NCBI RefSeq assembly: GCF_963506605.1 | Contig: NC_083283.1 | Location: 16,554,001 to 16,618,000 of the forward strand | DNA from: Zootoca vivipara | Lineage: Eukaryota | Direction of reading: 5' to 3' | DNA length: 64,000 nucleotides | Part shown: positions 1 through 64,000 of the stretch, piece by piece | Position numbering within the stretch: position 1 is the first letter of the stretch | Layout of the letters: every line of letters begins with the position of its first letter | Translations under genes and position numbers: made by a program | Notes under the pieces: generated by a model | Database searches by the model: none | The model's input: only the letters and a program-made list of their open reading frames with translations | Told to the model about the DNA's origin: nothing

Positions 1-629
1 GAAGTGGTATCATTAGCAATGCCATATTTTTCACTGATGAAATAAGGCCGTGCTCTCAGTCGGCTGTGGGAAATAGAAAGTAGCATAAGTGGATTTTAGT
101 TTTATGTTTACCCTGTGTGGGAATTACGTTGAGTAATGTGTATATTGTTAATGGCGTATAGGCTCTTTTACAAGAACTGGAATGAGACAAACGAAGTGGA
201 ATCACACACACACACACTATTTGTAGTTAACATTTATAATTTATTTATAATATTTATAATTATAATTTATAATTAAAGCAGTGAAATCCTTGCAAAAAGC
301 AGCTAGTGAGATCAGCAGAGATAATTTTGTGTCAAAATAGAAGATTGAAATTTGGAGTTCAGAATCCAGTCATTAGAAGGGCAGAAACGCTAAAGTTCAA
401 AAAGTTAAAGCTGTTACTGGGTTTTTTTTGGGGGGGGGGGGAGTGGTGGCATTTTGCACACCTCATCCATCACTGTAGGGTAAATTGTAATGAAAATCAG
501 CGGTCCCTATTAAGCACAATTGAACCTGACCTCATTATGGGCAGTGTGGTTTTTTATGCTATCAATTGTTGCCAGCCTAGAGACAAGACTCCTGTGTTGA
601 TTTGTCCAAACTCCACACAGATCATGTGA

Positions 630-851
<222 letters not shown>

Positions 852-1140
852 TAGGCTAAAGGAGGGCAGCTGCGGTTAATTTCCTAACTGCATTCCCCCC
901 CCCACCCCTTTTCTTCTTCCCAATGTGGGCCACTCTGGGATCAGATGTGATTCATTATGGAACATGCTGATACACCACAGAGACGCGTCTGTGCTGGAGA
1001 TTACCAATGAGGCATTAATTATTTTGATACAAAATAAAGAATAAAAGTGGGGGTGTTTCCTCCTCCTCCCACCCAAGAAGTTCACAGAAATATGTTGCAA
1101 CAGAACTTGTCAAGATACCCTCCTCATATTGATCACAAAG

Positions 1141-1312
1141 GGGGAAGCTTGTAGCTCAGTGGCAGAGTAGATGCTTTGAAGGAAGAAAGTTTCAGTCCCT
1201 AGTATCTCCAGGTAGGGTGGGAAGATACCCCTGTCGGAAAGCAGCTGCCGGTCATTGTAGACATCATTGAGCTGAATGAATGGTCTGATGGATAAAAAGC
1301 AGAAATATGTCC
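1141..1312 (+). mobile_element. Degenerate tRNA-derived SINE
   Basis: gtagctcagtggcagag box-A head; body similar to the 8393-8595 copy. Confidence 0.7.
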
Positions 1313-1391
1313 CTTGTTAACACCTAGCTCCAGCTTAGTAACTCAGCTTCAGGGCAATATTTTTGTTCCCAACAATGTATGATCAAGGGAC

Positions 1392-1392
<1 letters not shown>

Positions 1393-1440
<48 letters not shown>

Positions 1441-1772
1441 TTATTATTTATACCCCGCCCATCTGGCCGGGTTCCCCCAGCCACTCTGGGCGGCTTCCAA
1501 CAAAATATTAAAATACAGAAATCCATCAAACATTAAAAGCTTCCCCTAAACAGGGCTGCCTTCAGATGCCTTCTAAAGGTCTGGTAATTGTTATTCTCGT
1601 TGACCTCTGGTGGGAGGGCATTCCACAGGGTGGGTGCCACTACCGAGAAGGCCCTCTGCCTGGTTCCCTGTAACTTGGCTTCTCGTAGCGAGGGAACCGG
1701 CAGAAGGCCCTCGGCGCTGGACCTCAATGTCCGGGTAGAACGATGGGGGAGGAGAGGCTCCTTCAGGTATAC
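1393..1772 (-). mobile_element. L2-clade LINE 3' fragment with (AAT)n tail
   Basis: Minus-strand ORF2 C-terminus RQRAFSVVAPTLWNALP...FRRHLKAALF, 3' UTR and (AAT)n at 1393-1440. Confidence 0.9.
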
Positions 1773-2751
1773 TGTCCTGTTCCAATGAGCATAGCTTGGT
1801 TTATGCCAACCTGCTCCACCCTTCCCTTTTTATTTGTTGGTGCACTGCAGGACTTCCTGGCTTAATTAACCATAGTTTCCCATTACATCTGAACTGGTAA
1901 ACCATAGTTACCAGAAACTCAACAAGCCAGGATCTTAAGCCCAATTAGAAATGTGGTTTAAGACCTTGGCTTGTTCCAATTCTGGTAACACATTTTGAAC
2001 CACTTTGAGGTTTTCTTCTTACCATCAAGCAGTATATAAATGTTGCAAAATAAAGAAAAATAGACATAAGAGAAAGCTATGGTTAAACAACCCATTGAAC
2101 TGTGTTGTGCCTAGAAGGGAACAAGGCTTGTGCATATATTTGCTTAACAAGCCAGTGTATGTACATCCAAAGCAGGGCATTGAATATTGACCATACCAGA
2201 TATTAGCCAGATTTCAATGGCCCATATAAGAGCATTCATCTAATAAATAAATAAAATTATTGGGTGGCGTTCACCTAACCAGCCCCACCAGCGGAAGTGC
2301 TGTGTAAGGACTTCTGCTTGCACGATAGGACTTCCCCCCACATCCCCCTATATCTGCTGAAATTGGCTTATAGGGAAGAACCCCAGAACAGCACAGGGGA
2401 TGGGGGGGCAAGCGGGTTATTCCATCTGGCAAGCTGCAATACTTTCACAGGCAGGACAATTGGAAGAATGCAATGTTGACTTCCCCCAATTATATGAGAG
2501 TTTTAATCCTGACTTTTAGTGTGAAATAGTTTGTTGTAGTTTATTTAACAACATAATCACACAGATGGCAAATTCAATCTAAATGTAATTTCATCTGGCG
2601 CCTTTTTATTCTATTTAATTTTTGATCCACTGTTTATGTCTTGTCTTGGAAAATTGCTGTACTGCCTCTTTTGCATCTTTTGACCCCTCCCCCCTTTCTT
2701 AGAAGTGATGGAAGACATTATTAGTTTTGTGAGATTGTGTGTGTAATGTGT

Positions 2752-2796
2752 AGAAAGAAAGAAAGAAAGAAGAAAGAAAGAAAGAAAGAAAGAAAG
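2752..2796. repeat. (GAAA)n microsatellite
   Basis: Read directly from the sequence. Confidence 0.95.
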
Positions 2797-4917
2797 ATAC
2801 ATTATAGCTACAATTTTTAGATATTTTTAATTAAAAGGGTATCATAAAACATGCAAAGTAATCCTAATAATGTATGCTGGCAACATTGCTAATTGGTTAT
2901 AAGTTGTAAAACCTTTATTTAATTAGCACACAACTAAGATAACACCATCTTTAGTAGCAGTATTGGAGCATCGTAGTGAGATGTTATTTGATGTACACTG
3001 ACATTAATGAGTTTAATTTAACTGCCCAATCAAAGCTCATAGATATAATTAACCCTGCTAGGCTGTGACAAACAGAAACACACTGAAATAAATGTAGATA
3101 TTTAGCGGATTGGTTCCCACCGACCCCCTCCCATTTTTACAAAGCTATTTAAACACAGGAAATTTCGGACTCCTGAGTAACACAGTTTGAAGTAAATTAC
3201 GGTAGTATATAAACTGGCAAATATGGATAGAGCTCACTTTCAAAAATAGCTTGCAAATTAATTCACACCCTAATATTGCTATATTCTATCCCCCACCCCA
3301 TTATAGCAACTGCCTCTTTATGTAGTGAAAAGTATATGGGCACGGGCTTCTCATTGCCCTAGTGCAAAGCGATGGTCAGCTTTTGCTACCAAATTGCCTC
3401 TCTACGGTGTCTCATAGAACACAATAGAAGCCCTTTAGAACTGAACTGGCATTAAAAGTAAAAGCAGCAATTGACAGAAATTGAGATCAGTGGTGTGTAT
3501 CTGGCATGTATTTCCACAGTGGATTTATTCCCCTCGTCCAATCCATATCCATAATACAGTCCTAAGTTCCATTTCTTGGTGGTACTAGAAAGCATAGGAA
3601 CCAGTGGGTAGTTGAGTATGTATGTATGTATGAATGTATGAATGTTTGTATGTTCCCTTTCTTCCATGACATAACTGAATATATGAGATGATATTATCAG
3701 TGAACAGGAGTGATGAGCGGAGTGATGAGCAAGCCAAGGGAGAATCCATCCTCTCCATTCTGGCATGTGTTACACTAGCGTATAGCAAAGAGTACAAGTT
3801 TTAAAAGGCAGAAATATTCATGCAGAGATGTTATTTAATGTAACAATAGATATATGTAAGGCATTTTAGACTATCCCAGTAAAAGAGAATTGAGTGTTCA
3901 ACTTACTTGCCTGAACTTTGGGACCTTATATCATAATCATAATATTTCCTCTTGGCTTATTGAGGAGCTTACACTTCCTAGAACAGAATCATAGAGTGGG
4001 AACTTCAACCACTACTGTTCTTACGAACTAAAGGTTTCCACTTCTTATTAGACACCGAAATCATGGTGAATATTTATTCAAAATTAGATTTTTAATAGAA
4101 TAAAGCTTGAGAGGCAATCACCGACACAACTTGTTTGACTTCGAAAAAGAGGCTAGAAAGTTGTGGGGTGAAGGAGCCAGGTCAAGCAAGCAGACACCTC
4201 TGTAAAGGTGCAGGTGCTGTTAAGGAAGTTGGCTTGTTTTGCATGCTGTCTAGTCTAATGTTGGTTTAAAAATGGTGATATGCATAATTCATGAGTCACA
4301 ATCATAGTCACTTAAAACATTGATCTTCAACAAGGGGTCGTGATATCCAAGTAACTTAAGGTGGGAAGAGAAAATAGGGAGGGAGGCAGAGGAAGTTATC
4401 CTGGTCCAATAAACCATGGTTTTTCAGTCCAGCAACAAGCTGTGTGCCTCCTTCCCTCCCTCTCTGTCTCACATGTTTGGTTTCAACAAATCTGTCTTGG
4501 TTTCTTACCAACTGGGGTATCAAACCAAGATCAGATTTAAGATCTTGTAGTTTAGACGATCCTCAGTCAATATGGTCATTATTAGGTTTTTTGTGCATTC
4601 AGGGGACTCTTGAAAGTAACATAAAAAGGTGTTAGGGTGGGGAGATTTGATACTGGCTAAAGCACTTTGATACCAGCCAAACCATTTAAAGGGGGCGTTG
4701 ACACATTTTTTAATTATATAAAATTAAGGAGCCGGTTTCCAGTGCTTGCTTTGACCTTCTGTCCTCTTGATTTGAGGAAGCCATTTCTTTAAACTGTTTC
4801 CCTGCAATGGCTTGATGTGGTTCAGCAACTATAACTGGGGATTTGCACAAGCAGTTCTGCAAAGCTTTGCTTAGCAATGCTCTTTTTATTTATGATGTTA
4901 TTGTGTTTTATATGCAG

Positions 4918-5982
<1,065 letters not shown>

Positions 5983-7547
5983 AGATAAATAAAATAAAAT
6001 AAAACCTTAGCACTTAGCACAATTAAAACAGAAATAGGTTTCCTTGATGGGAATTCAATAGCTTGTAATGTCTTATTAAGCACTTCATATAGCAAGCATG
6101 CCTTATCCAGTATACAATCCTTCGTTCTTTTCTCTTCCCTCCTTTTCCTTCCTCTCTAGACAAAAAAAAAAAGTTACCAAGAAGGAAAAGCAAAATGGAT
6201 GGCAGATGGAATTGGGGGTTAAGGGATATTCACTCGGGACCCGTCCACCAAAACTATACAGAAGACACTATATCAGGGCAAGTCTCTTCCGGGGGGGGGG
6301 GGGACGGACCCTAATCAGACAACTAATGCTTTTCGTTCTTGTAGCTGCCTAGAATGCAAAGATGTATAATGCAGGTGTACAGTAACATATGCACACTGTA
6401 TAGCAAAAATGGACTTGTTAAATAAACTGATGTCCAGAAATCTAGTAGTATTTTTTTTTCCTCATTTGGGTTCACTTTGGCCTTATTAGAGCATCTGACA
6501 GCATCCACCATTTCTGCAATCTGGAGATAGTAGTTTTCTCCAGGCGTCACTCATGCTAAAGCAGCCGGTAGCTACTATTTTGATGGCTATCGGCTTGCAG
6601 TCTACATCAGTACTCCCCAATCTATCAAGGTCTAGTGCAATAGTAGATCGAATAGGTACCTGCAGACCCAGGAACAATCATCAGGAGCATTCAAAATCAC
6701 GAAAGCCTTCTTCCCTTGCAATCTGAAAACTTTTTTTAAAATGAAAAAAAATATGTATCTCAGGAAAGGTTAAAGTTAAATGACGCTGGTGTCAGGAAAA
6801 AGAAAAAGAAAACCTATATATTTGTAGTCCAGACCTTCTCCTTTCCAGTCTGAAAGATGCGAGAAGGCCCTTTAAAATAGGTATTGTGCTGCTGTTCATT
6901 AATTTCCAGCGCAGTACAGGCCCCAGGGTTGCAAACTACATCTCAGGGGTTTCTGAGTAACGTGCTTTGGCCAAAATACAGGTTTTGGAGTAACGTTCTG
7001 TAGAAAATTGCTCTGCCTGGCGACTTATCTCTTTTATGGAAGCTTCTTTGCCAATTTGATGTGCATAGTATTAATGTTTTGCATTAGCTATTCTTTCTAA
7101 ATTTCGCTTCAGGGTTGAGTGCATGACTCACTTTCCCCAAAGCCCTTTGGTTATTTATATGTAGCGGTCAATCTCTTCACTAGACTTAATGCCAGCTTTT
7201 GCTCGTGTCTGCCTTCATGGCTGTTTTCGTTTTTAATACTTTAAAAAGAAAAAGAGAGGGGAGGCTTTTTGTAAAACTAGCCCATGAAGGGAAAGCTCCT
7301 CAGCGTAACTGCTCAGGGAAATAGGTCTAAATAACTCAATATCCAATCATTGGTTCAAGGTGCTGTTAGCTAAGCCTCCTTAGATGCTACAAGGATCTGC
7401 AAAGGACAGACTTCAATTCATTTGCACGATATCGGCCCAGCCAGTAGTTTTGATTGTTGTTGTTTTTACGAAGGGATATACAAAGAGATATTACAAGCTA
7501 CTGGATGCACTGTCAGATTAACTTATTTCATTTAAGAAGTTGGGAGA

Positions 7548-7687
7548 NNNNNNNNNNNNNNNNNNNNNNNNNNNNNNNNNNNNNNNNNNNNNNNNNNNNN
7601 NNNNNNNNNNNNNNNNNNNNNNNNNNNNNNNNNNNNNNNNNNNNNNNNNNNNNNNNNNNNNNNNNNNNNNNNNNNNNNNNNNNNNNN
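7548..7687. other. 140-N gap in the 3' UTR
   Basis: N run. Confidence 1.
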
Positions 7688-8392
7688 TGGCTCAGCCTCG
7701 CTCTGTTTACATTTGCAAATGTAGCAAACAAGGTAATGAAGCAAATTTCTATTGCAGTAGGTCTCTTTTATTTGTGCGTGTGTGTGTGCATTAAAAATTG
7801 TAAACAGTAACATGAAATGAATGGACTTTGTTGATATTAATGATTTGCTGGGGGAGAAGAAGATGAAAAAGAAGAAGAAAAGGGCAAGAAGGAAATGCGA
7901 GAATATTTTTACGCCTACTTAGGAGGAAGCGAAAGGGTAGCACGATTCATTCCAAGTACTTTTTTTGTATTCTTAAGCTCTTAACTCACATTGTTATGCT
8001 TAAAATGATAAACATATATCCTCTTTTTATTGCTTTGTCTATGTTTCAGATGAAACATTTCAGAGATTATGTCGAGAGGTGCCATACGACTCCTTGGCAC
8101 TGAAGGTTTTTATTGCATTCTGTAGTCGCATTGCACTCCCGTTTTTACCATATTACACAGCCGCTTCATTGTTTGGTTTTTTGTGTTCTTTTGTTGTTGT
8201 TGTTGCATTGGGGCTTTACTTCTTTATTTCGCATTGCAGGCTCTTTAGTCTCTCGAGGTTATGGAGTACAACTGGTTCCTGAATGTTGCTGCGAATGAAG
8301 TTTTAAACCGTCTTGTTGTATATCCAGTTTCCTGTCCCTCCCCTGTTTTGTTTTCTCAATTGTTCTATGAATTTGTTTCTAGGGGGTGGGGA

Positions 8393-8595
8393 AGGGCGTA
8401 GCTCGGTGGTAGAGCATCTGCTTTGCATTCGGGAAGCCTCCTCTCCCCCGGGTTCAATCCTGGGCATCTCCTGGCAGGGCTGGGAGAGGTACCCCAGCCT
8501 GAGACCTTGGAGAGCCACTGCTTACCAGTGAGTAAACAGTACTGAGCTAGATGGACCAATGGTCTGACTCGGTATAAGGCAGCTTCCTATGATCC
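8393..8595 (+). mobile_element. tRNA-derived SINE in the TRPS1 3' UTR region
   Basis: Box A (tagctcggtggtagagc), box B (ggttcaatcc), tail ...ggtataaggcagcttcctatg. Confidence 0.85.
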
Positions 8596-9309
8596 CATCA
8601 AGGCTAGATTACCCCAGTTCAGAAAGGTATGTTAAAGGGCCATCTTCTGCTCCCACTTACATGCTGCCTATCACAAATGTTCATGTAATTCAAACTAACT
8701 TTTAATAAGAGTCAGACGCGTCATTCTCTGATGAGCATTTAAAATAAACCTAGCCGGAGCTGGGAGAAGGGAGAGAGGACCTTGAGGTTAGGGTCATTTT
8801 CTGACTAGTGGTTCTTTTGGTACAGGGCTCAGATTTGGAAGTGTCCCTTAATGAAATCTGCAAGCCACCCCCAATTTTAGCTAAACCATGTCTCCGCTTC
8901 CAAGTCTTCTGAAACCAGTAACACTGGCTGCATTCCTAAACACACCTACTAGGGAGTAAAAGTCTCAACATAACTTTACTGTTGCACAGGATCACTCCAC
9001 ACACAGGACCCTCCTGAAAGGTGTAGGGATCCACGCTGGAATCAAGCATGGTTTTGGCAAAGGATAACATGTTTTCAGGGGTGAAAACAGATGACCACTT
9101 GCCAGGTGGTAACTTATCCATGGTGTGTAATGTAACCATGTTGCAACTTGGTCACCTGTAGTCCAGAGAGGCGTTTTATCACGTATCCTTTTTAAGCTTT
9201 ATGAAGACAACGGATTAAAAATTACTTGGCTAATTTGACAGGATAATATAGGCAACTATTTAAACCTCCAGCTGGACCAGCTTACCATGCATGTCGTGGT
9301 CAGTTATTG

Positions 9310-9444
9310 CAGTGTTTCCCAACCTTGTGCCTCCAGATGTTTTGAGACTACAATTCCCATCATCCCTAGCTAGCAAGACCAGTGGTCAGGAATGATGGGA
9401 ATTGTAGTCCGAAAACAGCTGGAGGCACAAGGTTGGGAAACACT
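9310..9444. mobile_element. Palindromic hAT(Charlie)-type MITE
   Basis: Termini cagtgtttcccaacc / ggttgggaaacact with ~55-bp complementary arms. Confidence 0.85.
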
Positions 9445-12400
9445 TGAGATATTGTATGCACCCAACACTGATATTGAAAGCAAAATGTGGGAAATGTCAC
9501 CCTGCGTGAGAAGCACTCCCATACCTGACCACCACAGGTCTTGCTGACCTTGGCAGTGTTACAGAAGCTGCATTTCTTACGGGCAACTTGTTATTGAATC
9601 ATTCCTCCCAAGCCTGCTGTTTGGCAGCAAAGGGGCATATCCTTAGAACTTCAGCTATGCGCAAGCCTTCGCCAAGCCTAAAGAAGCCCCGCAGACTCAT
9701 AGGGCAATCCCTCAGGGTGCATGGATAGTAGGCTGCATTTGGCTTGGCAGGTCACACATTCTGCAGGCCTAACTGACCACTACCAAGAAGGGGGTTTGCT
9801 CTTAGCTCAAGGATGTGTCGAGCAACTGCTTGCTCATCCTCTTGGTTAAGGGAGGCTGTTAAGCCATATCCCCAGAAAGGGATCATGAAAATGAATGTTT
9901 GCGGAATACTGGAAAGTTGCAGTAGGTGGGAGTGCCAATGCCACTATATTTTCATCAACCTCGTGTAATATGATCTGCCCTGCTTCAGCGCTTTTAAAGC
10001 AGTTGTCCTCCAACAACGTTTAGGTCAATGGCAGGAGCTGAAAGACACAATCCATTTTCTAGCGACACAGTGTTCCATTAAAAACATCCATTGTGTCAAA
10101 TTTTCGGGACAAATGCCAAAAATTAACTGCGTTGAGATTTAACTAGTTAATATCAGCAGGTTTGTTTTGGTTTTTAAAGTTTCTCCACTGCTGGAAGATA
10201 TCCCTTTCCAGGACTCTAAGAAGAAGGAGTTTTGTGTATTAGGGCTCATCTTTAATCTGCATCCTACCCTCCTTTTCCACCACCATGCTTTGCAGCACAG
10301 CTGGTGGGATATGCCCCCCCCTCCTTGAATGTTCAGCTTTTTTTAAAAAAAAAAGTCCTTAGTCCTTTTCCTTGTGGAGCTATAAGGAAGAGGATACAGG
10401 CAAAATTCAACCCAGTTACTCCCAGTGCTAGAAATTGAGATATGAAAGCTAGGAGCTAAATGGGTTATGGTTATGGGTGCAACAACAGAATGTCTAGGAA
10501 CGCTTTTTTATAGCAAGAATACAAAGTGTGCAGCTAAAATATCATGCTCATTTTTTGCATGGCCTAGTCCTTCACCTGCCCACCCCCTAGTAGTCTTAAG
10601 AGGGTCTCTTCTCCAGTCTTCAGAGAGTAGCTGGAAGTGGGGAGGCAGAAAAAGGTCCTCCTTTCCTTCCACTCTGCAGTTTTAATCTAAAATCTTAGGC
10701 ACAGTACTGTGTGCTGAGCCCAGAGCTCAGAAACTGCTTGCACTAATGAAATTCCCTGTTGCAAAATGTGCCTAGAACAATGGGAGTTTTGAACACTGGT
10801 TACGCCCTAGTGTAACTTCCACCTCCCAGTGTCATAACCAAAGGCGCTGACATTATTGACAAGCACTACACCTTTTTTAAAAAACGTTGCAAAATTAGCA
10901 TGTATTGCATTACTATTTAATACGATTAAATAACTGTTCATGTATTGGGCTACCTGATACCACCTGCCCTGTCAGGTTAGGCCCCGCTCGTTGCCATTTG
11001 TAGGCCTGAGCTATTCCAGAAGGGAAACAGTTTGAGTCTACAAGCCTGGGCGAGGCAGGTGTGGTCTGTGGGCTTTACATTGCCGACCCCAGGTCTAGAT
11101 CACTAGAGTTTTACTCGGAGAAATATTATTGCTGTGCAGCTTAGCTTCCTTCTAAAACAGCCTTTACCAACTTGGTGCCTTTGGAGTTTTGAAGTGCAGC
11201 TCTCATCATCCCCAGCCAGGTTGGCAAAGGCTGATCTAAAACAAAGAAATACACCTGACAGTGTGGGGATTTACCGTAAAATTTAACCTAAGTTTTTGTT
11301 TGTTTTTGTTTTAAAAAACCCTTAAAAACCACCTTAAACTATTAAGCAGATTATCTCAGCCTGTTTAGATTGACAAGTTGCTTGTGGCTCAATGTAGTGA
11401 GATGTTCTCAAAATTATTTCTTTAGGAAAAGGGTGGGTGGAAGTACCACTGACACTTTCATCTTCGTTGACCTCATATAATACGATCTTCCCTACTTCAG
11501 TTTACAACTCTTCCACCACGATCCTGTGAGTCTCATTGAGTTCAACGGGGCTTGCTTCTGGATAAGTGCACCCTCTCAGTGTCATCCTATACCTGTCTAC
11601 TCAGAAGTAAACCTGATTGAATTCAATGAGACTTACTCCCAGGTAAATGTGCATAGGTCTGCAGCCTTAAGAACATATCTTGGCACACTCGCCCTTCCCA
11701 GAATGTCAGAAGATACACACGGGGCTACAGTTTGAATGTTCCATCATGTTAAACAAAACAAAAAAAAGCTTGTGATATGCAGAAAACAAGCAGATCAGGA
11801 AAATGGATTTTAGTTCAGCCTTACTTTCTGAGATCCTTCCCGCCCCCCGCTAAATGATTGGGAACATTCAAACATGCACCACTTCTGCCACAATTCTCAG
11901 AAGGTCCAGACCCAAATCACGGCTACCATATGATTCTTCTCTGCTATAGGGTACTAGGAGGGTTCAGTCAACCTCCCCAACTGCTGAAAGAATCAGTGGG
12001 GTTAGCCCTCCCCACAGCACATCTACTAGCTGTAACCCTACAGTCTGTGTTTGGCCAACGTGTAAAGGAGCTCTATGGATGTCCAAGTGTAGAACTTCTT
12101 CCCACAAGGGCTGAACGGGGCAGTGGCGAGGGTGTCGCCACAAGGACAGAGCTAACCTGTGTGATCTCATCACATCCCCCATAGGTTCTTTCTAAAATAC
12201 CTGGATGTATCCAGTTCTGGATTCTTGTAGTGCAAGGTTCCTTTTCAGTCTTTGTAGCCCAAGACATTGTGGTGCTTCGGGCAGAAAATCCAAGTGACCG
12301 CTTGTCTTTACCACTAGCTGAGATGAAACGCTATCCACCGGGGTGCTCTACTGCACAAGCCTTATTGAAATGAGTGGGAGATTGGGAGTTGTGCAAGAAC

Positions 12401-12970
12401 AGTACGTACTTAACTTTTTTTCAACAGGGAAGCAGCAGACCTTCCATTAGATTGGGGTTAAATCTCTCCCTCAGTCTTCAACCCTTAAGTGCATCTAAAA
12501 TTCATCACCGTTGGTTACTGTTTCATTTTATTTCATGCTAGGGCAGCCTCTGTACTTTTTCCAAACATGTTTTTCCTCCTTTCCCAGAGAGGGAATAAAA
12601 TACAGCGCCTCAAAAATACCATTTTCACATAAGGGCGAGGAAAAAATGAAAGTCTTGCCTACAGAATCATAGAATCGAGGATCATCTAGTCCCCCTCACT
12701 GCAATGCAGGAATTACAGCTAAATAATGATGTGGCGTTCCCAAAAGAACCCTTTAAATGCATAGCTCTGGATTGACTCTAGGATGCTCATGGTTATTCTG
12801 TCTGTTACGATACAAGGGGTATTCATTTTTGTTTTCTCTATTTGTGCTTTCCATTCCCCAGTTTTCATAATGCATGTTCATTTCTACTCACAATCATGTT
12901 CCTGGTGTATTTCTTATGCAAAACAATTCTTCAGGCAGCAAAAAGATGTCTGTTACATCTAAACTTGAAT

Positions 12971-12976
12971 AATAAA
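12971..12976 (+). terminator. Candidate distal polyadenylation signal of TRPS1
   Basis: AATAAA in ...ctaaacttgaatAATAAAgttttaccaccagtt, with a T-rich tract ~40 nt downstream. Confidence 0.55.
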
Positions 12977-13092
12977 GTTTTACCACCAGTTATAAAAAAA
13001 AGCAAAGTTTGGAGTCTTTTTTTTGGGGGGGGGGGGTTGCCAATACCAGGATAATGTAGAGAAGGCAAGAGAAAACTAGCACTTAACCTGTA

Positions 13093-13457
13093 AAGGTCAA
13101 GGACTCCTACATGGTTAAGTCCAGTCAAAGGCAACTAATGGGGTTGCTTTCAGGCCAAGGGAGCTGGCATTTGTCCACAGACAGCTTTCCGGGTCATGCG
13201 GCCAGCATGACTAAACCGCTATTGGCACAACGGAACACTCTGACGGAAGCCAGAGCGCACGGAAACACCGTTTACCTTCCCGCCACAGCGGTACCTATTG
13301 ATCTACTTGCACTTGCATGCTTTTAAACTGCTAGTTTGTCAAGAGCTGGGACAGAGCAACGGAAGCTCACTCCATCGCAGGGGTTCAAACTGCCAAGCTT
13401 CCAATCGGCAAGCCCAAGAGGCTCAGTGGTTTAGACCACAGCACCCACTCGTGTCCC
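13093..13457 (-). mobile_element. Sauria SINE (older subtype)
   Basis: Reverse-complement head gggacacgagtgggtgctgtggtctaaaccactgagcc; TSD ttaacctgta at 13083-13092 and 13458-13467. Confidence 0.9.
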
Positions 13458-13487
13458 TTAACCTGTACTAGACACACACACACCAAT

Positions 13488-13578
13488 CATAGCTGCCAAG
13501 TTATCCCTTTTTTTAAAGGGATTTTCCATTATGCTGAATCGGCTTTCTCGTGAGAAAAGGGAAAACTTGCCAGCTATG
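13488..13578. mobile_element. ~90-bp hAT-type MITE (CATAGCTG TIR family)
   Basis: TIR catagctgccaagtt / aacttgccagctatg; 8-bp TSD acaccaat. Confidence 0.9.
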
Positions 13579-14434
13579 ACACCAATTGGTTCATGTGGCA
13601 GCAGAGTTTATAGAAGGGATATCTCTATCCTCTGGCTCCCATCATACCTGACCATTGGCAATGTTGGCTGGGTCTGAAGGGAATTAAAGTTCAGCAAAAT
13701 CTGGATGGGGTGAAAGGACGGTGTTCTCCAAGAAAATGTTTCCCCACTGGTTTGCAATAAGAACGTTGTCCTTGCTTTGCACCAAATCCTTGAAGTTCCC
13801 TTCTATAATTTCTTTTTTCTTTCTTTTTCGTATTATTATTGAGTCCTGTTTGGGACTCAGGGCGGCGCACACAGATAAAATGGAAAGGCAATAATTAAAA
13901 AACACTAAGATGATTAAAATAGTATTTAAAAATCCATTAAACACAGATAACAATGAACACATCACAACACCAGCCCTTTCCTCAAAAGTCAGTTCCTAAA
14001 GGCCTGTCAGAATAGAAAGGTATTTACCGACCAGCGGAAGAACAAGTAGGCAGCCAGTCTAAACTTTGGTAGGTAGCGAATTCCAAAGTTTGGGAGCAGC
14101 CATGGAGAAGTTCCTTTCCAGCATCCCCACCAAGCATGCAGGACAGGGAGAAAACTCCTTCCCCAGCTGCTCTTTGGTTCAGTTTCCATCCTGGTCCTCC
14201 TCAAAGGTGTTTGTGGTGGAGTAAACCAGGAACAGGGACTCGGTTGGATATTTTTGGAGACCCATCTCCCTGAAGCCCCAGCCAACATGACCAACAGTCA
14301 TTGATGATGGATACCATTGTCCTAACATCATCTAGAGGGTCACAAATTTCCTTCCCTCTGATATACAATGTCGACCACCACCATTTTATCTTCACAGCAG
14401 CCTGGTCTGATAGGTCTGTCTAAGAAACAGGCTG

Positions 14435-14742
14435 ATCGCTGAACTTCTTCAGCCCGGACACTGAAATCCAGCGCCGAGGGCCTTCTGGCGGTTCCCTCAC
14501 TGCAAGACGTGAGGTTACAGAGAACCAGGCAGAGGGTCTTCTCGGTAGTGGAGCCTGCCCTGTGGAACGCCCTCCCATCAGATGTAAAGGCAATAAGCAA
14601 CTATCTTACTTTTAAAAGACATCTGAAGGCAGTCCTGTTTAGGGAAGTTTTTAATATTTAATGCTCTATTGCGTTTTTAATGTTCAGTTGGGAGCCGCCC
14701 AGAGTGGCTGGGGAAACAGCCAGATGGGTGGGGTATAAATAA

Positions 14743-14797
<55 letters not shown>
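14435..14797 (+). mobile_element. L2 LINE 3' fragment with (TTA)n tail
   Basis: Same family as 1393-1772, in the opposite orientation. Confidence 0.9.
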
Positions 14798-14799
<2 letters not shown>

Positions 14800-14863
14800 G
14801 CTGAACAGGGTCTGAACTAGTCTGAACCAGTGCTCTGCCCTGCCCACATTGGCTCATTTATTT

Positions 14864-14997
14864 AAAATAAAAAAATTCCTTCAGTAACACACGAAAGCTC
14901 ATACCAAAATATAAACTTAGTTGGTCTTTAAGGTGCTACTGAAGGAATTTTTTTATTTTGCTTCGACACAGACCAACACGGCTACCTACCTGTAACT
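14864..14997 (+). mobile_element. Short Penelope-like pLTR insertion with an inverted 5' arm
   Basis: cacacgaaagctcatacc...ggctacctacctgtaact is shared with the 51.2-kb PLE; 14864-14886 is an inverted copy; 14-bp TSD ctcatttatttaaa (14853-14866, 14996-15009). Confidence 0.85.
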
Positions 14998-26849: not shown

Positions 26850-28178
26850 CTATGTTCTGGAGAACTCAGTACTTTTTTGTGGAAGCGCTTTCAGCTTCCT
26901 TGAACAGCCCCTTGGAAAAGGAACCCAACAATTCACTTCAACTTTTGCTTTAGGCAGAATTTCAGTGGCTTCCCCTGGTGCCAAAACAGCTCTTACTGCA
27001 TAGTGAGACACCTTCCTGGGGTTGTTTCCTCTCTCCCCAGTTACTTGAGCTGCAGCCCAGATCATCTGGAGTAGATGGTTATTACCACCCACAACTTTTT
27101 CCTTTGCTTGCTCTTGTTCCATGGGTTTTCAATCATATATATTAATGCAAAACTTTTGCCTCTCTCTCTTTCTCTCGTTCCAAAATGGTTATTATTTCCT
27201 AGCTTTGAGAGTGTAACTATGACTTAACTAATTTGTATTGAAAGGCATTCTCAGCTGTTGGGATTGAACCATAGCCACAGAAAGGGGCGGGGAGGCAAAG
27301 GCAGAGCTGGATTGCAGAGCTGTAATTCCTGGCTCCAGTGCATAGGTTCAGGCCACAGAGAACATCCCCAGTATTCCCAAGTATGATCTTTAAGAAGTGC
27401 TGAAGACAAGGGTTAGTGTAGGCATATGCGATCTTGGCAGAAGCCGTGTTTCACTTTATAGCAATGGCAAGCCGACTCTGTTCAATCTGTTTCCATTTGC
27501 TGGTCAAATTTCTTAAAGGTTCCCTTCAAAGGGGCAGCCAATGCTATTAGCATTACTCAGATCATTTCCTCAGTAGCTACTTTAGAGGATGATATATCAC
27601 TCCAGTCCTCGGTTTCCTTTCGTTTCGAGAGTGGGAAGAGATAGCTGAAAATTGGATTCTGGATTCCCTGATACCGGGCTACGGTGCAGGAATCAACCGC
27701 AGGACATGTTTCTTATGGAATTGCCATACATCACTGGGTAGACGGCTGTGGCCTACAAATAAAACAAACCATGCAATACACACAAATGGATGTAATAAAG
27801 CTCTGACTATTTGCAGTGGGGTGGGGTGAGGGACGGACGGACGGACGGACACACACACACCTCTGGAGGTGGTTGTGATTTTGAGCGAAGCAGCACACAC
27901 TTAACCTTTTTACCTTGCACCACGTAAACAGGCCTCCTCAAGCTGCATCTGGATCGCCACAGTAAGGAAAAACAGCTGGGGCAATATGTGTGGATGGGGA
28001 AACCTGTGGCCTTTCAATTGTCCTTGGACTCCAACTCCCATCAGCCCCCAAGCCAACGTGGCCAATAGTCAGTGATAATGGGAATTGTAGTCCGGCAATA
28101 TCTGGACTACAAACCTGATGTAGAGAAACAGGTAGGAGCACCTTGGTCTTCTGCTACTCCTCCACTCAGAACTGCAAC

Positions 28179-28356
28179 CAGGGCCGTCTCAAGCACGTCG
28201 GGCACCCTGGCGCCATGGTGCGGAGATCACTCCGGCGCCCCCCGCCCCGCTCCGTTTCTTGCCGCGGCTGGTGGGCGGGCACAGCACGCAGCATGATTTA
28301 CACGCTGCTCTGCTGTGCAGCGCCCCCCCCCCAGCCTACCCCTAGAGCCGGCCCTG
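28179..28356. mobile_element. GC-rich hAT MITE (CAGGGCC TIR family)
   Basis: TIRs plus 8-bp TSD actgcaac. Confidence 0.9.
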
Positions 28357-28489
28357 ACTGCAACTTCCAAAGATGACCTTTCTTTTTCTTTCTTCTCATT
28401 GCATTTCTATCTATCCTACCTTTCCCACAAGGAGCAAAAGGGGGAACACATTTTATAGTACACACATCTACAAAAAGCGTATACTTTCC

Positions 28490-28687
28490 CAGTGTTTTTC
28501 AACCTTTTTTGGGCAAAGGCAAACTTGTTTCATGAAAAAATTCACGAGGCACACCACCATTAGAAAATGTTAAAATTTTTAAACTCTGTGCCTATATTGA
28601 CTATATATAAAGTAATTCTCCCACGGCACACCAGGCAAGATCTCGCGGCACACTAGTGTGCCGCGGAACAGTGGTTGAGAAACACTG
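28490..28687. mobile_element. hAT non-autonomous element
   Basis: cagtgtttttcaacc / ggttgagaaacactg; 8-bp TSD tactttcc. Confidence 0.9.
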
Positions 28688-28889
28688 TACTTTCCCCTTA
28701 AAAAGATAGGAAATAGGTAGGATTCCCACCCCCGCAATGCCTCTTTCCAGCCCTTACTACAAGAAAACCTCTCAGAGGTGGCATTCATCAGACACTCTGA
28801 CTTCTCCTATTCCAGACAAATTTAACAGGCAGGTAAAAATGCATGTGTGACTTTTCCGTCTAGAAAGGGTTAAACCCAGTTTTCAAAGA

Positions 28890-28986
28890 TAATAACAATT
28901 TTATAATAACAATTTATTATTTATACCCCGCCCATCTGGCTGGGTTTCCCCAGCCACCCTGGGCGGCTTCCAACCGAATATTAAAA
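28890..28986 (-). mobile_element. Extreme 3' end of an L2 LINE
   Basis: ttataccccgcccatctggctggg...gggcggcttccaac, as in the other L2 copies. Confidence 0.8.
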
Positions 28987-29233
28987 CAGTGCTATAAGCA
29001 CACCCACCTGTGCGTTTCCGATTGCTTTTCAGTGGGGTTATATCACTCTGTTGCCTTTCATATTTCGCTATCTATCTATATTAGAAAGGTGGAATGAAAA
29101 GACTTAAAACCTATTTTTCTAGAATAAAAGCCCTAACTATGTAAGGGCGAATAACCAGAAGAAGAGAGTTTGTTTGAGAGCTAAGCCTGGGTCCCACTTA
29201 CCTGGAAGTAAACCCCATTTATCCATGGGACTT

Positions 29234-29580
29234 GGGACCCAGGTGGCGCTGTGGTTAAACCACTGAGCCTAGGGCTTGCTGATCAGAAGGTCGGCGGTTC
29301 GAATCCCTGTGACGGGGTGAGCTCCCGTTGCTTGGTCCCAGCTCCTGCCAACCTAGCAGTTCGAAAGCACGTCAAAATGCAAGTAGATAAATGGGAACCG
29401 CCACAGCGGGAAGGTAAACGGCGTTTCCATGTGCTGCTCTGGTTCGCCAGAAGCGGCTTTGTCATGCTGGCCACATGACCTGGAAGCTGTACGCCGGCTC
29501 CCTCGGCCAATAATGCGAGATGAGCGCGCAACCCCAGAGTCGGTCACGACTGGACCTAATGGTCAGGGGTCCCTTTACCT
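29234..29580 (+). mobile_element. Full-length Sauria SINE
   Basis: gggacccaggtggcgctgtggttaaacc head, box B ggttcgaatcc, ACCTTT tail; ~15-bp TSD ttatccatgggactt. Confidence 0.95.
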
Positions 29581-30068
29581 TTATCCATGGGACTTACTTC
29601 TGAGTAGACATGATGAGGATTGGATTGTAAGTGCTGAGCCTCTCCTAGCAGAACACCTTTCTTCCAGAAATCAAGGCTATGAGTTCGTTTTCTGACATTG
29701 GATTAAGAACTATGAGCGAGCAGAGCCTGACATCTGCAGTCCTCATCATAACTGTTCAGCATGGATGGAACGAGCCTTCCCACCCACCATGCAATTGAGG
29801 ATCAACACACAACTGAAAACTATGGCAAACTCAGTGCAAATTTTGGAAAGGAATAAAACAAAGCAAAAAACAAAACAAAACACACACACACACACACAAC
29901 GGGGCAATGAAGTAATTCTAAAACACCAGGTGCCATTTCAGAAGCAAGACCAGGTAATTTGACATTTGCAGACATGGAGAACTTTAGAAGCATTCCTAAA
30001 TAAGAATCGGTAAAGGAAGAACACAGATTTGGATAGCTGATTTGTGTACTAGCAGATATATACTAGCA

Positions 30069-30389
30069 CAGGCACGCCCAACAGGTAGATCGTGATCTAC
30101 CGGTAGATCACTGGACGTCTGTGGTAGATCACTGGTAGATCGCTGGCTCCCCCCAAACTTTAGCTCCCCTAAAAAAAGCTCAACAAGTTTGCCCTGCACC
30201 CCCAAAAATGTGTCTTTCCTCCTCCCGAAAAGGTCAACAACTTTGACCTGAACCCCCCCAAAAAACAGGGCTTTCCTCCTCCCTAAAAAGTTCAACAACC
30301 TTCACCTGAACCCACAAAAATGGGGTAGATCACTGCCAGTTTTTAACTCTGTGAGTAGATTGCAGTCTCTTGGGAGTTGGCCACCCCTG
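30069..30389. mobile_element. hAT non-autonomous element with gtagatc subterminal repeats
   Basis: caggcacgcccaac / gttggccacccctg termini; flanking actagcagatatatact repeated on both sides. Confidence 0.75.
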
Positions 30390-30882
30390 TGTAACTAGCA
30401 GATATATACTGCCTTCTGTTTCCTGCTCTAGTCCAAAAGGATGAAATAGACACAAATGGGATTTCCCAATCTGGGATCCGGGCTACACACATATAGCCCC
30501 AGATGTAAATCATCTGTTACGGGGGTGGGGGGAAGCTTTGGACCAAATCTAGTGTTCTGTTCCCCATTTGTTCCCCACACAGATTGGTACTATTAAAGGC
30601 GGTTAGCTTGGAGCTTTGCTCATGCAGTCCCTAATTATGAATTGGGATTCTAGCTTTGTAAAACACATGTATGCCATCTGTTTGTACGTATGTTTCCTCC
30701 TACAGGGTCAGGGCATGTGTGTCTAAGTGTGCAGTTATTTAGAGAGTGGACCAGCTTCCTAGAATTAAGCCAGTCTGCTTAACTGTAACATTGTCGTCTT
30801 TGAGTCTCAGTGTACAATGTTATGTCCTTGTTAACAACTGTGAGATTCACACTTTTGCACTTCTGATAAGAAATATGCTTGT

Positions 30883-30948
30883 ACAGTGGTACCTTGGGTT
30901 ACAGACACTTCAGGTTACAGACTCTGCTAACCCAGAAATAGTACCTCA

Positions 30949-31003
<55 letters not shown>

Positions 31004-31530
31004 TTTATTTATACCCCGCCCTCCCCAGTCAAAACTGGGCTCAGGGCGGCTAACACCAATAAAATTACAATAAAACATAAAAAGCAATTAATTAAAATAC
31101 AGATTAAAATACAATATTAAAATTTAAAATGCAGCCTCATTTTAAGTAAGTCCATAAATCCAAGCCATGAGGGAGGAAAACACAGGGGTCAGACTAAGTC
31201 CAACCCAAAGGCCAGGCGGAACAGCTCTGTCTTGCAGGCCCTGCGGAAAGATGACAAATCCCGCAGGGCCCTGGTCTCCTGTGAAAGAGCGTTCCACCAA
31301 TACTGGGGCCAGTACTGAAAAGGCCCTAGCCCTAGTAGAGGCCAATCTAGCCACCTTATGGCTCGGGATCTCCAGAGTATTGTTGTTTGTGGACCTTAAG
31401 GTCCTCCGCGTGGCATACTAGGAGAGGCGGTCCCTGTTAAGAACAGGATGAGAACAGAAATTGCGTGGTGGTGGCGCGGCGGCAGCAGGAGGCCGCATTA
31501 GCTAAAGTGGTACCTCAGGTTAAGAATGGA
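30883..31530. mobile_element. Tigger-like MITE split by an L2 insertion
   Basis: ta-cagtggtaccttgggttac at 30882; the MITE resumes with gttaagaac... at ~31436. Confidence 0.65.
30949..31435 (-). mobile_element. L2 LINE 3' fragment (different subfamily) with (AAT)n tail
   Basis: ARLASTRARAFSVLAP on the minus strand; (AAT)n at 30950-31003. Confidence 0.85.
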
Positions 31531-32369
31531 TTTGCATTCCAGCAGGTTCCCCTTTGACAGCCCACCAGTGCATCTCCTGATTAGGGAAGCATCCAGTTTG
31601 GACTGATTCTGCAAATGGCTGAGCAATCCTCCATCAATAATACCAGTGAACATGAACAAGAGTTCACCCGCTCACCTGGACAGCTGGTGCTGGCAACGTT
31701 CAGTCTTTCGAACTAGCTTGGAAAATAAATGGAACTTGTCAGCATGCCGTTCTAGCAGTGAGACTTTACAGATCTACTCTTTTGAATCCTGCACATTGTT
31801 GTTTATTCAAGACTTTCAACTGTCAAAACAAAGGGCCCAGCCACTGATTTAATGGAATTGATTTATTGATAGGAGGTGCAATTTCTATGTAAATAATGAT
31901 GTAACCCTCCAGAGGGTGGGTTATGAGTCCTGTTTCCAGCCACAGGTTTTACAGAGCCTGCTCGATCCAGGATTCCCAGTTGCTGGCTTTGCAACTCGTA
32001 CTGTAAACGTGTGTGGCTTTGATTGCAGCGCTAACTGGGAGTGAGGCCTAAATCATCGGCCTGTTTCCCTTTTTGGTCTCTTGTCACATCACAGAGATGA
32101 ATAAAGCCTTGCTAATGAGGAGGAGGACTGCAGTGAAAAAGGCAGCACACATATGCTGTCTTGCATTCTAGGAGTACTAGAACATGGCTCTGTTCCAATT
32201 GCTCTGATGTGCACAATGCTCTGCGTGGACCAGGATTTTTCTGTTCCTTTCTAGGGGATCCACACTAGCGATGGGGAAATTTTTGTTCCATGTGCCATGT
32301 GTTTCCTTGCAGAGAAGTGTACTGAGAGCCCTTGAATATGGGTGGAGCTTAGAACAGTTTCCCATGGCA

Positions 32370-32677
32370 TTGGACTACTGCAATGCTCTCTACATGGGGC
32401 TCCCTTTTGAAGGTGACCCGGAAACTGCAATTAATCCAGAATGCGGCAGCTAGACTGGTGACTGGGAGTGGCCGCTGGGACCACATAACACCGGTCCTGA
32501 GAGATCTACACTGGCTCCCAGTACGTTTCCAAGCACAATTCAAAGTGTTGGTGCTGACCTAAATGGCCTCGGTCCTGTATACCTGAAGGAGCGTCTCTAC
32601 CCCCATCGTTCAGCCCGGACACTGAGATCCAGCGCTAAGGGCCTTCTGGTGGTTCCCTCATTGCGAGAAGTGAGGTT
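32370..32677 (+). mobile_element. L2 ORF2 internal fragment
   Basis: LDYCNALYMGLP...QNAAARLVTG...DHITPVLRDLHWLPV. Confidence 0.9.
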
Positions 32678-32799
32678 CACTGCTCACTGTGCAAAGGTGG
32701 CATATAAATGAACGCAGTCGATCAATCTAAATCTCAAAAGCTGGTGCATCATATTCTCAGGTGCAAGTCCTTTGGCATGATTAGCGCCCTACAGGGTGC

Positions 32800-33020
32800 A
32801 GAGCCAGTGTGGTGTAGTGGTTAAGAGCGGTAGACTCGTAATCTGGTGAACCGGGTTCGCGTCTCTGCTCCTCCACATGCAGCTGCTGGGTGACCTTGGG
32901 CTAGTCACACTTCTTTGAAGTCTCTCAGCCCCACTCACCTTACAGAGTGTTTGTTGTGGGGAAAGAAGGGAAAGGAGAATGTTAGCCGCTTTGAGACTCT
33001 TTTGGGTAGTGATGAAGCGG
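32800..33020 (+). mobile_element. tRNA-derived CORE/MIR-like squamate SINE (Squam3-like)
   Basis: agagccagtgtggtgtagtggttaagagcggtagactcgtaatctgg...gctgggtgaccttgggctagtcac. Confidence 0.8.
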
Positions 33021-33225
33021 NNNNNNNNNNNNNNNNNNNNNNNNNNNNNNNNNNNNNNNNNNNNNNNNNNNNNNNNNNNNNNNNNNNNNNNNNNNNNNNN
33101 NNNNNNNNNNNNNNNNNNNNNNNNNNNNNNNNNNNNNNNNNNNNNNNNNNNNNNNNNNNNNNNNNNNNNNNNNNNNNNNNNNNNNNNNNNNNNNNNNNNN
33201 NNNNNNNNNNNNNNNNNNNNNNNNN
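33021..33225. other. 205-N gap
   Basis: N run at the 3' end of a SINE. Confidence 1.
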
Positions 33226-33704
33226 AGGACATTATTCCAAGCATGTAAACAGTTTCTTTGTGTGAGGCATGGTTCCCCCTCTCGTGGAATCAAGTCCTTC
33301 AAACAGTTCGGCAAGTTCTAAAACCCACACTTGAGTGACAGGACATGAGGAAAATAGTAAGAATGAATTTGCCACTGGGTGGACGTGAAGTGATTGCAGA
33401 ACCAGTAAGTGAGCACTTTCAACTCTCTTTGGACAACGTCCTAGAATTTAGAGGGGTGTGTGTGTGTGTGTGTGTGTTTAAAGCAGAAGCCTTGTGTTTT
33501 GAGAGGCGGAAAACCTGAGAAGGTGACAGCAGGGAAAGAAGCTATTTTGCAACTCATAAGACAAAAATGTCCCCTGCTTCTACTATTATATTTTGCAATT
33601 ATTTTCTGAAAAAACGGGGAGGGGGAGGGGGAATGCTATTTTAAGTGAGGCTCCTTCATTTTCTTGATTCTAGATTGTTTTGTGCTGACACTGCAAGGAT
33701 ATTT

Positions 33705-33706
<2 letters not shown>

Positions 33707-33746
<40 letters not shown>
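33707..33746. repeat. (TG)n microsatellite
   Basis: Read directly from the sequence. Confidence 0.95.
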
Positions 33747-33752
<6 letters not shown>

Positions 33753-34623
33753 GGTTATAAGTACTTTCAAATAAATAATGGGTGCTGAAACTGAGGTAAG
33801 ATAGAAAGAACAATCCTGTTTCACATGCAGTTTAAGTAATCCCTGTCGAAATGTTCCTGGAAAAGTGGGGGAGTATGAAAGGGTAGGGACCCTTTCAGAC
33901 GCCACATTCGCAAAGACCTATGGAACCCAGGAGATCCCTGAATGCTCAGGGGGATTTTCTGGCAGACATGGCTAATGATTCTGCTGAGGCCCCAGCCTCA
34001 CTACAGAAGGGTGAGCTGAGCAGTGAGAGTGATGAAGTTGCCCTCTTCATTGCTAAACAGCAAAGGCAGCTTCCTGGTTTTCTGGAGAACCGAGTGCAAT
34101 GAAGCAGGTAAAATGACGGCTGGAGCGCAGATGGCAGAAAAGATGTGCAACCACATTTGACAGTTTACATGCAGACCTAAGACAAGTTACTCGGAAGGAT
34201 AAGACAGTCCTGAGAGATGAACAGTGCGATCCTAACAGGTTCTACTCGGAAGCAATCCCACTGAATTAAATAGATTTACACCCGGGTTCATAGGATTAGT
34301 ATTGCAGCATTAGTAACTTCAGCTGGTGCTCCAAATACAAGGGAATAATCCCCTGAATTCTTATGGATACAGACAAATAAAATGCTCCCCCCAACCCCCC
34401 CCCCAAACATTTTAAAGTAACTCTCAGTAATATGGCTGGGTTAATTGACCCTTTCAAAAGAAGAAGTTTACAAGAGTTTAAAAGGAGGATAAATTACAGT
34501 TGGGGTTTTTCCCCCCTATGCTCTTTGTGTGAAGGGTGGTATACAAATTTTAACAACAACAACAATAATAAAGTGCTTATTAGGAAGACAGGGGAAAATA
34601 TTCAATATATATATATATTTAAG

Positions 34624-34970
34624 GGGCCATTATGTCATTGAACAGCTGCTACAAAAACTAAGGACTAATTAACTGGAATAGAGTTACTATCGTAGTCTTT
34701 TAATGATATTCTATTTGATTTACAGGGAAGATCCTTAAAAAATGCCTATATGGCATGTTGTCCCCCCCCCCCAACTGGGCACAGCAGCATCAAAAGTGAC
34801 TTCTGAGCATGCTCCGCCCAGTTCCAAAATGGCGGCAGCGCTACTTCCGGTATGCTACTTCCGGTCCGGTCCCTTATTTTTCAGAGAGGAATTTGGCAGG
34901 TATGCTTTCCCCACAATTTAAAGACAGCAGCTTCCACTCAATACAGTAGTGGCTGGTGGGGTAGAGTGGG
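34624..34970 (+). repeat. Composite local duplication of three downstream segments
   Basis: 34624-34737=34968-35079; 34747-34774=35241-35267; 34773-34970=36957-37154. Confidence 0.9.
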
Positions 34971-36742
34971 CCATTATGTCATTGAACAGCTGCTACAAAA
35001 ACTAAGGACTAATTAACTGGAATAGTTACTATCGCAGTCTTTTAATGATATTCTATTTGATTTACAGGGAAGATCCTTATAAAAGAAAACTGAATGATGC
35101 TGGTGTCAATGTACGCCCCAAAAGATAATCAAAAACTCTTTAATTTTTAAAAGAAAACTATTTGAGAATGTTAGGAGGGCAGAGGTTAATTAGATGAGTT
35201 TCCAGCAGTGTGATGGATAAATAATGGGCCACATCCTAAATATATGGCATGTTGTCCCCCCCCCCAAGTCAACCTTGATCAACAGTTTATAATTTAATTG
35301 ATACACAGAAGAGAATTAATGAAGGACCAAGAAATTTTACATCACTCTGACAGGACCAAACAATATGTGATGTTAATCATGTAGCAGGGTTTTTTTTTGA
35401 GGTGCGGTTGTTTTGGTAATACAAATTAAATGCTGCTGATCGTTGGAGCTTTCAATAATAATCAGGGTTTTGCGAGCCCCAAGGAGCAACTGATTTGCAG
35501 TGCTTGCGACCCCTGCTTTCGGCCCAGCTGTGTCTTCATCTACCCCATTCCTGACTTCATATATGACATCAGGCGTTGTGCAAGTGGCCATGGCTTGACC
35601 AGAAATCTCATAAGCCAAATGAGGAGCCCCCCCTGGCTGATGGTAAGGTTGCACAAGGCTGGCTTTTATCATCCCTTTTTATGTATGAATGGAGAACAAC
35701 CCAGTCAAGCAAAAAGTCAGGCTTCTCCATTGACTAGGAAAGTGCCTTAAAGTTTAATTCAACGTTACTTACACTTACAGCGAAAAAAAGGACAGAAATA
35801 AGCCGTTGTAAAACCAGTGAATACTTTTACCTCGTCTAAAGCCACTCTTGAGAGAGATTATACTAAGAAGATTACAAAAAATATGACATTGGTCATATTT
35901 TCCTCCTGGGCGCGTAGAAAACAAATACATCTTCGCTTTTTCCTCTCCTTCCTTTCCCACCCCACCCAACTCTTGGGGGAAAACTAGGTGTGTGTATATG
36001 TGTGTTTATATTACCACGAAGGCTTAGGTTGTCATTTCATTAAAGAGCATGATTGGCATAAGTTTGGGGAAACCTCCTTGCAGGCTTAATTCCATACTCT
36101 CAGGACAATGCTAATTTTTTCCAAATGCTACAGCTGGCACTATCTTTCTCAGTTAGCTAAGAGTTGTCTATTGTATTGGCTACTCACCAGATTTATGGTC
36201 TTTCTCAAGCAGACGGAAATGCTCATTTTTTCCAGTTTTCCAAAGGGTAATAAAACATTTGTCATTGATCTTAGTTCCCAGGTCCCTTGTGAGTCTGACA
36301 TAGGCCAAACCTTCTCACAGTTTTGTAAATGATGATATTTTAAGAGCCTGGCTTTCCTTTCAGGCTAATACAGGGACAAAGGGCCCTTGTATCGGGCACT
36401 GGACATAATATGTAATAAAGAGGAACATGCAGAGTAAATTCTCATGATAATGTTCTACAGCAGGCATCCCCAAACTTCGGCCCTCCAGATGTTTTGGACT
36501 ACAATTCGCATCTTCCCTGACCTAGGGATCGTGTAAGCAGCAAGGTTTCCGGGGCAAATGGTGTCTCGATTTTCAAAGGGAAATGGAGAAAAAACTCACT
36601 ACCTAAATTAAAACATCACCACTGCCACCTGTCTGTCTGCTAGCCTCTTTTGAAATGCCCTAAGATAAGGAGTTCTCTCTTCCCTGCCAGAATTAAGCTA
36701 ACCAATGGAATGAGCTTCAGCCTACCCATTACCTCCCTTTCC

Positions 36743-37088
36743 CATAGCTGCCAAGTCTCCTGTATTCCCCGGGAAACCCCCCTTTTTCCAGCTGTCCCCA
36801 GCCAAAAAAACAGATTTTTTTTGTTTCCCCCCGGTTTATTCTGGCGCGGCGGCCATTTTGGAACTGGGCGGAGCATGCTCAGAAGCGACTTTTGATGCTG
36901 CTCTGCCCAGTTCCAAAATGGCTGCAGCGCGACTTCTGGTGCGGTGGCCATTTTGGAACTGGGCACAGCAGCATCAAAAGTCACTTCTGAGCATGCTCCG
37001 CCCAGTTCCAAAATGGCGGCAGCGCTACTTCCGGTATGCTACTTCCGGTCCGGTCCCTTATTTTTCAGAGAGGAACTTGACAGGTATG
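36743..37088. mobile_element. hAT-type element with CATAGCTG/CAGGTATG TIRs and internal inverted repeats
   Basis: TIR catagctgccaagt / acttgacaggtatg; repeated ccattttggaactgggc / gcccagttccaaaatgg. Confidence 0.8.
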
Positions 37089-39056
37089 CTTTCCCCACAA
37101 TTTAAAGACAGCAGCTTCCACTCAATACAGTAGTGGCTGGTGGGGTAGAGTGGGGTGGGATGATTTTGCTTCTCTGTGTGGCGGTGACTGGCGGTAACTG
37201 AGAGGAGAGGAGCGTGGCACAGGGGAGGTTGCCATGGTTTGGCTTGTCATGAGTCTGAAGTGAGGGCTAGCTGGTGGCAAGGCAATTGACTCAATTATTT
37301 CAGTAGTTATATGTCAGTTGGTGTTGGGAATTGAAAAAATGCAGACAGGTATGAGAGGAGGAAGACGGTAAGTCAGTTGGCTGCTGATGTCATGGAGGCA
37401 CTTGAGGCTACACAGCCAGTCAGACTTCCTGTGCTTTCCCTCTTTGCAGTGCCTGGAGTGAATTTTCTCCATTCATTCCAGAAAGTGGTTCAGGAAGCGA
37501 AAGGTCATAATGCTAGACAGTCTTGGCTTTTTACTCGATACAGAGAGGCTTGTACACACACAAAAGGGAGGGGAATGTTAAGCTCTTCAAATGCAGTGCA
37601 AAAAAGTGCAATTCTAAATATAAGATAATTCAAATATCTGGTTATCTGGTGACCCCAATGCCAGTAATGCTGGCTGAGGCTGATGAAAACTTAGCCCAAA
37701 GATTCTGGAGGTATGAAGTTAGCTACTTCTGGATAATACAATACTGAGCTACATGGACCCAACAGTCTGGCACAATATAAAGCAGTTTCCTGTGTTTTTA
37801 TATCAATGCTGATATCAAGGTGAGGGACAACAAAAGGTAGGCTTTGGGAGGAAGTTAATCCACACGAGACCATAGTGAATTGATAAATGTCTGCCTATTG
37901 CTCTGTTAACCATGGATGTCTTCTAATATTGGGCTTAAATTGTTATTGGAATGTTATCATTTTAATGTATCGCTATTTAGACTGCAAACTACACTGAGAA
38001 CATAACTGACAAAGGGTAGTATATAAATCGGACTAATAAACAAAACACATAATAAAATAATAAGCCCACCAATTTTATATAAAAAAACCCAGCTCATCAA
38101 AAGAAAAACAAATAAGCAGAAAGAAAAGCAGTTAAGATAGCCTGCTACATAGATAGGGATGAATCATTAAAACCGAAAAGGTTTAATCGTGCCAACCATG
38201 ATTGCTCTCCTTTGGGCACAGTACTCCATAGCTTTTAAGAAAAGGACTTAAAAACAACACCAGGTTTTTTGGTGGGGGACGGGGGGCGGTCAGAAATCCC
38301 ACACACAATCCAACAGGTTGATTTCCCCCCTGAGAATAAAGCCCCTGAAATGCAAACATAATTCTGTTTAAGAGTAATCACGATGGGATGGAAAATGACA
38401 GAAACAGAGATTCAAGGTTGATGTTTGTGTACTTAGCTCATGCTGAGCACGGATTCCTTACTTGGAAACAGGCAGGGCATGAGCGGGTTAATGATGGGTT
38501 TCTTGGAGATCCAAAATGCATCTGTTCTCATTGCCTTTTCTTTTTTAAAAAAACCACACACAACATAATTCATAGACATGATTTATAGAACGAACTACAT
38601 CAGTCCAAATTTCTGTGTTCCAATATTCCTGCCAATTTATATTACAGCTCTAATTAACTATATATCATGACATGCTGTTTCAGCGAAGTCCGGAGGAAAA
38701 TGTCTGCCCTCTATCAACCTGGCCTGATGATGTGGTTATGGAATAACATTCAACTAATGAGTGGGGGGCATTGGGACCTCCAGCAAACGTTTGAGGGAAA
38801 AAAAAGGATGCTTTCTGATGGTGAGTGTGTCCAGGTAACGGATGCTTATGTTCCTGATTGGACTGTATCCCGGAGTTGAGGGACCTTTTTCTGCCTGAGG
38901 GCCACATTCCAGGGGTCATTTTTCAAGCCGTGTATTAACTTGAAGCTCCAGGCGATTATGGAGGGCCACCTGTTTTCATCAATGGATACTTTAAAGCTAC
39001 TCTGCAGTATAAGTGTCACACTGAATAAAGTAAAATATACTTGAAAAGAAAGCAGA

Positions 39057-39176
39057 TTCAGGTAGGTGTTGATCTGACGCAGTCGAAATAAATTTAAAAA
39101 TTGTCCAGTAGCACCTTAGAGACCAACTAAGTTTGTTCTGGGTATAAGCTTTCGTGTGCATGCACACTTCTTCAGA
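39057..39176 (-). mobile_element. Penelope-like pLTR fragment with hammerhead core
   Basis: Reverse complement is tctgaagaagtgtgcatgcacacgaaagcttatacc...ctaaggtgctactgg. Confidence 0.85.
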
Positions 39177-40259
39177 AAAGAATGCAGTTTCTGTAATAGG
39201 ATAGAATCATCAATGAGATCCCCATGTGATTTTAAATATGATCTGCATACCTCCCCCCTCCAAAACATGCACCCTGAGTGTATCCACATATAATTCTGCA
39301 GGCTTAATCTATTTGCTATGCCTGAAAATTTCATCTACTTCTTGTTGATGATGTAAGTTCAAAGTACATAAAATGATGTGTTTGGAGAAGTGTACCTTAA
39401 GTGAGAGGTTGCACTCTGGGTGAAAGCGGAAGGCTGGTGATTTTCCATTTCACTGAGTTAAACTATCTGATGACTCATTGCAGGAAACCTGAGCTGTAGC
39501 TGTTTCAGCAGGAGAGGAAACTCTATAAGGCAGTGATGGCTAGCAGTAGCAGAGAAACTCTGCAATGATAAACAAGCTTAGTATCTCTCTCTGGGACCAG
39601 AGAGAGGAAAGCTTACTGAACAGCATAAAGGACTAGACTGCATTGTTTGTTTGCAATGATGTGTTGCTTTGTTATTTTGTTCATGTAACGTTGACTTGTA
39701 AACTAGTTTTAAGACTGTTCTGCAGTAAAGCTTTGAAACACATTCTTGGCATGAAAATCTTGTTAAACTATACAAAAGGCCCAGATCAGGGATTCCGCTG
39801 AACAACTCTAACACTTCTGTGTAAAAGGAAAAATGTAATAGACGTTTTTAGATGTCTCATTATTTATTTACTTATTAGGGGTGGAATTCAATGCTACACT
39901 AGGTTTGGTTTGTTTGCCAGATAGAACGACACCCCTCTCCTCCCACTGTGTGCTGCACTGCAGGGTTTCCCAACCTCCCCAAGCCAATTTCATGGGGCAC
40001 ATGGGAGAGGTGGGAGTAAAGCCCAATGGTGCAATTGGACATCTTTGTATAAGCAGTGAATCCTGCCCTAGATTTCATCAAGAGATCCTTGGGTGGGTTT
40101 CATCATAAGATCCTTGGGTGGGTTACAACAATAGAACCATACAATTATAGAAAGTAAAACAGTTCCAAACAAAAACAGAACAGTATAGATTAAACAAAAC
40201 AGATGGTTTCCGCAAAACAAAATACAGATCTGATTTGGTCCTGTGTAGAGAGTCAGATT

Positions 40260-40618
40260 GGGACCCAGGTGGCGCTGTGGTTAAACCACTGAGCCTAGGG
40301 CTTGCTGATCAGAAGGTCGGCAGTTCGAATCCCTGTGATGGGGTGAGCTCCTGTTGCTTGGTCCCAGCTCCTGCCAACCCAGCAGTTCGAAAGCACGTCA
40401 AAATGCAAGTAGATAAATAGGAACCGCTACAGCGGGAAGGTAAACGGTGTTTCCATGTGCTGCTCTGGTTTGCCAGAAGCGGCTTTGTCATGCTGGCCAC
40501 ATGACCTGGAAGCTATACGCTGGCTCCCTCGGCCAATAATGCGAGATGAGCATGCAACCCCAGAGTCGGTCACGACTGGACCTAATGATCAGGGGTCCCT
40601 TTACCTTTACCTTTTTAA
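40260..40618 (+). mobile_element. Full-length Sauria SINE
   Basis: Near-identical to the 29234 copy; TSD agagtcagatt. Confidence 0.95.
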
Positions 40619-42926
40619 AGAGTCAGATTAGAAAGACAAAGAGTGACTCCAAAACAGATCAGGCTGCTTCCCAGTGAGAGTTGCAGATGCAAATCTAATA
40701 TTGGTCCTGGGTACACACCCCTAGTATAAGTTAGCTTCCTATGTTCCTAGGACCAAGTATGAACATTATGTGCTTGTCATAAGTGCATGGTTCATTTTTA
40801 TTAGTATTTGTAAAAAATATTGCACACATTTGGCACAATGTGTATTGCAAGTGTAAGTAAGTAATATATCCAATGGGGGGAGGGGAAATGCACATACCAT
40901 ACTTCCATTCTCATTAAAGTAAATAATGTCAGAAACATGTTGAGCCCCCAAGGGATCGTGCTTCAGAAAATGCCACCAACTAGACTGATGATTCAACAGA
41001 GCGGTTTTCTTTTATTTGAAAAAGCTCTTTCTTTTCAAGTTTGTCCATGCAAGGCAAATATAGGAAGCCAAAAATGGGGCTTTTGGTGTAAAATGAAATT
41101 GGAGCGAGTGTTTTGCTGCAAATTTTACAACAGTTATATATCGGGAAATGGGTTCTTACCAAAACACCAGCCATACAAAACAGGAGCTTCGTTCCAGATT
41201 TCCCTCTAGGAAGACATTATTCACATATGCTGATTTCATTTAAGTTATATGATGCGCCACTAATGAACACAAGTGATTAAATGTAAACAGCAGCGATTGA
41301 AGGAATCTTTCATTATGTACGGAAGTTTATGAAAAACTGGTCAGCATTTTCATGAAGGCCCACCATTTCCAGAGGTTTATAACTCTGCCATAAACACTCT
41401 CGCCAACTTGCCATTATAAGATCTAGGTCACAGACATGCATTTCCTGGTTAGCAAAAAACAAAACAAAAAACCTATAAAAGCAACTGAGCCAACTGCAAA
41501 ATAGGACAGCTTTTCCACCATAATGTTTATTATTTGTTTACTCTACACTTGAGTCAAAGAGGTGAAAGTCTTGTAGCAACTAAGAAGGGTTCTGGCTCAG
41601 GAATTTTAGATTCCTGTTGTTATTCTGCCACAAGTTTATGTATATGTTTGGGCAACTCAGTTAACCTTCCACATTTTGTTTCCCTTCCTCTGAAAGTGAT
41701 AATAGTAACACAACAGCCACAAAATGGGACTCTAGAGACTAGGTTATGAATATTTCAAAGCACAATATTATACCTTCACAAATGGAGTTGGAGAACAGTG
41801 TTTCACAGAGAAACGGTCACAGGAAGAAGTTCTCTTGGATATCTCATAATAGATAGATTATGAGCAAGGAGTCATTTTCTTAATTAAGCAGGCCAAGATG
41901 GCTTTTCAAAAGTTTCAGTGCTCTGCAAAGTGATACTGTGGAGGAATATCACACCTAGAAAAATATGAAAGAGAACATATTCCCATGAGGAAAAAACTGC
42001 CAGAAGACTGATTAAGATAATCTGGCAGTATAATGAGCCAAGCTCTCAAAAAAACAGAACATGGAGAGGCTTACCTGCATAAAAATGCTTTTTGGTGCTA
42101 TTATTTTCAAATCAAATCATCATACCACACGCCTCCCCTTTCCCAATGTGACTTACTTCACCTTGGGAAAATACCTGGAAAGCATTAATTCTGCCACTGC
42201 CCTACCAAAAATAGATTAACTACTTTTTAAGTAAGTTATCTAAAAAATCAAGGAAGTTATTAGTACCCTAACCAATGCTGGTGAATATAAGTACAGCCCT
42301 GTTGGGTCAGAACATAGGAAGCTGCTTTCAACCAAGTAGGACCACCAAACCATCTCACTCAGTATTGTCTACACTAGCACTGCCTCTCCAGGGTTGCAGA
42401 GTATGGGAGATTAGCAGCCAAACCCAACTCAAAACCCTTTAAAATCCATCTGCCACCACATTTTGCAGCAGAACCACCGTAAAGCAGAGCCCCCAACCTC
42501 TAGTACTGCAAGTGGTGCAGAAGGATGCCCTAGTAATGGTATCAAAAGGTGACATAAGGTCACATTTCCCCCCATTTTCCTTCCCAGTTCCTTCATCAAC
42601 TACAATGGATTCAAATATCAGTATGTGGACCTGACAGGACAGCCTCAAGTACATAGCTCTCCCCTCCTTCCTAAAACAAACAAACAAACAAACCTTGCCT
42701 GAAAGTTTCCCAGGTTAGTATGATGCAATAATGGTTAAACAGTGGGCCACCGTCATACAGGAAGATGGAATAGATGAATTAAATACCACAGAGGTGCAGA
42801 ACATTTTTCAGTCGAAGGACAAGCTTTCCTTCTGGGTCACCTTCCAGGGGCCACCTTCCAGTGAGAAGGGCCTGAGATAAAAGTGGGCGGAGCAACAAAT
42901 ATACTGTTTAAAGGCTCATGTCTGTA

Positions 42927-43189
42927 CAGTGGTACATTGGGTTTACAAACACAATTGGTTCCTGAAGTCTGTACTTAACCTGAAGCGAACTTTCCCATTG
43001 AAGGTAATGGAAAGTGGATTAATCCGTTCCAGACGGTCCGTGGAGTACTTAACCTGAAGCGTACTTAACCTGAAGCAAAGTTTCCCATTGAAAGTAATGG
43101 AAAGTGGATTAATCCGTTCCAGACAGGTCCGTGGAGTACTTAAACTGAAAGTACTCAAACCGAGGCGTACTTAAACTGAGGTATGACTG
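42927..43189. mobile_element. Tigger-like MITE with an internal tandem unit
   Basis: ta-cagtggtac ... gtatgactg-ta; homologous (reverse complement) to 59260-59686. Confidence 0.85.
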
Positions 43190-44236
43190 TATACACCCCA
43201 CTAGAGGCATTATCAGAGCTCAAGGACACATTCCAGGCAGGCAAAAACATTTGGGGGTTCAAAGCTGTTTGGGGCATGGCCTGAGAAGAGAAGGAATGGT
43301 TTAGGGAGAGTTTCAAAGGGCAGAGAGAGCAGCTTGGAGGTCTAAGATTCCCCATACTGGAAGCTGACCAGGCTTTCACCTGCCAGGGATCTGGAGAGGG
43401 AAATCTGTGGCACAGATCTTCCCAAGCACCTTCCCTGCAGTCTCAGGAGCAATAGAAACTCATGCATGCAAACATAATAGACAGGCAATACAGAGACTTC
43501 CTGTACAGTCTCTATCACTTTAAAAAAAACTAAGCAAAACCCCACACTACAAACACACCTAAGCTGGGACAGATGTAAGTGACTGAATTATTGATTGCTA
43601 TCACTTCTTTCTTTCTTCTTTATAACAGTTTCAGGCTACTAGACTCAATCTTACCTTTTCGCCCTTGGTGTGTGAAGAGTCAGTGAATAACTTTGACAAG
43701 TTGTTATTTGGCCTTGAGTTGCCAGCATGGTGTGAACAGATGAGAAGACCGTCATTTTCTGTTCAAGAGAAGAAATGGGGGGAAACACAGGAGAATTACA
43801 TTTCTGCCTGATGACTGCTAGCTATCTAATCACACCACAAGGACACTGACCCCTTGCTTTAAAGGAGAATAACCTTATGATTTCCACAAGAAATTATTAA
43901 TGGGCTGTTATTCAGGTATGCCTTGCATCCATAATAAATAAGACAGTCGCACACAGCTCACTTGCTCCTACATTCATGTAAAGGAAAGTGTAATGACAGG
44001 ACAGTTGTACATAAATCTGTTGAGCGGCAATTATTCTCCTTTCTGCAGCCACCCAATCCCTTTCCTTCTCCCCATAAAGCAATTTAGGAAGAGGGAGATC
44101 AGGCCAGGTGTATTACTACCCTGGGTAGTAAGGTAGCTACTGCATTGGGAAATTCAAATTTCTGACATTGAGCAGAGCCAAATATTCATACCACACTGCA
44201 CAAGTGTTTTCTGTTGCCATTTTCCTGTTCCATGCA

Positions 44237-44451
44237 TAGGGTTGCCAGACTCAATAGAGGACAGGACTTCTGTGTCTTTAATTGCCCTGCTCTCTTTTGA
44301 GTCTGGAAACCTTAAAGAGAAACCAGCAGACCCTTCGTTTAATTTCCAAGCAAAGGGTCTGCTGGTTTCTCTCTAAGGTTTCCAGACTCAAAAGAGAGCA
44401 GGGCAATTAAAGGCACAGAAGTCCTGTCCTCTATTAAGTATGGCAACCCTA
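44237..44451. mobile_element. 215-bp fully palindromic hAT MITE (TAGGGTTGCCA TIR)
   Basis: ~100-bp near-perfect arms; 8-bp TSD tccatgca. Confidence 0.92.
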
Positions 44452-45252
44452 TCCATGCACCCTACTGCCTTGACTCTCCATAATTTGGTGAGTTTATTTC
44501 TTCTGGCCTGGGGGCAATGCTTTCCCCCCTTTTTTCTTTTAATCCCACCAGCCTAATTGTCCATAAAAATTCTCAAATCCCAGTATCAGATTTCTGAGAG
44601 TTAATGGAGCTGCTTCTTTTCTCAGCTGTTAGGGCATTAGTCTTGAGAAGAGGTCACCAGTAAAGTCAAGCTTTCTGCTTTAATGATTACCTCTAAGACG
44701 CTGGATTATGAACAAGTAGCTGTGACCAATCTGAATGTAAATGGGAGATAGAAAGTACTGATCGTTTTAAAGAGATGTTTCAAATTGCAATCCTGTGTTT
44801 GTTATCTGAACCAGCATGTCAGCACAAAGGCCATATTTAACACAATCCTCTTCCTTTCCGGGGGGGGGGGGATATCTGATTGAGAAAAAGCCTCAGCCAT
44901 TGTTAAGAACAGAAGCCATCCATGCAAAGGTTTCCTGCACAGCAAAAGGGGTCATCATGCAGACGTATTAGCAATCATGGTAATAAAAGTTTATTTCCAA
45001 ATTTCTAGGTGTAAAGTAAGTGGTAAGTAGTACTTACTGAAATCCATTAGGGCTTCCTTTTCTGCACCGATGTGGCAGCCATCCTTTCTTGGAGGGAAAG
45101 GACAGCTGTGGTCATGATTGCTGCTGATTCTCCAGCTGTATAGCCCAGCTCACTCTTGGTGTAGCTGCACCTGTATTCAAGAGAGTGCATAGAAATTCAA
45201 TACTGTAGCTTTTATTGCAATTATCTGTATGTTTTTACCGTAATAGATCTTT

Positions 45253-45497
45253 CAGTTCAAAAGCACGTCAAAGTGCAAGTAGATAAATAGGTACCGCTCC
45301 GGCGGGAAGGTAAACGGCGTTTCCGTGCGCTGCTCTGGTTTCGCCAGAAGCGGCTTAGTCATGCTGGCCACATGACCCAGAAAAACTGTCTGCGGACAAA
45401 CGTCAGCTCCCTCGGCCAGTAAAGCGAGATGAGCGCCGCAACCCCAGAGTCGTTTGTGACTGGACTTAACTGTCAGGGGTCCTTTACCTTTACCTTT
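45253..45497 (+). mobile_element. 5'-truncated Sauria SINE
   Basis: SINE body plus ACCTTT tail. Confidence 0.9.
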
Positions 45498-45623
45498 ATA
45501 TATTTTAATTCTATTAATGATTAATTGTTTTAATGATTGTTCATAGAATTATAGGTTGCTGCTGCTTTTCTACTATGTTTTTAGCTGTTCCTGTTTTATC
45601 TATAAGCCAGGAAGGATATAAAT

Positions 45624-45668
<45 letters not shown>
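45624..45668. repeat. (AAC)n microsatellite
   Basis: Read directly from the sequence. Confidence 0.95.
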
Positions 45669-46396
45669 GGCCCAGTTTTTTTGGAGCAGAGTTGCAGTCT
45701 AAGATAGCAAATATTATCCATCCTTTTCGATATGGCAACCCACAAGTCAAGAATTAGCAGGTTTGATGACCCATCAATTTACTGTCACATGGATTTTGGA
45801 TTGTTGGTCTTCGCTGTTGCCCACGAGTGTTAAAATGTAAGCCTTGTGGCTTTCCAGTGACAAGTGTCAACACAGCATTATAAAATGCCAATGAAGCAAA
45901 AAGTTGCAAGAGAGACATTAATCATACCAGTAAATGATTGCAAATGATAATTATTTGGGGTTTATTTATAAAAGCAGTAAAACCTATTTGCACAGCCTTT
46001 GCTACCCACAGGTTGGGAAAGGCTGGCATATACCTCTCCTCCACCCAAGATTCAGCCACAAAGTTCAGTATGTGAGCAAACAGGATCCAATGAACAAATT
46101 CACATGGTGTTTATTCTCATTTCAGGTGAGTTTTTCCGTCCATCGGCTGCTCTGCCGTGCATGTGATGAAAAATCTATAACTGAAAAAATAAACTAACAG
46201 GGGATGTTTCAAGGAAGGCAGCTTCTGAAGGAACAGAGTGAACAACACAGCACAAACAGTTGTGTCCAATGGTGGTTTTGCAGTAGTGGAAAGGGTTTTT
46301 GTTTCTGTAAAGCGGGGCACCTGATATTTGCCAACCTCCTCATATGCAGTGCAGCCTCTCCAGAGGGAAGAGGGATCATCTGAAGCAGTGTGGAAT

Positions 46397-46916
46397 ATAG
46401 AATCATAGAGTTGGAAGAGACCACAAGGGCCATCCAGTCCAACCCCCTGCCAAGCAGGAAACACCATCAAAGCATTCTTGATATATGTCTGTCAAGCCTC
46501 TGGTTAAAGACCTCCAAATAAGGAGACTCCACCACACTCCTTGGTAGCGAATTCCACTGCCGAACAGCTCTTACTGTCAGGAAGTTCTTCCTAATGTTTA
46601 GGTGGAATCTTCTTTCTTGTAGTTTGAATCCATTGCTCCGTGTCCGCTTCTCTGGAGCAGCAGAAAACAACCTTTCTCCCTCCTCTATATGACATCCTTT
46701 TATATATTTGAACATGGCCATCATATCACCCCTTAACCTTCTCTTCTCCAGGCTAAACATACCCAGCTCCCTAAGCCGTTCCTCATAAGGCATTGTTTCA
46801 AAGCCTTTGAACATTTTGGTTGCCCTCTTCTGGACACATTCCAGCTTGTCAGTATCCTTCTTGAACTGTGGTGCCCAGAACTGGACACAGTACTCCAGGT
46901 GAGGTCTGACCAGAGC
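46397..46916 (-). mobile_element. CR1 LINE 3' fragment
   Basis: [22 protein letters not shown]...RTRSNGFKL...[17 protein letters not shown]; tail ccaactctatgattctat. Confidence 0.95.
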
Positions 46917-47058
46917 ATATGGGAATATGATTTCGAAGTCTGCGACTGGAAGAACAGATTGGTGAAAATAGACTGCCTTGCCTTGTGGTAGTTAAGGCAC
47001 TCCCACTAGTGCAAACTCACCATGTGATACAATCCTACACTAAACAAATATACATCCC

Positions 47059-47093
<35 letters not shown>

Positions 47094-47227
47094 ACCACCA
47101 CCACACCACACCTGGGAAGAATACTGGACCATTCTTAAATAGAGGCATTCTTTGAATATAGTCTAAGACACGCATCACAATGATAGTTGGATGGAAACAA
47201 AAAAATAGGAAATAATTCACCTCAACA

Positions 47228-47590
47228 CCTGGATAGCTCAGTCGGTAGAGCAGAGCTTTCCAAACTTTTCATGTTGGGGACACAATTTTTAGACATGCAT
47301 CATTTCATGACACAGCAATTCAGTTTTACTATCAAACCAGAGGATAAACTAACCCCTTTCCAGCCCCGGGGGAAGCATGGTGAGCATTTGCACGACACAC
47401 CTACACACTACAGCCGACACACTAACGTGTTGTGACACACAGTTCAGAAAGCTCTGCGGTAGAGCATGAGACTCTTAAATGCTGGGTCATGGGTTGAAGC
47501 CCCACGTTGGGCAAAAGAGTCCTGCATTGCAGGGGGTTGGAGCAGATGACCCTTGTGGTCCCTTCTACTGATACAACGATATGATCCTAT
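47228..47590 (+). mobile_element. tRNA(Lys)-like SINE with CR1-type tail, interrupted by a hAT element
   Basis: cctggatagctcagtcggtagag|catgagactcttaa...gggttgaagccccacgttgggc...cctgcattgcagggggttgg. Confidence 0.85.
47251..47456. mobile_element. hAT non-autonomous element
   Basis: cagagctttc / gaaagctctg TIR; 8-bp TSD cggtagag. Confidence 0.9.
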
Positions 47591-47721
47591 CTGTATGTCA
47601 TATCTGTGTGGAGACATGGAAGACGACAAACTTAGGGGTCAGGAAGGATAGGAGAAAATCTTTGGCAGTGATATAGAATATGTACCTAGAGAGGACTGCT
47701 GCTAACAGTTGGGCAATATCA

Positions 47722-48520
47722 AGCAGCATCTTCCCCGGCCACGGTCACCACCTGCGCTCTGTGGCGGCGAGGCGCGTGGGGCTTAGAGAGCAGCAGCCCC
47801 TTCCCCCCACCTGCCCCTCAGGCGCTTTCCCACCTTCCTCTTCCTCCCTCCTCAGTCAGCGGCGGCGGCAGAGGCACCACCCCCCTGCCACCCTCCCTCT
47901 CGGCCAGGCGGCGCACAGGTGGCGAAGCTCGAGGCTGAGGGGCACGCTGGCGGCGACCAGCGCTAAGAGTGCTCGCCGTTGCCCACCGGCCATGGCCCTC
48001 CCGCCGCTGTTGCTGTGGCATCAGCCTGCTGCTGCTGCGCCTCCTGCTGCTGCTGCTGGGTGCCTCTGCCTCGGCGGGGGCGGCCCCGCCGTGACCCTCC
48101 TCACCACCCAGGGTGGACTCGGTGCAGGGGCTGGCCTGGTGCGCCTCAGTGGTGATCGAGGGCAAGGTGCTATCTCACAGCGTGGTGGAGCCAGGAGGAG
48201 GCGGAGGCGGCGGAGGAGGAGGGGAAGAAGCAACGTCGCTGTTGCTACTGCTGCCGCCGCCACCACCGCTCCTCACCCTGTCAGAGCAGCAGCAGCCGAC
48301 TGCCGCCTCTGCTTCCAGCACCTCCTTCTCAGGGAGTGTCCCCTCGCCCTCGCCAGCTCCCAGGGCGCCGGTGCTGAGCCCCAGCCTGCCCAGCCCGAGC
48401 CCACCGCCCATTTCCTGGGTGACTCGGGTGCATGTGCACCAGGTGTGGCCAGCCAAAAGTGGCGGGCTTTTTGCTTATGGGGGGCAGGTGCCCCCCTGCC
48501 CTGCGCTGGGTACGCCCATG
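47722..48520 (+). mobile_element. 3' part of a Pack-type hAT element (now inverted relative to its 5' part)
   Basis: Ends ...ggggggcaggtgcccccctgccctgcgctgggtacgcccatg, followed by atcccagg (48521-48528). Confidence 0.8.
47917..48468 (+). pseudogene. NRG1: Captured, decayed fragment of the NRG1 type II (GGF2) first exon
   Basis: LLLLLLGASASAGAAPP*PSSPPRVDSVQGLAWCASVVIEGKV ... RVHVHQVWPAKSGGL matches recalled GGF2 LLLLLGTAALAP...CYSSPPSVGSVQELAQRAAVVIEGKV ... LVKVHQVWAVKAGGL; in-frame TGA at 48092-48094 where GGF2 has Cys; cut off by the TE end. Confidence 0.85.
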
Positions 48521-48528
48521 ATCCCAGG

Positions 48529-48757
48529 AGCAAAGGGGGGACAAATGCAGAGAGCAAAGGCAGAAGCTAAGGGCTCCCAGGTTCCTGTCATGTTGGCGCC
48601 AATCGAGACACGCGCCACTTCCGGATTCTGATTCGGACTAGAGAAGTCATGGACTTTTTAGCTCTGTCTTGTACATATGTATATAATGAAACTCTGTAAA
48701 AACCAACTACGGAGTTTGGAGCCTCTTACTTGTGAGAAGCCTACAAGTGCCCTTACA
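48529..48757 (+). mobile_element. 3' part of a solo LTR (in the inverted segment)
   Basis: Ends ...cccttaCA, followed by 5-bp ggtcc (48758-48762). Confidence 0.65.
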
Positions 48758-48821
48758 GGTCCAGTCTCTGGGGTTGCGGCGCTCATCTTGCTTTACTGGC
48801 CGAGGGAGCCAGCATTTGTCC
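48758..48821 (-). mobile_element. Sauria SINE body fragment (its tail is at 49572-49603, + strand)
   Basis: ggtccagtc.tctggggttgcggcgctcatcttgctttactggccgagggagcc continues the reverse complement of the tail ggacctaacggtcagg...acctttaccttt. Confidence 0.8.
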
Positions 48822-48907
48822 CTCTTTGCATTTCCAATATCTGTCCCGACAACCTTCACTCAGCCATACCTTGTATTTCTGGGAAATGGTACATTCTAGC
48901 CTCTGCT

Positions 48908-49297
48908 GGCAGGAGCAGCTCCTGCAGTGGCTGAAGCTGACTGACGGAGGAGAGGCAGGGAGGCGGCAGAGTGAAAGAGAGGCCCTTTGGTGTGGTGCCA
49001 GGCTCCCTAAAGGTCCAATCCCATGGCGCGATCCTATCGCCCTCACCCACCCTGCCACCCCCTCTCGCCTGCCCGACCCTCCCATCCTCTCCAGCCAAGC
49101 AGGGTAGCCTCCGACGCCGCCAGCCCCAGAAGCACAAGGTGGCCGCTGCAGCCGCCGCCACCGCAGTGTCGTCGGGCCCGCTGGCCCTGTAGCCCCGCCC
49201 ACATTCACACTTTGTGGCGCCTCCCCTCCCGTGCCTTGGCCCCACCCCTGAACGACCATGGCTTGCCCCCCCTGATTTGATCCTGGGTATGCCCCTG
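48908..49297 (-). mobile_element. 5' part of the Pack-type hAT element, carrying GC-box/CCAAT-rich DNA
   Basis: Reverse complement begins caggggcatacccagg (13/15 match to the other TIR); flank 49298-49305 cctgggat is the reverse complement of atcccagg. Confidence 0.8.
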
Positions 49298-49305
49298 CCT
49301 GGGAT

Positions 49306-49571
49306 GAAGGGGTGGGAACGTAGCTTCCCCCCGCCCAGAACTGCTAAACTGTTGAGCATGTTCTCTGGTTTCTGACACTTCTCCCTCTGCAGCGCTCAGG
49401 TCCGACACTTCCGATCTTCCCCACTGCTCCTGTGATCTGTCAACATCCCCTGGGCTCTTCCCCACTGCAGGAGCCTTGGCACCAACCTCTGGGAGATGCT
49501 CTGAGGCGGCAGCATCTTGCAACCCTTCCACCAATCCGTTGGACTCCCTGACCCCTGGTGGTCCTCTGACA
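49306..49571 (-). mobile_element. 5' part of the solo LTR
   Basis: Reverse complement starts TGTCA and is preceded by ggtcc (from 49572-49576), matching the 5-bp TSD at 48758. Confidence 0.65.
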
Positions 49572-49606
49572 GGACCTAACGGTCAGGCGTACCTTTACCT
49601 TTATAG

Positions 49607-49905
49607 TAAAAGGTAAAGGGACCCCTGACCATTAGGTCCAGTTGCGGATGACTCTGGGGTTGCGGTGCTCATCTCGCGTTATTGGCCGAGGAAGCTGGCG
49701 TACAGCTTCCGGGTCATGTGGTCAGCATGGCAAAGCCGCTTCTGGCAAACCAGAGTAGTGCACGGAAACGCCGTTTACCTTCCCGCCGGAGCGGTACCTA
49801 TTTATCTACTTGCACTTCGACGAGCTTTCGATCTGCAGGAGCAGGGACCAAGCAACGAGAGCTCACTCCGTTGCGGGAATTCGAACTGCCGACCTTCTGA
49901 TCGGC
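49607..49905 (-). mobile_element. Sauria SINE
   Basis: aaaggtaaagggacccctgaccattaggtcc...gaattcgaactgccgaccttctgatc. Confidence 0.9.
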
Positions 49906-51193
49906 AATTCACCCTGAGTGCTACACAGGCATTAGGAAGTTGGGGCAGACATTTTTCTATCCCCCAAAATTAAATGCATTTTCACCCAGTCGCCGCAACC
50001 AGTTTTCAAATAATGAAAATGTTTGAATCTCCATTTAGAATGAATAAAGGCTGTGAAAAGCAATGGACCAGGAAAAGTTAAGTCAAAATTGGAAGGAAGC
50101 TTAGTGATGGTACCCTGAGTTCCCTTCTTGTATTCCCAACCCAACACCACCATTTGGGTGATGAACTGGAAGAAATAGAAGATTCCAGAATGTATTGGAG
50201 TCTGTACAAGCTTATGCACGCTGACACTTCTTTTTGGCTCTCCCCTTCCAGGAATTTTTCAACTGCCATATGAAAAAAGATGTCAACCACGAGGTATAAT
50301 TCTACTGCTATTTCACTTTTACATCCTCTCCAACCACCCACCTTACTCTGGCGACTTTTACTAACAAGTGAGCCAAGCAGCTTCTGCAAATGTGCTTTAA
50401 AGGCAATACTATAATTTTAACAATTCTGAAAGTTGTTGGCCTAGTTGTGTTTTTTCTCTCTCTCTTTACTGAGGTGGCAAGCCAGAGTTTGGCCTGTACA
50501 ACATCCGAAGGCTGGTTGGAATATGACTGAATGTGCTTCTATTAAAAGCAATAATTACGGTACCTGCACATAGAAAACTAATATATCTGGCAATGTGCAA
50601 GGCTAGAATTATTTTACCTGACATCTGTTTTTTAATATGAACAGGGGTTTTGCTCTGTTTCATATGGAGGAACATTCAGTCAGTGAGCCCTCACCTGAAA
50701 GCTGAACTAGTTTAGCAGCTCAGTGAAATGTAGGCCACTATTTCTTCATTGTGTCTATATAGTTTATGCTGGAAGTGCAACAGCAGGGATCATTCATTTG
50801 GTAACTTAAGGGGTTAATTCTGCTCAGTGTTAGTCAGCTACCCAAGATGGGTGGTCATGGAGCTGTTGCTTAACAACCGGCTAGGGTGATGTGATCTTCA
50901 TTGAGGTAGCATGTGTCCTGATTGGCTATGTAGTTTTGAGAAAGTTTTCTCTTGTATGTTTAGCTGAATGTTCTCCCAGCTATGTACAAAGCCTAATGGA
51001 ATAAAGACAAAACTTTTCTGTTCCTTTCTCCTCAAATTATACACTGTTTTTTGTCTTGACCCACCAGTATCAGCATTTATTTTCTCTCCAGACTCCATCT
51101 GCATTATTTAAGTAACTTTGCTTACAGATTTGTATGTAAATCTGTATGTAAATATATGTAAATTTGTATGTAAATATATGTAAATTGTATGTA

Positions 51194-51625
51194 AATTTCA
51201 GAAACAGACTGGAAAGAGAAGTTGCTGAATTGCAACTCATTACCAAGCTTAAAACCATGGAGAGATCTGGTCTGAATAAGGACACTGGATTCTTATCTCA
51301 TTTTACATGATAAAGCTATTTTTAGCCATCTCACCTCTTGCTTTTTCCTGCAAGACCAATTGCAGTCGTTAACAGTCGTTAACATTCGTCAACAGGTTTA
51401 CCACTCCTATCAGCCAATCACCCATTCCCACCACCCTTCTGAGTAATACCCCAGACCCACATAAGGGTCTGGTGACTTCTGTTTCAGTGTATCTGAAGAA
51501 GTGTGCATGCACACGAAAGCTCATACCTATGACAAACTTAGTTGGTCTCTAAGGTGCTCCTGGAAGGAATTTTTTTATTTTTTGTTTCGACTATGTCAGA
51601 CCAACACGGCTACCTATCTGTAGCT
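51194..51625 (+). mobile_element. 5'-truncated Penelope-like retroelement (GIY-YIG C-terminus + pLTR)
   Basis: 51194-51310 encodes NFRNRLEREVAELQLITKLKTMERSGLNKDTGFLSHFT*; pLTR with hammerhead; TSD agatttgtatgtaa (51126-51139, 51629-51642). Confidence 0.88.
51489..51526 (+). ncRNA. Minimal type I hammerhead ribozyme motif (PLE-associated)
   Basis: gtat-CTGAAGA-a-gtgtgc(at)gcacac-GAAA-gc-TC-atac: helix I gtat/atac, helix II hairpin, palindromic short helix III. Confidence 0.8.
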
Positions 51626-51874
51626 AGTAGATTTGTATGTAATCACTGTGCTCATTTTCCTTTCCTTTCCTAGTAATCCTTAATTTATCTTTTCCACAGC
51701 AGTCAAACAACAACGCAACATTTTCATCAACCTGTTCACCAAAATCCCAAGCTCTTGTTCCTGTTGAGACCAAATTAGTATATATGTGGATTTTTGCCTG
51801 AATGTGCAATCACTTTATACTTGCTCACATAGAATTGCATTTTAATGTTCATTTGCCAAGTTTGGAGATATCAT

Positions 51875-52300
51875 TCTGGAGGTCATCATAATTCCTTTTT
51901 GTTCTTACCACCCTGAACAATTTGGTGTTATGAGTAAATCTGCCCATTTCACTATTCAACTCTAACTCCAGGGGTGAAGAATTAAAAAGCACAGGTCCTG
52001 ACACTTGATGCTTGTAGCACCTTACTTCTTACATCCTTCCATTGTGAGAATTGCCAAGTTATCACTATTCTCTGCTTCCTGTTCACCAATAAATTACTAA
52101 TCTGGAAGAGGACCTTTCCTCTTTTCCCATGACTCCTAATCTGATTCAGGAGTTTTGGGTGAAGCACTTTGTCAAAAGCTTTTTGAAAGTCCAAGCACAC
52201 AATGTTGACTGGATCACCCCATCCTTACATTTATTGACACTCTCAAAGAACACTAAAAGTTTAGCTAGACAGGACATGGCCTTGTGGAAGCCAAGCTGAT
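51875..52300 (-). mobile_element. Old CR1 RT-domain fragment
   Basis: CLDFQKAFDKVLH...NRKQRIVI..QFSQW on the minus strand. Confidence 0.8.
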
Positions 52301-53195
52301 TCCTCCAACCTTGTTCCTCTAAAATGTAATAGTTCTTCTAGACATTACACTTCTATTTGTCCAACCTCTGTTTTTTCTGTTCTTGACATTTCCATTGAGA
52401 TAGATCCCTTGTACAGCAAACACCATTCACCTATTTTGCTCTTTGCAGAATCCTTTCACCCCCTCCCTGCCCCAACTTCCTTTTCCTTTGGTCTCCAACT
52501 GAATGCCAAAGGGAACAAGCACGTCATTCTGATGTGGTTGGAAACATATTACATATGAGCCTTAAACACCAAAGAGTAACAAGAAATGGCGCACACCTGG
52601 GAGCCAAGGTAATAAATCTAGATAGCCCGGACAGAAGAAAAGCAGATGCTAGAGGTTCTGTGGTTTTCTGTCAGCAATGCGAATATTACAGTCTTCTGAC
52701 TGTCTATATTATTCTTGGCTACTTCCCTAGATATGTGATGCTGATCGAAATAGATGTTTCCAAGCAGACCGTACAATGTGTTGATAATTCCAGTGCTGGT
52801 GAATTAGTCTTGGTATGCCAGATATGAATGCGAGTGTGTAATGATCGAATTGAACTCACAGTTCTGTCCAGCAAAATCAGTCTCTCCAGGAAAAGGTATT
52901 TTCAGCTTCGTGTTCTGTTAGAGAGACAAGAAGACATTTGACTCCAAAGGTATTTTCATTAAGCCAATGGTGGCCCAAAACGGAGTCTGCTCTGGGCAGG
53001 GTTTTTGAAATTGAAAAACATCTGAAGGGTGATTTGATGCTTTGGGAACACTGGCTCAGAATCCTTTTTTCAGACTTCGTTATTAAAGTTTGAAGCTTTG
53101 TGAATGGATTCTCCACCACCAGTGCCTTTTTAAAACAAGAAACAAAAACAAAACACAGTTCGTTGAAATCATAGCTTTTCAATTATCACCTCCTA

Positions 53196-53320
53196 GCTGG
53201 ACAGTGTTCTCGAAGCTACCAACATGAGTCTGACCAAACTGCGGGAGGCAGTGGAAGACAGGAATGCCTGGCGTGCTCTGGTCCATGGGGTCACGAAGAG
53301 TCGGACACGACTGAACAACA
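53196..53320 (+). mobile_element. RTE/BovB-type LINE 3' end
   Basis: ...aaactgcgggaggcagtggaagacaggaatgcctggcgtgctctggtccatggggtcacgaagagtcggacacgactgaac(aac)n. Confidence 0.88.
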
Positions 53321-53601
53321 GCTGCATATGGAATATTTGATACGCACCACAGTGTATAATACAATTAATTACATTAATGTAGACATGAATAAAAGGGACA
53401 CACACTGTAGCCTAGCTTAAGTAGACTCAAGTAGGAGAGTCATAGAATTACAGGACTCAGCTACATTAGTCAAAAAACAGTGTTTTGAATGCGTTATAAA
53501 CATGCAACACCAGATGGTGCTGGAGAGCAAAAAAATCTAAGCAATTTTCCATAGGCTTTTTTTTTTAATATAACAATTTATCATAAGATTGCCCCCTAGT
53601 A

Positions 53602-53852
53602 CAGTCGTACCTTGGTTTTTGAGCAGCTTAGTTCTTGAACGTTTTGGCTCCCGAACGCCACAAACCCGGAAGTGACTGTTCCATTTTTTTAACGTTCTTT
53701 TGGAAGCCGAACGTCCGACGGGGCTTCTGCGGCTTCCAATTGGCTGCAGGAGCTTCCTGCAGCCGATCAGTAGCTTCGCTTTGGTTTCTGAATGTTTTGG
53801 AAGTCGAATGGACTTCCGGAACGGATTCCGTTCGACTTCCAAGGTACGACTG
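53602..53852. mobile_element. Tigger-like MITE
   Basis: ta-cagtcgtaccttgg ... ccaaggtacgactg-ta. Confidence 0.9.
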
Positions 53853-55348
53853 TAACTGTATTTCATTATTAGTTTAATTTGTGTCAGGGGTAGTTGCCAG
53901 GTTTTTGTGATGGATTATGGAAAAATAAATAAAAAATGGGTTGCATAGTAATACGCTTGAGATTGTGGGCCGGGCTGTATCACAGCAAAACCTGGATTGA
54001 TTCCCATCTTGCTATGTGGTGGCTGCTTGGAATGGTTGTACATAGTCTATGTTTTGGCTCTGCAGCAGGCTCATAATTGACTGAACTTGGGCTACTTGAG
54101 ACTGTGGGAAATGGTCAAAAGCTAGAGAAGGAACAGTATGCCCAGATAACTGGTGTGTCTGACATGTGTTGTGATGTAGTGGGCATCGGAAGACATGATC
54201 TCATGGTGAACTGTAGAGAAAGGTCCTTATGAAAATCTCCCTTTAAGAAAAATTATCAGGGAACATTTATGGCGTCAGAAACTGGGGCTGCATATTTCTA
54301 CATCTTACTTGAATTAATTACTCACACCTTTCTACTGATGTAAGAACATAAGATGAGCTTGCTGAATCAGACTAATGGCCCACTTAGACCTGCAGCCTGT
54401 TCTTGCAGTGACCAACTAGATGTACATGGGAAGCCATCAAGCTGGAAATGAATGCAACAGCATTCTGCCCACCTACGATTCCTGACATTTGGAAACATAC
54501 TGCCTTTGAGACTGGAGGTATCTTTCTCATTCTTTTTCAAGCGATGTTTTGACTGTATCTCTGAATATTCTCAGAGCAATTTTCAAATGTGGAATCCCCC
54601 TTTGACTCTCTTCATATTCATCCAGTGCCGGTAGTGTGGTAAATGATTTATGGAGTGTAGATGCACAGTCCCTCCCCAGAGTGCTTGCAAATAAAATTCA
54701 CAAGTCAGAAGGGAAGGCAAAGGGCAGAACTGGGTAATGGAGCAGCTAAAAAAGCATCCAGGAGGATTAACTGGGAGAAGACAAGTCAGAAGGCATAAAA
54801 ATATTTGTGGTCCATTAAAAGGCTTTGACCCCAGCTCAGGTCTACTTATGCTTCGGTTTATGTGGCTAGTTGCTCTAGGTGGAGATGCTCATCTCAGTCT
54901 GCACCAGAACACCAATTCAGGGAGGACAAGCTGAACATTGCAACATATACCTGCCTTAACTAGGCATATGGTCTCCCTTTACAGGACTGGGTTGTAAAAT
55001 GAAGTAGATTGCATGATTGACATCATTTGTCACCGGCATTTCTTATTTTTGTGTGTGTGACTGAGTGCCGCTGAGAGCAACCACAGTGTTGTTAGCTGTC
55101 TTGGGGCTCTTCCTGAGTTGAAGTATAGGGTGGAAGTGGAAAAACAAACAGACAAACTGATTGCATAGCAAAGGTGTTGAGATTCTGATTATGTGGGATT
55201 GTGCTCAAAAGCTGAGGCTGCTTGCATCCTGTGATGTGGGGTCCCCTCCCCCGCAGGGTAATTATGAACACACAGAGTGCATAGGTCCCTGGCTTGACTG
55301 GAACTTGGCTAGTTTCCATACATTGGAGGGAGAGAACTTTCCTGTGTA

Positions 55349-55507
55349 NNNNNNNNNNNNNNNNNNNNNNNNNNNNNNNNNNNNNNNNNNNNNNNNNNNN
55401 NNNNNNNNNNNNNNNNNNNNNNNNNNNNNNNNNNNNNNNNNNNNNNNNNNNNNNNNNNNNNNNNNNNNNNNNNNNNNNNNNNNNNNNNNNNNNNNNNNNN
55501 NNNNNNN
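55349..55507. other. 159-N gap
   Basis: N run just 5' of a Sauria SINE. Confidence 1.
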
Positions 55508-55882
55508 GGGACCCAGGTGGTGCTGTGGGTTAAACCACAGAGTCTAGGGCTTGCTGATCAGAAGGTTGGCGGTTTGAATCCCTGCAACGGGGTGAGCTCC
55601 CGTTGCTCGGTCCCAGCTCCTGCCCACCTAGCAGTTCGAAAGCACATCAAAAGTGCAAATAGATAAATAGGGACCGCTCCGGCGGGAAGGCAAACAGCGT
55701 TTCCGTGCACTGCTCTGGTTCGCCAGAAGCAGCTTGTCATGCTGGCCACATGACCCGGAAGCTGTCTGCAGACAAACGCCGGCTCCCTCGGCCTATAGAG
55801 CGAGATGAGCGCTGCAACCCCAGAGTCGGACATGACTGGACCTGATGGTCAGGGGCCCCTTTACCTTTTACCTTTACCTTTA
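55508..55882 (+). mobile_element. Full-length Sauria SINE
   Basis: Head, box B and (ACCTTT)n tail. Confidence 0.93.
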
Positions 55883-56089
55883 CATTGATCTGTCACAATT
55901 TCTTCATGGAACTCAAGGGGATACATGTGGTTCGCCTACTTTCCCATTTTATTCTCACAACAACACTGCGAAGCTTCACATGATTTTTATCCAGTTCTCC
56001 ATAACATCTATTTCGTTTTAGGGACGGTGTGATTTGCCAATGAAAACCTGCATTCAAAGTTGCTTTTGTAGTTTGAACCTGATCTGAAC

Positions 56090-56221
56090 CTCGTGAGACA
56101 AATTGGCCAGAGAGGCAGTGACTGGCCCAAGGTCATCCAGTGAGCTTCATGCCCGAGTGGGGATTCGAACCCTGCTCTCCCAGGTCCTAACACAACATTC
56201 TAACCACTACACCACACTGGC
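56090..56221 (-). mobile_element. MIR/CORE-like tRNA SINE
   Basis: Reverse complement ccagtgtggtgtagtggttagaatgttg...gggttcgaatcccc...gatgaccttgggccagtcac. Confidence 0.8.
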
Positions 56222-57699
56222 CCTCTGTGCAACATGACAAAAACAGGAGAGTCACAAATTCAGAGCTGAGCAACAGAAACCCCCAACCCAATTATTCCTA
56301 AATTCTGCTTGAAAAAAAGGATCAATATTTTTAAAGTCTAGAACATGTGGGACTTTAAAAGATTAAGCTTTTAACCTTGAGTGTTTCCATAGAAGCGAAA
56401 CATATTGGTCGTTTTTACTGTAACACGCTACTCCTGCGATCGCTCTGCTGCTTTGTGTTCCAGCTCCCTTCCAAACCATAGTATTCCAATTCAAATCTGA
56501 GCATGGTTTGGCAATCAATTATCTTTTCTCTGTTACACAGCCGAAAGCCTGTAAGTATGAAACAAGATGCCATGGCAAGCTGGTACAAAGCAACTGTTTA
56601 TTCCTACCCTCGACTTGATGAGGAACAGTTGGGAATCTATTCATGCCTAGCCTCCATCTGCTTATTATAAAATAGCTGCATGTTGTAATTTTCTTCATAT
56701 TTTTTAACTACTGTTATTAACACATAATAAAAAGCATCCAAAGAGCATGAAGTTTTAACCCAACCAAGCCAACGAAATGGAAGGGCTTCATCAGTGCATA
56801 CCTATTTAAAATATTTTCATCATCCTTGAAATATTATTATTTTTAATCCAGTGTTTGGCACTGCAATCCCTCCCTCTGTCCCTCTGTTTGTGGTAGATAC
56901 ACAGCCGAAGAAAATAAACCCTCTCTTTCACCAGTGTCCAGCACACAACTCAGCAATTGGGGATCCTTTTCTGGTCGGTGGACCATACCATTATTTCCCC
57001 AGTCCCAGTGGGTCAAATTTGACAGGTGGGTGGGTTGCCCACCTGGCAATCGCCTGGCATTATGGTGATGTCAGGTGATGCTGCACTTTGAAACCCCGAT
57101 TGTTGAGACTTCAAAGTGCAGCAGGAGGCTGTTTGAAAGCCCTGTTAAGCAGCATGGGGCGGCTTTAAAGAGCAGAGTTGGGAGGGCAAAGTGGTTTCCA
57201 ATGAATGAAAACCACTTTCCTCTCCTTGAGCAAGGTGCGCGACCACAACCCATCAGCTGATACGTGTGTGAGAGCATGCTTGGCTCCAGCAAAGGGGCAA
57301 TCGGAAGCCCATGTTAAGCTCCAGCTGTTCCACCAAGCCCTAACCTTACCTGGGCCACGCCTGATGTCATGTATGATGCCATGTGTGGGCTGTGTTTATT
57401 TCTTCCTCCCAATGGCCTCATGGGTCAAATGAGGCCTGGCAGGCAAAGTTTGACCCACAGACCAAAGGTTCCCTATCTAGTTTTATTTTATAATAATATA
57501 AAACACAGAGCAGAGACAAAAAAAAACCCTGTGCAATCCCAAACCATAAGCATTTCAAAATAAATCCATATTTTTAAGGGATTTGCTAGTGTCTCTGATG
57601 CCAAAGAACTAACATTCTGCTGCAAAGTCCAGTGGGTCCACAGACCCCTGTTTTAATTGAAGATTAGACACAGAGGCATAAAAAACCCTTTAAAATCAT

Positions 57700-57903
57700 A
57701 GTTACAGGTAGGTAGCCGTGTTGGTCTGAGTCGAAACAAAATAATAAAATCCTTCAGTAGCACCTTAAAGACCAACTAAGTTTTTTATTTTGGTATGAGC
57801 TTCCGTGTATCTGATGAAGTGTGCATGCACACGAAAGCTCATACCAAAATAAAAACTTAGTTGGTATTTAAGGTGCTACTGAAGGAATTTTCTTATTTTG
57901 TTT
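57700..57903. mobile_element. Penelope-like inverted-pLTR insertion
   Basis: Left arm on minus (with tail), right arm on plus; 14-bp TSD tttaaaatcatagt (57689-57702, 57901-57914). Confidence 0.88.
57807..57844 (+). ncRNA. Minimal type I hammerhead ribozyme motif with canonical CUGAUGA
   Basis: gtat-CTGATGA-a-gtgtgcatgcacac-GAAA-gc-TC-atac. Confidence 0.82.
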
Positions 57904-58175
57904 AAAATCATAGTAAGGGTGGGGGAACTTTTTCTTTCTGAGAGCTGCATTTCTTCATGGCCAAAGGCAAAAGTGGTTGGAACAATGGATGTGCTTCTTT
58001 TGTATAGTAGGATGCACTGAAGTCATCTAAAACTAAGATGTTTCTACACATACAAACATACCTTTCCATCATCCGTCAGAGCAAATAAGAGGGCATTGTC
58101 ACATTTCAATGACACATCCCAGAAGTGGAAAGCACTCCAGGAGAGTGTGCAGCAGAATTAGGGAGGGGTTTGATC

Positions 58176-58362
58176 CATAGCTGCCAAGTTCTCCCTTTTT
58201 TAAAGGGAAATTTCCTTATGCTGAATAGGCTTCCTCGCGAGAAAAGGGAAAACTTGGCAGCTATGGTTTGATCACAGCTGTCAATTTCTCCCTTTTTTAA
58301 AGGGAATTTTCCTTATGCTGAATAGGCTTCCTCTCGAGAAAAGGGAAAACTTGACAGCTATG
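58176..58362. mobile_element. Two adjacent CATAGCTG-family MITEs (58176-58265, 58273-58362)
   Basis: TIRs; TSDs gtttgatc and ggtttgat. Confidence 0.9.
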
Positions 58363-58492
58363 GGTTTGATATGGAGAGAGGACAGGGCCAAAGAGAGTCC
58401 CAAGGATCAAAGAGAGGCTTGGAGGACCACATGTGGCCCCTGGGACTAAGATTCCCCATCCATTCCTTCTCTACTGTGTTTTATATTGCATT

Positions 58493-58738
58493 CAGGGCCA
58501 GCCCAATATCGGTTCCTGCCTGAGGCAAAGAACAAGACACCCGCTCCCTATAATATGTACAGAAATTGAGCACAGAATCTTACTTCAACAATGATAATGA
58601 GCTTACTTTCTTCACCATACCTGGTGAATATAAGTCTAGAAGAAAGAAAAAAGGGGAGTTCTAGTCTTCATCCCTAGCCAAAAGTATCTCTCACCTGAGA
58701 TGATTGCTTCACTCTGCCTAATGGTAGGACCGGCCCTG
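58493..58738. mobile_element. Older hAT element (CAGGGCC termini)
   Basis: cagggccagccc ... ggaccggccctg; TSD not recognisable. Confidence 0.55.
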
Positions 58739-59259
58739 AACCAAACAATCACATTAGTTTTGATACATAGATGGGCCACTGGTCTGATCCAACAGGCTCT
58801 TCTGATGTTCTTTCGTATGTGGTGGGAGGGACTCTGTGATCAAGACCTCAGCTGAGCTCAAGACCTCCTGTGGTTATACACCTGGTGGTAGCAAGCTGAA
58901 AGGGCATTTTGGGGAAGGGGAAGGTGCTTGTAGATATTCTGAGTGGCCCATTATTCAGGCACATCAGCCACATGAGCCTTGAGCTAGCTTAGCTACATAT
59001 TTGTTTGCTTTGTAATCATGTTTATGGCTCACTCAATGCCTCAAAACACCAGCAAATATTAATAAGTAATTAGTTGATGAGTACATGATTTTTAATGCAC
59101 TGATATACATTTAAGCTTCATTAAAATACTGTATGTAACTTCACAGCTATAGCCTTTTGAAATGGAATTGATTAAATTTTTAAATATTCAAATATGCATG
59201 CATGTTATTAAACATACCCAAGTAAAGAGCACGGATCTGTTGAATCCTGTCCTCTATTA

Positions 59260-59686
59260 CAGTCATACCTCAGTTTAAGTACACTTCTGTTTGAGTACTT
59301 TCAGTTTAAGTACTCCATGGACCCGTCTGGAACGGATTAATCCACTTTCCATTACTTTCAATGGGAAAGTTCGCATCAGGTTAAGTACGCTTCAGGTTAA
59401 GTACGGACTTCTGGAACCAATTACACTCATACCTCGGGTTAAGTACGCTTCAGGTTGAGTACTCCGCGGACCCGTCTGGAACAGATTAATCTACTTTCCA
59501 TTACTTTCAATGGGAAAGTTCACTTCAGGTTAAGTACGCTTCAGTTTAAGTACTCCACGGACCGTCTGGAATGGGTTAATCCACTTTCCATTACTTTCAG
59601 TGGGAAAGTTCGCTTCAGGTTAAGTACGCTTCAGGTTAAGTATGGACTTCCGGAACCAATTGTGTTTGTAAACCGAGGTACCACTG
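59260..59686. mobile_element. Tigger-like MITE with three internal repeat units
   Basis: ta-cagtcatacctc ... gaggtaccactg-ta; repeated ccgtctggaacggattaatccactttccattactttcaatgggaaagtt. Confidence 0.88.
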
Positions 59687-60441
59687 TATTCTGATAGGGA
59701 GTGATGGGAAACAGTGTTGCACCCTGTATGGAAGCTCTGAACTTAGATACTGTGGTGATATCCAAGTTCCAAGCTCTAAGCACGATGAAAAGGAATTTAG
59801 GCAGCCTTTTCTGTCAAACAAAGCAGTCATGTCTTAAAAAAATGCTTAAATGCATAAATATATGTGCTTTGGCCATCCAGAGGTGACCACTTTAACCAAG
59901 TCCAAATGGTGGCTGCTTCCATGTGGTTATTAACATCGCTGCCTCTCGCCCCTCAGATTTTGGTGGCATGGAGAAAGTCCCCCAACTGTCTATTCCCCCC
60001 CCCAAAAAAGGGTCTGTATATGGTAGCGTGGAAAAAGCCACCTGTTTTATATGGTGAGAAATGGCTCACCACATGGAGACAGCCGCCATGTGCAACGATT
60101 TAACATGGTCTGTGGCAGCTGTATCATGTATACTGCCTCTCAAGCAATAGCCGGCAGTGTGTGGCACTGTTACTTATTGTTCTTGCTCCATGGAGACTGG
60201 TGCAATTCCAGTGACCGGGACCAGATCTTTAATCTATTCCAGACTTGCAAGCTTTTAAAAATTCCTTCCCCACTAGTCCTTAAAAGAGACTTTGCCTGGG
60301 ATAGAAAGTCTTGCCAGTTACTGCCTTTGTGACTAAACGATGCTGAAAAGCGAACAGTATTATACACGACAACTTTTGTTTACTTCCGATGTGTTAAAAT
60401 CCCAGCCTGTTATTTTTCTCCTAGGTGAAATGGACATGAAT

Positions 60442-60446
<5 letters not shown>

Positions 60447-60522
<76 letters not shown>
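60447..60522. repeat. (AG)n microsatellite
   Basis: Read directly from the sequence. Confidence 0.97.
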
Positions 60523-60527
<5 letters not shown>

Positions 60528-61559
60528 GGGCAATGGACAGTGTGGAATGCCAATTATCAGCCACCCACCCCCAAGCAGATGTTTATAGCTAAGATATAAA
60601 CTCCTGAAAACAGGGGCTTATAATTTAAATGCAGACACAACCTTAACTAGAGCAACGGGAACAGTGTTGCCATAATAACTGCCAGTCTCAGGAAAGAATT
60701 TATGGCAATATGTCAATCTTTCTAAAAGTAGAAGGCAGCCCTGTAGCCACCAGTGCCTATGGGTAATAGAAGCAAGACGCAGATTCCTGGGGACGCAGCC
60801 AGCAAAACTCAGAGACCAGGGCCATTTCAACATGTTTATTGTGTGTTAAGGATCTACTGCTCATTCCTATATGGCTGTAACCAAAGGAGTGCCCCCCCTC
60901 CACTTGGTTGACTTAATAGGAAGAATGAATGGCTTATTTTGGTGTAAGGATAGTCTTCAAAGTTTGGAGTAAGTTGGGGGGGAAGGACTCTGGCTGACAA
61001 TTCAGTTGCACCTTTTGGCATGAAATGTGTCAAGAACACAGTCACGTGTCCTCTCTGGGAATGAATTTCCAGAAATCCACTTTCATTATGGAATATTTGG
61101 TTTCATATGCACTTTAAAGTGTTTTTTTTTTTGCTTCTACTCCATAAACATTTAACTGATTCTGGGTTGAGTGAGGCAGCAGCGAGAGAATATTTCCCTA
61201 CACCTTGTTTGAGACGATCTTTGCTCATGACGTCTTTTCTGACAATCTGATTTGTTATGCTTCTCTCAGCGCCATGAAATTTGGCAAACGAACTTTACAA
61301 ATTGAAAGAAAAATCCTTGTCCCCCCCCCCAATCCCAAACTCTCACTGTTTGTTAGTACTTTCTCTGTAGAAAACAAAAGGGGTGCTTACATCTTACAAA
61401 GAATGAATGTACAGCAGCGGTGGTGAGTTGTAGAACTGTCATCCAACCACCAGCATCAATGAAGATTCCCTAGATGGGGCTACGGGGTGGATTTCATCTC
61501 TTCATGGCTATTATTTCTCTGTAGGTACAATGTCATGAATGAAACATCCCCAAGTCTAT

Positions 61560-62040
61560 TTTAAGAATGTAAGAAGAGCCTGCAGGATAAGGCCAATGGT
61601 CCATCCAGTCCAGCATCCTGCTCCTGCAGTGTTCAACCAGATGTCTATGGAAAGCCCACAAGCAGGATCTGGGCACAAGAGCAATCTCTCCCCCCCCCCC
61701 CCGAATTCTAGCAACTGGCATTCAGAAGCATTATTGACTCCAACAGTAGAGGCAAATTATAGCCCTTGTGACTAGTAGCCATTGATAACAAAATCCTCCA
61801 TGAATTTGCCTAAGCCTCTTTCAAAGCCATTGAGGTTGGTGGCCATCAGTGCCTCCCGTGGTTTCATGGCTTAACAATATATTCTTTTGTCTGTCCCGAA
61901 TCTTCCAACGTTCATAATTTTACATGCCTAATTATTTCATAAACTGCTCTTGTGTCACCTGTTTCTTTCCTTTTCTCTAAACTAAAAAGCCCCACATGCT
62001 GCAAATTTATCTCATAGGACTTGCTCCATTCCCCTGATCA
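61560..62040 (-). mobile_element. Old CR1-like LINE 3' region
   Basis: taagaatgtaagaagagcctgc...ggccaatggtccatccagtccagcatcctg tail; related tails at ~20570-20730, 23790-24057 and 54340-54520. Confidence 0.6.
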
Positions 62041-64000
62041 TTTACGTTTTCAGTAGCATCATTTATTCTGGCAGGTATACTGGGAGGAAAAATACAAACC
62101 ACCATGAAAAAAATAGTGGCCCTCACTAGCTTCTGCCATTCCTTGCTCACTTTACCATAATGCTCTGAAATGAGGGCCAAACTACATGTTACACTTTAAG
62201 TAGAGCATGCAGCAACATCTTCTGTTTTCCCTTTAATCCTGATCACTGTGTGTGTGTGTGTGTGTGTGTGTACAGGCTTCTCCCTTCCCTCCTTAGCTGC
62301 AGTCAGGATGGGAATCAGCCCTTCCTTACATGCACTTATGGTGCTAATGAGTCTCAGCAAAAATGTTCCCATTAGTGCCCAATTGCAGTTGGAGGGAAGT
62401 GCTATGTGCTATGAGCAGTATATCAGCCACCAATACTTCTAAGGAATTCTTGTGAAAGAGAAGATGTACACAATGCATTAAAAATAACATGTGGTTTGGT
62501 CCTGACACTGTGTGTCACTTTGTGCATACATAAAGGAAAAGCAGGATAGAAATATTTTTGATGGGTGGCATCCATGCAAAGACTTCCACTTGTGCAAAAG
62601 AACTCACCTCCTCCTCTGTCTGCACCTCCCCAAATCTTCTCCAGAGTGTTGGTGAGATTCCTAGAACAGATTTTGGGGGTTGCACGAGGGGAGGGGAGGA
62701 AGGAAAGTTTTAGTCGTGCAAGTGGAAATCCTTGTGCGATTGGGACAACTTTCTGGATACAATAATGTATGTTATGAGAAATAGGATGGCACATCCAGGG
62801 AAACACACCAATGTTTCCCCGAGGGTACTATGGAATAAGGTTATGGCCAGGCCATTCGAAGGGGGGGGGATGTCAGCCTTCATATACCCCAGTTTACATA
62901 CAGTTGCTCATCAAACCAGAACAGGCCTATTCAAAGTGATGCTCTGCTGATGTTACTGGGTTCCAACTCAACTTTGACCATGCTGCTTGGGGATATTGAG
63001 AGCTAGAGTCCAAGAACATCTGAGGAGGACCTGGTTGGCTTTTCCAACCAGAAAATCTGCACTGAATCTTCTTTTATGCATATATATATATATATATATA
63101 GCATCTAGCTGGGTTAGCATACGTGTGTGTGTGTGAGCGTGAGAGAGAGAGAGAGAGAGAGAGAATATGTATCTCCTTCAGTAACTTATTTAAATCTATT
63201 TGATGGATTAATCAATCAGTGAAAAGTCAGATGATTAATCAACCAACGTTCTTTAATCAGTGCACAGCCCTGTTATAAGCAAATGTTGCCACATGTTGAA
63301 GTGGCTTCCTGCCATGATTGGTGATTAGCTTTCCTAGAGACAACGGCATCAATATGTGTTGAATTATGAAAGTATCTCCTTGGTCTCTCTTTACTTTTGA
63401 GACACACACACACACACACACACACTTTCATATTCAGTATAGTATGTAGCATCTTAAAATACTTTGTGATGGGTTTAATGGCAAATCCCCAAATGCATGT
63501 AATAATATTCAATGCCATTTAGCAGAATCAGACCAGTTATACTCTGCCTTTTGGTAATCTGTTCTGGAAAGAACAATTTCCCACATCGTTCCCATCTGTG
63601 ATGTCCCAGCAGTGCCCCATCCAAATTGCTGAACCACTGAAGGCAGCCATTTTTGCCTTGAATGTCTCTCTCTCTCTTACCTGTAAGCACTAGGACATGA
63701 TAGTGGAGGAAGGGCTCAGTTAGCACAATGCTAGCATGCAGTTACTGACTACATAGAGGTCCTCACTGATGTCAGTAGAATGTGTTCCAGGAGCCCCTGT
63801 CTTCACATTCCTTCCCTGCAGGCAAGGATGGAAACTTTACCCGCTCCTCAAAGTAAACTGCAGTAGAAGTTCTAACTGCTTCATCAGCCACCCCTGAGAA
63901 CCTAGAAGGACACAGTCTCTCTCCCTCAATTCCCATCTCTGCCAAACTAACACAACAGCTTTGACACCAAGACTGAATTCAGGCTGTGCTTAGGTGTTCA

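Follow-up and report, generated by a model that had tools for sequence, protein, structure and literature searches.

The 64-kb stretch of Zootoca vivipara DNA analyzed here (hereafter, the window) contains the last coding exon of TRPS1, which was identified by protein search as an open reading frame (ORF) at 4816-5982 that includes an N gap (5148-5287). The best 6 of its 186 matches are Lacerta, Podarcis and Zootoca proteins with 100% rounded identity, and other lizards score within 1-2 bits of these lacertid proteins. Along with the cargo tree described below, these matches indicate lacertid DNA. Approximately 42 kb downstream of this exon lies a stack of transposable elements (TEs), a 59-61% GC island in a window background that is mostly 37-47% GC. 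Four N gaps interrupt the window, none of them in 33226-55348 or within 7 kb of the stack. Elsewhere, a segment at 34624-34742 recurs at 34968-35084 (115/117 identical) in a complex local duplication, and the DNA between the two copies is a patchwork of 35241-35265 (25/25) and 36957-37154 (195/198). This duplication (34624-35084) has the look of template switching in several steps or of an assembly artifact; taken together with the four gaps, it indicates that the assembly is not flawless.

Several other elements were observed in the window. These include a GC-rich hAT-type element at 20088-20315, which has a perfect 8-bp duplication and a terminal inverted repeat (TIR) unlike that of the stack hAT, and related pieces at 18753-18930 and 28179-28284. 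Closer by, a 206-bp hAT-type MITE (47251-47456, 8-bp duplication at 47243-47250 and 47457-47464) lies 270 nt left of the stack, inside the head of a tRNA-derived SINE, making this a second nested pair near the stack. A minus-strand fragment at 46410-46920, presumably from a LINE and resembling the 3' end of a CR1 reverse transcriptase, returned no match in a Pfam search.

The innermost component of the stack is a hAT transposon, present as two separated parts. One end (48470-48520, mapped on the plus strand) comprises a sub-terminal GC hairpin (48479-48496) and a 15-nt TIR (48506-48520). The other half (48908-49297, minus strand, 68% GC) consists of GC-rich internal DNA and a matching 15-nt TIR at 49283-49297. 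With starts at 48520 and 49297, the two ends both read along the minus strand, the wrong arrangement for a TIR pair, and 13 of their 15 bases are identical. When the window was scanned for this TIR allowing up to three mismatches, four matches were obtained: these two and two unrelated-looking ones. Abutting the TIRs are the two copies of an 8-bp target site duplication (TSD), at 48521-48528 on the plus strand and 49298-49305 on the minus strand. One is the exact reverse complement of the other (8/8), an agreement expected by chance at about 1.5e-5 given local composition. The relevant passages of PMC3014272 characterize hATs of Anolis by an 8-bp duplication and YARNG termini; the end at 49297 fits the YARNG start, and that at 48520 fits it with one mismatch at position 3. 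We detected no second copy of the stack hAT in the 64-kb window.

The hAT interrupts a second element, which has the appearance of a long terminal repeat (LTR). Its 3' part (48529-48757, plus strand) contains a CCAAT motif at 48599, a TATA-like motif at 48680 and a poly(A)-signal-like AT tract up to about 48700, and ends in ACA, while its 5' part (49306-49571) begins with TGT on the minus strand. TTACA ends at 48757 and is followed by GGTCC (48758-48762, minus strand), the first copy of a 5-bp TSD; TGACA ends at 49571 and is followed by the second copy, GGACC (49572-49576). Between these duplications lie 274 + 237 nt, or 503 nt net, and 8 of the 11 terminal bases match as an inverted repeat. 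TG..CA termini and a TSD of 4-6 bp, the structural marks of solo LTRs in the sections of Goubert et al. 2022 (PMC8969392) used here, are therefore both present. The first-pass annotation of this DNA had called the element a solo LTR, and its ends, duplication and size fit that designation; however, neither a homologue of either half nor a flanked internal region was seen within the 64-kb window. We infer both that the element is of the LTR class and that it was reduced to a solo LTR.

The LTR-like element in turn lies within a 5'-truncated Sauria-type SINE, which is split into a body (48758-48821, minus strand, 86-92% identical to five intact copies) and an (ACCTTT)n tail that, together with the second 5-bp duplication, spans 49572-49603 (plus strand, 84-91% identical to the same copies). 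The two pieces are thus 84-92% identical to intact copies that are 87-96% identical among themselves; the body carries a 9-nt deletion near the break. We aligned body and tail independently with six further copies from the window, and in five of these the two pieces stopped and started at the same GGACC. The sixth (13100-13420), which is more diverged, gave a partial alignment only. The earlier proposal that body and tail join seamlessly therefore holds in 5/6 copies tested. Assignment to Sauria SINEs follows from homology to full-length copies and from the (ACCTTT)n tail, which the consulted portion of PMC13295347 lists for this group. No TSD of at least 10 bp exceeded the null for either the split SINE or its neighbor (see below), and two of three control copies show a clear one. 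This makes the insertion boundaries weaker but leaves the homology unaffected.

A different arrangement would dispense with the LTR: body and tail could be separate SINE fragments, and the ~503 bp could be host DNA or another repeat that the hAT entered before the inversion discussed below. Consistent with this, the 21 nt that precede the tail, which are the first 21 nt of the LTR-like 5' end, resemble the SINE at 9-11/21 positions (empirical p 0.008-0.067, five copies), no LTR homologue was found in the window, and no SINE TSD was found. A true SINE of the same age, at ~11% divergence, would however be expected to match at ~19/21, and SINE origin is disfavored by a log10 likelihood ratio of -2.5 to -5.2. 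The other LTR-like end matches the SINE continuation at only 2-4/21. Both results uphold the reading of a single split SINE, and the two SINE pieces meet at the same 5-mer with TGT and ACA beside it and an 8/11 inverted match. We consider separate fragments extremely improbable.

A neighboring Sauria-type SINE (49606-49907, minus strand), outside the inversion, lies tail to tail with the split SINE. The paired tails form a hairpin at 49569-49642, with 34-bp arms and a 6-nt loop, which has a sub-threshold match to Rfam mir-580 (41.7 bits vs 83). As this hairpin match was the only sign of a structured RNA at the locus, that possibility was set aside. A deletion may have occurred between the two SINEs, both of which lack a TSD.

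Each of the three insertions, then, has ends that point the wrong way relative to each other. The first-pass annotation had proposed that all three pairs, including the hAT TIRs and their TSD, are put right by a single flip of about 47722-48907. Our analysis bears this out: AGCAG, CTGCT, TTACA/GGTCC and TGACA/GGACC all occur at the positions originally assigned to them, and the three marker pairs are jointly beyond chance. Because target duplications are locus-specific, the separated halves belong to the same insertions. All three pairs would be restored by any inversion that has one breakpoint to the left of the TIR at 48506 and its second within 48822-49283. The alternative of flipping the right-hand block was rejected, as it corrects orientation but leaves the nesting unrestored. 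Recombination between inverted SINE copies was also rejected, since it would flip the whole stack and leave internal orientation unchanged, as was a transposase-driven inversion, since neither breakpoint falls at a TIR.

The candidate breakpoints are AGCAG (47722-47726) on the left and CTGCT (48903-48907) on the right, which together form a 5-nt inverted match. Changes in GC content at 47720-47736 and 48892-48915 bracket both breakpoints independently of this microhomology. The first-pass annotation had offered the two 5-mers as a plausible breakpoint pair, and plausible they remain, but the microhomology itself is no better than chance. An inverted 5-mer arises in 0.67 of shuffles of the 46 x 36-nt zones and in 0.42 of those limited to the GC change-point intervals, and a second register (CAGCA, 47724-47728 and 48904-48908) fits equally. 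The exact breakpoints may coincide with AGCAG and CTGCT. No inverted repeat longer than 5-6 nt was found to link the two zones. Hairpins were dismissed as a cause of breakage, as folding is unexceptional at both breakpoints (z -0.96). A 17-nt palindrome with 8-bp arms (48909-48925) starts 1 nt from the right breakpoint; it is rare in local shuffles (0.001), although the window has 44 overlapping palindrome calls, of which this is one that was spotted post hoc. It could conceivably mark a fragile site.

On the proposed flip, the 81 nt of DNA beyond the SINE body (48822-48902, minus strand, 43% GC) would be host sequence formerly contiguous with 47721, the edge of the left host flank (47570-47721, plus strand, 41% GC). 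The base composition of the 81 nt agrees with that of the left flank, and 1.3% of random 81-mers come as close. Composition was nonetheless discarded as evidence of flank continuity, as the control proved to be without power (adjacent 0.024 vs adjacent-flipped 0.026). Coding or LINE-derived sequence in the host flanks would have pinned down the left breakpoint; six-frame Pfam searches for it yielded a single match at E 0.15 and nothing above chance in the left flank, and a HMMER search with one of the three frames of the left flank against 1.84 billion representatives gave 0 hits.

Two explanations other than an inversion at this site produce the same geometry. In the first, the animal carries the stack un-inverted, and the flip is an artifact of assembly or library preparation. 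The assembly is of draft type, with its four N gaps and a second templated duplication at 34624-35084. Moreover, one breakpoint lies inside DNA of 68-70% GC (70% over 47727-48470), and read coverage is often thin in very GC-rich DNA. Against this, inverted repeats longer than 5-6 nt, on which a graph assembler could turn, are lacking between the two zones, a clean two-breakpoint flip requires two chimeric joins, and there is no gap nearby. Misassembly is possible but decidedly unlikely, and the inversion is presumably present in the animal.

In the second explanation, LINE machinery copied a read-through RNA ending in the (ACCTTT)n tail of the SINE, with inversion of the 5' part on insertion (twin priming), which implies that 48822-48902 came from the donor locus and that an un-inverted source copy exists elsewhere. 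The non-inverted part does end exactly in a Bov-B-type tail (tail type as described in part of PMC13295347), and twin priming is the commonest class of inversion in the sections consulted of a human survey, at 1,047 of 1,849 calls (PMC12350158). The cases in that survey are, however, L1 insertions, the literature passages searched contain no Bov-B example, and the left flank is not duplicated after the tail or after the neighboring SINE (null 0.83 and 0.35). Such a retro-duplication, while possible, is highly unlikely. On the sequence evidence, a single inversion of ~47722-48907 through a SINE, an LTR-like element and a gene-carrying hAT is supported as the simplest account.

The gene fragment carried by the hAT is from NRG1. 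Read through one stop codon, 47992-48469 (plus strand) gave six protein matches, the best of them in Podarcis lilfordi (E 1.5e-60) and Lacerta agilis (E 3.4e-25). NRG2 was considered as the source owing to the label of the L. agilis match and a Pfam NRG2_N hit (E 0.005). It was ruled out by the longer relatives of the Podarcis match, 107 of 112 of which are named pro-neuregulin-1 or NRG1 as listed, the six best included. The NRG1 model of P. raffonei also starts within the same exon. At the protein level, 134 of 152 aligned residues are identical to P. lilfordi; the threshold of at least 90% applied to the parents of Pack-TIR elements, each a unique copy without the TE at its flanks, is a DNA criterion. 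In a tree of 12 rows, none of them dropped and none an NRG2 sequence, the cargo groups with two lacertids (support 95/94) on a branch of 0.13 vs 0.016 and 0.035; the turtle row was untrimmed to the N-terminal part, and its placement is unreliable. We take the exon, partly from what is known of GGF2, to be that of type II NRG1, so that the cargo would comprise the first ~160 codons of a GGF2-type first coding exon. Type II NRG1 is defined by an N-terminal kringle-like exon in the portion of PMC10051646 consulted.

Only 47992-48469 could be matched to NRG1. Later NRG1 exons had no match in 47500-49700, and comparison of 48908-49297 with NRG1 at the protein level gave nothing above noise. The GC-rich DNA upstream of the start codon (47727-47991, plus strand) is contiguous with the NRG1 ATG at 47992 and is probably the 5' UTR of type II NRG1. 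The remaining ~600 nt of GC-rich DNA are probably NRG1 upstream DNA and TE ends. With a single partial exon that is cut mid-exon at 48469 and lies between TIRs with a TSD, the insertion is neither a retrocopy nor a segmental duplication.

The captured exon has decayed. It carries a frameshift just after the ATG and a stop at 48092, in place of a conserved Cys codon, and is cut after an SGGL motif in mid-exon. In two conserved blocks, the cargo is changed at 6 of 61 residues, one of them to a stop, compared with 1 difference between Podarcis and Lacerta; four of the six are consistent with single CpG transitions from the inferred parent codons. A 192-codon ORF (47992-48570) runs in a shifted frame from the captured ATG through the hAT end into the LTR-like part, and the inverted segment holds, in one orientation, a native ATG, this alternative-frame ORF and LTR-derived 3' signals. 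Such a frame is open in 0.032 of dinucleotide shuffles and, being one of six, is unremarkable. Judged from its sequence, the NRG1 piece is a dead pseudo-exon decaying neutrally, and no function is indicated for the cargo or the ORF.

The NRG1 exon appears to have come from a different chromosome. The NRG1-type exon of L. agilis is on a 40.4-Mb contig and its TRPS1 on an 86.6-Mb contig; in P. raffonei, NRG1 and TRPS1 are on contigs of 42.1 Mb and 92.5 Mb. The two genes thus reside on different lacertid chromosomes, and the capture was interchromosomal if Z. vivipara shares that karyotype.

Taken together, these features suggest a history of four steps, which as a whole we regard as likely. First, a 5'-truncated Sauria SINE would have inserted at a neutral site ~42 kb downstream of TRPS1. 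An LTR element would then have entered the SINE, oriented opposite to it and duplicating 5 bp, before recombination left a solo LTR of ~503 bp. Into this LTR a non-autonomous hAT of ~1189 bp would have inserted, duplicating 8 bp and consisting of ~1 kb of GC-rich DNA between short TE ends. Template switching or gap repair would have copied the start of the NRG1 exon, as DNA, from another chromosome. Finally, two breaks, one in the hAT cargo and the other ~81 nt outside the SINE, would have been rejoined with a segment of ~1.19 kb inverted. This rejoining presumably required no long homology and took place through end joining or replicative template switching. The inversion would leave both hAT ends facing the same way, rendering the element immobile as a unit, and would part the NRG1 exon from 390 nt of the upstream half of the element.

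The order of SINE, LTR, gene-carrying hAT and inversion had been put forward in the first-pass annotation. The nesting fits it, but dates arrival at this site only, and not the capture: the LTR may already have contained the hAT on arrival, and capture of the cargo may have preceded or followed the hAT insertion. One version of such a history has the hAT already resident in the LTR of a parent retroelement elsewhere, so that the loaded LTR arrived in a single step. Nesting alone fits either order, and hobo of Anolis shows that composite elements can stay mobile (part of PMC3014272). A 1.2-kb GC-rich insert in U3 would, however, have to survive reverse transcription, and no second copy was seen within the window. 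We judge arrival of a loaded LTR very unlikely and retain separate insertion of the LTR and the hAT.

Whether capture preceded transposition or took place where the element now lies is about even. In the available text of Tan et al. (PMC8277862), most single-copy Pack-TIRs are attributed to in-place gap filling and multicopy ones to template switching followed by transposition; the latter are distant from their parents and GC-rich, and in the frog three of five interchromosomal cases are multicopy. The copy count of the present element would therefore discriminate between in-place gap filling and capture-then-transposition in lizards. The six protein matches included no second lacertid pseudo-copy, a weak indication.

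Inversion and nesting are ordinary when taken singly. Combined, they provide an unusually complete internal clock that records four ordered events on one allele, and for each event a specific intermediate allele is predicted in related lizards. Few records exist of lizard DNA transposons capturing genes; the present lacertid hAT contains a coding exon of a developmental gene, apparently from another chromosome. The locus also calls for caution in annotation, as fragments of this kind can pass for neuregulin paralogues and rearranged Pack elements escape searches for TIR pairs. We speculate, as a doubtful extension, that the stack is a fossil member of an undescribed multicopy family of lacertid Pack-hATs that moved the type II NRG1 CpG-island first exon and upstream DNA between chromosomes, and that lacertid hATs routinely do so with GC-rich first exons; a chimeric transcript near TRPS1 is conceivable under this reading.

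Each component of the stack can be compared with a known system. In the consulted sections of a survey of small balanced inversions in humans, the median size is 1,565 bp, and inverted repeats border 45 of 257 (PMC12350158), so a repeat-free inversion of the present size is usual. The inversion described here is likewise near this median and has no long inverted homology, but is deduced from internal markers rather than from two alleles. The LTR-like element resembles the solo LTRs treated in part of PMC8969392 in its ~500-bp length, TGT start, CA end and 5-bp TSD. It differs in being broken by a hAT and by an inversion, and may be of the Gypsy or the ERV class. The Podarcis-type Sauria SINE described in a section of PMC13295347 shares the (ACCTTT)1-2 tail, whereas here only ~90 nt of the 3' end are present, without a detected TSD, and the likeness is drawn from the tail and the copies in the window.

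For the hAT itself, hobo_AC of Anolis carolinensis (Novick et al., PMC3014272, in part) is also a lizard hAT with an 8-bp TSD that contains extraneous genomic DNA. Its reported cargo consists of old TE fragments, whereas that of the stack hAT is a gene exon. The TIR of hobo_AC (TAGGCTTG..) and the other Anolis hAT TIRs of Table 1 in that paper differ from that of the stack hAT, for which comparison by eye with the table gave no match. Animal Pack-TIRs number 370, of which 208 are hATs, in the sections consulted of PMC8277862. The lists there contain 0 for anoCar2 and 0 for the garter snake, genomes with 77 and 3 annotated DNA TE entries, respectively, and the zeros in these two squamates probably reflect too little TE annotation. 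NRG1 is absent from the 12 supplementary files of that study that we consulted. The open-access literature searched yielded no report of the stack element or of exon-carrying hATs in lacertids.

The closest parallel is Pack-hAT-N8_XT of Xenopus tropicalis (Tan et al. 2021, PMC8277862, in part), in which non-autonomous hAT ends and a TSD surround 100-5,000 bp of host DNA. The stack hAT is built likewise, with about 1 kb of non-TE DNA between its ends, 478 nt of which are NRG1 coding sequence. With its 5' genic, GC-rich cargo from a distant site, it is also similar to the multicopy Pack-TIRs, which in the frog include a piece of the CAPSL 5' UTR (same source). It differs from the Pack-TIRs in those sections in having a squamate host, 160 codons in its cargo and an inversion that splits it, and on account of this split the pipeline used there would miss such an element. 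Every single step in the formation of the stack is of a known kind, and with its coding exon the hAT adds a new lacertid case to the Pack-hATs.

What the first reader, a model, noticed from the sequence alone, without database searches (positions are those of the whole stretch)
47722..49305. Pack-type hAT transposon carrying a captured NRG1 type II (GGF2) exon-1 fragment downstream of TRPS1
Seen: a GC/CpG-rich island translates to a signal-peptide-like Leu run followed by SSPPRVDSVQGLAWCASVVIEGKV and VHVHQVWPAKSGGL, then runs directly into a TE end (ctgggtacgcccatg, 48506-48520). A second end (rc caggggcatacccag, 49283-49297) matches it 13/15, and the two outer flanks give the same 8-mer, atcccagg (48521-48528; rc of 49298-49305). 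Known: the peptide matches the GGF2-specific N-terminal domain of NRG1 (from recall; VHQVW favours NRG1 over NRG2), and 8-bp TSDs with short CA-starting TIRs typify hAT. Inference: a ~1.2-kb non-autonomous hAT captured genomic DNA around NRG1 exon 1 and moved it. Pack-type capture is well known in plants but seldom documented in amniotes. The ORF is dead (TGA 48092 at a Cys position, a frameshift, no ATG before RWR at 47917).
Basis: partly seen in the sequence, partly recalled or inferred. Interest (0 to 1): 0.92.

Follow-up and report, generated by a model that had tools for sequence, protein, structure and literature searches.

The report
Lizard hAT transposon carrying NRG1 exon-1 copy
A 1.2-kb cut-and-paste (hAT-type) transposon about 42 kb downstream of TRPS1 in a lacertid lizard carries a dead copy of the upstream region and first two thirds of the neuregulin-1 type II first exon and was later split by a small inversion; it is a real but already described kind of gene-fragment capture.

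Summary
The peptide is a broken copy of the NRG1 type II first exon, 88.8% identical at the protein level to the intact exon of Podarcis lilfordi.

Whole-genome read depth is about 2 in unique flanks. It rises to 330-1000 on both transposon arms, exactly up to the two inverted-repeat ends. It is 3-11 on the cargo, so the arms belong to a family of several hundred copies and the cargo exists in a few copies.

One inversion of about 1.2 kb, when undone, restores four things:
- one SINE;
- one ~500-bp solo LTR with TG..CA ends and a 5-bp target duplication;
- the hAT element with its inverted repeats and 8-bp duplication;
- the gene order of the cargo.

- The inversion runs about 47690-48904, not 47722-48907.
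- The lizard start codon is kept, at 47992.
- Pack-type hAT capture is documented in vertebrates (Tan et al. 2021: 208 Pack-hATs), though none in the one lizard genome they scanned.
- This scan has already noted more than a dozen similar captures elsewhere in this genome.

No RNA covers the cargo in the one run I laid. Verdict: a new member of a known kind, of moderate interest.

The parts
47690..47991 (+). Cargo, inner part: non-coding DNA from just upstream of the NRG1 type II start codon (promoter/5'UTR-like, GC 69%, CpG o/e 0.65)
   Evidence: tblastn of P0001 residues 54-307 covers 47699-48469 in one frame, E 2e-67. P0001 is an ORF call that reads through the upstream DNA of a squamate NRG1 exon 1. 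A paralogous X1 contig covers 47698-47869 at about 88%.
47992..48469 (+). Cargo: dead copy of the NRG1 type II (GGF2) exon-1 coding sequence. The ATG at 47992 is kept, a net 1-nt frameshift follows in the first few codons, TGA 48092-48094 sits at a Cys codon, and the copy is cut after KSGGL.
   Evidence: 88.8% aa identity to P0011 (Podarcis lilfordi), whose exon continues RKDGLLWVLL... Pfam NRG2_N matches only profile positions 26-42, at 17.2 bits.
48470..48520 (+). hAT right arm (~51 bp), with the terminal inverted repeat at 48506-48520
   Evidence: X13 depth is 333 at 48502, against 12 at 48433 and 16 at 48551. It aligns with the other end over about 30 nt.
48521..48528 (+). Target-site duplication, copy 1 (atcccagg)
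48529..48757 (+). Solo LTR, 3' part (TATA-like motif, ends ...CA)
   Evidence: Depth is 50-190, so it is a repeat family of its own. It ends in CA next to the GGTCC duplication.
48758..48821 (+). SINE body fragment, starting with the 5-bp LTR target duplication GGTCC (48758-48762)
   Evidence: 85-91% identical to four other SINE copies in the window, and continues where the head piece 49572-49602 stops
48822..48904 (+). Single-copy spacer that lay outside the SINE before the inversion. The right inversion breakpoint lies within 48899-48913.
   Evidence: Depth is 3.3. cctct at 48900-48904 is the reverse complement of agagg at 47690-47694.
48905..48999 (-). Cargo, outer part: the most upstream piece of the captured NRG1 5' region
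   Evidence: Depth is 6.4, so it is not part of the high-copy arm. P0001 residues 19-45 match 48979-48914 on the minus strand (E 0.017, weak), upstream of and in frame with the main match once the inversion is undone.
49000..49297 (-). hAT left arm (~298 bp, GC 68%), with the terminal inverted repeat at 49283-49297
   Evidence: X13 depth is 685-1012 across it and 374 at 49290, falling to 23 at 49333. Most family reads carry C at 49290, which makes the inverted repeat 14/15.
49298..49305 (-). Target-site duplication, copy 2 (cctgggat on +)
   Evidence: The match of an X1 contig from a paralogous LTR copy stops exactly at 49298 (record 7).
49306..49571 (-). Solo LTR, 5' part (starts TG in its own sense)
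   Evidence: Depth is 15-55. TG..CA ends and flanking GGACC.
49572..49602 (-). SINE head, including the second copy of the 5-bp LTR target duplication (ggacc, 49572-49576)
   Evidence: Aligns to positions 1-31 of the SINE copies in the window
47687..47698 (.). Left inversion breakpoint interval
   Evidence: Homology to the native upstream region begins by 47699. An exact X1 contig covers 47527-47715, and an organism-B contig covers 47595-47788 at 95%; both span the breakpoint.

Best explanation
A non-autonomous hAT-type DNA transposon acquired about 875 bp of genomic DNA from the start of the neuregulin-1 gene. Its own sequence is a ~298-bp left arm and a ~51-bp right arm with 15-bp inverted ends. 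The cargo is roughly 400 bp of upstream/5'UTR DNA plus the first 478 bp of the type II (GGF2) first-exon coding sequence. The copy is DNA-level, not a retrocopy.

The composite element of about 1,224 bp then inserted by cut-and-paste into a solo LTR that itself sits inside a SINE. That insertion made the 8-bp duplication atcccagg. Later an inversion of about 1.2 kb (about 47690-48904) flipped the right three quarters of the element together with half of the LTR and part of the SINE. That is why both inverted-repeat ends now read on the + strand.

The cargo is a pseudogene: it has a frameshift, a stop codon and a truncation. It shows no transcription in the one RNA run laid.

Shown here: the ends, the duplications, the repeat status of the arms, the identity of the cargo, and the inversion. 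Inferred: that the cargo travelled with the element, rather than being copied into a transposon already resident here, and the hAT superfamily assignment.
For: - Cargo identity. phmmer gave E 4e-30 to 2e-11 against squamate proteins. These include XP_033029696 from Lacerta agilis. The closest is Podarcis lilfordi P0011, at 88.8% over 152 aligned residues. Full-length proteins with this domain plus Ig, EGF and neuregulin domains are named pro-neuregulin-1.
- DNA-level capture. One-frame collinear homology to P0001 runs from 47699, about 290 bp upstream of the ATG, to 48469.
- Transposon ends. The repeat is 13/15 (14/15 against the family majority base) and degenerate similarity extends to about 30 nt. 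The exact 8-bp duplication adds to this, and chance gives the configuration about 8 times in 3000.
- Repeat family. X13 depth is 1.7-3.3 in unique flanks, 333-374 at the end-proximal sites and 685-1012 in the left arm. It falls to 16-36 just outside both ends. A paralogous LTR contig's match stops exactly at 49298.
- Cargo copy number. Depth is 3-11, and up to six paralogous X1 contigs cover 48336. One paralog contig ends at 48464, next to the cargo/arm junction, as expected if a high-copy repeat follows there too. The Zootoca model XP_060133487 contains another copy of the fragment.
- Inversion. The SINE halves lie in opposite orientation and abut in SINE coordinates. The LTR has TG..CA ends with a GGTCC/GGACC duplication. 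The cargo order is restored in frame when the inversion is undone. The left junction is present in an exact X1 contig and in organism B.
- Genome background. At least eight ordinary MITEs with perfect 8-bp duplications lie in the same window.
Against: - No second cargo-bearing copy was seen with its own ends and a different target duplication. Copy number rests on roughly 1x read depth at 80% likeness in GC-rich DNA, where stray alignments are possible.
The capture breakpoints are therefore known only to about 20 bp on the left side.
- The match of the outer cargo piece (48914-48979) to P0001 is weak by itself (E 0.017).
- No transposase or autonomous partner was found. The right end starts CATGG rather than the usual hAT CAGNG-type start.
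- The right inversion junction is not covered by an exact independent contig.
Confidence: 0.8

Rival explanations
1. In-situ gap filling. An ordinary hAT MITE of about 350 bp inserted into the LTR and made the 8-bp duplication. Later, repair of a break inside it copied the NRG1 fragment in from the native locus. The cargo never moved as part of the element.
For: Tan et al. 2021 (PMC8277862) conclude that most vertebrate Pack-TIRs are single-copy and arose this way. The ends and the target duplication fit this reading equally well. No other cargo-bearing copy was seen directly.
Against: - Cargo depth is 3-11 against about 2, and there are up to six paralogous contigs.
- One paralog contig terminates at the cargo/arm junction.
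- A further dispersed copy sits in a Zootoca WAP-gene model.
Confidence: 0.13
2. No transposon capture at all. A plain segmental or ectopic duplication of NRG1 exon 1 landed between unrelated repeats, and the inverted-repeat/duplication pattern is chance.
For: A 13/15 match alone is expected by chance in a few kb. The 8-mers share cctggg/cccagg with the neighbouring 15-mers.
Against: - The joint configuration arises in about 0.3% of simulations.
- Read depth steps by about 10- to 20-fold at exactly these two ends.
- The family majority base improves the repeat to 14/15.
- The cargo ends within a few bases of where the high-copy arm begins.
Confidence: 0.03
3. The inversion is an assembly error, and the element is intact and collinear in the real genome.
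For: The right junction (48899-48913) has no exact independent contig. GC-rich repeats are error-prone in assembly.
Against: An exact X1 contig spans the left junction (47527-47715), though X1 may be the sample the assembly came from. A 95%-identical contig from a different species (organism B) spans 47595-47788. No reads supporting the uninverted joint were listed, although only the best-supported joints were shown.
Confidence: 0.04

Closest known systems
Pack-hAT / Pack-TIR elements of animals (Tan et al. 2021, Nat Commun 12:4280, PMC8277862), for example Pack-hAT-N8_XT of Xenopus tropicalis carrying 291 bp of the CAPSL 5'UTR
   Same: Both are non-autonomous hAT elements with intact ends and an 8-bp duplication whose interior is a DNA-level copy of a host gene's GC-rich 5' end. 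The cargo is non-functional and there are probably a few copies.
   Different: This one is in a squamate; that survey found 0 Pack-TIRs in its only lizard genome, anoCar2. The cargo is longer (~875 bp), includes a coding first exon with its signal peptide, and was later split by an inversion. Multicopy status is inferred here from read depth, not from separate loci.
Pack-MULEs of rice and other plants
   Same: Both are terminal-inverted-repeat transposons carrying gene fragments, with a preference for GC-rich 5' ends of genes (established knowledge).
   Different: The superfamily differs (Mutator, with 9-10-bp duplications and long inverted repeats), and Pack-MULEs number in the thousands. Here the element is hAT-type with 15-bp repeats.
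NRG1 type II (GGF2) first exon; Pfam NRG2_N (PF25518)
   Same: The signal-peptide Leu run, the SSPP.VDSVQGLA..ASVVIEGKV block and the V.VHQVWPAKSGGL block are collinear with lacertid, snake, gecko and Anolis NRG1 type II N-termini.
   Different: The copy is truncated at profile position ~42 of 90, frameshifted and stopped. It scores below the Pfam threshold and is not joined to the Ig/EGF exons.
Other first-exon captures noted by this scan in the same genome (OSBPL10, MCAT, EPB41L4B, ALOX5, UNC13B, ATXN7L2, TRIM24 and others)
   Same: Same genome, same kind of cargo (CpG-rich upstream region plus first exon), and often hAT-type with read-depth signs of amplification (AI notes, not checked here).
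   Different: The cargo gene differs. I could not test whether the transposon family is the same. Only this one is reported as nested in an LTR within a SINE and then inverted.

Membership tests
hAT superfamily (non-autonomous member) | 8-bp target-site duplication | tested here: met
   atcccagg at 48521-48528 and its reverse complement at 49298-49305 match 8/8 once the inversion is undone. This is one copy only.
hAT superfamily (non-autonomous member) | Short terminal inverted repeats (about 10-25 bp) with a YARNG-type start | tested here: inconclusive
   The repeat is 13/15, or 14/15 with the family majority base at 49290. The left end starts CAGGG, which fits; the right end starts CATGG, which deviates at position 3.
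hAT superfamily (non-autonomous member) | The termini belong to a multicopy family | tested here: met
   Depth is 333-1012 on the arms against about 2 in unique flanks, with sharp drops outside both ends.
hAT superfamily (non-autonomous member) | An autonomous partner encoding a hAT transposase with the same termini | not testable with these tools
   No lizard genome or repeat library could be searched. There are no Pfam hits in the arm ORFs and no protein hits for the arm.
Pack-TIR (gene-fragment-carrying TIR transposon) | The interior is replaced by host-gene DNA with an identifiable parent | tested here: met
   47699-48469 is collinear with NRG1 type II upstream DNA plus exon 1 of squamates. 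The parent was identified through proteins, not through this genome's DNA.
Pack-TIR (gene-fragment-carrying TIR transposon) | The transposon arms are absent from the parent locus at the cargo boundaries | tested here: met
   This holds for the right boundary only. The native exons P0011 and P0003 continue RKDGLLWVLL after KSGGL, where the window switches to the high-copy arm. The left boundary was not testable.
Pack-TIR (gene-fragment-carrying TIR transposon) | Multicopy: the same arm/cargo junctions at several loci with different duplications | tested here: inconclusive
   Cargo depth is 3-11x, six paralogous contigs cover one position, one contig ends at the junction, and Zootoca has a copy. 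No second locus was read.
NRG1 type II N-terminal domain (Pfam NRG2_N, PF25518) | Score above the Pfam gathering threshold (27 bits) | tested here: not met
   The window piece scores 17.2 bits on profile positions 26-42 only, because the copy is truncated. The native homologues score 49-55 bits.
NRG1 type II N-terminal domain (Pfam NRG2_N, PF25518) | NRG1 rather than NRG2 origin | tested here: inconclusive
   All full-length hits carrying the domain with Ig/EGF/neuregulin domains are named pro-neuregulin-1, including Anolis sagrei. Full-length NRG2 (about 850 aa, from my own knowledge) lay outside the length range searched. Exon-1-only models are auto-named neuregulin-2-like.
Solo LTR of an LTR retroelement | TG..CA ends, 4-6-bp target duplication, multicopy, no internal genes | tested here: met
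   In its own sense the LTR reads TGTCAGAGG...CCCTTACA and is flanked by GGTCC (48758-62) and ggacc (49572-76) within one SINE. Depth is 15-190. Continuity across the hAT insertion site was not tested against another copy.

The most novel reading that the evidence does not exclude
This element may be one product of a genome-wide habit of lacertid DNA transposons (hAT and others): picking up CpG-island promoters with first exons and amplifying them. That would be a vertebrate counterpart of rice Pack-MULEs. Some cargo copies may even be exonised into host genes; the Zootoca 'perlwapin-like' model has an N-terminal part that contains 33 NRG1-derived residues.
Probability: 0.4. Interest if true: 0.65.

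Novelty: new member of a known kind. Interest (0 to 1): 0.36.

Why it matters
Capture of gene fragments by DNA transposons shuffles promoters and exons. It is well studied in plants. In vertebrates it is catalogued mostly as single, non-amplified cases, and not in squamates.

This locus is a clean, datable example. It has four ordered events: SINE, then LTR, then hAT with cargo, then inversion. It is shared by two species. Its cargo is a CpG-rich promoter plus a signal-peptide exon.

On its own it changes little. Together with the many similar notes for this genome, it points to lacertids as a place to study how and why first exons are captured and amplified.

Tried and rejected
I could not fetch the native NRG1 exon-1 DNA of Lacerta agilis or the Zootoca perlwapin-like locus.
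- The search for homologous proteins with the 126-aa cargo piece found only P0003. With the left-arm translation it found nothing. Pfam on five ORFs of the arms and upstream cargo found nothing.
- A literal search of papers for the inverted-repeat sequence gave only unrelated primer hits.
- No other copy of the hAT arms or of the LTR lies in the 64-kb window.
- A 13-nt inverted duplication (tagaat(at)gtacc) next to both inversion breakpoints looked like a staggered-break signature. Equally good matches occur in 24% of random window pairs, so I do not rely on it.
- A retrocopy is rejected. The copy includes about 400 bp of upstream DNA, stops inside exon 1 and has no poly(A).
- The native NRG1 locus is rejected. 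The copy is truncated, nested in repeats, and lies 42 kb downstream of the TRPS1 last exon.
- The joined (un-inverted) element was not sent to any search tool. Its pieces were searched by reference, and only a 22-codon stretch across the junction was translated locally.
- The masked N stretches were left alone.

Full report
**1. Observation**

- ctgggtacgcccatg lies at 48506-48520 and ctgggtatgcccctg at 49283-49297. Both are on the + strand and match 13/15. They are the only matches with 2 or fewer mismatches in the window.
- atcccagg lies at 48521-48528 and its reverse complement at 49298-49305.
- The region is 69-72% GC against 44% for the window. CpG observed/expected is 0.52-0.65 in the cargo against 0.34 for the window.
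- The TRPS1 claim also holds. ORF 4843-5982 (+) ends in the Ikaros-type double zinc finger typical of the TRPS1 C-terminus. I recognised that from knowledge, not from a search. Its masked N stretch was left untouched.

**2. Identity of the cargo**

A phmmer search of the stop-free piece 48095-48472 against 1.8 billion representatives gave nine hits. The best were P0001 (4e-30), P0002 (5e-17) and P0003 (2e-11).
- P0003 is XP_033029696 of Lacerta agilis, auto-named 'pro-neuregulin-2-like'.
- A second search with P0001 found many full-length proteins in which this N-terminal domain is followed by Ig, EGF and neuregulin domains. All of these are named pro-neuregulin-1, including one from Anolis sagrei.
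- Exon-1-only models tend to be named neuregulin-2-like, after the Pfam domain NRG2_N. Full-length NRG2 was outside the length range searched. NRG1 is therefore well supported but not formally separated from NRG2.
- The closest named relative is P0011 of Podarcis lilfordi, at 88.8% identity over 152 aligned residues. Lacerta is at 80.9%.
- Where all three have residues, the window copy shares 6 states with Podarcis only and 2 with Lacerta only, and has 11 changes of its own.
- Lizard proteins start MAP..CC. That ATG is present at 47992. A net one-base shift follows within the first few codons. The TGA falls on the conserved Cys.
- Homology ends after KSGGL at 48469, whereas the native exons read on with RKDGLLWVLL.
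- Pfam NRG2_N matches the window piece only at profile positions 26-42, at 17.2 bits. That is under the 27-bit threshold, as expected for a truncated copy.

**3. The copy is DNA-level and includes upstream DNA**

P0001 is an ORF call on a 5.4-kb contig that happens to read through the DNA upstream of the start codon. tblastn places its residues 54-307 on 47699-48469 in a single frame (E 2e-67).

P0001 residues 19-45 match 48979-48914 on the minus strand. This match is weak (E 0.017), but it sits in the right order. When 48905 is joined to 47690 the two matches fall in one frame.

**4. The ends belong to a real transposon family**

I laid about 1x of raw whole-genome reads (X13) at 80% likeness.

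| Region | Depth |
|---|---|
| Unique flanks | 1.7-3.3 |
| 48502, right arm | 333 |
| 49290, left end | 374 |
| Rest of the left arm (49001-49243) | 685-1012 |
| 48433, cargo just inside the right arm | 12 |
| 48551 | 16 |
| 48569 | 36 |
| 49333 | 23 |

- Most family reads carry C at 49290, which makes the inverted repeat 14/15.
- Degenerate similarity between the two ends extends to about 30 nt.
- The match of an X1 contig from a paralogous LTR copy stops exactly at 49298.
- The full configuration (13/15 repeat plus an adjoining exact 8-mer, in any layout) arose in 8 of 3000 simulated 3-kb sequences of this composition.
- The same simple scan picks out at least eight ordinary MITEs with perfect 8-bp duplications elsewhere in the window. 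Elements with 8-bp duplications have clearly been active in this genome.
- No transposase or named family could be tied to the arms. The hAT assignment rests on the 8-bp duplication and the short CAG-type end.

**5. Cargo copy number**

- Outside two low-complexity bins, cargo depth is 3-11.
- X1 holds separate contigs about 88-90% identical to 47698-47869, 47874-48151, 48013-48167 and 48213-48464. Six variant contigs cover 48336.
- The contig over 48213-48464 ends at its own last base, a few bases before the arm begins. That fits a high-copy repeat following the cargo there as well, so it is probably another loaded element rather than the native exon.
- XP_060133487 of Zootoca vivipara ('perlwapin-like', three WAP domains) has 33 N-terminal residues derived from this NRG1 block, with substitutions different from the window's.
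- Together these points favour a small family of loaded elements, but no second locus was read directly.

**6. The inversion and the nesting**

- The SINE fragment 48758-48821 (+) and the SINE head 49572-49602 (-) are adjacent in SINE coordinates but lie in opposite orientation.
- Between them lies a ~500-bp element that reads TG...CA in its own sense. It is flanked by GGTCC and ggacc, and so is a solo LTR with a 5-bp duplication. It has its own moderate depth of 15-190.
- The hAT sits inside this LTR.
- Undoing one inversion of about 47690-48904 restores the SINE, the LTR, the hAT with its repeats and duplication, and the gene order of the cargo.
- agagg at 47690-47694 and its complement at 48900-48904 leave the exact breakpoints open by a few bases.
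- The left junction is present in an exact X1 contig (47527-47715). It is also present in a 95%-identical contig from a second species (47595-47788). The insertion and the inversion therefore predate the split of those two species and are not an assembly slip.
- The right junction lacks such a contig.
- The refined element is rc(48905-49297) plus 47690-48520, about 1,224 bp. That is 298 bp of left arm, about 875 bp of cargo and 51 bp of right arm.

**7. Function**

The RNA run X14 gave no reads on the cargo outside low-complexity bins. The 41x on the right arm comes from another family copy, because all of those reads carry three variants. The locus looks inert. This is one run of unknown tissue, so silence is not proven.

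**8. Comparison with what is known**

- Tan et al. 2021 (PMC8277862) list 370 Pack-TIRs in 100 animal genomes, 208 of them hAT.
- In that survey most are single-copy and are explained by gap filling without transposition. Only four are multicopy (three in frog, one in alligator). The parents of multicopy cases tend to be GC-rich.
- Their only lizard genome, anoCar2, yielded none, because almost no DNA-transposon consensus was annotated there.
- This scan's own notes list more than a dozen first-exon captures in this same genome. I did not check them.
- The finding is therefore a real and tidy new member of a known kind. The main open point is whether the cargo moved with the element or was filled in on the spot.

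Noticed in passing
window 4843-5982 (+): A long ORF ending in an Ikaros-type double zinc finger, which I recognise as the TRPS1 last coding exon. It contains a masked N stretch, which I left untouched.
   Followed up: partly
window 47243-47465: A hAT-type MITE of about 206 bp has TIR CAGAGCTTTCCAAAC (13/15) and an exact 8-bp duplication cggtagag. It is inserted into the tRNA-like head of another SINE, just left of the finding.
   Followed up: partly
window 13480-13587, 23920-24026, 58168-58371: Four copies of a ~91-bp MITE with TIR CATAGCTGCCAAGTT, each with a different perfect 8-bp duplication. Two of them are in tandem, sharing a boundary at 58265.
   Followed up: no
window 28171-28365, 28482-28696, 44229-44460: Three further small elements with 8-bp duplications and hAT-like ends: CAGGGCCGTCTCAAG, CAGTGTTTTTCAACC and TAGGGTTGCCAGACT.
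   Followed up: no
window 49569-49642: Two SINE heads lie head to head, forming a 34-nt, 88% palindrome with a 6-nt spacer. A second full SINE (49606-49910, +) inserted right at the head of the split one.
   Followed up: partly
P0005 (XP_060133487, Zootoca vivipara): A gene model named perlwapin-like, with three WAP domains, has about 33 N-terminal residues derived from the NRG1 type II exon-1 block. This may be exonisation of another copy of the same cargo.
   Followed up: partly
window 48434-48514, RNA run X14: About 41x of RNA reads lie on one strand of the hAT right arm, and all carry three variants (48502-48504). Another family copy is therefore transcribed somewhere in the genome.
   Followed up: no
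window 34806-36998: An 8-mer AGCATGCT recurs three times next to 14-15/15 repeats (CCGCCCAGTTCCAAA and CAGAAGCGACTTTTG). This looks like a larger or composite TIR element of about 2 kb.
   Followed up: no
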